Shown one piece after another: positions 1 to 64,000 of a stretch of DNA of 64,000 bases (position 1 is its first letter; each line of letters opens with the position of its first letter). The stretch spans positions 109,058,001 to 109,122,000 of the forward strand of contig NC_043001.1 of the NCBI RefSeq assembly GCF_006345805.1, in the 5' to 3' direction. Below the pieces are notes generated by a model that saw only the letters and a list, made by a program, of their open reading frames with translations, was not told the origin of the DNA and did not search any database. The DNA is from Octopus sinensis (Eukaryota). The translations under genes and the position numbers were made by a program.

Positions 1-219
1 TTTCTAATTATTATCAAAAAATGTATATATGCATTTTAGTACTTTTGTGACAACCGGTACTTAACACAACAAAGATTATACAAAACTTTTCATTTTATTT
101 TTGACAATCTTTTTCTAAAAAGTGAAACCGGTCAAGTGAAGGAAAATCTTTAAAATTGCATTTTCAAACCTTCTTGCATATATACTTGCCCTCGTGGGTT
201 ACTTTACAACTTCAGCTTG

Positions 220-268
<49 letters not shown>

Positions 269-2310
269 ATACTTTGTTGCTGTGTTGATTTTTTCTAAGT
301 CGCACCGAGTACGACCGACTGACTCTTTAGCGAACGAGGTGCACATATCATCGTAGGCTATCCTCACAAACATGAGCAGTTTTATTGCCAACTATGGTGT
401 ATGACGTAAACTCATGTAATGGCATGTTCGACAACACAAACTCTCCAACCGCGTGCTGTCGCTGTCTTCATCCGTCGTCATTGTCCACTTGTATTAAAAA
501 CTACTCAGCGAGCTCTTTCGTGTTGTCGTTGTTGATGAAGTGGAGACATTGCCCAGGAAGGCGACAGTCATCGGCAGAGTCACCCGCAACCCACCAGCAC
601 TCGTATAGCCTGAAATGCTGAAATAACCATTTAATCTTTTTCAGCGAGGACGGAGTGGATGCTTAGACCGAGCGGCAGGCAGTTCTCATTATCGATAGAT
701 ACTGATTGCCTATGCACCATTATTTACGTGCTTGTTAAAAGCCTTAATTAAATCGGAAGGGAATGCCTTATCCATTGGATGGAATCAAACTAAAAGCTAA
801 GTTATCTGAACTAAGATTTCGACAACGAATTTCCTATGACAGAGGAGCAGGGATAAGATTGGCAATTCTAAAGCTAATGCCTACAACTGAAGTGAGCAAC
901 TGTGAATTTACTGCGGACTTTGAGTTTATCATCAGAGCATCGTAAGAGAGACGGCATAGTTCATTACATCGGTTTAAATATTCATATCTATTTTATAGAA
1001 CTCGACAAAATTTCGTTTATCGGCCTTGGAGTAGGAACCTGTTTTCCGAACTTATAGAAACATTATTTAATATCGGAAGTTGTTTTCCCATATTCTATCA
1101 TTCATTTTCATTGTTAAAACATTTACGGCATATAACCAGAAATTTGTTCAAAGGATGAAATCGATTCGGTTATTTAGAAGTAATTTATTTTACTGACACC
1201 AGAAAATCGAAAACCGAAGTCGATCTTGAAGAGAACGTAACTCGGAGGGAAAAGGGACAGAGTGCAACACAACATGTATGTTGTCCGATAATCAACTGGA
1301 TCGGCCATTAAGTTTACTGTATTTAGTTTCAAGTTGCCTGGCCGACATTGTTTTTGAAATGTCTGATATCGATACAAGAAATACTCGTCTATCAGTAGGA
1401 ACGATTCGATCAACTACACGCTTCATCAATTCTAGACCTTGTGTCACAACCACAAATCAATAATGTATCGCGTTATTGTTTTGCCAAATTTAGAAGACAT
1501 TGTTCTATGATGTTTGTGATGTTTATAGTTTTTGTATAATGGCGTCATCTTTGTTTCTTTATGGTTTCCAAGGAGTTTCTCAACTATTAATGTATTACAA
1601 TACAAAGTAACGAACAATGAAAAAGTATAAATAGAAAAAAGAAGAGGAAACAAATGAGATATCCAGCTATATTCCTTGCCAAATCTAATGGTACCACATA
1701 TTAACATATGGTTTCCTTTATTTATCGATAATACCAGTGTTGCATTTTAATCGTTGTTGCGGAGGAATTATAGCTGAATATTAAACTCAGCAGCGATTTA
1801 CTGCCGAGAGAGTTTCTAGTACAAAATAATTTTTTTTATTACGATGACATTTTGTCGCATAAAACAAGGGTTGAAAATCGCCTATATGCACCAGGATGTA
1901 ATGACATTAGGAAGGTTTCATGTTTTTTTCTAGATAGCATAGTAATAATATTTTGCTGATAACAAAATTTGTTCTGGGAATAGGTCTATATAAAAATATT
2001 AGAGAAATGTGTAGCGATTCACAGAAATTGTTGATCAGTTTAAAATTTTTTAAGGCATTAAGTTGATGAGAGGTAGGGATTATCCAGTGTATATATTCTT
2101 CATATCCTGACAATATGTTTACCGAACTTTGACTTACTACTAACTAATTTTTCAAGTCCAGAACCATTATGCATTATTATCTACGATCATGTAGATATGC
2201 TTTTGGACTCAGTAGATTTAAAATCACGTGCATTTCCTTCATGTAGTCAGATAGACTACATGAAAGAGAATTTAACTGTTGCTGTTTAATCTTTCAGAAT
2301 ATAAATTTAT

Positions 2311-2830
2311 TACCGTAATCACAAATAAATCCTCGAGTATAGTCCGCCCTTGAGTATAACACGCAGGAGAATTTCAGGGATCTGTACCTCTGAAAAATAA
2401 TACGCACCCCATCTCTAACTTGAGTCGGGCGTAATTAAGCCAGCAGCACCTAGTCGAACAAACACTTCTGCGCATGCGTAATACAATAATGGTAATGTTC
2501 TTAACTGTTATATGGGAATGTAAATATGTTTGTAAATTGTTTTTGTTACATGTTATTCTGTGTTCTGAATACTTTTATTTTAATAAATGTTGCTTACTGC
2601 AAGTTATGGGTGATTCTTTTAAGACTTCATTGCTTTCAGGCTTAGCTTAAGGTATTTTCGCGCTCGTCATCACAAAATGCGTCTGAATAAACTTAGCCAG
2701 ACAGCAAATAGAGACTCCGACATTGCTTAGAAAATATTTTTCATTTTTAACCTCGTATATAGTACGCACTAGGGTTTTTGACCTTTAAATTTTGGGGAAA
2801 AATGCGGATTATACTCGAGGATTTAGGATA
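2311..2830. mobile_element. Non-autonomous Tc1/mariner-superfamily (Tc2/pogo-like) MITE
   Basis: Inverted ends TAAATCCTCGAGTATAGTCCGC (2326-2347) and GCGGATTATACTCGAGGATTTA (2804-2825); left end begins TA-CCGTAA, typical of Tc2-like TIRs; no ORF inside. Confidence 0.7.
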
Positions 2831-3389
2831 ATTTATAAGAAAATTCCTTGGTAAAAATAATCTAACTACAAAAATTAATGAGTTACTCTGATTTTTCTAT
2901 GTACCTTCTTATCAATTATATGTATGCCGGATGGAAATCAATTCAATTTTGCATTATTTGAGGAAGCTTTTTCTTGAAAGAAATTTATTCCATTGGATGC
3001 AGAATACATTCCTTTTTAGATACAAGCATCAATTACTGGAGGATTCTGTCACTAACAATAGCCTTTAGGCCATTTACGACATCATTGTCTGAAAAGACGC
3101 TGGTATTCTATGAACCGTAGCAGCCAGATTTGACAGGCATGCGGTGACCGGACACTCTTCGCTGACGATTTCCTGTAGAAAGAAGTCATGTGATATAGGA
3201 CTTCTGGCGTCCATGGCAAATGATTCTCATCTGCTACGACCTATGTGTATGTTTTTATGCACCGCACACCTATAACAGAGGATGAATTAAGGCTATTAAC
3301 GCAGTTTTTTGTTGTCTAGAAAAGACATCCATGTTAAGCTGAGTATAAAGATTACATTTTGATATTAACACTGCAACCGTCGCTAATGA

Positions 3390-3432
<43 letters not shown>

Positions 3433-3821
3433 TAATATATATATATATATATATATAATTATATATATATAAGTTATGTTGATTGCATCGTGTTTATATA
3501 TTTAATCTAAGGTGTCTCTGTTGAAAACGATTTCACCTCGCGAGCAAAAGTTATTTACTTGCTAAACTAAAATCAGAAATCAATTGGTCCAGGAAATTAG
3601 ATGGTAAAATGTTTTTATTTTTCCATTTCATTCCTGTCGAAATTTATCCCTAATTTTGCGGTTATAGAACCTAGCTGTTCTTTCTAGCGTGTTGAATCCC
3701 ATGAGTTGATTCCATATGTACACTGATTTTTATGACTAATACATAGTCTTTGGACTAAATTTTTACATGTTAGACCCACTGAAAATAAAATTTCTATTAA
3801 TTTCCATCTCCCTTTGATATG

Positions 3822-3893
<72 letters not shown>

Positions 3894-4315
3894 TGTGTGT
3901 GTTTATGTATATATGTTTCATTTGATTCAACCAGAGGCTGAGGTCCTACTGGGGAATCGATTTTAATGCGATTGGGTTTCTTTGCTGTGTCATTTCTGAT
4001 TAAGTAGTGAGTTGGACGGAGTTGTTGTTCTTTGTGCCTCCTTCTGCAAAGTGGGCTCATCTGATATTTCAAATAAAAATCTGTCCAAACGTTCTATAAA
4101 GATCTCGTAAAGCTCATCCATACATACCTTTATACATATTATTGTTTTGGTTCAAAAGTGCAGAGGATTATATGAATTGGAGAGAGATCTTTATATTTGT
4201 ATTGTTCAGCTTCTCATTGTTTATAACAGAAATGGCAAGAAAAGTTTTTGTCAGAAACGTACCGAGGTCTTAATTTGCCGATAGCCTTTGCCCTTTAGAA
4301 CTCACCATAGCAAGC

Positions 4316-4351
4316 TACATACATACATACATACATACATACATACATACA

Positions 4352-4380
<29 letters not shown>
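4316..4380. repeat. (TACA)n microsatellite (one of many; others at 9877-9925, 18447-18615, 34314-34440, 42340-42425)
   Basis: Seen directly as a tandem tetranucleotide repeat. Confidence 0.95.
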
Positions 4381-4387
<7 letters not shown>

Positions 4388-4982
4388 GGCATGGGCATAG
4401 TCTACGATTAATTACATATTATTTTAAAACGAATTAAGTTTCTGTTTTACTTTCTTCTAAATTTTTCAATTTTTAGATAATTTCTGTAAATATAACGCAA
4501 GGAGGTTTATATACAACAGACAGCTAATCATCCTACTGCGCTTGAATATGCGCCATTTAAAAAAATATAGAATAATTGAATAACTAATCAATTAATCCAT
4601 AAATTAATTATATGGTATATTGGAAAGTTGCTATCCATACACACACCTCCCACCATTTCTATATAAATTATATTGGTGTTATAAAACAAATAACTGTGAC
4701 ATACTGAACTTTCTTTTCAGTAATTTCTCAATTTTCTCTTCGCAAAATTTTGTTTAATCTATTAATTGCAAAGAAAAAAACAAACAAACAAACAACATGT
4801 ATTGAAACAAAGACGCACATGAAGAATACCATGTAGAAATGCGTGCTTTCTTCCTCTCTCTCTTCTCTCTTCCCTCCACCTCTATACCTCTCTCTGTATA
4901 TATATATATACGCATATTATATTTGAAATTTGTTATATACATAGATATATATTTATTGACACATGCATACGGTTTCATCCAC

Positions 4983-4983
<1 letters not shown>

Positions 4984-5072
<89 letters not shown>

Positions 5073-5084
5073 CTATCTATCTAT
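4984..5084. repeat. (TATC)n microsatellite (others at 40148-40228, 55434-55575)
   Basis: Seen directly. Confidence 0.95.
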
Positions 5085-5085
5085 C

Positions 5086-5424
5086 GTGGAGGCGCAGTGG
5101 ACTCGCGATCGTAGGATCGCGGTTTCGATTCCCAGGCCGGGCGTTGTGAGTGTTTATTGAGCGAAAACACCTAATGCTCCACGAGGCTCCAACTGGTGGT
5201 GGGGCGATCCCTGCTGTACTCTTTCACTTCAACTTTCTCTCACTCATTCTTCCCGTTTTTCTTGTATCTGTATTTCAAAAGCCCAGCCTTGTCACACTCT
5301 GTGTCACGATGAATATCCCCGAGAACTACCTTAAGGATACACGTGTCTGTGGAGTGGTCAGCCACTTACACGTTAATATCACGAGTTCCGTTCATCGGAT
5401 CAACTGGAACCCTCGTCGTCGTAA
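5086..5424 (+). mobile_element. tRNA-derived SINE, family B
   Basis: Head GTGGAGGCGCAGTGG...GGTTTCGATTCCC (Pol III A/B-box-like); body and tail (..GGAACCCTCGTCGTCGTAA) shared with copies at 27057-27409, 39480-39680 and 43123-43491. Confidence 0.9.
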
Positions 5425-5487
5425 TAATCTATCTACCTATAGGAAAATAGTGAAAAAAGTTTGAAAATGCGTCAAAGTTTCCTTTTT

Positions 5488-5534
<47 letters not shown>

Positions 5535-5562
5535 CACACACACACACACATATATATATATA

Positions 5563-5745
5563 CCTTCGAAATGCGGAGTAGATGAAACAGGGACAACTGA
5601 AGAAGGGGAATATTCTTTATGTTGTATGTCTCGTTTCTGTTTTTTTCGTTGTTTGAAAAAATGTTCGTTTCTATGTTTTTGTTTTTATGTTTTCGTTTTT
5701 CATTTTGTTCAGCGTTATTTTGATGCCCTGTACCAATATATGCAT
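5563..5745 (+). mobile_element. Probable Penelope-like pseudo-LTR remnant with degenerate hammerhead (GAAA half lost)
   Basis: ACAA-CTGAAGA-AGGGGAATATTCTTT-ATG-TTGT followed by a T-rich tract, embedded in microsatellite. Confidence 0.35.
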
Positions 5746-5872
5746 GTATGTATAGATATATATATGTAAGTGTGTACATATAATCTGTATATATGCATAT
5801 ATTATTTATTATTTATATTATATTATATATATATATATTATATATATATATATATATATATGATATATATAT

Positions 5873-5923
<51 letters not shown>

Positions 5924-6377
5924 ATATATATTATATATAATATATACATATATATATATGCGCGTTTGTATATATGTTTTTTGTGTGTGTGCATACGTGT
6001 GCGTGTGTAGCCATATTGATACATCGTATAACAGCGAAACTGCAATAATGGTTCATATCGTATCAGCTTGAACCCTGTTATGTTCGCAATACTTAACGCT
6101 GCTAGCTGTGGATTCGCTGTTGTGCTATTATTCATGACTACCAGTGCGAAGCGTGTGGGAACAATTAATTTTTGATTGCCTTTTAAACAGTTTAGCTGTC
6201 TACAATCGCTAAATCGTTGTATGAATGGGCAACTAATCTCTGATCCTCGTGAATGTATGCAAACAGGAGTTGATTCTCGACTAAATGTCTCTTTGGCAAT
6301 GTTGTGTTGTCGAATTCACTGGAACAGAAACCGTTAAAGGGAAAACAAATATTGACTAGTGTAATGAAGGTATTGTT

Positions 6378-6785
6378 TATTCTTTTCTACTCTTGGCGCA
6401 AAGACCGAAATTTTGAGGGAGGAAGCCAGAGGATTAGATCGACCCAAATCGCAATTTATCGCAATTTATCGCAATTTATCGACCCCGAAAGGATGAAAGG
6501 CAAAGTCGTAATCGGCGGAATTTGAACTCAGAACGTAACGGCAGACGAAATACCTATTTCTTTACTACCCACAAGGGGCTAAACACAGAGAGGACAAACA
6601 AGAACAGATAAACGGATTAAGTCGATTATATCGGCCCCAGTGCGTAACTGGTACTTATTTAATCGACCCCGAAAGAATGAAAGGCAAAGTCGACCTCGGC
6701 AGAATTTGAACTCAGAAAGCAGCGGCAGATAAATACCGCTAAGCATTTCTCCCGGCGTGCTAACGTTTCTGCCAGCCCGCTGCCT
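6378..6785 (-). mobile_element. tRNA-derived SINE family A (Meta-domain-like), dimeric: head + Tx1-like tail, then internal restart + second tail
   Basis: Minus strand reads GGCAGCGGGCTGGCAGAAACGTTAGCACG...GAGTTCAAATTC...GTCGACTTTGCCTTTCATTCTTTCGGGGTCG...TAAAGAAATA|GGTATTTCGTCTGCC...; same architecture at 47703-48475 and 58325-58670. Confidence 0.9.
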
Positions 6786-7094
6786 TTATTAAGAGTCAAT
6801 ATTGTTACAGTTCGCATAACGTGTGGAAGAAGATTATGAAACTCAGGCTTAGATCATACCACCAATATAATACACATTCTGAGAGAACAAAAGATAATTA
6901 TGAGACCTTGTGCAGTTTCTTGTAATTCTGTGCTTGATGCAAGTAGAAATGCCTGACGGAAAGAAAACTGGGATAAAAGTAGATTAAAGGCTCTCGAAGA
7001 GAGAGGGCACGTCATTGACGAGGTTGCGATTAATGGTTTAATCAACATACCAGTCAAACAATCGATTAGTTAGTCGGTTAAATATTGAACCGAT

Positions 7095-7228
7095 TGACTA
7101 ACATTGAAGAAGCGATATTGAACCAGTGCCTGTGTTTATTATTACTGGTGTAATGACCTTTCCAAGACGCAAGATTTGTTTCAACACACGAATTCAAATA
7201 AAAAATCTTGCAAACCAAATACAAAAAT
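7095..7228 (+). repeat. Dispersed repeat, probably Penelope pseudo-LTR related; other copies near 27955-28045 and 49370-49445
   Basis: Shared motif AACACACGAATTCA(A/C)ATAAAAAATCTT(G/A)CAAA(C/G)CAAATACAAA, near-identical at 7.2 and 28 kb and more diverged at 49.4 kb. Confidence 0.55.
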
Positions 7229-7375
7229 GAAGTAGAAGTAGAATTAATCAATATCTCAAGGCGTTGAATCGGACCGATTTAGTATGGCATTAATGATTTT
7301 GTTTCGTATTTCGTTCATTGTAGAAGACTAACCCTTCATCGCAGATGAGCATGAACCTGCATCGCTCCGCATTAT

Positions 7376-7652
7376 ACTTTTACTCTCTTTTACTCTCTTT
7401 TATTTGTTTCAGTCATTTGACTGTGGCCATGCTGGAGAACCGCCTTTAGTCGAGTAAATCGCCCCCAAGATTTATTCTTTGTAAGCCTAGTACTTATCCT
7501 ATCAGCCTCTTTTTGCCGAACCGCTAAGTTACGGGGACATAAACACACCAGCATCGGTTGTCAAGCGATTTTGGAGGACAAACACAGACACATAAACACA
7601 CACACACACACATACATACATACATACATGCATATATATATGTATGATATAT

Positions 7653-7712
<60 letters not shown>

Positions 7713-7889
7713 TATACATATAATCGACGGGCTTCTTTCAGTTTCCGTCTACCAAATCCACTCACAAGGCTTTGGTCGGCCCGAGTCTATAGTAGAAGAC
7801 ATTTGCCTAAGGTGTCACGCAGTGTGACTGAACCCGGAACCATGTGGTTCGTAAGCTAGCTACTTACCACACAGCCACTCCTACGCCTA
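7376..7889 (-). mobile_element. Bipartite CORE-like SINE family C with internal (TA)n/(CA)n and CR1-like 3' tail
   Basis: tRNA-like head GGAGTGGCTGTGTGGTAAG...GGTTCAGTCAC, CORE-like TTAGGCAAATGTCTTCTACT, central microsatellite, tail GGCGGTTCTCCAGCATGGCCACAGTCAAATGACTGAAAC plus short tandem AGAGTAAAAG repeats; full copies also at 48757-49315 and 54410-54885. Confidence 0.9.
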
Positions 7890-9249
7890 TTCTTGACTAT
7901 ACTTGACAAAATATCCTTAGCCATGCAGTTACTAGGTTATTCAGTCTAAAAAATTTAGTCCTAAATTAAAGAATCAGGGTAGTGAGAGCTAGTTTTTAAA
8001 AGGAGAGGAGTGAGTTAGAGACGATAGTCAGAACCGCCACCACTGTATTACTAGTATATATCTTAAAGATTGAACACCAAATATTGTACGTCAAAAATGG
8101 CGGAATTTTTGCAGTTATGTAACACATGGCAATTTGACGATAAATACATCGAAGGATTCTAACGTAAGAGAAACACAGCAGCGAAACTTTACCTTGCCGA
8201 ATGGTATGACGTTATTTCTTATGTTAGAAGTATCGATCAGTGTATCTAACTAGCTTTGTGACTATTTATGTCATTATTGATTTTACATGCAATGTAATGC
8301 TTTCAGACAGAAAGGCAACATTGCAATATTTGAGACTGAAATTTGAGACTGAAAGACAACATTGCAATAATCTGAGCTGTTACCACAGCCCAGCCGGCCT
8401 GTCAGAAACATGTAGTTGATATGGCGCAGACAGAATACATTTTGACTATCCTGGTAATTAAAAATTTGAAGTACTTTTCTTATCATGCGATCCTAATAGA
8501 AAAACTTAAATAAATTTTCAAACATAAGAAGAGGCTTGACAAATATTTGCAAATTTTAGACATTTCGAATTATTTTAATGCTACAGGTTAATTTTCGATT
8601 CAACTAGAATTATTATTTGTATTTGCTCATCTCGTTTCAGTTTTTCTTGATTAGCTTTAGCACGAGTATTTGTAAAACAAATTTGAACAGTGTTATAAGA
8701 AATATCGAAGTGATACACGGATCATTGCCAGGTTTTCAAAGCAAAGGCCGTTTTCGCTGTAGTTTATATCAACATCAATAATATTTGTACAATGTTTTTA
8801 TATAATGAGAATCAATACGCCAACAAACATCTAGAATGATTAATATTTTGTTTCCTTTTCAAGTTTCAAAATGTTTGAACATATCAACAAAGAGGCTATT
8901 ATTAGCGGGATTGTTTGTATTCAATGGAAATTCAATAAGTTCATTAGAAGCCTCCCAGTATTTGAAGGTCGAAAAAAGGACACGGTAGGAGAGGGGCATT
9001 GAAGGCGTTATGTTGAGATAAGGTGCAATGTGGTGTAACGCTGGATGAAGACGTCAATGACAACAGTTATGAAGAAAACCTCTGGAAAATATCAGAAAAG
9101 GGTATCAACAGAATTTCTAGCAAGAAAAGAATTCAGATATGAATAGGGAACAAAAATTAAAAGCAGAATCAACAACATAGTATTGAACATGTTTAAGTTA
9201 AAGTTAAAAAGATTTCATATTAAGAACTGCAAACATCATGCGCGTGTGT

Positions 9250-9632
<383 letters not shown>

Positions 9633-9928
9633 AAAAATTGAATATTAATTTGATTAATATCAATTTAAAAGCAGTGGTCTAGCATATAGAAAAATTATAT
9701 TACATACATATAAGAGGGATGACCACTACGTGGATATCCATTATGCTAGAAGTAGATCCGCTATGGTCTGACCGCTGAGAAAAGGAATGTTCTCAAGAAA
9801 ATTTAGCAAACGCCAGAACGTAAGCGAGCAAGACAAATGAAAAGCAACAAAATATAGATTAATCATAAATATATATATACATACATACATACATACATAC
9901 ATACATACATACATACATACATGCATAC

Positions 9929-9960
<32 letters not shown>

Positions 9961-10041
9961 TATATATATACACTCACATATGCATGAAAATTGATAAAAG
10001 CAGGTAGCTGCAATGTAAAATCATAGAGAAAAATTTGAATA

Positions 10042-10359
10042 GTCACTAATTGTGACTGAGGGTGCTGAGAGTACATATGGTGCAAAAAATAATAGTTGAA
10101 ACTCTTAATGCTGCGTGAAAAGCACATTTTATATACCGAGAGGAGGGGATCTAGCTGTTCCATCGAAGCATTGGAGTGATACTGCCGATGTGTCCAGAAG
10201 TAAGGGATGAAACCGGTCCAGTGCTTCTAGCGTTGCACATCGGGCGGTTATTGCCCCTCTCAGTATATATAAAACGTGTTTTTCACGCAGCTTTAAGAGT
10301 TTTAACTCTCATGTCATGTAATATAGGTCCTATCAGCTCCCTCTGTTACAATTAGCGAC
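10042..10359. mobile_element. Fold-back (MITE-like) element with ~100-bp imperfect inverted arms
   Basis: Left arm GTCACTAATTGTGACTGAGGGTGCTGA...AAACTCTTAATGCTGCGTGAAAAGCAC (10042-10143) matches the reverse complement of 10254-10359 (GTCGCTAATTGTAACAGAGGGAGCTGA...AAACTCTTAAAGCTGCGTGAAAAACAC). Confidence 0.7.
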
Positions 10360-10621
10360 GGTTACATATATGAGATGCTTTACCCATGGTTTTGTTAAAA
10401 ATGACGGAAGATTTCTCAGTCTGTGGGAAATTTATTTAACCCATAGACGGGAGCCTGGCATGTACTCTCGTTCCGGATCAGAACGAACCTCTGAGTAAAT
10501 GGATGATTCCACGCTACCCCACCAGAACTTCAGAGCACCCAAACTAGAACCTCATTGGAGGGATGTTTTTCAAAATTATACCCATGACAACATATACATA
10601 AATACATACATGCGCAAGCAC

Positions 10622-10695
<74 letters not shown>

Positions 10696-11710
10696 CACGC
10701 ACAAACGCACATACGTATGTATATATCTATATAATAGGTAGGCACGTATGTGTCTGTGTATATGTGGTTATGGTGTAAGATGATGGCAACGTCGGTCGGT
10801 GGCTCGTATCGTTCAACAGTAAAGATATTCTTTAGAAATCACGCTTCGCGTACAATTTCTCTCACAGCATAGTAGCTATTTTCCATGGCTAGCTCAAGTG
10901 ACATACACGCTTAATATGTTAATGTTTGTTAAATGCAGCGTGTATTCTAATATTCCCTTCTTGATATAAATTTTCCGCTTATCAGTAGCTATTTTTAAAA
11001 TGTCACCATTTGTATTGACGAGCTAATTCAAGCTTAGTGGTGTCAATAAGCGTTTAAACACGTTGACGGAAGCTAACTAAGGAAAATATACACACGTTTG
11101 CTTGTTATTTCGCTTTTCTGCAAGGAAAAAAAAAGGTGAAAACAACCTCCATTTCAAATGTAAGATCACTTCACTAAATGCCATATTTCGGTATTGATAC
11201 GAACCAATTTTTTAAACGCATTTACACGATTCAATGTCAAATATTATTTTCCTGTTCTTTAAATATTAATTGAGATATCTTTTAGTATTTCGGATATTTC
11301 TGATGATGAATCAAACTTGCAGGTTGAAAACAAGAATAAGAATACTATTAATACGAATTCATGCCGATGATGAATGAGACATCCGCACAATTGACACCCA
11401 ATTAGAGCTTTGTAAGCATTCCCCTCATAATTATTTAACTAATTGATTGGATAGAATGTGTCAGAATTTTAAGTGTAGCAATGTTCATTAAACTCATAGA
11501 GAAATACATTTTAATGGAAAAGAAAATAAGCGAAAATGTAAGTTGTCAGTTTTAAATCGGATAATGTAATTATGCTGAGCTGAATTTAGTGAAAAAGTCA
11601 TAAATTTTGGATTGAGGTAATAGTGAGTAAGTGTAAGAATGAATACACCTGATTTATGGTTCTATAAAGGAAAATCCAATTTCATGTGATAAAGGAGGTA
11701 ATAGATAAAG

Positions 11711-12008
11711 GGAGGCGCGTGGCTTAGTGGTAGGGAAAGTTATCTTACGATCATAAGGTTGTGTATTTGATTCCAGGCAGCATGTTGTGTCCTTGCGCAA
11801 AGAAATTCGCTTCACGCTGTTCCAATTTCATTTAGCTGGAAAAAAAATGTCTTGTCATATTCTGCATCATCTTGAATCTTCTTAAGAACTAGGTGAAGGG
11901 TATGCGTGTCCGAGGAGTACTCAGCCACTTGCATGTTAATTTCACGAGCAGGCTGTTCCGCCGATCGGATCGACTGGCACCACTCGTCGTCGTAACGGAC
12001 GGAGTGCT
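11711..12008 (+). mobile_element. CORE-type tRNA SINE (family B2) sharing the family-B tail
   Basis: Head GGAGGCGCGTGGCTTAGTGG, CORE-like GTTGTGTCCTTG, tail CAGCCACTTGCATGTTAATTTCACGAGCAGGCTGTTCCG; copy at 32508-32815 and minus-strand relatives at 16072-16300 and 31700-31950. Confidence 0.8.
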
Positions 12009-12294
12009 GGTTACAGATAAAAGAAGCTAGTGTTTGGGAATATAGGCTACACACACACACACACACACACTCATGTGCATACACATATCCATATTAATAT
12101 CTTTTATCTTTCATTTATTTCAGTCATTGCATTGCGGCCAAGCTGGGGCAGTGCCGTAAAGAATTTTAGTCGAATGAGTCGACTCCATTACTTTGATTTT
12201 TCTTATTCTATCTGTCTCTTTTGCCGAACCGTTAAGTCGTTAAGTCACCGGTTGTCAAGCAACGATGAGAAGAAACGCATACATAAAGACACAA

Positions 12295-12352
<58 letters not shown>

Positions 12353-13127
12353 GTGTGTGTGGTGTGTGTGTGTGTGTGGTGTGTGTAATATAATTAGTTT
12401 TAATTATCTGAATGAGATCAAAGTAGCAACAGTACTAAATATTAAAGTTTATTTGCCAACATAACGTGGCAGTACTGCATAGAACTGTGTTTACTAATTT
12501 TTAACCCTAGGAAAGCATCTTTTCCAGCTGGTTTATCGACACATGGTCTGTGTCCGAGATATACTCTAAGTAAAGCTGCCTACTGATCCGTTCTAGCCGT
12601 TGGCAATACCAGCAGACCGATGATTTCTGGGTAACTTCCTTTCTTCGTTACAGGACTACAGACATCAACCGGGCGACCATTCTCACAGTGTATACTTATC
12701 GAAGCCACTGCCATTCGCAGATCTTGTAAGGTGAAAAACAACTAGTTTTAAATCTATGAGGAATACTTAATATAGTTTTTGAAGTGTAGAGGTGATTTAA
12801 AAAAAATATTTTTAAAACAATGTTATGAAATTTGTTATGAGAATGTTACTAACTCTCTTTAGGGAAGAGATTATTCTACTCTGTGAGCGCTTTCGTTAAA
12901 CCTTTTCAAACACACCACACACAGACACACACATGCGCGCGCGCGCACACACACAGACACACACACACACAGACACACACACATATATATATATGATAAG
13001 GTGTGAGATGTATTGGTGTCCAGAAGTCCCAAGGTGGTAGGTAAGGCTATGTAAGTGCTATGGAAAGACCGTAGTTAGACTCTCGGTTCGATAATAATAC
13101 AAGTGAGGAGTCTAATGCGGGTCTTGC

Positions 13128-13391
13128 ATGAGCATGTATATGTGAAAGAAAAGGACACAACAAAACCAAGGCTGTGTGGAATTTTCAGGACATTATAATT
13201 CCACACAGCCTTGGTTTTGTTGTGTCCTTTTCTTTCACATATACATGCTCATTAAAGAGAAATATGTCTTATATCGTATCTGAATGAGGGATATTCCTAA
13301 TATCCCAGAAACGGCTGTAAGATTAACTTTCTCTTTATAACTGTCCTGAAAATTACATACAGCCTTGGCTTTGTTGTCTTATTTCATTAAC

Positions 13392-13392
<1 letters not shown>
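13128..13392. mobile_element. Penelope-like pseudo-LTR remnant with perfect 56-bp inverted duplication and degenerate hammerhead
   Basis: Arms 13128-13183 and 13197-13252 are exact reverse complements. CTGAATGA-GGGATATT(CCT)AATATCCC-AGAAACGGCTGTA at 13280-13319. 13345-13385 resembles the hairpin arm. Confidence 0.65.
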
Positions 13393-13429
<37 letters not shown>

Positions 13430-13464
13430 ATATATATATATTATATATATATATATATATTAAT

Positions 13465-13630
13465 AGTAATGGTAAGACAACAAAAGAATGAAAGAGACCT
13501 CGATATTATGTGAATAGAGGAAGTTATCTGTAATATAATATGTGACAATTATTCGGTTGCTATAATATAAAACTCCGAGTTTTGGACGTCGGGGCGGAAA
13601 CCAACTCCGGCATCTCTTCAGTTATCGAGG
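13465..13630 (-). mobile_element. Penelope-like pseudo-LTR with degenerate hammerhead (13567-13625)
   Basis: Minus strand ATAA-CTGAAGA-GATGCCGG..CCGACGTCC-AAAA-CTCGGAG-TT-TTAT; GAAA decayed to AAAA. Confidence 0.55.
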
Positions 13631-13812
13631 CAATCAAAATATGCTATGAAATTGCCCGTTAAACAAAAGGAAATTACTATGTAATTGACCGTTATTAAGG
13701 CAAAAGAGCCATTAGAATGACCGTTAAATAAGGGGAAAAACTGAAGGGGAGGAAGTAAAAGACAAAGGAGTAAAAATGCTCATAGCAATCGCATATGCGC
13801 CCATTCACATAC

Positions 13813-14285
13813 AGATATTGGGGCCGCCTTAAAGCCTTGAAACTCTACTCTCTCCATCGTACATCATTTGTACGATGTGGAGAATATACCGCCAGCATTG
13901 CCCAAACGGCCTGAACATTAGTTTCAAGGTTCATCCAAGGCTGGAACAACGGGCTATACGTCCCCTGCCGAATTCAGGATCACAAAATATAGGTACACTG
14001 CGACACAATTTCTTTTTCTCAACAGACTCTGCCATGTTTAACATTGTCCCGAAAGAGATCAAACCGGAAAAGGATCCCATCACCTTTAAACGGAGTCTGG
14101 ATAGATTTCAAGGTATACCGGATAAGCCACCCATACCTGGATACAACTCACTCAACAAGAACTCACTACTTGAATGGACCATAAATAAAAGTTGACTTGA
14201 ACAGGATTTAGATAATCCTATCAGGTGGTGGTATTAAGTTAGACGCGACATGGACCAATCTTTGGTCGAATATATCTAAGTTTAA
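13813..14285 (+). mobile_element. CR1/L2-like LINE 3' fragment (ORF2 C-terminus + 3' UTR), pseudogenised
   Basis: Translates YWGRLKALKLYSLHR/(frameshift)YIICTMWRIY...MFNIVPKEIK...FKRSLDRFQGIPDKPPIPGY...NSLLEW*, the post-RT pattern (Y..RLK.L.LYSL.RRR; FN.LP; FK..LD) of CR1/L2-group ORF2. Confidence 0.85.
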
Positions 14286-14737
14286 ACACACACACATACA
14301 CACACACACACATGTAAGGAATCCTGTCAATGGTCTCCTCCTTGTGTATAAAAATATTTTATACACTCTTATATTTTAAAATACGCACACACACACGCAC
14401 ACACACACATTCATATATATAAACACATACACACCATGCACGCACACATTAATATATATATACACATATTTATGGATATGTTTATGTGTGCGCATACACG
14501 AACGCACACGCGCGCACACATGTATATATGACAAGATAACCGACAATATCCGTCTCAGAAATTAAGTGATAAGTCATTCATTGGTCGTCTGGAGGGTATA
14601 GTATATGATACTTTCCCGAGATATCACACAAGGGAACGGAACCCGTAACCAGATTGCTGAGAGGCGAACAAACTATCATTCCTGCTCTTAATACATACAT
14701 ACATACATACATACTACATACATACATAATACATACA

Positions 14738-14771
<34 letters not shown>

Positions 14772-17255
14772 CATGCGTGTATGTGTTTACATGTGAGAGT
14801 GTCTGTGCGTGTTCATCTATGTGGTGAGGAGCTGTGTGCGCATGCGCATATGTTGTTATATAATGGACACTGATTCATAGGAAATACAGCAAAATAGACA
14901 GGAAAGAGAAAGAGATTTAGGCGAAAGAAGAAATGAGAGAGGAAGAGAAAGAGTGAGGGTAAGAGAGAGAAAGAGAGAGGCAGTAATAGAGAGAGGATGA
15001 GAGAGACAGTAAGAGAGAGAGAGAGAGAAAGGATAGGCACTAGAATGTGAGGGGGAACACACACGTTTACGCTCTGTCATACGTACATGGACATATAGCA
15101 ATAAGGGTCACAAAAGAATATTAGTTTACGGCAAGTTTATAACTGAACAGTAATATCTCATTTCACCCAACCAATCGAGAATATTGGTTAATTCTGTGTT
15201 TATTAAATAGCAATCATCAGAGGTTTATTGAACCGTTTCCAATCAATTGTATTGGAAACAATTCCTTCTTAATATCGTTTCCAGAAATCAGCTGCATATC
15301 TATCTATCTGCACATTTTGTCTCACTTCATTTAATTTTCCTTATAATCGTACATCATATCGTGGTATTAAATTTCCGTAAGTATTAACGTAATCTATTCT
15401 GATAAGGATCTATTCGCTCGGAGAAACAATACTTGTGACATTGGGTGTTGTTCATATCGCTCAAAGAATGATCTTACTTGCTACCGAAATAACGGGGATT
15501 AATTTCAAAATTGTCTCTTTTATAGAAAGTCTATATCGATTTAGTTCATTCACTGTACTAATTATTTATCAATCCATAATGTTTCCTCGTCCAGTGAATA
15601 ATATTTTTGGATTTTCGTTGTATTTAGCTGGAAAGAAGCATATACCATATACTTCTTCTACACGTCGCATAATTTTGCTTTGCTTCAACAATGGCTCAAT
15701 GTTTGAGACCTTGTGTGGTCAACTTAATTTGCTTGAAATGACAGATAAATTACACTCAAATACCATCATCCCACTTTAAGAGAGGAAATTCTGGATAATT
15801 TTGTCTAGGATATGACGATTCCACATAAAAAATAGAATGGCCATGCTTTTAATGACTTTGGTCATAGGACTGTCTGGTCTGTGAGAGAATGTCTGGGGTT
15901 AAATAACATCTATCATAAAATATGACCCCTAAGAAAATTAAATCTCCAACACAAAATATGATCAAATCCACACAGTAGTAAATCCTTGTAAGATTATGGA
16001 AATAATAATTAAATTGAGAATAATAAGAAAGGAAAAGAATATTAATACATAGGTATATTAAAATTGTAAATGCACCCTTTTCAAGCCTAGCCAGGCTCAT
16101 GGGCCCGGTTTCCCGGTTTCTGTGGCGTAAGTGTTCCCCAGCGTAAGTGTTCATTGCGGTGTTACTCCTTTTTGCCTGCTGAGTGGACTGGAGCAACGTG
16201 AAAGGAAGTGTTTTGCTCAAGAACACAACGCGTCGCCCGGTCCAGGAATCGAAACCACAATGATGCTGAGACCCTAACCACTAAGCCACGCGCCTACACA
16301 GGTATATTATAGCTAGTTAAGAATTATTGACTTTAGTCGTATATACCAAACTCAAAAAAATATATTTATTTTTTTAGTAGAACAAGCTCTAAGAATTTAG
16401 ATTCATCGCACGTTTAACTTTGTCTCTCATCCTTTCGGTGTCGATAAAATAGACTTCTTTAGCCGGTATAATTAATTGTTCCTCTTGCACAAAATTTCTG
16501 GCCTTATGGCCTATATTAGACATGATTAACCATACTCTAAATCCTCTTTTAATAATGATTGCTAAAATAAACACAAACACAAGTGTAGGAATTTGATGGG
16601 AAGGATATACAGTCCATTACATGAATGCAATACGAGACAATTTATTATTTTTTTTTAAAAAAGCAAAGTTAAAAGCTCAAAGGAATTTGAATACAAAACA
16701 TAAAGAGACATAATTAAATAGATTAAAAGACATCTTGTTAGTCTTTCTATCGGTTCTGCCATCCATCAGTCTGCTATTTTAAAATAATGGTTCCTAATAA
16801 TGCTAAAAAGTTACAACTTTTCCTGTAGCGAACATTAAAATAAATTGGGCGCAATTTATGACTAATATTTTATGATATCGATCCGGGGATGTGTGGTTAA
16901 AATCACATTTGACGTTGATTTGGATTTCAATTTAAATCTAAAATTGACCTATGTAATTAGCTCGAGTTCTTTTCCTTTTTTTTTCATGCGAAGCGATTCT
17001 TATTCTGTCAGCACACGCCTTTGCTCCTTTTAGATATTTAAATATACTTTTTGTCTGCCCCCCAAAAGTTATGATTTAGTTTGTCATTTAGATTAGACTC
17101 TTGGTCGAGTCATTTAATTCCATTTAATGGTTCGTGTGTCACATAGCTAGCTAGAGACGATGGCCTCTTGGAGCTAATCAACGGCAGCATTCGTCCTATA
17201 TTTCTGGGCTGCCATATTAGCTTGGCAATCACTATTAACATACATATATAATATG

Positions 17256-17315
<60 letters not shown>

Positions 17316-17334
17316 ATATGTATGTATATATACA

Positions 17335-17890
17335 ACGCACCATCCTAGGCACGTGCTGTACCTTGTAATCGTACGCCGCATTTCTTCCCGCCTGCACTGG
17401 GCAGTTTTAAAGTGAGAGTCAATCTGCGCAAGATTGAGTGATAGAAAGAAAGAGAGGTTGAGTTGACAACACAGTCTCAGCGGATTAAAATGGCCGCCGC
17501 GACCAGCAAGCTGAGTTTTACATTAGATTTGTCTTCTCGTTGGTGAATTGCCTTACTGTGCTGGAGAGCTCCCTCTACACTGGAGTTTCTGGAAGGCTGC
17601 GAAAAAAGGGCGCCACTTCTTGATTTGCTATCGAGGTCAACTCCCTTAGCCTTTTCCTTTCCCAGGGCACTCACATGGCAGTAAGGTTCATTAAGGTAAT
17701 GATTTGGAGTTACATCCATAATATGCTAATTAACCCTTAGCCGGGACCTCGACAGGTGCTGCTACTCCAACACAGTGTAGATCTGAGAACGATATTGACT
17801 AAGTGGTGGTTCCACTCTCCTCAAATGTTTGAAACTTCTGAGCTTGATCTCCCCCACGACTGGATGCAGTTTAAAGTCACATCCAAGGGA
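17335..17890 (-). mobile_element. Probable 5' region of an RTE-clade LINE; related degraded copy at 10440-10590
   Basis: GC-richer island; minus strand CCCTTGGATGTGACTTTAAACTGCATCC...GGAAAAGGCTAAGGGAGTTGACC resembles RTE 5' UTRs (recalled similarity, not aligned); 17790-17890 loosely matches 10500-10590. Confidence 0.35.
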
Positions 17891-17919
17891 GGGAGAGAGA
17901 GAGAAAAAAAGAGAGAGAG

Positions 17920-17958
<39 letters not shown>

Positions 17959-18483
17959 CATGCTTACCAGGTATGCGACGTACGCGTTTAGTTCAACGTA
18001 ATTTATTCACAGGAAGAGCTTGACAGCACATACATATACATACGTAAGCACCCACATCCATTATCATGTCCAGTGGGTCATTGTTATTTCCCTTGAAGCT
18101 CTCCTGCATACGAAACCTCTTTCTTTCTCCTTCACTTCAGGTCTTCTTAGCTTCCAATCATCTCCCAGCATGACGCCATTCAACTTAAAAAGAGCATTTT
18201 TTTTCAGTAACTCAATTTTTGTTCCTTTCTCTTTTAACACTTTTACTCTTGTCTAAATTTCTGAAGAAGATTCAAGGTGGAAACGTCAATGACACGTCTA
18301 ACTCTATACTATTTATCCATATCAAATTAATATTTCTTCTTTTATTCACTTGCATTTCAGTGTGGTTGTTGTTGTTATTAATTTCGTAGCAATGTAAATA
18401 TTTCTATCTGTATATTGTACAGACAGGTATGTATTTACGTATGTACTTACATACATACATACATAAATGCATACATACATACA

Positions 18484-18515
<32 letters not shown>

Positions 18516-18825
18516 CATACATACATACATAAATGCATACATACATACATGCATACATACATACATACATACATACATACATACATACATACATACATAC
18601 ATACATACATACATACAAATAGAAATATATAAACTGCACATCTTCCCTCTGTCTGGTGTTCCTCTGGGTATATACGTATTCACAAATACATAATATATTT
18701 TATATAATTGTATATATATATATATACATTACATAAATATATATTAGCTATATCATATTTATGACTATCTACTACGAGTTTCACCGGTATAAAAGAATTT
18801 ATATATATAATATATTATATAATTG

Positions 18826-18858
<33 letters not shown>

Positions 18859-18966
18859 CATTATATGTCTAGACATCTATATCTGCACACATACACACGC
18901 ACACGTATATATAATTGTATGTGTGCATGGATAGATATAACTATGTATATATATATATATTATATA

Positions 18967-18998
<32 letters not shown>

Positions 18999-19034
18999 CC
19001 TATATGTATATATATATATATATAAATAAAATAT

Positions 19035-19076
<42 letters not shown>

Positions 19077-19684
19077 TTTGTATATGTATATATATATATG
19101 CTTGTGTGTATACACAAATATACATGTACACACACACTCGGGTACATATTAAATGATTTCAGTCAAAATGGACTTTATTCTGAAAAGAAAAAAAAAATCA
19201 AACAAAAAGTAAACAAAACAAGATGCAAACAACTGTAAACAAAGTAAATGATAGAGGAAAAACAACAAAACAAAAAAAAAACTCAGGTATGTTTTGAAAT
19301 AGTTGCAATCGAAATTGCTTCTTTTCACTGTGAATAAACAAATCGATAGGTATGGAAGTAAATAACGAAATATGTAACGCTGGAAGGTAAATCTTTTTCA
19401 TCAAAATTTTCTTTGTTATTATTTGCCAATCAAATTCTTTTGCCCTTCCATAGTAAAAACTCCGATTCTGAGACTTAGTAATGTTTGTTATTGAAAAAAG
19501 AAAAAGAAAAGAAAAAAAGACCCAGAAATAGGAAACCTGTTATGGGAAATTATTTTGTGATTCTATCACAGAATATAAAGTGACTGCCATAACATTTCTC
19601 AATTAATTTTGTCCTTGCAGCAGAGACCATCCCGGCTTTTTTTGTCTGGAGAGACCCAAGTTCGCAGCTGGGTAGGAAGAGTGT

Positions 19685-20085
19685 GTAGGAAGAGAGAGAG
19701 AGAGAGCGAGCGAGAGAGAGAGAGAGAGAAAGAGAGAGAAAAGGGGAGAGGGAGAGAGAAACAGAGACATATAGGTAGAGAGATATAGACAGAGAGAAAG
19801 AGAGAGAGAAGATTGAGAGACTGAAAGAATGAGGGGTAAAGTTGAAACACGAAAAATGGTTAGAAAAGCGAGGGGAAGAGGAGACAAAGGAGGGGTGAAG
19901 AAAGCGAGAGAGAGGAAAGTTTTTTGGGAAGGAGAGGGAGAGTTGGAGTGAGAGTTGGGGAAGGGAGAGATACAACCAGAGAACGAGGGAAAGACAGAGA
20001 AAGGAAGGTAAGAGAGTGAGATACGATGATGAGGGAGGGAGAGAGAGAGACGATGAGGGAGGCAAAGAGAGAGAGAGAAATTGAA
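19685..20085. repeat. ~400-bp purine-rich (GA) low-complexity tract
   Basis: Seen directly; a similar tract lies at 14900-15050. Confidence 0.9.
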
Positions 20086-20521
20086 ATGTGTGTGTAAAAA
20101 TCTTTCGGTTCTCTCTGACGTAATTGGTAACTGCTATTACGGCCAACGATCACTTTCACGATTACAGCCAACAATTCTAGTCAACGCCCAAGACAGCCAT
20201 TATGCTCCCCACCCACAAAACACCACCACGTGGACTCTGTTGAGACTAGTATGAAACAATTATGAACTTTTTTATTACACTTAACTTTTTAAAATATTTC
20301 TGATAAGGTTCGTTTTTTCAAGAACCAAAATATGTAAAATCTCAAAGAAAATAGAAAAATTATCTTATTTAGGTGGCGTTTTCAAACTTTATATTTATAT
20401 ATATATAAATTCAGGGTGAATACTTGATAAATATAAGCACCTGTATATGCCAGCTAGTAGCATAGGTGAAAGGATATATGTATCAAATGAAATAAAATGA
20501 AAAACAGGACACGAAGGATGT

Positions 20522-20616
20522 CGCGGTACATATGTTTCGAGCTTTATAGAACAACTTATTCTTACATCAATGCATAATCGACATAACAGACAGTTCAAAA
20601 GCCCTCTTCAGCCGCA
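20522..20616 (-). ncRNA. Type I hammerhead ribozyme, intact canonical core, long stem II, within a Penelope-like pseudo-LTR (~20400-20630)
   Basis: Minus strand UGCGG-CUGAAGA-GGGCUUU...AAAGCUC-GAAA-CAUAUG-UA-CCGCG. Stem I 5 bp, stem II 7 bp plus extension, palindromic stem III ACAUAUGU, GUA triplet. Confidence 0.8.
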
Positions 20617-21588
20617 TGCAATTGCTACACCAAAGACTTGTATCACATTATGAAAGGTTTGAGAAAAAACATTTGGTATTGTTTATAATGGTAGGTAAAC
20701 CGAGTATCACTGGGAAAGCATGTTTGTAAATCTTCATAATCAAATAAGCGTACATGGAATTATTAGACTCCAAAAACTCGTCCATACCGTTTTCTCACTC
20801 AATATAGAGTCGGCTGAAGCTATAGTAGAAAATACTTCCACAAGGCATCACGCCGTGGAACTGAACCCCAAACCATTTGGTTGGGAAGCAAAATTCTTAC
20901 AGCACAGCGATTCAGAAATTGAATAAGTAGTGAACATAATTAATATGTTTGAAATTCCTTTGACTGAAAATGTTTATGTCGGTTTGATATAAGATCCCTC
21001 TGAGTAGCAATCTTGTTGTTGATCAGTTCTTTCCCGCAAATCAAAATCGATGGAACATGAAAGAACCATCAGTTTTCATATACTCAGTCTCTTCTTCATT
21101 GAGAAAAATAAAAAAAAGGCTTTTAATTATATTTCATGAGCCAGCTCAATTCCTTTTTCAAATCGTTGTTAAAACTCAAATTAAAAATTCACGAACGGTA
21201 ATAATTAGATTTATTTTTCCCTGAGAAGTTTTACATATCGATATCATAACAGAAATGTTATAAAACACTATCAGAAATAAGGATTTATGATAAGATGAAA
21301 GGAAAAAAAAGGAGACAAAATCGAAGTCAGAACAGCGAAAAACATGTGGATTCAACCAAAAAAGATGGTAAAAATCCTATCTATATTTTGACTCGACAAG
21401 TTTTCGTACGATAAATTTTATTTATGCAAATAAAGAAGGTTTGATGTTATATTATGTTTTTTCTTTCAAAGAGTCTTTGAATAAAAGACCATCCGATAAG
21501 CTCGATAACGGCTTATTGGCTTATATATATATATATGCAGAAACAGACTCATGCGCAGAAACAGACTCATACGCACTCACACACACAC

Positions 21589-21637
<49 letters not shown>

Positions 21638-21654
21638 TATATATATATACATAT

Positions 21655-21830
21655 ATACGACGGGCTTCTTTCAGTTTCCGTCTATCAAATCCACTCACAA
21701 GGCTTTGGTCGGCCTCAAGCTATAGTAGAAATCACTTGCCCTAGGTGCCACGAAGTGGGACTGAACAATGTGGTTCGAACAAAGTGGTTCGTAAGCAAGC
21801 TACTTGCCGCACAGTCTCTCCTACGCCTAT
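21655..21830 (-). mobile_element. SINE family C 5' half (others at 44365-44528 and 20765-20905; 3' halves at 12105-12300, 27610-27810, 31990-32215)
   Basis: Matches family C head and CORE-like segment (ACGGGCTTCTTTCAGTTTCCGTCTA..CACAAGGCTTTGGTCGG). Confidence 0.85.
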
Positions 21831-22053
21831 ATATATATATATATACACACACACATACATATATATACACACATACACACACACACATAAATACATACAT
21901 ATATACAAACAAACAAAAATACCCTATCAGTGATGTTGAAATGCCAATGAAGGAACCTTGGATCTAGGTTAGAAGTCGGTTCTTTCTCTATTGGCAAGAA
22001 ATCTTGAGGTAGAACTGAATAATGACATACATACATACACAAATCATGCATAC

Positions 22054-22088
<35 letters not shown>

Positions 22089-22194
22089 CATTAATACATA
22101 CATACATATATGCTATATAAGCATACATACACGCATACATAAATGCACACGTGTATCCATGCACATATGTACACATACATACATGAATATATAC

Positions 22195-22570
22195 AGAGGG
22201 AAAACCTGCTCTGGGATAAATATACAAAAGATTCATGTTGTTGAATACGTGTACACGTCAGAACACAAAGGATATTTGCATTATCGTCAAAACATCCGCT
22301 TGGGTCTAACATAACGAACCTGATATCGTTGTTTGGGAATAAGAAGATAAATTGTGTCGATTGACAGAGGTCAGGTGAACGGCAGACGTGAGCGTTTCTT
22401 TCGAAATTATGGAGAAATGGAATAATTATGGAATGGTGCTTTGAAAATTGCAGCATCTCTACTCAGATGAAAAATTCACATTTATCCCAATAATTATTGG
22501 TTTACAATCTAAGAGAGCGGGGCTTTTCAGACAAAAGATGTGACCCTTTATCACGCAATTTGCACAAGTG
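22195..22570 (+). mobile_element. Decayed RLE-type LINE (R2-group, Dong/R4-like) endonuclease fragment
   Basis: Frame from 22310 reads HNEPDIVVWE*EDKLCRLTEVR*TADVSVSFEIMEKWNNYG...LQHLYSDEKFTFIPIIIG, the PD..E..K..Y restriction-like endonuclease pattern with in-frame stops; not shown in the ORF track. Confidence 0.75.
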
Positions 22571-22771
22571 GATTTGCGAATATAAGGAGTGAGCGGAATA
22601 TTTTGAACATGCAAGATTTTTCTGCAGTTCAACAGTTAATCCTTCATCGCTGCTATTATTACAATTTTCAGTGCAGGAAAAGATTGGCTTGTAGTATGAA
22701 TACATGCCCGAATATTAATGTGCAAATATATATACATATATATATATAATTGTAATATAAATATGTATATA

Positions 22772-22819
<48 letters not shown>

Positions 22820-23076
22820 TTATATATATATGTATCAATATATATATATATACACATACTATATAATATATATATATATATATATATCTGTGTGTGTCTG
22901 TATGTGTGTACAAATGGTTTGTATGATTGTGTATTGAAGAATATGTTACTCAAAGGAGTTCCAACTCTGTTTTGCACGTTTTATTTATGATCTTATATTA
23001 ATATAAAAAACGATCAACGTCACCCTTTTCAAGCCTAGCCAGGCTCATGGGCCCGGCTGCCCGGTTTCTGTGGCGC

Positions 23077-23134
<58 letters not shown>

Positions 23135-23160
23135 TGAAAAGGAACACATGTGTTAATATG

Positions 23161-23469
23161 TATAAGGAAAATAAGACAAGGTAGAAAAATGCTAAAATAA
23201 TTTTATCATGAACATTTTAGTACCGGTTTCAGACTTTGCGACTTTTTCAATTTGGAGTAAAGCATGAAAAACAATTAAATTGTGGAAAAATGAAATGGAA
23301 TGTTCTTCTTATAATATTTTAATTGTATTCAGATACAAGGGCCATTTTCCTTTTTTCCTGAATGTCTCTCTCTCTTTTCCTCTTGTTGAAAAATTCGCAA
23401 AGACTGAAACCCGTACTAAAATGTTCTTCATGATAAACTTCTTTTAGCATTTTCTACCTTGACTTATTT

Positions 23470-23476
<7 letters not shown>
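23161..23476. mobile_element. Inverted pair of Penelope-like pseudo-LTRs with U3:A8-variant hammerhead cores
   Basis: Arms 23161-23250 and 23386-23476 are near reverse complements; each carries TTGAAAA-A(G/T)TCGCAAAG(T/A)CT-GAAACC(G/C)GTA; flanked by (TA)n. Confidence 0.7.
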
Positions 23477-23552
<76 letters not shown>

Positions 23553-24268
23553 TGTCTAAAAGTTAAGTATACTTAAGAGCAACTTAATACTATTTGAAAC
23601 CGAATGAAAGAGTTTTCTTTCCGAAGAGTTTTCTTCTGTGTTGAGAAATTCAAAGCCAGAAAAAAACACGGAAAACCCATTCGTAATATATATGTAAATA
23701 TGGCGCCTACGCACTCATGAGTATAGAATAAAACACATAGCTACACACACAGACAACATGCACATACCTGATGATCTTAAGATATTCATTTATTACATTC
23801 ACTGCTGTGTTTGGGTTCAGTAATACTGCAAAAGCTTTTCATTTCCAATTAAGATCTGCTCTTTTGAACATGTTTATTTGAATCAATGGGAATTCAATAG
23901 GCTCTCCATGTGTACATATATATGTATACTTCTGTCAGTAAGCGTGTATATGTGTAAGCATTCGCGTGTTCGTGTGTTTGTCAGATCGTGCGTCTAATGT
24001 ATGTGAACGCGTGAGTATTTGAGTGAACAAGCTTGAATATGCAAACTAAACTAATTATTAACACTCATTCATTCCTTATTGTGCCTTTAATGGATGGTTC
24101 CATCAATCGTAATTGATAAACTAATCAGAAAATTCGCAGTAATTAATTTCATGTTCTTAAATCATATAAGATCCCATATTAAGCGTATTCTCGCTAGTGA
24201 TGTAGTTCAGAGTTGAAAAGAGAACACGAAACAAAAGTTTAACTTAAGTGTTTGTATGTACTCACAGG

Positions 24269-24306
<38 letters not shown>

Positions 24307-24333
24307 ACACACACACACACACACAAACAGAGG

Positions 24334-24374
<41 letters not shown>

Positions 24375-24444
24375 CACACACACACACACATACACACGCA
24401 CGTTCGTATACACATTATGTTTACGCTTTATTAATAGGATTATT

Positions 24445-25030
24445 AAGGCCCTCTTCGTCTAGTGTTCAAACCCCAAACGAGATCAACTTTGTATTCCTTT
24501 CAACGTCAGCATTGCCCGACTGACTTCACTCTAGGTACCAAGCACTCTGCCTCGTTTGATCCAAGATTGCAGCTTTCTCAAAGTCACAACCTGAAATGAG
24601 AGTCTGAAAAACAGCTGCCACACCCTCTCCCCATCAAAGAAACACTGGAGTTGTCGTAGTCTCAGCGCATGTCTGCATATCATTATCCTTGATACGCCCT
24701 GTCCCTAACGCAGCGGACGTTAATAACAAATGCAATGTTTGACTAACGGATCCCTTTCCCGTCACAGAAAGTGGAAAAGCAAGTGCTCCATTCTGGCCAG
24801 CAATGAAGTAGATCAAGTTAAGACAATCAGATCGTAATAGACTGGGAAAAAATCTAGACATTATCCACCTTCACTTTAACCTTCAGGGTTACTTTCTCTC
24901 AGCCCATTTCTGGGTGAGCTTTGCCAATATGCTCGTCATATTGCTTCAGTTACCAGTTACCACCTAAACAGAGTCTGGAGCAAACTAGACCCCAAGCAAA
25001 TTACCGGTCCATCTATCCAGCGCCTCACGA
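24445..25030 (-). mobile_element. L1/Tx1-clade LINE ORF2 fragment (post-RT region), heavily decayed
   Basis: Minus-strand frames give LTQKWAERK*..LKVK, LARMEHLLFHFL*R..PLVKHCICY*RPLR*GQG..RHALRLRQLQCFFDGERVW, matching the L1/Tx1 post-RT pattern (W..R.LSL.G; F.FLW; P...GGLG). Confidence 0.7.
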
Positions 25031-26330
25031 TGATCTTTCTAACATTGTTTCCTTCATAAACTTTATCAACTCTAATCTGATAGTATTTTAAAAAATTAAT
25101 TACCATCTATTGTTGATGATTACCTCGTTAACTCCCTTTTAACTAATTCTGTAACTCGGTATCTGTAAACTTGTCGCCTCGGAAAGGGTGCATTTAATTC
25201 TACCAATCGAGCTCATGTCCATGTAAACTATGTTGTCTGTGCAAATCACAGCTCACAAAGGTTTTGTCTGTTGATCCGACCAAGTAGAATTGAATAACCC
25301 CTAATACTCTTTGTAAAATAAGTACTAGTCACGTACTAGACCCCACACTCCGGACTTTAGGCCTTAGTTGAATAGATTATTAATAAAAAACAAAATTTAG
25401 AGTTGACACTGAATCAGGAATCAGGCTACGAAGACACCCGTCGTATTTGGTTCGTCGTCAAAAATCGCACTTGTCTATGGAGTTCATACTTCCTTTGCAC
25501 CTCAGATGTTGGATTCTTCCTTTGCAAAAAAGAACCTCACGTGTCTTAGTGAACTAATTTGGTATAAAGTATATAGATATTAATAGTTTAACCAAAATAA
25601 TTCTTCAATTAACATACGTAAATGTCAATACTTTATACGCTAATCGTGCATTACTTTCCTTTTATACTGATTTTTAAAGCAATTTGTCTGGTGCTTTTTA
25701 GAAAGCAGGTGGAACCAACGCACTTAGACGGTCATTCTGTGGATATTCCGATCTTTATTGTTTCATCAACTGAAAATGTAGTCCAATATGTGTTGTGTCG
25801 TTTTTTTCTTTCACACTTTTAAACATTAATAGAGAGACGATTGAAATCAATATAGTCACAGAATGAATGAAAATAACGAGCAGTTGATTTATAGCAAATA
25901 TTTGATCTTACGAAATTATAATGTATAGTAAGGAGAAATATATAATCGCAGATTGCGGGATGTGCAGTAGATATCAATTACTCCATTGAAATAATAATAT
26001 ACATGTCAAGCGAAGGACTAACAATATTGAGCAAGAATCTATCATAATGTGGTATATTGCTTATTTATGAAATCTGTTTCTCATTATAGTAATGGTATTT
26101 CACTAAATTACAAGGTACTGCACATGAAGTATTAAGCAATCACGCTTGGAATATTAATAATATGGAGTCAGTTCTCTTTGAAAAAGAAAAGAAGTATTAC
26201 TGCTCGGTTATTATCTCATATTGTGATTTTCTCTTCATTTTCAATAATCTAATCGCAAATTTAATACACTTGAATTGTGCTATCAGATACGTATATACGT
26301 TCACACAGACATATATATATATATATATAG

Positions 26331-26372
<42 letters not shown>

Positions 26373-26374
26373 CT

Positions 26375-26424
<50 letters not shown>

Positions 26425-26621
26425 ATACGACATGTATGTTACTGCGTATTTGAAAATGATCATCGAAGTTATCAGCTCTAAAATGCCATGGATTAAATGA
26501 ACTACGAAGACCAAATAATGAAAAGCATACAGTGTTCTACTTACAAGTTGTCAGTGTTTTGTATTAATATTTTATATAGCTTTTATTGTGGATAGCTTGC
26601 TCTTCAAACCAATGCAGAACG

Positions 26622-26655
<34 letters not shown>

Positions 26656-27056
26656 CACACACACAAACACGCACACACAAACACACACACACACAAACAC
26701 ACACACACATACAAACACACACACACACAGGCACACACACATACACACAAACACGCATACACAAACATACACATGCATGAACACATTTATATACTCATAG
26801 TGGCCATTGTGGCTGTCAGCAAGTAGACGGGTATGACAATCGCTGACAAGTCTTATCTCAGCTTATTGTCGACAATGGCTGTCAGCAATTTCCGCGCTGA
26901 AATTTAAAGTCAATAACAGTTTGTAAGACATCATCGTTAAAACTCTCACCCACAAAGCTAAGCAGTCGAGAACCAAATACGATCAAAACCTCGAGCGTCG
27001 TATTGAATTTTCTTCTGGAGAGATGTCTAAACAAAGACAGGGTGTTCTCTCACTCC

Positions 27057-27409
27057 TTACGGTTGATCCGAATCAACGGAACAGCCGGCTCGTGAAATTA
27101 ACGTGTAAGTGGCTGAGCACTCCGCAGACACGTGTACCCTTAACGTAGTTCTCGGGGATATTCAGCGTGACACAGAGAGTGACAAGGCCGGCCCTTTGAA
27201 ATACAGGTACAACAGAAACAGGAAGTACGAGTCAGAGGAAGTTGTGGTGAAAGAGTACAGCAGGGATCACCACTATCCCCTGCCAGAGCCTCGTGGAGCT
27301 TTAGGTGTTTTCGCTCAATAAACACTCACAACGCCCGGTCTGCGAATCGAAACCGCGATCCTAAGACCGCGAGTCCGCTGCCCTAACCACTGGGCCATTG
27401 TGCCTCCAC
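27057..27409 (-). mobile_element. SINE family B with ~12-bp TSD
   Basis: Near-full copy; TCTCTCACTCCT on both sides (27046-27057, ~27410-27421). Confidence 0.9.
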
Positions 27410-29384
27410 TCTCTCACTCCTAGATGTTGCATGGTCATTGGCCGTACTGAGGTCATCCACTCTTTGATGGGTGTTGTTTTTCATCCAGCACAATATCCAA
27501 TGAAAACTGCACTTCTTACCAAGTGGCGTTGGTGGGGTTGTCGGTTTACGTAGTCTACAGTTCGACCATGACACAGGTTGTGGTGGGTTGCAAGTTGGGA
27601 CACATACATATATACACACATACACACAAGTTGACCACCGACGCTGGTTTGTTTACGTGCTCTTAGCAGTTCGGCAAAAAGGGAATAATAGAATGAGTAC
27701 CACACTGGAATAAAAAAAAAACCTATGGGGCGATTTGTTCGGCTAAACCTTTCAAGGCATTGCCCCAGCATGGCCGCAGTCCAGTGTCTGACACAAGAAA
27801 AATATAAAGCGCAAGGAGAAAAGAAAGACATCAATTAGTGTATACACAGTAAATAGTTTTTAGTTAAAACAAATTACATAATTCATTTACTCTCATATGT
27901 ACATTTATAATTCGAATGTACATATATACTGCTGCGTCTTGGGGGAGTCATTACGCTAGTAAGACACAAGACATAACAGATTTTGCTGCAACACACGAAT
28001 TCACATAAAAAAATCTTACAAAGCAAATACAAAACAAAATATACTTACACGTATATAATACATTTTTTACTGTTTCTTTTAAACTTTTTCTAAATATGTC
28101 GCCATTTGTATTCTGTATTTATATGTTAGAGTAGGTGTATATCTCATGTCTTACACAAATCCTATGTACAACAGACTAAAAGCAAATTAATTGTATTCGA
28201 TTATATGAAGGAAATTATTATTCAGTTTTCATTTTAGTGATTATATATTTTATGATTAATGGAAATATCACATTACATAATTTAATATACATAGGAACAA
28301 ACGTCTCCGATATATATATTATCGTATATCTCATACAGTAATTTGTACAAGCTGTTATGAATTTTGAATTATTTCACATAATGTTTTATTGAATTAGTCA
28401 GTAACGTATGACATCTAGATGTTACGTCATTCACTAGTTCTCATCGTGTTATGATTACCGTAATAATCACTCTTTCACGAAATAGAAGTAGGTATTTATG
28501 ATTTTGGTTCATAAAGGAACATACCCAATATATTTTGCAGGGGTTAATCGACCTGTATTTAGAGCAACAATTTAAATTACAAAATTCGTTAGCAGTGCTG
28601 TTTTATCTTTCATTCTCACCACGTTATTTTTTCAGTTAAACTGGAGCTTTATTGTATTTATGTAGTTTCTCAATTTTCACTTATGCGCAATGTTTTCGTC
28701 AGAGGAGACGTCGATATCTATCAACGCGGTAATATTTTTGTCTTCCAGTCCTTCCTTACTGAATGTATTCTGGACGGCGTTACTTGATCTTCTTGTTAGC
28801 ATGGAAATGTACGTATTTTTAGTATTGCTTGTCAGTTTTCATTGAGAAGTGTTAGCCTTTGGTCTAATGGACACAGCTACTAGCTTAATTGTGTCTCCAT
28901 ATGTATCTGAACTCTAACGTGGGAGGTGATGTTTAACTCTGGCATATTTTACATGTTGCTTATTCTAAACTATTTTGAGCACCTCATTTGCCATTTTTAT
29001 TGTATTTATATAATTTCAATGTTCTAGTTGCTTATGGTTGGGTATTGATCTTCAGCAGTTTCTAGCACAACACAAATCTTTGCATACAATACAAACAGGT
29101 CGAGCCATTGTCAGTTTTTAATTTCGTTTAAACTCTCATCCTGTTCAGCCTTATAGAGTATTGGCCATGGAGTTGTAATACCTGCAGTTATTCTTTATAT
29201 AACGCATTAAACTTCGTTCATATCTAAATCTGTTATTTCAGACTAACTGATTTCTCGTTTATATTTTTTTGTTTCCTTATATATATAATCTTTTCTACTC
29301 AAGGCACAATTTTGAGTGAGGGGGCCAGTCGATTAGATCTACCCCAGTACGCAACTGGTACTTAATTTATCGATCCTGAAAGGA

Positions 29385-30195
<811 letters not shown>

Positions 30196-30840
30196 GAGTT
30201 TTGACACAGATTGCTCTGAGAAATTCGAAATCTTCCAAAGCGAAGCTTAAAAAATAGAAGATAGAAAATGAAATCTGTTGAATATTTTTTTTTGTTTTTC
30301 TGCTGTTAGAAATCCGTCTGGAATTCTTTGAAGAGCTCCCCAAACTAGAGAAGACATAAGGTTTGTCATTTTGGACATTTTTGAGCAGAGTTTTATTTTT
30401 CAAAATTCAGAATCGTATAACTTCCCTCTAGAAAACAACAACACACTCGAAAAAGAAATGAATGCAATGGAACTGAAAATTAATACACAAACATGAAAAT
30501 AAATTTAATTCCACGGAAGAACCTGTACATTCAACAGAAAAAAAAAGTGCCAAACATTTTGACAGCTAGAAACATTAATTCCAACATCACCAACTCACCA
30601 ATGCTGTATTTCACGACATTACGTTTCAGGAGTGGACGTATGGCTAAGATGATCGCTCCGCAACCCTCTGGGTCTGGGTTCGGTCTCACTGCATGTCCAC
30701 TACGGTAAGTATCTCTTTCTATACTACCGGACACCGACCAATACATTTGCTAAACGAAAACTGCAGAAGTGTGTCTATGTATATTTATGTACACAAGCCG
30801 TGGCACACACACACACACACACAAATACACACACACAAAT

Positions 30841-30872
<32 letters not shown>

Positions 30873-31599
30873 ACACACTGTTATAAATTTGAGTGATATT
30901 TCACTGTCCTTTACGTTTCTATGTTCGTTAACGCTTCCTAGACCGTTGGTGCAAGGACAACAAAGCTGAAACCAGCAACTCCCCTAATCCGAGGGAGTAT
31001 TTATGGGGTCTATGGGTCTATTGATTTGAAGGACCGCCTAATTGAGGCCCCACTGACCTCCTAATTTTACTGCATTTTAAACTAAATACATGGCATTAGC
31101 GACCAAATCGGAACAATGACAATGAATTTCGTGCCATGAACTCGCAGGAAGTATGGTAACGAGGTTCAATTTCTAAAGGCCTGCTTAAAAGGGGCCCCAC
31201 TGACTACCCTATTTTTTCAGCATTTACCTCGCTTCTAAGATTGTTGATTAAATTATGATTAGCATAAGTGCTTAGCACATTTGCAGAAACTAGTATTGAA
31301 CTCGCCCTTGGGGCGACATTCTGGCTAGTATACCCATGGGTATGAGTAAGTATTTCACTTATATCTCACGTATTTATCGCTGAAGGGGGGAAAATTCTTA
31401 TGAATTAACCCCGAAATTGGGACCAACACGGTAATAACGGATGTTTTAGAAATTTCTATCGGTTTGTTTCGAGACGCATAAATTATAATGGTTATTGACA
31501 ACTTTTGTCTTCTTTTCGACATTAGAATTTTTCTTTTGCCCTTATTTTTGTAAATTATTTATAAATTTAACCTTTAAATGTATTTTTATCCTAAATTAG

Positions 31600-31674
<75 letters not shown>

Positions 31675-32263
31675 CACACACACATATGTATATATATATA
31701 ATGAGATCATGTAACCGACTAGGCTATCAGATGTTGTTACACAACATGCTGGTCGCTATGCCCTTTCAAATGACCGCTTCCTCGCTGGGTAGGCGAGCGG
31801 GCCAACAATCCTCGTTGATCATAAGGGAGACTGGAGCAACGTGAAAGGAAGTGTTATGCTCAAGAACACAATGTGCTGCCCAGTCAGGGAATCGAACACA
31901 CGATCTAGCCATCGTGAGTGCCACAGCCTAACCACAAGGCCACGCACCTTCACAATATATATATATATATACATACATATATATATACATTTGTGCGTCT
32001 ATCTGTGCTTGTCCTCCCACCATCGTATGACAACCGATGTTGGTGTGTTTACGTCCCCGTAACTTACCGGTTCGTCAAAAGAAACCGATATAATAAGTAC
32101 TAGGCTTACAAAGAATAAGTCCTGGGGGTCGATCTGTTCGACTAAATCTGATGCTCATGCATGGCCGCAGTCATATGACTGAAACAAGCAAAAGCATAAA
32201 AGAATAAAAGAATGTCTATATTTCTAACCGATTAAAACATACGTCATCGTGCACCTTAAAAAT

Positions 32264-32309
<46 letters not shown>

Positions 32310-34748
32310 ATATATATATATTCAATGGATTATGTACAATATGTTTTGAGTTGAAAGTTTAACGATGCATTTCCGAGTCTGAAAAGAACTGCAATATGAT
32401 ATACAGTGCTACCAAATCTCTCAACATATCCTTTCAAATGGATAAAATGCGCGAAATGTGAATAGCGTTCCTCACTTCATAAATACTTTCTCCTATATCA
32501 GATAGTATGAAGACGCTTGGCTTAGTGGTTAGGGCATTCGGCTCATGATCGCAAGGTCGTGAGTTCAATTCCCGGCGTCGCGTTATGTCCTTGAAGAAGA
32601 CACTTTATTTCATGTTGCTCTGATTCACTCAGCTGGCAAAAATTATTAGTACCTGTATTTCAAATGGGCAACCTTGTCACACTCTGTGTCACGCTGAATC
32701 TCCCTGAGAACACGTGTCTGTGGTGTGCTCAGCCACTTGCTCGTTATTTTCACGATCAATCTGTTTCGTTGATCGTATCAGCTGGAACCCTCGTCGTAAC
32801 CGACGTAATGCTCCTTCCTTATGTCAGATAGTGTTGGCTAATTGAAACCTGTACAGTACTTAGTCTTTAAAATTAACCAAAACAAAATATTCCATTTACG
32901 ATGTTTGGTTGAATGAATATGCACTGTAAAAAGCATTTTCCCCTCAAACTTTCCAAAGACTGTGATTTTCATCGAAATTCTAATAATTTATATTTTTCGC
33001 AATCCATCTTCATAAAGTTCAATGTTTCAAACTATCTTGATTTCCTTTTGTCAATTTTTTTTAAACAAAAACGATAACGTGCTTAAATGAATTAAGCGAA
33101 TGTTTAAGGTTTATGTTTCGAAATAATTAAAATAATTTTTTACAGACGAATGAGCATTCCTTCCATTGTATCTGCTACATCGTTAAAACCTGGGAAGATC
33201 AATTAATTATTAACTCAACTGATCTAATATAATGGCTATCAATCATTCATTGCAAAGACTGTAGTCATTTGCGGTAATTCCTTAACTGAAGATATTCAAC
33301 TAAATCTACTGCATCATCAAATATTTTATGCTGAACAGGATGTAAAAAGATCTGACTACACACTTTCCTAAATAACTGCATTCCCCATTAAGATGTAAAG
33401 AAATATAACATCACATCTAGTACTTGGCTAATATTTTATGTTAAGAGGCGGCGAGCTGGTAGATTCGTTGGCACGCCGGCGAAATGCTTAGCGGTGTTTC
33501 GTCTGCCGCTACGTTCTGAGTTCAAATTCTGTGTGAATGATGTGTCATATTCAGTAACACTCATTTACATTCTGATTTCAAATCCCACTCTGGTCATCTT
33601 AGTCATTTAGGGTTCCAGAGTCGTTCAAATACAATATTGATATATATGTATATATGTGTGTGAGAGAGAGTGAGAGAAAGAGAGAGAGAGAGAGGGGGGA
33701 GTGAGGAGTGATGCAAAAGATAAGAGGCAAAGGCAACATCGGTGGAATTTGAACTCAGAAGGTAGCGGCAGAAAAAATACTGCTTAGCATTTTGCCTGGC
33801 GTGCTAACGATTCTGCCTGCTCGCCGCCGTCCCAGCCCAGTAATATTACAACATAGATGCTTTGGAGGAGGTGAGTATAGGCACGAAAACCGAATTGATA
33901 ATGTCGAGTTAATAATATCAATATTTACTAATAGTTATTTATAATAGGAAAATTAAGACTTAAGTCTTGGTTTAAGAAAGAAGGAAATAAATGAAGGAAA
34001 ATATACCCCGGTTAACATTCTGAATATAATGAATCTTAGTTTTATTTTCATGCATTAATACTAATATTTGACAATACAGTTGAACGCAAAAAAGTAAAAT
34101 AACTGATATTAAGTTTTATGATATATGGAGAAAACCATGCATAGTTTCGTATTTTGCTTGATAATGTATTTGATATTGTATGCTACATCAATATTTTATA
34201 AATTGAAGCGCTTGTTTCATGAAAAATACTGTCGCATCACGTGGAAATGTATTCACATGCGGAAAGATATTGAGACATTTCTTCTAGCTGCATCACAAGG
34301 AATATACAAATGCTGTATGTATGTATGTATGTATGTATGTATGTATGTATGTATGTATGTATGTATGTATGTATGTATGCATCTATGCATTACGTATGTA
34401 TGCATGTATGCATGCATGTATGTATGCATGTATGTATGTATATATGTGTGTAATTATGTATATATATATGTGCATGAATATATATGTATGTATATGTATA
34501 TATATATATATATATGTTTATATCTATCTATCTATCTATCTATCTATATATATATATATATATATAATATATATATATATATGTGTGTGTATATATGTTT
34601 GTGAACATACATAAACATATATGTACATACGTGCATAAATATGCATATATATATATATATAGTGTATATATATATATATGCGTGGTGTGTGTATGTATGT
34701 GTATACGTACTATATATATGTGTGTATGTATATCTATCAATCTAAATG

Positions 34749-34831
<83 letters not shown>

Positions 34832-35421
34832 TTTATACATACAAATATATATTGGCAGAAGATAGATAGTAGATGGATAGAGAGGAGAGAGATAGAGAGA
34901 TAGAGAGAAAGAGAGGGAGAAAAAGATATGAATACATATTGGGGATTTTCTGTGTGTATATGTTATACACTTATTACTTTTCAATTGATAGCGATCGTGA
35001 GCTATATTGTTTACAAAGCAGCGTGGTAATAGAAACGAATCGATCTATAAAGAAGCAGAAAATGATGATGGCGGCGGTATGTATGTCAGCCTGTGCAGAT
35101 GTAATATCTAGATATATTGTTTAATGTTGTATGCTTTAGAACGAGCTATTCTTTTTAGTTTACATGTATTGGAAAAATATTGTTCTGAATATTTGATTAA
35201 CGAAACTTGTGTGTAGGTTGAATCTAATTGGACATTTCGAAATATCGTATATATTTGATTGGATTTCCCTTATATGTTTGTCTTATATGTAATATATTGA
35301 AGTTTTCAATAACATACGTCCGACACATATAATTCTTCCTCTGCTGTTTCATCTCAGTAGTACTGTATGGGCGGTTTACTATGGTGTAAATACATATTCA
35401 ATAGGTTTATATATATATGTG

Positions 35422-35514
<93 letters not shown>

Positions 35515-35518
<4 letters not shown>

Positions 35519-35828
35519 GTCCAGATACTGCAACAGCTTGGGTTTCAGAGGACCACAGCTCTTTAACATCCTCCCTAAATGCCTGAGAGACTTACATGGT
35601 GTGGATGTGGGTTTCTTTAAAACTAAACTGGATCTCTTCTTGTTGGGAGTCCCAGATGAACCTACCTCACGACAGGAGACACGGATGCGGGCAGCAGCAT
35701 CGAACTCCCTTGTTGATCAAGTGCCACGTATCAGAGGTGGATTCACAAACTAGTGTAGCTCATTCAGCGGTGGTGCCCCAGCATGGCCGCGGCCTTCGGG
35801 CTAAAAAATTTTTAAGGATTAAGGATTG
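35515..35828 (+). mobile_element. CR1/L2-like LINE 3' end inserted in (TA)n
   Basis: [60 protein letters not shown]; 3' UTR hairpin GGCC-TTCG-GGCT and terminal TAAGGAT repeats. Confidence 0.9.
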
Positions 35829-35991
35829 ATACATATATAGATATATATAATATATATATATATTATAATATATATATATATATATATATCTACACGGATA
35901 AGCACGCAAATGCATCTACGCTCCACACACACACACATAATATATGTGTATATATCTATCTATATATTTAATATATATGTATGGTATGTAG

Positions 35992-36083
<92 letters not shown>

Positions 36084-36112
36084 GATACATATATATATAT
36101 TATATAATATAC

Positions 36113-36180
<68 letters not shown>

Positions 36181-36474
36181 TGCACATACATGTATATGCA
36201 TGTGCATATATACTTTAAGGGTTAAGAAACAAAAGCTTCAGTTCCCATAAAAATCAACCCCTAAAAACCATATGACAGCGAGAAGTATAATATGAAGGAC
36301 ATACAGGAATATGAATGAGAAAGATGGAAAATTGAGTGATGGTGAAGGGGTCCCATAACTATCATATTTCAACATTCATTCTTCCTTAGCAGCAAGTAAT
36401 TGAAGGAGATCTGGATACTTATAATAAAACTTAAACAATAATGCCGGTGTAATTATCGTGTAATATATTTAATG

Positions 36475-36521
<47 letters not shown>

Positions 36522-36617
36522 TAATAATACTATTAATAATATTAATAATAATGATAATAATTATAATAATAAAACAAACAAACAACAAAATAAAACAAAC
36601 ATAATTATTATTTTATT

Positions 36618-36766
36618 TTTGACATTCACTAGTACAACACTAAATACAAAACCAAATATATGGCACACTAGGCATAACAACAACATGGACTTCCAACCTG
36701 TTGTCTCTTGAGGTCTCTGAGTGAGACTTGGAGCCAACTAGTACAAATGTAAAGCAAAAGTCAAAC

Positions 36767-36768
<2 letters not shown>
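36618..36768 (+). mobile_element. 3' UTR of a Dong/R4-like LINE in (TAA)n; second copy at 46931-47140 (-)
   Basis: GACATTCACTAGTACAACACTAA..TCTCTTGAGGTCTCTG..GTAAAGCAAAAGTCAAACAT shared; the 47-kb copy retains the ORF end ..RKILSR*. Confidence 0.75.
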
Positions 36769-36826
<58 letters not shown>

Positions 36827-36847
36827 TAATAATAATAACAACAACAA

Positions 36848-37125
36848 CGACAGGTTAGCTTGGGAAGTGAAGCAATTGTGGTCGATGAAAAAGGTAGCAG
36901 TATATCAATAATTGTCGGAGCCCTGGGAACATTGAGCAAAAATCTCGAGAAGTACGTAGAACAAGTATGGGCTGCAATAAGGTTGGAGTCCTTCCAGAAA
37001 ACAGCACTGCTTAGAAGCGGTCGAATACTCCGGAAGGTGCTCGAAATATAAGAGGTGTTACCTTAGTTCATTGGTAGTGAACAGCTGACACCGTAGTACA
37101 TCAGCGTTAGAAGCTGTGCAAAGGC
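36848..37125 (+). mobile_element. Dong/R4-like RLE LINE 3' end (second family) in (TAA)n
   Basis: DRLAWEVKQLWSMKKVAV/(frameshift)ISIIVGALGTLSKNLEKY..FQKTALLRSGRILRKVLEI* then 3' UTR, flanked by (TAA)n. Confidence 0.85.
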
Positions 37126-37180
37126 TATAATAATAATAATGATAATAATAATAATAATAATAATAATAATAGTAGTAGTT

Positions 37181-37268
<88 letters not shown>

Positions 37269-37429
37269 GGATAATAATCATAACAACAACAAGAGCACTC
37301 AGATAGTAAACATCTCCACGTCCTCTAAACGTTCAGTCAGAGATGAATTCTAAAATGAGAATATCTGAAATAAGCTCGATTGCTTTCACAAACGAAAATA
37401 CTAAACATGAATCCGACTGCTCTCAAACT

Positions 37430-37566
37430 TTCTCTCACTCTTTCCTCCTGCATCTTGCAGCTCACCTGCGACGGACCGGCGTCCTGTCCAGGTGGGGAAC
37501 CTATACGCCAAGGAAACCGGGAAACCGGCCCTTATGAGCCAGGCATGGCTCGAGAAGGAACAAACA
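37430..37566 (+). mobile_element. SINE 3' module (V-domain-like tail); related tails on - strand at 16072-16150, 23018-23075, 39380-39480
   Basis: CCTGCGACGGACCGGCGTCCTGTCCAGG..GAAACCGGGAAACCGGCCC..ATGAGCC motif recurs in the window. Confidence 0.65.
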
Positions 37567-37597
37567 AAGAACACACACACACACATACATATATATT

Positions 37598-37630
<33 letters not shown>

Positions 37631-38122
37631 CGTTCGTATTTGCATTTGGTTCAATAGTATACATATATATGTATACATGTGCGTCTGTGTGTGTGTATAA
37701 ATATGGGTGGGTGCATGCGTGTGTGTTTGCGTATAAGGGAGTATCCTCCCTGTAATAATGTCCTAATGTTCTATTGTTTTTGCCCGATTTGTATATATAT
37801 ACTTGATGAATTCTAAATCTATAGAATGCAGGTGTATACTTCCCTCTACAATTTTTACTTACAAACCTCGAGCTTGTAGAATCGGTAGCGCATCGAAGAA
37901 AATGCTTAGCGGTATTTTCTCAGCGAAATCTGTTTCAAGATACCAGTTCACATCAAAAATCTTTCGAAGCAAATGCAAGAACGAAATAATATTTCTGTTA
38001 ACAAAAAAAAAACAACAAAAAACAAAAAACAAAACTATATAGAACATCAACTGAAAATCACATTAAGTAAGAATTTACACTTGCAATTCTTTTAAGCATT
38101 GTAGTAGGTCGTGTAAGATACC

Positions 38123-38356
38123 TATTTCTTTACTACCCACAAGGGTCTAAACATAGAGAGGACAAACAAGGACAGACAAACGGATTAAGTCGATTACATT
38201 GAAACCCCAGTGCGTAACTGGTACTTATTTAATCGACTCCGAAAGTATGATAGGCAAAGTCGACCTTGGCGGAATTTGAACTCAGACCGTAGCGGCAGAC
38301 GAAATACTACTAGGCATTTCGCCCGGCGTGCTAACGTTTCCGCCAGCTCGCCACCT
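38123..38356 (-). mobile_element. SINE family A monomer with Tx1-like tail and 18-bp TSD
   Basis: Flanks TAGGTCGTGTAAGATACC (38105-38122) and TAGGTCGAGTAGGATACC (38360-38377), 16/18 identical. Confidence 0.9.
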
Positions 38357-39699
38357 TTATAGGTCGAGTAGGATACCATTTTAAAGTAGACGAAGTGTAG
38401 TTTTTTTCCAAATTGGGAGCATTCAGAAATAATCTTAATTACTGTCGTATTTATTTCACAGGCACAACAAGCATATAACCAATTTACAGATTCGTTTCAG
38501 TAAATCTTTTCTCCGTAGCGTATTTTCCCTCTCACCTAACATTCCAACCAACGACAACGCCATCGCAATCTCCCCGTGTTTATTTTACATTTTAACTCTT
38601 GTTTAGTTAGATAAAAATAATAGATACAACCATTCCTAAACTAATAGCAATTTTACATGCAGTATAATATTGCATCTCACCCACCTAACTACATACAAAT
38701 ATGTATTTCACTTATTCGTTCAATAATATCAACAACTTTTTCGTTGTTAATATTTCAATTTTCCCAAAACTTTCAACGATATTGAATTGAACTATTTTAC
38801 TTTCATATTTTCTGCTTAGAAACATTGAATTTACTCTGTTAACTTACATTGATGTTTAGTTATTTAAATCAGTTATATTCACCGCAAAGATACAAAAAAA
38901 AAAAAAGAACCCCATACACACTCACATACATACACCAACGCCCACATTCACTTAATCTGGTTCATTGATATCGTTCTTTTGTCTTTCAGTGTCTCTGTTT
39001 GAACTTGAATCCGCGTTTGGCGATGATCACAGCTTGCAATAAAACTCCCCCGCAGTTAACAAAAACGCCTACAGATATATATCGCACCCATTCACATTTG
39101 GAAGCAAATAATGGACGTCGATAAAATATCAAAAGAACAGCTTCAGCTACCGCGCTAGAATAAAGACAGATCGATACTTTGCACATATTAACTCGTTCTT
39201 GAACATTAGTCAACATTTTCTAACTCCTTAGCGAGCTTCATTCACCTCCGTAAAACCCGAGAGAATACCTTACGATACTTCCTGGCTGGTCATTGATACC
39301 GTAACGCTGTTCCTGGGAAGTCGAATAGCAAATAATTTGTGCTTACCAGCATTTTGCAGAAATAAACGTAACAATAAACGTCGCCCTTTTCAAGCTTAGC
39401 CAGGCTCATGGGCCCCGTTTCCCGGTTTCTGTCGCGTATGTGTTCCCCTCCAGCTGGACGAGACGCCAGTCATTCGCAGCGTTACTCAAGAAACAGGAAG
39501 AGAGAGTGAGAGAAAGTTGTGGTGAAAGTGTACAACAGGGGTCGCCACCATACCCTGTCGGGGCTTCGTGGAGCTTTTAGGTGTTTTCGCAATAAACACA
39601 TACAACGCCCGGTCTGGGAATCGAAACCGCGATCCTCCGACCTTGAGTCCGCTGCCCTAACCACTGGGACATTGCGCCTCTACCCTTTTTCAGAAATAG

Positions 39700-40142
39700 T
39701 GGTTTCACATTTTGACACAAGAATAGCAATTTCGAAGAGAGGGGATAAGGCGATTAAATCGACCCCAGTGTTCAAGTGGTACTTATTTTACCGACCCCGA
39801 AAAAAATGAAAGGTGAAGTCAACCAGGGCGGAATTTGAACTCAGAACGTAAAGATAGACAAAATGTCACTGCCTGGTCGCCGCCCAAATATCTCTAGAAA
39901 TTATCTTGTCTGCTATAGGCACAAGGCCTGAAATTTCAGGGAGGGGGCTAGTCGATTTCATCGACCCCAGTGCCTAACTGGTACTTATTTAATCGACCCC
40001 AGAAAAAATGAAAAACAAAGACGACCCGGTGGAATTTGAACTCACAACGTAGCGGCAAACTAAATACAGCTAAGCATTTCGCCCGGCGAGCTTACGAGTC
40101 TGACAGCTCACGGCCTGAAATTTAGGGGTAGGGGCTAGTCGA
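39700..40142 (-). mobile_element. Cluster of SINE family A copies (others at 33446-33830, 50175-50960, 54920-55105, 57375-57605, 58325-58670, 60500-60900, 62965-63195)
   Basis: Repeated GACCCCAGT..GGTACTTATTT..CGACCCC..GGAATTTGAACTCA(G/C)AACG. Confidence 0.85.
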
Positions 40143-40146
40143 TGAA

Positions 40147-40229
<83 letters not shown>

Positions 40230-40246
40230 ATACATACATACATACA

Positions 40247-40282
<36 letters not shown>

Positions 40283-40289
40283 TATAATT

Positions 40290-40450
40290 GAAATTTACAG
40301 GAGAACAAAAAACAAAGACAGGTGTATGAATAACAAACAGGTGTATTAGTTTGATGCTAGGGCAGGTGAGAAATCTTCTACGTTTCGAGCCTACGCTCTT
40401 CAGCAGAAAGGAATGCGAGGAAATAAACGGAGAGAGAATAAATACACACA
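40290..40450 (-). mobile_element. Penelope-like pseudo-LTR with minimal hammerhead at 40375-40410 (A6 to C); relative at 55245-55430 (+)
   Basis: Minus strand CTTT-CTGCTGA-A-GAGC(GTAG)GCTC-GAAA-CG-TA-GAAG; 55305-55339 reads GTTT-TTGACGA-AGACATTTGCTC-GAAA-CG-TA-AAAC. Confidence 0.65.
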
Positions 40451-40900
40451 TCAGTAACTCCATAACCTTTCAGAATGATTGGCACACATACATTCATACC
40501 TAGGTATAGAGTCTTATGCATTTCTTGGTCACACCTGTTATCTCGTCACTAAACAAACTACTCAGGATTCAATTTCAAATCTTTCAACACGCGTGCACTG
40601 AGTGTTACACACACACAAACACACACATATGCTGGTGAATTTGCCCGAGTGTGCGTGCGTGTATGCACCGCGTGTGCATGATGTACTTGTACACAAACAT
40701 ACACATATGCACCCGCCACACACAATCACACATACATACATATATATATATAGTTTTATATATATTTATGTGTTATATAAATTTATATATATATACATGA
40801 TATTATAAATTAATATATATTATCTTATATATAGTGCATATATATATGTATATGGATATATATATGATTGTGTGTATATATTATATGGTTGTATATACAT

Positions 40901-40956
<56 letters not shown>

Positions 40957-40979
40957 TTATATATATATATATATATATA

Positions 40980-41048
<69 letters not shown>

Positions 41049-41057
41049 TAGATTATC

Positions 41058-41098
<41 letters not shown>

Positions 41099-41966
41099 TA
41101 TATATATATATGTATATATACACAAATTTGTTTCCGCTTTGACAAATAACTAACACGACATAAAAATCCTATTATTTAAAGGTGTTAATATTAGCAAAAA
41201 AGAAAAAAAAAAACATTCAAGATTATTTCACGTAAAATATTAGTGGGTTTTGAAGTAGAATACCTCAGCAGAATTTTATTACCCGAGGCTATAAATACTG
41301 AAACGAAGAAACGGATAGAGGTATTTCATAATGTAAAATGATATTTCCTATATCATGGATATCTTATTTTCCATTTCATAAGTATGACAGTAAAATGTAA
41401 TTTTTATGTAATGATGGTATCTTAGATTTAGTTCGTGATTTTTGTCTCATCGAGCTAAAGTTGAAATGAGATCGATTTCTAAGAAACTATTTTAAAGTTT
41501 TCTGTGTTCGTTTCTCTCTGTTATCTCTCTATATTTCAATACCTATAATATTAAGTTTTCTATCTTAGTTCGGATTACAATTATTGCTATCGACGTCTTG
41601 TTTTTGCATTAGACGTTTATTGCTTATATAAGAGTTAAAGTATCTAAAAATGAATGTAAGTGTCAAGAAGTACTTGTTTTCTATTTGTTTGATTGTGGAA
41701 ACAATATGTAATATGTAATAACCTATATTAGTATTATTACCATTCATCTAGTAACGGTAGCAAGCTTCTTAGAATATCCGAAAAATATAATCTTTTGGTT
41801 GACGTCATAAAAATATAATAAACTTTCGAGAGAATATGATATACAGTAATTCCTCGACTATCGCGGGTATTACGTTCCAAAACCTCCCACAGAAATAATT
41901 AAAATCTTAAAAAAATATAAATACCTATCGGCCGCAGAAACCCGGATATACTAAGGATCCTGCGAT

Positions 41967-42084
41967 AATCGAGATCGAGCAAGCTTTTGCCCTTTTGCTC
42001 GACGTGTGGTTTCCGTCCACGCTGAGCTCGCCTTGGGGCACATGTGTTATCGTTTGACAGACGTACCACCCCAGTCAAACTCCC
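41967..42084 (-). rRNA. Non-functional ~118-nt fragment of 28S rRNA (domain V, P-loop/helix 80 region)
   Basis: Minus strand GGGAGTTTGACTGGGGTGGTACGTCTGTCAAACGATAACACATGTGCCCCAAGGCGAGCTCAGCGTGGACGGAAACCACACGTCGAGCAAAAGGGCAAAAGCTTGCTCGATCTCGATT matches the conserved eukaryotic LSU motif GGGGAGTTTGACTGGGGCGGTACA..GTCAAAC..AAGGCGAGCTCAG..AAGGGCAAAAGCT. Confidence 0.9.
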
Positions 42085-42085
42085 T

Positions 42086-42305
42086 GGAGATGTACTTGTA
42101 TAGCAAATGACCTGATCTGAGATCGGGTGCTGAAACAAAAACAATTGCAGCATGGAAGGTGCAGATAAACAATTTAAAAACACACAAAAACTGTTAGATA
42201 CACTTCAACATTTAAAATTAATTTGTCAAAATATTTTCGTCGCTTTGAGACCGCGACTTGTTCACTGACAAAATTCCGTGCTGCATCTGAGAAAGTAACA
42301 TTTAG
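42086..42305 (-). mobile_element. Penelope-like pseudo-LTR; second copy at 59290-59505 (+)
   Basis: ~200-bp similarity between the two loci, ending AAGTACATCTCC on the sense strand; contains a hammerhead motif. Confidence 0.75.
42222..42272 (-). ncRNA. Type I hammerhead ribozyme, G3:C8 core variant
   Basis: UUUGUCA-GUGAACA-A-GUCGC(GGUCUCAAA)GCGAC-GAAA-AUAU-UU-UGACAAA. Perfect 7-bp stem I, 5-bp stem II, palindromic stem III AAUAUU. Confidence 0.7.
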
Positions 42306-43122
42306 TTCAAGGTATATATGCACGTACGTACGTACGTACGTATGTATGTATGTATGTATGTATGTATGTATGTATGTATGTATGTATGTATGTATGTATG
42401 TATGTATGTATGTTTGTATGTATGTAATTTACATGTATTAAGCCAGAAAAATTTGCGATGTATTGAGTCTGCGATAGGTGAACCGCGATGTACTGAGTGC
42501 GTGATAGGTGAACTGCGATGTACTTAACGCGCGATAGGTGAACCATATGGCGATGGATTACTGTAGCTCCTTGTTGGAATAGTGGATACTTAAGCAATAA
42601 GTATCAGCATGTAAATTCTGGGTTAGTTTGCAAAAGCATTTTAGATGTGAAAAACCGAAAGCTGCCCGTATGACATTCGAAGAATTTCTTTGGTTAAACC
42701 GTTGAACGGCAGCATGTACAAGGGTTTTTCAATTCATCGTTTGCATACCATCATTTACAGCTTTACCTGGTTTCAGATCCACTGCTCTCCCAAAAGAACC
42801 CCTTTTGGTATTTATTCCAGTACTGCATGTACTAAGTTCAAATTCCGCCGGTATTATCTTTTCATTCATAAAAAGAGCGTATCGCTCAACCACCAGGCTG
42901 GTGATATCGCTTATCCTCGTTCTTTTAAAATCAGTAAGCTTGCAAACAATTAATCATCGGACGAAGTACTTTGCGATATTGCTTCACTTCTTTAATTTCT
43001 GTGTAAAAGACACACTGAGTTCAATTATTAGACGAATGTTGCCCCACATCGGTAACCTTCGTCTATTTCTTGAAAATGGGGTCTTACCCCAAAATACTAA
43101 ATACTAGGTAAGTGGATGGAAA

Positions 43123-43491
43123 ATGGAAGCACTCCGTCGGTTACGACGACGAGGGTTCCGGTTGATCCGATCAATGGAACAGCCTGCTCGTGAAATTAAC
43201 GTGTAAGTGGCTGAGCACTCCACAGACACGTGTACCCTTAACGTGTACCCGATATTCAGCGTGACACAGAGAGTGACAAAGCCGGCCCCTTTGAAATACA
43301 AGTACAACAGAAACAAGAAGTAAGAGAAAGTTGTGGTGAAAGAGTACAGCAGGGATCACCACCATCCCTGCCGGAGCCTCGTGGAGCTTTAGGTGTTTTC
43401 GCTCAATAAACACTCACAACGCCCGGTCTGGGAATCGAAACCGCGATCCTACGACCGCGATTCCGCTGCCCTAACCACTGGGCCATTGCGA
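43123..43491 (-). mobile_element. SINE family B, near full length
   Basis: Highly similar to 5086-5424 and 27057-27409. Confidence 0.9.
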
Positions 43492-44708
43492 CATATTTGT
43501 TTTCTTGTGATTTACCTTGCATTTACTTCGCATTGTTTTGGCCTTACCTACGATCCTTTATACAATATATTCTACACAATGCTTCACAGTAACTATTCCA
43601 GGATATTTGTTCGTTTCCGCATGCAACAAACGTCCACTGCTTAATAGTAGATTTTCGATTACCGCAGTATAATCTCCGCTGATTTCCATTTTTGAGCAGT
43701 AGCATTTCGTAAAAATTCTGAAAATGAAAATATATTACAATGCATAGAAATTAAAGTACTATAACAGGTTTTAACGTTCAACCTAACTTAAGTGTAGAGA
43801 TCATACTTAAAGGAAATATATATATGAAACGACCATAGAATCATATGATCAAATCAACTGGGGAAATTTTATGAAGCCTAAGAAAATTTACTTTATATAA
43901 TGTAACCGGTAAGATTTAGAGCAGGAAATTCTGAAATATTTACAACCGTAAAGGAACGATGACAATATATTTAAAAGGTATGATCAAGCTCAACGTTTTG
44001 TATCAATTTACAGTTGTAAAAATTTAAAGCTTGATAGTAATGTTACAACAGACGTTTGGAGAAGTTAAATGTTTAAACATGGAATATTAAGTGGAGACAC
44101 AAGAGAGTCAAGATATTGAAGGAATTTCATACTTTTATTTTTAATATTCTCAAGTTACAGCATTTTCACAAATACGAGCTAAATCTGCAGCAGAAAATGT
44201 CGTTTCAAAATACAAATTGTTAATGTTACAACAACAACATTTGCAGAGCTAAAAACCAGATAATCTACGATTTATTCAACACTTCCATTTCGTGACCTTT
44301 TAGACAATTTCCTTATTCCTTTGGTATGTGTTTGTAAGCATTTATATATATATATATATATATAGGTGCATACGTGGCTGTGTGGTAAGAAGGTTGCTTC
44401 CTAACGACATGGGACAGGGTTCAGTCCCACTGCGTGTACCTTGGAAACATGTGTTCTACTATAGCCTTGGGCCGACCAAGCCTTGTGACTTGATTGGCTA
44501 GATGGAAACTGACGAAGGCTCGTCGTATATAATATATATATATATATATATATAATATTAATTTATATATAGAGGGCATTATACATACATGCCAGAAGGC
44601 ATTATAAATACATGCCACACGCTAAGAGGGACAATTAGTCATTCATACCCAAAAATATTACTAATCCCACCGAATGCAATTTTTCAAAGTAAGACATTTA
44701 AAAAATAT

Positions 44709-44756
44709 AGACCTGTATCACAGTGATTTCATACTTACGTATTCATCAGCAGGCCT
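44709..44756 (-). ncRNA. Type I hammerhead ribozyme, intact canonical core and all three stems
   Basis: AGGCCUG-CUGAUGA-AUAC(GUAA)GUAU-GAAA-UCA(CUG)UGA-UA-CAGGUCU. Stem I 7 bp, stem II 4 bp with GNRA loop, stem III 4 bp, AUA triplet. Confidence 0.85.
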
Positions 44757-44966
44757 GAATGTATTATAAATAAACAACGACCCTGCCCGCTTAAGCCGAT
44801 CAGCTAACTGATCAACATCAACGAAGCACATGGGTGAGTTTACATATATTACATCCGGATAAATGGCAAACTTTTACGAATTGCATTTCGGGAGAGGAAA
44901 AGTTTTTCGGAATAAAGGTAGTTGTCCTTAATTGCTATATATATGTATATATATATATACACCCCC

Positions 44967-45029
<63 letters not shown>

Positions 45030-45197
45030 ATATATGTAAATATATATATATTAAACATTTATACATATATGTACATGCGTGCATACATATATAATATTAT
45101 AGAAGAAACAATTCTTATTATAAATACTTATATATTCGTACATAGACATTCATATTTATTGTGTTCATCCATGCATTCATACATCAATTGTTTTAGC

Positions 45198-45297
45198 NNN
45201 NNNNNNNNNNNNNNNNNNNNNNNNNNNNNNNNNNNNNNNNNNNNNNNNNNNNNNNNNNNNNNNNNNNNNNNNNNNNNNNNNNNNNNNNNNNNNNNNN
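45198..45297. other. Assembly gap (100 N)
   Basis: Run of exactly 100 n characters. Confidence 1.
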
Positions 45298-46320
45298 ACC
45301 ACCCAAAGTACGTATTTTCCCATTGTTTGATGCAGCTCTGAAGACCGTTTTGTAGAAGACCCCAGCTTGGTCCTCCAACCACGACGTGACTTCAGAAATC
45401 AAGGCTGCATCATCTGGGAAACGCCTTCCTTTCAAAAACAACTTCATGGCTGGAAAGAGGTGAAAATCAGAGGGTGCAGGTCAGGAGTGTAGGGGGATGG
45501 GGGATGAGTTCATAGCCGCACGCCTGTGCTTCTGATCTGGCGACACGCGAGTTGTTGATCGGAGCGTTGTCCTGCAGGAGAATGCCTTTGCTGATCTTGC
45601 CCCGCCTCTTGATTTTGATAGCTTCTCTTAATTTCCTCAAAAGTGAAGCATAATAGACTCCTGTAATTGTGGCACCCTTTGCCAGGAAATCTGTCATCAC
45701 TACTCCGTCCTGGTCCCAGAGGACTGTGAGCATGACCTTTCCAGCGGAGGGCTGCACCCTTGCCTTCTTTGGAGGGGGTGAGTCACGGTGCTTCCACTGC
45801 ATTGACTGGGCTTTGGTCTCTGGATCATAGTGATGGACCCAGGTTTCATCCTGTGTAATCAGTCTTTTGAAAAATTTTGACTCATCTTCTTGGCACATCT
45901 CCAAATTCATCCTCGCGCAATCGACGCGTTCTTGCTTCTGGAAAGGTGTGAGTAACCTGGGAATCCATCTGGCAGACACCTTTTGCATATGCAAATGGTC
46001 ATGAATGATAGTTTCCATAGACCCGGTACTAATCTTGACCTCATGGGCTATTTGGCGAATAGTTATGCGTCGATCTTCCAAAATGGCAGCCTCAACTTGA
46101 CGAACAGATGCCTCATCAATGGCAGAAGGGGGCAACCAGATTTGAGAGCTGTTTCCACAGAGTTCCGACCATGTTTGAATTCACGATGCCAGCGTTTTAC
46201 AAGGTCATATGATGGGGCATCATCACCATAAGTTACTTTCATTTCATCAAAAGTCTCCCGTGGTGTGCGTCCTTTCAAATACAAAAACCGCAAAACTGCT
46301 CGACACTCAACAGGCTCCGT
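45298..46320 (-). pseudogene. Mariner transposase pseudogene, D,D34D
   Basis: Likely start decayed to ACG at 46320 (xEPVECRAVLRFLYLKG..). Motifs WIPRLL, TQDETW, QDNAP and reconstructed HPPYTPDLAPSDFHLF; 34 residues between the last two Asp. Frameshifts near 46130, 45490, 45478 and 45350. Confidence 0.93.
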
Positions 46321-46453
46321 TTCACACTTGACTCAGTTCAAACACCTGTAAATCAGAAACCACAATTAGTTCAATAATTGCACATGCAAAATTTCAGCTA
46401 GATCAAACAACTGCAAGTGGGTCAGAGGCATTACTTATTGAACGCCCCTCGTA
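45298..46453 (-). mobile_element. Mariner DNA transposon (5' TIR present, 3' end lost in gap)
   Basis: Minus strand begins TA|CGAGGGGCGTTCAATAAGTAA (TA at 46452-46453), followed by transposase sequence. Confidence 0.92.
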
Positions 46454-46544
46454 CGTATTCTTGAGGTGAATTCGACATATAAACAAAAACTATATAAGTG
46501 AGAAAGGCGGAAGGAAGATTAAAAAAAAGAAACATATCGGATGT

Positions 46545-46613
46545 TTTGTTTAGGGAAAATAAAAATCAATAGAGGCATCTTGCAAGGGAAGTGCCTGTCC
46601 CCACTGATCTTTA

Positions 46614-46616
<3 letters not shown>
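46545..46616 (+). mobile_element. Short RT-domain fragment of an R2-group/Dong-like LINE
   Basis: CLGKIKINRGILQGKCLSPLIF resembles the RT motif I.RGI.QGD.LSPLLF. Confidence 0.55.
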
Positions 46617-46687
<71 letters not shown>

Positions 46688-46688
<1 letters not shown>

Positions 46689-46862
46689 TTACAGTTCTAT
46701 ATTTACATTGTGAGAAATTATTTACAGTATTTACATTTGATAGATATTTGTTCTCATCTTGTTAGCACAACGTTTTGGAGGAGATAGCCTCCAGCCTTCA
46801 TCAGGTGTCTTGGGGGAAATTTTGTATCTGGCTTCTCATTCCTAAGGTATTTTTCGATGTTA
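46688..46862 (-). mobile_element. Penelope-like pseudo-LTR (same family as 51090-51330), degenerate hammerhead
   Basis: Minus strand GACAC-CTGATGA-AGGCTGGAGG...AAAACGTTGTG; shares TTTACATTTGA..GATATTTGT.CTCATCTTG with the 51-kb copy. Confidence 0.65.
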
Positions 46863-46865
46863 TTA

Positions 46866-46903
<38 letters not shown>

Positions 46904-47158
46904 TTATTATTATTATTATTATTATTATTATGTTTGACTTTTGCTTTACATTTGTACAAGTTGGCTCCTAGTCCCACCCAGAGACCTCAAGAGACAACAA
47001 GTTGGAAGTTCATGTTGGTGTTATGCCTAGGGTGCCATATATTTGGTTTTGTACTTAGTGTTGTACTAGTGAATGTCTAAAAAACCATACGAAAATTGTT
47101 TGTTTTAAAACTTGATATTACCTAGAAAGTATTTTGCGTATTATTATTATTATTATTA

Positions 47159-47202
<44 letters not shown>

Positions 47203-47702
47203 GATGTGGTGGGAAAAGACGTTTTCCAGTTTGATCTTATTTATTGGATGATTACACAAATTAACTTAGAGTAATTTGGTGGAAATTTAGTGACTTCGAA
47301 ACACGTAGTTCTATTTCCAGTAATTGTTTGAAAGTGAGAGAAAAGTTTTGATTTCAACATATATTCTTGGTTTTTCTGGAAAGAAATTTCGACTGATTAA
47401 ATATTTCTCATGCCCCTTCATTTACCGAAGGAACAGATGAAGCTGATAATAAGAAAGACGATATTATTGTATAAGCGTTCACTAAAATGTTAAAGAACTA
47501 ATATTAAAAAAAAGTGTGACCAAAATGAGAAACCGATGCCAAAGAATAAATAAATAAATAAATGATTTATAAATAAAACAAAACACGATAAGAAAAAAAG
47601 AAATACGAGCAGATTCCGTGCAATGCGTCCGAACCCAAAACTGTGATGTTCCGAACGTTTTTCTGCTACACAGCCAAACACAACAATATATAATGTACAA
47701 AA

Positions 47703-48475
47703 GGCGACGAGCTGGTAGAATCGTTAGCACGCCGGGCGAAATGCCTAGCGGTATTACGCCTGCTGTTACGTTCTGAGTTCAAATTCCGCCGAGGTCGACT
47801 TTGCCTTTCATCCTTTCTGAGTCGATAAATAAAGTACCAGTTCCACACTGGGGTCGATATAATCGACTTAATCCTTTGTCTGTCCTTGTTTGTCCTCTCT
47901 GTGTTTAGCCCCTTGTGGGTAGTAAAGAAATAGGTATTTCGCCTGCCGCTACAGTTCTGAGTTCAATTCCGCCGAGGTCGATTTTGCTTTTCATCCTTTA
48001 GGGGTCGATTAAATAAGTACCAGTTATGCACTGGGGTCGATATAAGCGACTTAATCCGTTTGTCTGTCCTCGTTTGTCCTCTCTGTGTTTAACCCTTTGT
48101 GGGTAGCAAAGAAATAGGTATTTCGTTTGCACGTTACGTTCTGAGTTCAATTTCCGTCGAGGTCGGCTTTGTCTGTCATTCTTTCGGGGTCGATAAATTA
48201 AGTACTAGTTACACACTGGGGTCGATATAATCGACTTAATCCATTTGTCTGTCCTTGTTTGTCCTCTCTATATTTAGCCCCTTGTGGGTTGTAAAGAAAT
48301 AGGTATTTCCTCTGCCGCAACATTCTGAGTTCAAATTCCATCGAGGTTGACTTTGCCTTTCATCCTTTTGGGGTCAATATATAAAGTACCAGTTGCGTAC
48401 TGGGGTCGATCTAATCGATTAGCCCCCCCTCTCCAAAAATTTCGGTTCTTGTGCCTGGAGTAGAAAAGAATATAT
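47703..48475 (+). mobile_element. Four-unit tandem array of SINE family A inside a single 16-bp TSD
   Basis: Units start at 47703, 47933, 48117 and 48302; units 2-4 begin at internal GGTATTTC; AATATATAATGTACAA at 47685-47700 and 48469-48484. Confidence 0.9.
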
Positions 48476-48756
48476 AATGTACAAGTAAGGCGACGAGCTG
48501 GTGGAGTACTTAGCACGCTGGGCAAAAGGCTCAGCGGTATTTTGTTCGCCTTTACGTTCTGAATTTAAATTCTACCGAGGTAATTATGTTGATGATGATA
48601 CTTTCATGGGATTTCTAACAAAGCAGGATAATGTGAAAATGTCATGAGAGGGCAAATAGTGATGAAAGGAATCCGACAAACTCGGGTTGATTGATCGAAA
48701 TATAAATGAAACAATCGATTAGTTAATTGATTGATTGGAAACAATTTCGACAAAGA

Positions 48757-49034
48757 GGAGGAGTGGCCGTGTGGTAAGTAACTTGCTTACGAACGACATG
48801 GTTCCGGGTTCTGTCCCACTGCGTGACACGTTGGGCAAGTGTCTTCTACTATAGCCTCGGGCCGACCAAAGCCTTGTGAGTGGATTTGGTAGACGGAAAC
48901 TGAAAGCAGCCTGTCGTATATATGTATATATGTATATATGTATATATATATATATTAATATATATATATATCTATATATATATATATATATGTGGTGTAT
49001 GTGTGTGTGTATTATATATATATATATGCTATAT

Positions 49035-49101
<67 letters not shown>

Positions 49102-49315
49102 CTGTCTGTGTCCCCAACATCGCTTGACAAATGATGGTGGTGTGTTTACGTCCTCGTAACTTAGCGGTTCGGCAAAAGAGGCCAATAGAATAAGTACTAG
49201 GCTTACAAAGAATAAGTCCTGGGGGCGATTTTTTCGACTACAGGCGGTGCACCAGCATGGCCACAGTCAAATGACTGAAACAAGTAAAAGAGTAAAAAAG
49301 AAAAGATTAAAGAAT
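48757..49315 (+). mobile_element. SINE family C, full length
   Basis: Head, CORE-like TTGGGCAAGTGTCTTCTACT, central (TA)n, CR1-like tail. Confidence 0.9.
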
Positions 49316-51089
49316 GATAAAAAGGACTGAAATCGAACCAACGCGTGTGTCTTTCTATCATAACAATATTCTAAGATAAACCATCTGTTTGAACACACAT
49401 TTTCACATCGATACTTTGCAAATCAAATACAAATACAAAATATATACGCTATATATATATATTAAATGTACATATAATACATTTACATCTATTAAAATAT
49501 ATATGTATATATGTATATATATGTACATATATGTATATACATAGACCCATACATATACTTACAATATATATATAAATATGTTTATGTGGTGTGTATTTAT
49601 ATATATATATATATATATAATATATATATAATATATAATAATATATATTATAATTTTATAGAATGATACGCTCCTCCAACACCAAAACTTCGCAGCAATT
49701 TCAATTTTCCTATGAAGTTATTTTGTAATTGTATATAAATAATGGATTTCCATTTTCTTTGCAGACATCTCACCAGCTTGCGTCCAACATTTAGCACTTC
49801 TTTCTTTTCCATATTGTTTTACTCTGTTTAGTATAATCTCTGGAGATTCTCCGTATTTGCATTCTACTAATGAAAACATTTTGAATAGATGCCGTTTGAA
49901 TTCGTTGACATCACCAAATATGTACTCTTCACAGATTGTTGCAGTTCTTAATGTGTTTATTTACTCTGAGAGAATGTTTCCAAAGTTGGTTTTCTCTTTC
50001 GCTATTTTACAATCTTCGTTTAGTTGATTTATTTTGACGTGTAGTTAAATAGTATACATATTAATCTCGGAGGTTTTGTATGTAGGTGTAAGAACACGAA
50101 TCTTCAGACAATTTGGATCCTTTTGCTACACGGTTAACTTTTACGGTAAATTTTGTTTCGTTTACATTTTGGCCAGAATATTTGCTTTCTACTCTAGGCA
50201 CAAGGCCCGAAATTTGGTGGGAGAGAGCCTGTTGATTAGAACCACCCCAGTACGCAACTGGCACTTTATTTATCGACCCCGAAAGGATGAAAGGTAAAGT
50301 CGACCTCGGGGAGATTTGAACTCAGAACGTAAAGGCAGACGAAATACAGCTAAGCCTTTCGTCCGGCGTGCTAACATCTCTGCCACCTCACCGCCTTCTT
50401 AATAATCTTTTCTAATCTAGACACAAGGCCCGAGCTTTCAGGAGAAGCGGTAAGTCGATTACATCGGCCCCTGTGCTCACCTGGTACCTAATTTATCTAC
50501 CCCGAAAGAATGAAAGGCAAAAATCGACCTCGGTGGATTTGAACTCAAAACGTAAAGACGGACGAAATGTTGCTAAATATATTTTCTACTCTAGGCACAA
50601 GGCTTGAAATTTTGGGGGAAGGGGTCAGTGGATTAGATCGACTCAAGTACACAACTAGTACTTTATTTATCGACCCAGAAATGATGAAAAGCAAAGTCGA
50701 CTTCGACGGAATTTGAACTCAGAACGTAAAAATTTTTGGTCACGATATTTAACGTGAGAAGGGCGGCGAACCGGCAGAAATGTTAGCACCGCGGTATTTC
50801 GTTAGTCATTATGTTCTGAGTTCAAATTCTGCCGAAGTTGACTTTGCTTTTCATCGTCACAGGGTCGATAAAATAAGTACCAGTTGAGCATTATGATCGA
50901 TGCGATGGACTTTAACTCTCCCGCGATCTTGCTGGTCTCGTACAAAAATTTCAAGCTAACATTTAACATGAGACGTTGGCATGTTTTTCTAATCTACATC
51001 GCCGTACTTCTTACATTATATTATTAATCTACGAATGTGGAGGCGCAATGGCCCAGTGATTAGGGGCAGCGGCTTCGCGATTTCGATTC

Positions 51090-51330
51090 TTAGAAATGAG
51101 GAATTATTTACATTATTTACATTTGACGGATATTTGTCCTCATCTTGTTTGTTGTTCACACAATGTTTCCACTGATATACCCTCCAGCATTCATCAGGTT
51201 TCTTGGGGAAATTTCGAAACTGGGCTCTCATTCCTAAGGTATATTTCGATGAAGACTGGAGGGTATATCAACCGAAACTTTGAGTTAACAAATAAGATGA
51301 GGACAAATATCCGTCAAATGTAAATAATGT
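51090..51330. mobile_element. Inverted Penelope-like pseudo-LTR pair with degenerate hammerheads, adjoining a family-B SINE head (51037-51090)
   Basis: Arms 51110-51195 and 51248-51330 are near reverse complements; cores CTGATGA-ATGCTG..CAGTG-GAAAC and GATGA-AGACTG..CAACC-GAAAC. Confidence 0.7.
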
Positions 51331-52074
51331 TCTACGTTGAAGATGAACTCTTCTGTGTACCATTCCGTTTTACGTTCGCGATCAACGATCGTATACTTTT
51401 AATATATATCGTTACTGTTTAAGTACATTTTATATATTCCTTTCGTCGGGTCCCCTGCACTTTCTATTTTGACATCGATAATCACACTAACCATAAATGT
51501 AAATCATGTAGATTTTATTCAACAAGACGGTTTTAACGCTGACATTTACTTAAAATAGATTCTTGATGAGACGCAGGCTTTATTAACAAACATCGAGTAT
51601 AATGTAAAATATTCAATCTGTTGCACTTCATTATCGGGAACAATTACATACAATTGAGATGTATGATATACAATGTGATAGAGTAAACCCAATTGAAAAT
51701 ATTTTTTGCAAGCAATTGCGTTGTTCTATAATTTGAAGCTCATTACTGAATGTTCCGTTCAGAAGCATAAATGCACAATAGATCGATTAATCGAAACTCT
51801 GTATTCAAATACGTTTTTCTATATCTCTTTTGTCATCTGCATCACTAAAACAGATTTTTGGTTTTGATGTTAATATGCCTGGATTACTGCTTCGTACATT
51901 AAGATGGGAGTGGAGCAGGCATTAAACAGCAATTTATGGAGATGTAGAGTATTGTATGTTCGGCCTGGTAGATTGTGCTCTCCGTCACGCTTTATATACT
52001 GTTGCCTTCAAGTTTTTGCTGCTGAACTCAGTGTATTAAGGGTGGGTAGTCTAACTTTCGAGCGCCATTTCAAA

Positions 52075-52500
52075 CTGTCTGTCTCTGTCTGTATTGCAGC
52101 ATTCACCCGGGGTGGGTTGAGCTGGCTTCATTCATCTTCAATGCTGCATCTCTCACAAACGCCGACCAGGCCTGGCGATTTGAGGCTAACAACCGCGTGA
52201 TCTTCAACCACTCCTTATTCCAACGGCGAACGCCGTAGATATGGGGGCCTAGGTTGGGTTCCTGATCAGCCTTGACTGTCATCAGCCAGGTTTTTCGTTG
52301 TCCACCACATCGATTTCGCCAACCCTGAAGGGGAGCTGAGGCAATTGCTTAGTAGATGAATTCTCCTGGTTGACGACGGAGGGCATGACCCAGCCAACGC
52401 AGACGTCTCGTTAGGATGACTTGTCGGAAAGAGCTGATTTTGCACTGGTGTCTCATTGAATTGTTGGAGACAAAGTGATGCCATCGGCACTCATTCAAAG
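52075..52500 (-). mobile_element. RTE-clade LINE 3' fragment
   Basis: ILTRRLRWLGHALRRQPGEFIY*..QGWRNRCGGQRKTW..LASNRQAWSAFVRDA, the RRLRWLGH..R and GG.RKTW motifs of RTE ORF2; ends in AGAC(AG) repeats. Confidence 0.85.
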
Positions 52501-53075
52501 AATCTAATTTAATATTGCAAGGCATTTGTTTCACCTTTTTGAACTCTGTCTTTCTAAAATCTTCCGCAAGGAGTGAACACTTGAGGAGTTGCACGATTTG
52601 TTAGAAATAGCAGCCAAATCTCCTACAAATCACAGCCTACCGCGATAAATATGGAAACACCACTTTCAATAATGCACTCATATATTCTCATATAACGGCA
52701 TGGCACTGCTTTAATCATAATTCTGTTCGATCAGGAACGGCCGAGTGTTAAACAATATGGATTTCAAATTTTGGCACAAACCCAACAAGTTCGGCGGCGG
52801 AATAAATCGCTTATATCGATACCAGTGCTCAACCGGTAGTTATTTATCGATCCCGAATAAATGAAATGCAAAGTCAACCACGATTATCAACTTGTTAATA
52901 ATGGAGTGCTCGACTGAGTAATAGATTTAACTAAGGCCCGGATAGACAAGCGGCCGGTTTAACACTGGCCCTTTGCTATCGAGAGATATAAGTATAATCC
53001 ATCCACTTATGAGCATCCTCGCCAAGTCCCTGCTCTGTAAATTGCTCAATATCATTAAAAGACATATATATACGA

Positions 53076-53142
<67 letters not shown>

Positions 53143-53654
53143 CATTAAAATTACTGTCGAAATACACGTTCGAGACTTCCTTTTCCCTGTCAGTTTGGAT
53201 GCACTGCAATAAGCCTGGGTACGATACGTCATAGAATTCCCTTTAGTATATTAAGTTGAAACCAAAGAAAACAATAGGAAGACACCCTGATATCGATATT
53301 TTGCAGAATTTGCTGCATCGGTGTCGAGTACTCGCCCCACCCGGGAAACCATGTGTGTGTGTGTGTGTGTGTGTATGTGTGTAAGTGTGCCAGCATGTTT
53401 CTTTCGGTGTGCACGCGTGCGTCTGTAAGTCTATCAGAAAAAACAAGGCTATACATACCAAATACTTTATTCAGTACTCCAGAAAGTGGAGTGTATGAAT
53501 GTGTTTTTCAGTGTTAATTCTCTTTCAGTTCCAAGCGATCCATATGTGGTTACATATCACAAATCGTACAATCGTACAGCATATTGTATATACATGCCTA
53601 CAAACATACACGCATATATTTATGCATACATACATAAATACATACACATACATA

Positions 53655-53701
<47 letters not shown>

Positions 53702-53816
53702 CCATACAGACATATATATATATATATACACACAGACCTATATACATATACATATATATGCATTACATACATAGATATGTATTTACGTATACAAACATAG
53801 ACATATATACATATAC

Positions 53817-53871
<55 letters not shown>

Positions 53872-53922
53872 CATACATACATATATATACGTACATATAT
53901 ATACGTATACATACATACATAG

Positions 53923-53959
<37 letters not shown>

Positions 53960-53983
53960 ATATACATACACACATATATATGT

Positions 53984-54020
<37 letters not shown>

Positions 54021-54409
54021 CCACCCCCCTACACACGCACGTATATATATAACAATTAAGTCAACAACAGAACCTTTTTATTGTTTTGTGTCTATTTCCG
54101 TTCGTCGTCAGTTAAGAATCAATGTTAAACACTCGTAACATTATTTCTGCGGAAATAAGCGCATGCTTGGCAGGAAATAAATTGCTTTACATCTGGATGT
54201 AGGAAAAAAGAGGTTCCGCAATATACTTGGAGCCATTAATATATGTCGATGTTTCTATTTCTGCGTGAATTGAAAATAGAACAATTGTGAAATTCTTTAA
54301 AAGATCCGGCTTCTATGATGTTTAGGAAGACGATTTGGCTCTTTTATCGTATAATGGTATTCTAATGAGTTATACAATATAAATAATACGCATAATGATA
54401 TACATACTC

Positions 54410-54885
<476 letters not shown>

Positions 54886-55433
54886 ATAATATTATAGGTT
54901 CAAAACTTAGGCGGGGAGTTGAAAAATTGCTTAGCAGCATTTCGTCCGTGTTTACGTTCTGAGTTCAAAAGCTGCCGAGTTCTGCTTTGCTTTTCATCTT
55001 TTCGGGGTCGATAAAATAAGTACCAGTTGAGCACAGAGATCGATTTAATCGACTATTTCCTTCCCCCTAATTTGCTGACTTTGTTCCAAAACTAGAAAGC
55101 AATCTTATAGGTTAAAAATATGGTTTTTAAAGAAATTTATAGCTCTCCTTTCTTCTTTTTGTGAGTCTGTGTATGTGTATGTGTGTGTATGTGTGTGTGC
55201 GTAAGTGTGTGTGTGTGTGTGTGTGTGTGTATGTAACCACATATGTATCGTTGGCGATTTTTTCCCACCGTCTTCCTTTTCTCTTGGACTTTCCCCCGTC
55301 TCCTGTTTTTGACGAAGACATTTGCTCGAAACGTAAAACTACCTTTCTTTCCTACCCTAAGCGTCTGTTAACACTTTGCATGTTCCACGTCCTCGGGTTG
55401 TTTTTTCTTGTGTTTGTTCTTTTTTATTTACTA

Positions 55434-55520
<87 letters not shown>

Positions 55521-55521
55521 T

Positions 55522-55571
<50 letters not shown>

Positions 55572-55575
55572 ATCT

Positions 55576-55611
<36 letters not shown>

Positions 55612-55664
55612 TATATATATTTATATATATAATCAAAATAAGCAACAAGGATATCCAAGGTAGA

Positions 55665-55751
55665 GTAGTACAATTGTTTCATGCTACTTCATCTTATTAA
55701 ACACTGTAAGTATTACATCAGTTTTGAAAATGTCGAGCAATCTTCAGCCAC
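55665..55751 (-). ncRNA. Type I hammerhead ribozyme, intact core, long loop II, in a Penelope-like pseudo-LTR
   Basis: GUGG-CUGAAGA-UUGCU..(~50 nt)..AGCAU-GAAA-CAAUUG-UA-CUAC. Palindromic stem III ACAAUUGU, GUA triplet, U.U mismatch at 10.1/11.1. Confidence 0.6.
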
Positions 55752-56030
55752 ATATAGAATTGTCCAATTAAATGAACATTGCACATTCTTATCCCTGTTT
55801 CATTCTTATCCCTGTTTCCAGCATTACAAAGAAAGTAGATATATAGACAGAGAGGTTAATTTCATTCTTAAGAACATGATAGTAGTATGTTCATTCTCAG
55901 TCTGTAGATTTTATCATTGAGTTCACTTTGTTATTTAGATCTATCAGTGGGGAAGGTTTTTTTCTTATTTTGGTTGAAAAATACACACACACACACAACA
56001 CACACACACACAGCACACACACACACACAC

Positions 56031-56075
<45 letters not shown>

Positions 56076-56079
56076 ATTT

Positions 56080-56110
<31 letters not shown>

Positions 56111-56660
56111 GTATTTTCACACGCGGCTTCATCCACTTCCTAATCCATACTCACATGACCAACTCATGCCCCTTCTGCGCCCGACAAATCGACGCTACTA
56201 TACTTCTATACTTGTATACCTCTACGTATATACACCCAACAAGGCAACACTTGTCGACACTACTCTCCATATGACCGTTTTAAGACACGGAAATATTTCT
56301 ATGTTTGCACATCGCACAGAAATATTTCATAGATATATGTTCCGTCAATTCAAGTGTAACGCCGAATCAGTGTGATACAACACATGTGATAAGGCTGGGT
56401 TATTGGATTACAAATACCATTGAAAGATAGACAGAAAGAGAGAGAGAGTGCGAGAGAGAGAGTGCGAGAGAGAGAGTGCGAGAGAGAGAGAGAGATAGAG
56501 AGAGAGAATGAGGCATAAGTAGTAATAACAGCACCAGTAATGGCGAAGTACGTTATTCTTTCAAACGCGAAAAGGATTAAATGCTAAATTGTCTTCGATG
56601 GAATTTGAACTCGGAGTTACGGAACGGATATCACAAAATCTTGTAAACGACGTGCGGCAA

Positions 56661-56750
56661 AGATAAAGAATACGCACACCACCCGTTTTCGGCGTTTAGG
56701 GTTAGGGTTAGGGTTATGCCGAAAACGGGTGGCGGGCGTATTCTTTACCT
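56661..56750. mobile_element. Miniature palindromic element with (TTAGGG)3 loop
   Basis: 35-bp arms AGATAAAGAATACGCACACCACCCGTTTTCGGCGT and ATGCCGAAAACGGGTGGCGGGCGTATTCTTTACCT around TTAGGGTTAGGGTTAGGGTT (56696-56715). Confidence 0.75.
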
Positions 56751-57833
56751 CCGTCCGACGTTCTAAAAACTCTACTAATTCGGTATTTCCTTACAAAAAC
56801 AGTCCGTGCTATTTATACATCTACGATTACATGCTTCATCTTTTCAAACATTTGTCGCCCACAATCTATGAACAACTCTCAGTCTCTCTCTTCTTCTCTC
56901 TTCTCTCTCTTCTTCTCTCCTCCCCTCTCACACTTACACACAAAGACACACAAGTAAACCACCTAACAAGTAAGTGTGAACGTATGCACATCTGTATCGT
57001 CTACACGTGTGTGCCCTTATATTTCGAATCTCCATTTATCACATGAAACTCAATAGCTGTCGAATCGATGTTATCAACATAATTATTTCCTTTCCATGGC
57101 GGATGAAACAAAACGTTATTTTAAGCAAGAATATCCGGTTGGCATGGGTCTTGTGGTGAAAGCATTTTTGTTTGTGCTTTTGTTTTTGTTCACAATTTGT
57201 CACAATGAAATCTGGACATCCATCAATCCACCATCCACACATACAAACCAATTATTGTTGAAAATAAAGGTTATATACATACACGACTGAGTATAACTGA
57301 ACTTGAATGTCCGTAAATGGAGCATAGCTCCAAAATTCATAGGCTACAAATGGCCGCGATATATGGAACCTTTAAGTGGCGTGCTGCCAGAGACGTTAGC
57401 ACGCCGGGCGAAGTGCTCCGCGGTATTTCGCCCGTCGCTACGTTCTGAGTTCAAATTCCACCGAGGTCGACTTTGCTTTTCATCCTTTCGGGGTCGATGA
57501 ATTAAGTACCAGTTACGCACTTGGGTCGATGTAATCGACTTAATCCGTTTGTCTGTCCTTGTTTGTTCCCTCTATGTTTAGCCCCTTGTGGGTGGTAAAG
57601 AAACAAATATATGGAACCTTCAAAACTTTGTTACGATTCACAGGATGACGGCTTACAAAACACACAATGACAATTTCGTTTTCTTTAAAGCCTTTCCGCC
57701 GTGGAGGTGGCCAGTTAAAAATAAATTTAAAATTAAGAGAAAGAGTGAACATACATGATGCACATACATACATACATACATACATAATACATACATACAT
57801 ACATACATATATACATACACACATACATACATA

Positions 57834-58097
57834 CAGTGGCGGACTGGGTCTAAAAATATTGGTTGCTAGGAGACTAAATGCTATCATTAATTTTTTTTTT
57901 AAAGTTTTCTTTTCAACTGTCTACAAACACAGCTAAGCTGAAATAATTAATGCATTCTTCCAGGAGTGAAAAAAAAATTCTCAAACTTGAGGGGATAGGA
58001 CCCTTAGATACTAAGATGGGTTCCCATATATGGTTCCCAATGGGGCAGGGGCCCACTTGCCGTCGGGCAAGCTGGCAACCTGGCGAGTCCGCCACTG
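57834..58097. mobile_element. hAT-superfamily MITE (264 bp)
   Basis: Perfect 12-bp TIR CAGTGGCGGACT / AGTCCGCCACTG; 8-bp flanks CATACATA on both sides (inside a (CATA)n tract). Confidence 0.85.
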
Positions 58098-59316
58098 CAT
58101 ACATACATACAGTCGTGGTTAAAAGTTTTTAACATCTTATTTAAAAATTAAAATTGTTATGCCGAAGTACAGTTCCTACCAGATATATACAAGGTATATA
58201 TTTGGGCATCTAATATATAAATTCTAATTTTCAGACCTGTGTTCCAAAATGTTGGCCATATATGTACATACGAATACACACACACGGTCACATATCCTTT
58301 ACTTAATATTCTGTAAATATCATAAGGCGGCGAGCTGGCAGAAACGTTAGCAAGCTGGGTGAAATGCTTAAGGGTATTTCGTCTACCGTTCCGAGGTCGA
58401 TTTTGCCTTTCATCATTTCGGGGTCGATTAAATAAGTACCAGTTACGCACTGGTGTCGATCTAATCGACTTAATCCGTTTGTCTGTCTTTGTTTGTCTTC
58501 TCTGTGTTTAGCCCCTTGTGAGTAGTAAAGAAATAGGTATTTCGTCTGCCGTTACGTTTTGAGTTCGAATTCTGCCGAGGTTGACATTGCCTTTCATCCA
58601 TTCCGGGTTGATAAATTAAGTACCAGTTGCGTACTGGGATCGATCTAATCGACTGGCTCGTTCCCTGTAAATATCCAGTAACCTATATCTTTCTAAATGT
58701 CGCATACTTAATACGCAAACGGCTCATCCCGTTCATTTCACTAAGAAATATTTTAAGTGTCTCGAATATCGCTATGATAGAATTCACGGTAATCTTTTAA
58801 AAATAATCAGTTACAAATAACTCACCCAAAGGCCTTCCATACAGTAAGACACCAAAGAGTAAGAAAGCGAAAGAGGGAATGAAAGAGAGAAAGTGATACA
58901 GAGGTACAGAAATACGCACACACACACACACACACATACATACACTCACTATCTCTCTCTCTATCTATCTATCTATATGCATGCATTTATATAATCCGGT
59001 TAACACAAGCACTGACTGAAACTCCTTAAAAAGTGCAATAGGTACGTTACATAATTATAAATATCAGCTTTACCAAAACCAGCGGATTACTCAGGTGTAA
59101 CTCCCTCTCGACAGAATTATCTGTCCAACAACGAAAGGCTGAGCAACAACTCACCTCCTCCTCCTCCTCCTCCTACTACTACTACTACTACTAGTAGTAG
59201 TAGTATCCCAAAATGGTAACTGACAAAACTGTTATTGCTTTTTTTACCCACACCGTCCCTTTGAAACCGCTACATGTTCATTGAGTAAACTTCGTGCTGC
59301 CTGACTTTCGAGAAGT

Positions 59317-59367
59317 TTTGACAGTGAATAGGTCGCGGTTTCAAAGCGACGAAAATATTCTGACACA
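59317..59367 (+). ncRNA. Second copy of the G3-variant hammerhead (G3:U8, UUC triplet, one stem I mismatch)
   Basis: UUUGACA-GUGAAUA-G-GUCGC(GGUUUCAAA)GCGAC-GAAA-AUAU-UC-UGACA. Confidence 0.6.
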
Positions 59368-61335
59368 AATGAAATGTTTATGTTGAAGTGAAACTAACGG
59401 TTTTTCTGTGATCTGAATGGCTTACAAACACGTTCCACGCTGCAATTGTATTTGTTTCAGCACACGATCTCAGATCAAGTCAATTGCTATCCAAGTACAT
59501 CTCCTTAATTTTATTTTTAAATCACTGTGGATAAATTCCAGCAATGACCTTCTCCAATATTTTAATTTCTAAACAGAAACAATTCGGGGGCAGGGAGTGG
59601 GTTGCCAAAAATTCATAATTTCTCAAATTTTCTTCTTTAAAGCACGTAAATGTATTTATAGGGAAAAATATTGAAAAAAATCAATTGATGCGATAGTGAT
59701 AAAGAAACGAGGTGGGTTGTCTTTGGATGTGCTAGAAACAACAGCCAAATCACCCCTAAAACACTCACTTTTTTCTCTGAAAAAATTTTAACAATTTTAT
59801 TATTGTCTTTTGTTACCGAAAAATGCTCTTCCCATGGTTTTGAAGTGCAAAAAAAAAAGTAGGATGATGAGGTAGTGGGTTGTAAAATAAAAACAGAGTT
59901 TCACAACTTTTTCATACGAACATGCTGCTTCAACCCCATCATTTCGAAGGCTGTGGTTTTTAAAAAATGGGGAAAGTTCCCGAAAACATTTCCCCCACAA
60001 ATTTCTTTAAAATCGCAATCTATGCCATTTGAAAGAGATTTATATAAATTTTCATTAAAAAAATACCCATTTCCTGGACGTTATGAGGGAAAAGTCAGAT
60101 CATGTGAATTTTCAAAAACTCCTCTCACCACACCTTCGCAAAAACTCTTTCCCATAAATCCCTCAACACTCTGAAGCCATAACTTTAAAGCGCTATTTGT
60201 AGAAAATTTTGCTAAAAATTATCCATTTTTCTGGATGGTATGAGGCAACAGAATCGGGGACGTATACATCTGTAGTAATGCAATTTTATTTACACGAATT
60301 TTTTCATTTCATGTTTATTTCATTCATTGTTTGCAATGTTCTTTCTATCCCACTTTCTCTCTCTCACACACACTCTGTAAAGCTTACAGATGGGCTGCTA
60401 AATTGTAATCTCTATGTTGCTTTGAGCGGAAGGCAAAACTTGACAAATTGCCCTCCCTCTGTTGTTGGACTACCCTAATGTTTGTTTAAAAGAGTTGATT
60501 AGATGGAGAGGAGGCCAGTTGATTAGATCGACCCCACCCCTCAGTACGCCACTAGTACTTAATTTATCGACTCCGAAAGGTTGAAAGGTAAAGTCGACCT
60601 CCGCGGAATTTGAACTCAGAACGTCGCGACAGACGAAATATCGCCAAGCATTTCGCCCAGCGTGCTAACGTTTCTGCCAGCTTGCCGCTTTGAAATATTC
60701 TTTTCTACTCTAGGTGCAAGGGCCGAAATTTTGGGGGAGGAGGCCAGTCGATTAGATCGACCCCAGTACGCAACTGGCACTTAATTTATCAACCCTGAAA
60801 GGATGAAAGGCAAAGTCGACCTCGGTGGAATTTGAACTCAGAACGATTTTGCCAGCTCGCCGCCTTCCCGGCACACTAACCACTCTGCCATCTCGTCGCC
60901 TTTCTAACGTTACTGCCACACTCGCCCCCTTCGTATATGTCTTTTATTATCTTAGTTTTAGTTACGGCAAAGTCAAATTCGTTTAATCGGTCCCATGTTT
61001 AATGGCTAAATTTATTCATTTGCTGCAGAAGGATGTAACTACAGTACTGCTTCAAGTCGGATTTGAACTCAAAATTGTAAAAGACAAAAGTGAATATAGC
61101 AACATATTACAAGCGGAGTGTATTATATGGTTTTTGAATTTCAAAGACTGAATCTTATATATCAAAACATATGAAAGTAAAAAAAAAACCTACACAAATA
61201 TTTATACATAGAGAGCTGTGTTCCTATCAAGATGAACCACGTGGCCTGTATTTCCGATTTTGAAGTGTCTAAATATACATACGTCCATACATACATACAC
61301 ATATACATATGCATACATAGACACATGAGTATCTA

Positions 61336-61371
<36 letters not shown>

Positions 61372-61523
61372 CATACATATACATATATACGTATATATAT
61401 ATATATATACACACACATATATATACGCATATATAAAGACATATATTTTTGTCTGCACACGTACATATACACACGTACGTACACAGGAAAACACACATAC
61501 ACGCAAACACACACACACACACA

Positions 61524-61562
<39 letters not shown>

Positions 61563-61938
61563 CGAGAAAAGGAGAAAGAGAGGAATTCCTAATATTATTT
61601 TTATATTCGCTCAGTTTTCATTCTTTGTCAATAATCAAGATTTCTCGTATAAGGTGAATAGATTTTTCGGTAGAATCTCCGTTAACTGGCAGATTATCGA
61701 TCTTATCTTATAGAAGAAAACATCAAACTTTATGCAACAAGTATATATAACGGCTAAATTAATAAGATTGATTACAGAACGGACGAAACTTTATAATGGC
61801 AAAAAATAAAATATCTGTTAAAGCATAAAAAATTGATCGGGATTTCTCTTATCTGTTACCATTTTTTCTTCAAATTAACAGTAGTTTTCTTTTTTTAGCC
61901 ATACATTTAATTTTTCGTTATTTCACCAAAACACGAGA

Positions 61939-61972
<34 letters not shown>

Positions 61973-62349
61973 TTTGTTTACTTTATTTAACGCTGATTCA
62001 TATTATGTCTGTATATGTGAATACCGTTGTCTGAGCGTGCGTGCAGAATAAATATATATATTTGCGGGGGGGGGGGGGGGGTGGTGGTATTTAACATTTT
62101 ATTTGCGATCGATTTACATCGGTAATTTAATTTTCTGTTTATATTTTCATAATTTTAAAACCAATTATTTTTTTTCTTCTTATTCAATATTAATAATATT
62201 TTAGATTCTCAAATACATACCATACATCTGCTCTCACTCATTCTTCCTTTCTCTCTCCCTCTTTCTCTTTCACTCTAAACACACACACAGTTCTCATTCA
62301 CAACACAGGCATATATATATATATATATATATGTATAATATATATATAT

Positions 62350-62576
62350 AAGTTTGAGGAACAAAGAAGAGACGCGCTTAAAGACAAGAGACGCAGGAGG
62401 AAGGCGCGAGCCGCCTCTGACACCAAACCGGATGTTACCTTCATCTGTAGACACTGCTCACGGACCTGTCTTTCCTATATATCGGACTTGTCAGTTATGA
62501 GCGTGCATGCTCGCAACGTGGACAGCCTTCCTGATCTTCGTTCGCGAAGCCGAGCCATGATGATAATGATGATGAT
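62350..62576 (+). mobile_element. RTE-clade LINE 3' end
   Basis: KFEEQRRDALKDKRRRRKAR..FICRHCSRTCLS/(+2 nt)IGLVSYERAC..PS*, the C-terminal zinc-finger pattern of RTE ORF2; 3' hairpin CTTCG(TTCG)CGAAG and (ATG)n tail. Confidence 0.85.
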
Positions 62577-62918
62577 ATATATATATACTCTCACACACAA
62601 ACACTCGCTTATACTGTGGCATGTATTTTGTGGACAACAGCGTCGATTCGTATAGGTTTTCAGTTGGTCAGTCAATAGTTGTTTGCAATTTTAAAGGCGC
62701 GAGTTATAAGGGAAACAACAGCAAAGGTAGATAACTGCGATAATATTAAACAACTAAATATTTTTTAGAAAATACAGATCGCGACGATAAAAGTATGTTG
62801 TCTTGAAAGATAACTGCTGATATGTTGTCTTGAAAGATAACTGCTGATTGCAATGGATATATTTCCGTTGCATTTATATCTTTTGCTAAGCATATTGGCA
62901 AAACCTGGAAGTGACCTC

Positions 62919-62950
<32 letters not shown>

Positions 62951-63195
62951 ACACACATGTATATATATTTCTTTTTTGCCCACAGGGGGCTAAATATAAA
63001 GGGGGAAAATAAGGAATGACAAAGAGTTTCAATCGATTACATCGACCCCAGTGCATAACTGGTACTTATTTAATCGACTCCGAAAGGATGAAAGGCAAAG
63101 TCGACCTCGGTGGAGTTTGAACTCAGATCGTAACGCTAGACGAAATACCACAAACATTTCGCCCGGCGTGTTAACGATTCTGCCAGCTCGCCGCC

Positions 63196-63662
63196 CTGGT
63201 CAATCTCTCATCAACTTCAAGTATCACTTGAAGCGGAAGGTAAGAGTAGAGAGGCAAGTTTTGTCTAGTGAGTGCTTCAAAAAAAAAAAAAAAATGGGTG
63301 AATGTAGCAAGGATGGCACGTGTGAATGACAGAGCCAGCTGGAGCATAATCCTAAGAACAAAAAAAAAAAAAGGAAAAGAGAGAGTCACTTATTCTAATG
63401 TAGTTTTTTGCATGACATTATTGCCCAAGGTGACCGTGGTCTTTTCTTTAGACTTTTCTTTCCACAGATAAATCTAATCTGTTTTCCCTTTTTAAATTGA
63501 CATTTCTGTGATACACGATGCCTATTGATCGTTTTTTTTCACGATCCCTTTTGATCGAAATTCGACCCACTTTCTTTTCTCTTCTTCTTCTCCTCAAAAG
63601 AAAAGCTCTACTTTGTATTTTGTCCCTTCTGTGTTCCGCCCTGTGTGGCCAATAAAGAAACA
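63196..63662 (+). mobile_element. L1/Tx1-clade LINE 3' end (ORF2 C-terminus + 3' UTR)
   Basis: GQSLINFKYHLKRKVRVERQVLSSECFKK/(A-run frameshift)WVNVARMARV, resembling the Tx1 C-terminal E....F...W pattern; UTR ends GCC(CTGTGT)GGC-CAATAAAGAAA into a TA-rich tract. Confidence 0.7.
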
Positions 63663-64000
63663 TATATACACATATATATATACACAGAAAGGGAATGCGC
63701 CGATGATGAGAGAACAATATGGCGGAGAGAAAATAAATCACGCGAGAATCTTCTAGTCCACTTAGCTCTATATTAGAGCATTTGTAAGGACAGAAGAATT
63801 AGATGTTAAGAAATAACGCGGTGTGCTTCTTACAATGCGAAGCGCGAATTAATAATTTATCACATTTTTTAATACATTTTGAGTGAATTACACATCTTCA
63901 GAGGAACAAAACAGTTAACGAATTATGAGACAGAGGTGATCGTTAGATGCGATCTGGATATTTCATTGATGAATATTTTGTACTATCACCAAACTAAATT

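What the first reader, a model, noticed from the sequence alone, without database searches (positions are those of the whole stretch)
44709..44756. Fully intact 48-nt hammerhead able to fold as a monomer
Seen: CUGAUGA and GAAA cores are exact; stem I is 7 bp (one G.U), stem II 4 bp closed by a GUAA tetraloop, stem III 4 bp with a 3-nt loop, triplet AUA. Predicted cut between 44716 and 44715 on the minus strand. Unlike the other motifs, stem III is long enough not to need dimerisation. The flanks (44570-44935) match no other repeat in the window, so it may belong to a distinct small retroelement (retrozyme-like) or be retained by selection (inference).
Basis: partly seen in the sequence, partly recalled or inferred. 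Interest (0 to 1): 0.75.

Follow-up and report, generated by a model that had tools for sequence, protein, structure and literature searches.

The report
Dimer-type hammerhead in Penelope-mobilised retrozyme
This self-cutting-RNA motif is real, but it sits in one clipped copy of a young, protein-free jumping repeat with about 2,000 motif copies in the genome; it likely cuts as a paired dimer rather than alone, and the way the copies end points to pasting by a Penelope-type retrotransposon enzyme.

Summary
The hammerhead is exactly as described and not chance (0 of 300 shuffles). It lies in a truncated copy (44555-44937) of a 479-nt non-coding tandem repeat, a non-LTR retrozyme: 496 exact cores, 2,017 with subfamilies, copies about 98% identical, inserted in (TA)n. 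Its intactness reflects youth, not host selection. The 'monomer' claim is doubtful. Stem III is a 5-bp palindrome around one base; the monomer hairpin is predicted at 3%, whereas two copies fold into the double hammerhead. Across related families the arms change by compensation and stay palindromic (282 of 297 motifs) while the central base is free. Insertions carry the Penelope footprint: 145 of 153 arms end at two fixed sites about 120 nt apart, and 53 of 54 head-to-head insertions, this one included, have one arm ending at each site. Arms often run through the cut site for several units, so the template is uncut multimer or circle. The partner enzyme was not identified; cleavage and expression are untested. 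The scan already reported this family and both ideas on other DNA. Verdict: new member of a known kind, with a testable mechanism.

The parts
44709..44756 (-). Type I hammerhead motif; predicted cut between 44716 and 44715
   Evidence: 0 of 300 shuffles at the strict setting
44717..44727 (-). Stem III: perfect 5-bp palindrome around one U; predicted to pair with a second copy
44555..44916 (-). Main arm of the insertion: retrozyme unit positions 277-479 then 1-160, ending at start site A; 98% identical to the 479-nt unit
44555..44571 (-). Site A, the first fixed 3' end (unit about 144-160), merging into the (TA)n target
44571..44617 (.). 23-bp internal tandem duplication inside the unit
44918..44937 (+). 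Short inverted arm (unit 253-272) ending at site B; joined head to head to the main arm through one extra base at 44917
44526..44554 (.). (TA)n target tract, left side
44938..45070 (.). (TA)n target tract, right side (interrupted)

Best explanation
The motif is the hammerhead of a 479-nt non-coding tandem repeat (a non-LTR retrozyme) whose copies lie in (TA)n tracts and end at two fixed sites; it likely cleaves as a double-hammerhead dimer and is likely pasted into the genome by a borrowed Penelope-like (PLE) RT/GIY-YIG protein. Steps: (1) Tandem arrays are transcribed (inferred). (2) Neighbouring hammerheads pair through the palindromic stem III and cut out monomers; these would be ligated into circles in which the single hammerhead is mostly off (predicted fold; circles by analogy with PMC7229834). 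(3) A PLE protein would nick both strands of a (TA)n tract and start reverse transcription at two internal sites, A (about 150 nt after the cut) and B (about 272 nt after it), one for each target end (the ends are shown; the enzyme is inferred from PMC11167929). (4) Both cDNAs would run for up to several units through the cut site on an uncut multimer or circle and be joined head to head, often by 1-5 nt of microhomology (arm lengths and junctions shown). The window copy is one such insertion, 0.8 unit long with a single hammerhead and unit 161-252 missing, so it is likely a dead passenger.
For: Family: 1,593 candidates, the best 40 at 97-100% identity; 496 exact 34-nt cores and 2,017 with subfamilies, controls 0; 479-nt period, one hammerhead per unit, 33% GC; no ATG ORF above 48 aa in two units. 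Census of 88 loci: 145 of 153 arms end in windows A or B, which cover 11% of the unit; 136 of 153 are followed by TA-rich sequence; all 56 simple two-arm loci are head to head; 53 of the 54 fully held have one A and one B arm, none AA or BB (binomial 1e-16). 76 of 153 arms exceed one unit; both arms cross the cut in 32 of 54 and both exceed one unit in 15 of 54. 5' ends are uniform, with 5 near the cut against 6.4 expected. Arms of one insertion differ by 0.84% per site, units within an arm by 1.0%, other loci by 2.9%, so both arms come from one source. A 498-nt family and a 476-nt sister family end at like positions, and both share a GCCCT motif at site A. Intact RT + GIY-YIG PLE frames that also end at (TA)n are in the genome. 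Dimer: the two-copy MFE is the double hammerhead, -31.1 against 2 x -12.1 kcal/mol, and monomer stem III has P=0.03; 282 of 297 motifs in 128 loci keep a perfect 5-bp palindrome, the inner pair being C-G, G-C or A-U and the centre U, G or A. RNA-level selection: circular fold z=-6.8, 0 of 60 shuffles; 15 of 109 consensus pairs change on both sides across 10 units.
Against: No cleavage assay and no confirmed RNA data. The partner PLE was not found: 40 GIY-YIG loci show no DNA likeness to the unit beyond one separate retrozyme fragment and no site A motif, and the commonest intact PLE family seems to have about 40 nt between its two ends, not 120 (inferred from 8 matches that stop at one place). 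Only 21 of 142 rare variants are shared by both arms and 25 of 204 by all units; the rest may be later mutation or assembly error, but this does not prove a single circle. Loci were chosen for holding a hammerhead or for top similarity, so the count of arms crossing the cut (124 of 153) is inflated and old copies are missing. ViennaRNA ignores core non-canonical pairs and Mg2+, and did not predict inter-unit stem III in a linear tandem dimer, where it would be a pseudoknot. In 8 of 27 variant hammerheads the dimer MFE did not show the intermolecular stem III, and in 14 of 27 the cores were not both open. The palindromic families are related, so they are a few independent events, not 282.
Confidence: 0.8

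Rival explanations
1. Same retrozyme and PLE mobilisation, but the hammerhead works mainly as a monomer; the palindrome is inherited from dimeric ancestors.
For: A 4-bp stem III with a 3-nt loop can form and is longer than the 1-2 bp of typical dimer-dependent animal hammerheads (PMC4209133, passages). The active monomer is only 2.4 kcal/mol above the MFE, a gap that core contacts and Mg2+ could close.
Against: The innermost pair cannot form in a monomer, yet it is Watson-Crick in 285 of 297 motifs with three pair types. Predicted monomer stem III probability is at most 0.17 in all 27 variants.
Confidence: 0.25
2. The repeat is the detached terminal repeat (pLTR) of an autonomous PLE that still exists, and the arrays are 5'-truncated PLE insertions rather than an independent non-coding element.
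For: It has every PLE end signature; vertebrate retrozymes are reported to be kin of pLTRs (bioRxiv 10.64898/2026.07.22.740005).
Against: Arrays of up to 12.7 units hold only the unit. In 88 loci both outer ends are nearly always TA tracts. No pLTR match among 40 GIY-YIG loci. The whole unit folds as a closed structure with compensatory changes.
Confidence: 0.1
3. The element is mobilised by a LINE (L1/Tx1-like or RTE) with twin priming, or spreads by DNA-level duplication as a satellite.
For: An intact L1/Tx1-like LINE lies inside several copies; L1 twin priming makes 5' inversions (own knowledge); junction microhomology is present.
Against: No poly(A) end. The second arm starts at a fixed site, not a random one, and the two arms often overlap by more than a unit. 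The LINE is inserted into the element in the opposite direction and most of its copies lie elsewhere. DNA duplication does not explain fixed ends at dispersed TA tracts.
Confidence: 0.05
4. A host-selected, locus-specific ribozyme, like the conserved intronic hammerheads of amniotes (recalled, not from a call).
For: Intact core; unique within the window.
Against: 496 identical cores genome-wide; 2 differences in 277 sites from the family majority; truncated mobile-element context.
Confidence: 0.02

Closest known systems
Metazoan non-LTR retrozymes (coral, mussel, axolotl: PMC7229834, parts 2-4 of 6 read; vertebrates: bioRxiv 10.64898/2026.07.22.740005, parts 1-3 of 5 read)
   Same: Non-coding tandem units of a few hundred bases, one type I hammerhead each, low GC, strongly self-paired predicted circle, living beside autonomous PLEs.
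   Different: Unit 479 nt (above the 150-450 bp of PMC7229834, within the 51-972 bp of the preprint). The parts read infer PLE mobilisation from co-occurrence and pLTR likeness and do not describe fixed RT start sites, paired A/B arms or (TA)n targeting. Circular RNA is shown there, not here.
EN+ Penelope-like elements, e.g. Poseidon PAc of Anolis (PMC11167929, parts 1-2 of 4 read) and PLE structure in 10.1101/2021.04.23.441226 / PMC8557442 (passages)
   Same: Two internal RT start sites giving a 'tail' on one end, both target strands primed, AT-rich or microsatellite targets, partial tandems, an inverted 5'-truncated arm, uncut RNA as template.
   Different: No ORF. The two sites are about 120 nt apart instead of 30-40. 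The start region is AU-rich, not the AC-rich stem-loop of PAc. Here the one-arm-per-site rule can be counted (53 of 54).
Dimer-dependent type I hammerheads with palindromic helix III (newt, axolotl, PLE min-HHR; PMC4209133 and PMC6466107, passages)
   Same: Self-complementary stem III in a tandem context, predicted double-hammerhead fold.
   Different: Arms of 5 bp around a single free base, so a marginal 4-bp monomer hairpin is also possible; A10.1-U11.1 instead of G-C; no extended stem I facing the GUAA loop in the predicted fold.

Membership tests
Non-LTR retrozyme | Type I hammerhead in each repeat unit | tested here: met
Non-LTR retrozyme | [quoted passage not shown] | tested here: met
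   479-nt period; 37 of 86 loci hold two units or more. The window copy itself is a single partial unit.
Non-LTR retrozyme | No protein coding; low GC | tested here: met
   Longest ATG ORF 48 aa in two units; 33% GC; no tRNA gene in 4 loci
Non-LTR retrozyme | Highly self-paired predicted circle | tested here: met
   z=-6.8, 0 of 60 shuffles; antisense z=-4.6; 15 of 109 pairs with two-sided change
Non-LTR retrozyme | Expressed as linear and circular monomer RNA | not testable with these tools
   Only assembled contigs of runs not on record as RNA were offered
Non-LTR retrozyme | Self-cleavage in vitro | not testable with these tools
   needs a bench assay
Non-LTR retrozyme | Target-site duplication | tested here: inconclusive
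   Both ends lie in (TA)n, which hides any duplication
Autonomous Penelope-like element | RT + GIY-YIG ORF | tested here: not met
PLE-mobilised element (works like) | Two fixed internal 3' ends (tail), inverted 5'-truncated arm, microsatellite target | tested here: met
   145 of 153 arms; 53 of 54 inversions A+B; 136 of 153 followed by TA
PLE-mobilised element (works like) | Sequence likeness to the pLTR of a partner PLE | tested here: inconclusive
   None among 40 GIY-YIG loci taken from 147 matches of 5,029 candidates
Canonical monomeric type I hammerhead | Stable stem III, G10.1-C11.1, loop 1-loop 2 contact | tested here: not met
   Stem III P=0.03; A10.1-U11.1; stem I opens into a multiloop in the predicted fold. 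The tertiary contact itself cannot be computed here.
Rfam hammerhead families | Covariance-model score | tested here: not met
   No hit at gathering or E<=10; the motif is short and type I variants may be missed
Double (dimeric) hammerhead | Palindromic stem III kept by compensation, in tandem context | tested here: met

The most novel reading that the evidence does not exclude
A small circular RNA is its own transposition template: a long palindromic stem III keeps the hammerhead off in the circle and on in multimers, and one PLE protein dimer starts two reverse transcriptions 120 nt apart on one circle, each rolling round it from one end of a cut (TA)n tract. Head-to-head retrozyme insertions would then be a direct genomic record of how PLEs make both ends, and the 120-nt A-B segment would be a portable signal for PLE insertion into TA microsatellites.
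Probability: 0.35. Interest if true: 0.7.

Novelty: new member of a known kind. Interest (0 to 1): 0.45.

Why it matters
How animal retrozymes are copied into genomes is open: PMC7229834 names PLEs as strong candidates, and the 2026 preprint says the precise mechanisms remain to be elucidated. This young family gives junction-level evidence and names the exact RNA sites to test with a purified PLE protein. The one-arm-per-site rule also suggests how PLE inverted ends and tails form. The dimer-only stem III offers an answer to a puzzle raised in PMC7229834, namely why circles with an unblocked hammerhead do not cut themselves open. The window copy alone is an ordinary dead fragment.

Tried and rejected
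Rfam at gathering and at E<=10: no hammerhead; only microsatellite hits to miRNA models. Expression: no RNA holder listed; the contigs laid cannot show ends, strand or circles, and gave no joints or end piles. Partner PLE search: 40 GIY-YIG loci gave no pLTR match and no site A motif. The idea that the hammerhead in locus L114 belongs to the intact PLE there was dropped, because it lies in a separate retrozyme fragment. Fold-back self-priming as the source of the inverted arm: rejected, 10 of 54 junctions against 6.9 expected, and the A arm is the longer one in 27 of 54. Linear cut monomer as template: rejected, no pile of 5' ends at the cut and 76 of 153 arms longer than a unit. L1/Tx1-like LINE as the mobiliser: rejected. 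tRNA-derived head: none found in 4 loci. The paper on dimer-cleaving PLE hammerheads (PMC5785218) is not held; I saw only its title in a reference list. Literature searches for this family in print (terms octopus/cephalopod, hammerhead/ribozyme, retrozyme, Penelope, inverted, microsatellite) listed no paper that describes it. Supplements of PMC7229834 and PMC4209133 were not read, and those of the bioRxiv preprint are closed; they may list such repeats. Rows dropped: L086 and L014 (an arm runs off the locus) from the pair count, 4 complex loci from the pair and single counts, unit 95-164 from the distance counts.

Full report
Observation. The motif is at the stated place and strand. A descriptor scan found it as the only type I hammerhead in the window: stem I 7 bp, stem II 4 bp with a 4-nt loop, stem III 4 bp with a 3-nt loop, triplet AUA. 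Shuffles in 500-nt blocks gave 0 of 300 hits at the two stricter settings and 13 of 300 at the loosest. The bare CUGANGA box is at chance level, 24 against 20.7. Rfam reports no hammerhead. The flanks have no second copy in the window.

The family. A search of the own genome (2.72 Gb) with 316 nt around the motif gave 1,593 candidates; the 40 scored are 97-100% identical and lie on many contigs. The 34-nt core occurs 496 times exactly and 2,017 times when two stem II positions are freed; both controls are 0. Copies form tandems of period 479 nt with one hammerhead per unit and 33% GC. The longest ATG frame in two units is 48 aa. The circular unit folds at z=-6.8 (0 of 60 shuffles; antisense -4.6). 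Against a 476-nt sister family 76% identical, 15 of 109 consensus pairs change on both sides (10 related sequences, so few independent events). This fits the non-LTR retrozymes of PMC7229834 and bioRxiv 10.64898/2026.07.22.740005. Earlier scan notes call the genome an octopus; I did not test that.

The window copy. It has a main arm 44916..44555 (unit 277-479 and 1-160), one extra base, and a 20-nt inverted arm 44918-44937 (unit 253-272), with (TA)n on both sides. It differs from the family majority at 2 of 277 scored sites. An intact core is therefore expected from youth alone. With one hammerhead and unit 161-252 missing, it cannot release a monomer by itself (inference).

Insertion anatomy. 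I mapped 88 loci, chosen by exact core or top similarity (fetched). Of 153 arms with both ends held, 76 end at site A (unit 138-166) and 69 at site B (260-283); 136 are followed by TA-rich sequence. All 56 simple two-arm loci are head to head. Of the 54 fully held, 53 have one A arm and one B arm, none AA or BB, and one has an arm ending elsewhere. The 28 single-arm loci end at A (16), B (10) or elsewhere (2). 5' ends are spread evenly, and 26 of 54 junctions overlap by 1-5 nt. 76 arms exceed one unit; both arms cross the cut in 32 of 54 and exceed a unit in 15 of 54. Arms of one insertion are as alike as units within an arm (0.84% and 1.0%) and closer than other loci (2.9%); 32 of 42 loci rank in the best tenth. 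Against a simple single-circle picture, only 21 of 142 rare variants are shared by both arms. Other families in the genome end at like positions, with a shared GCCCT motif at site A.

Meaning. PMC11167929 shows that a PLE protein nicks and extends both strands of AT-rich DNA, starts at two internal RNA sites whose spacing is the genomic tail, and uses uncut RNA. The PLE structure passages describe partial tandems, inverted 5'-truncated arms, a 30-40 bp tail and microsatellite targets. The retrozyme shows the same footprint with a tail of about 120 nt. I infer that one PLE complex primes the two target ends from sites A and B on an uncut multimer or a circle. Intact RT + GIY-YIG frames of 775-781 aa exist in the genome, and their copies end at (TA)n. 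None of 40 loci resembles the unit, and the commonest family appears to have about 40 nt between its ends. The partner is not identified.

Monomer or dimer. Stem III is a 5-bp palindrome around one base. As a hairpin it costs +0.8 kcal/mol, as a duplex it gives -10.1. The active monomer (-9.7) lies above an inactive fold (-12.1) that pairs the core with stem III, and two copies fold into the double hammerhead at -31.1. Stem III probability is 0.03 in the 48-mer, the window transcript and the circle. A genome pattern for this stem III shape gave 3,732 hits against 23 in the control; with a non-U centre, 4,265 against 413, some of them unrelated repeats. In 128 loci, 282 of 297 motifs keep the perfect palindrome in seven sequence types, the inner pair being C-G, G-C or A-U and the centre U, G or A. 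That pair cannot close a 1-nt loop, so its conservation points to pairing between copies, as described for animal type I hammerheads (PMC4209133). Limits: the folding model lacks core contacts and Mg2+; inter-unit pairing in a tandem is a pseudoknot it cannot show; 8 of 27 variants did not give the intermolecular stem in the dimer MFE. I put mainly-dimer at about 0.7.

Expression. No RNA holder was listed. Contigs of coded runs cover the unit but cannot show ends or circles. A skew to A>G is noted in passing and not used as support.

Prior scan notes. Finding e1-8807173 is the same family at another locus (checked: 93% identical, U10.1 subfamily, head to head) and reports the two-site rule and the inserted retrotransposon. 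e1-9531557 makes the palindrome argument for a 352-nt family. I had reached both readings before opening the notes; they are not independent support.

Verdict. Real motif, ordinary dead copy, known class of element. The family-level junction rule and the dimer-type stem III are not described in the paper parts I read or the searches I ran, and they make the mobilisation mechanism directly testable. Interest 0.45.

Noticed in passing
L050:2063-7347, L079, L182, L198, L201, L207: An L1/Tx1-like LINE (ORF1 with zinc knuckle, 1,138-aa EN-RT frame) is inserted in the opposite direction at the same place in the retrozyme, unit 143/144 at site A, in 6 loci. Among the 30 best 3' ends, 4 (the query included) lie there and most others lie in one other repeat, so it looks sequence-preferring.
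   Followed up: partly
L004:981-1976 (reads laid): In seven runs guessed to be RNA or of unknown kind, differences on the hammerhead strand are 52 A>G against 12 T>C; a DNA-like run gives 3 against 1 and genomic copies 33 against 38. One contig has 8 A>G in the hairpin before site B. A hint of A-to-I editing only: run type is a guess, places are not independent, and there is no matched DNA.
   Followed up: partly
window 31336-31587 (+): Decayed copy (69% to the L169 unit) of a related retrozyme family with a damaged hammerhead, ending at a site-B-like motif before (TA)n.
   Followed up: partly
window 51197, 46804 and 40403 (-): Degenerate minimal hammerhead-like motifs; only 51197 passes a loose descriptor, with 2 bp of stem I.
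   Followed up: no
window 45467-46180 (-): Mariner-type transposase fragment, Pfam Transposase_1 E=1.9e-24.
   Followed up: no
L114:1136-5979 and L113-L125: Young intact PLE family with two ORFs (479 aa, and 781 aa RT + GIY-YIG), copies 96-99% identical in protein, ending at (TA)n; no CUGANGA hammerhead found near its ends.
   Followed up: partly
genome-wide: The larger subfamily has U10.1 facing U11.1 at the base of stem II, and others have G or A there, which would tune cleavage rate.
   Followed up: no
window 47750-48418; 45198-45297: A 184-bp tandem repeat of 3.6 copies; a 100-base run of N close to the element.
   Followed up: no
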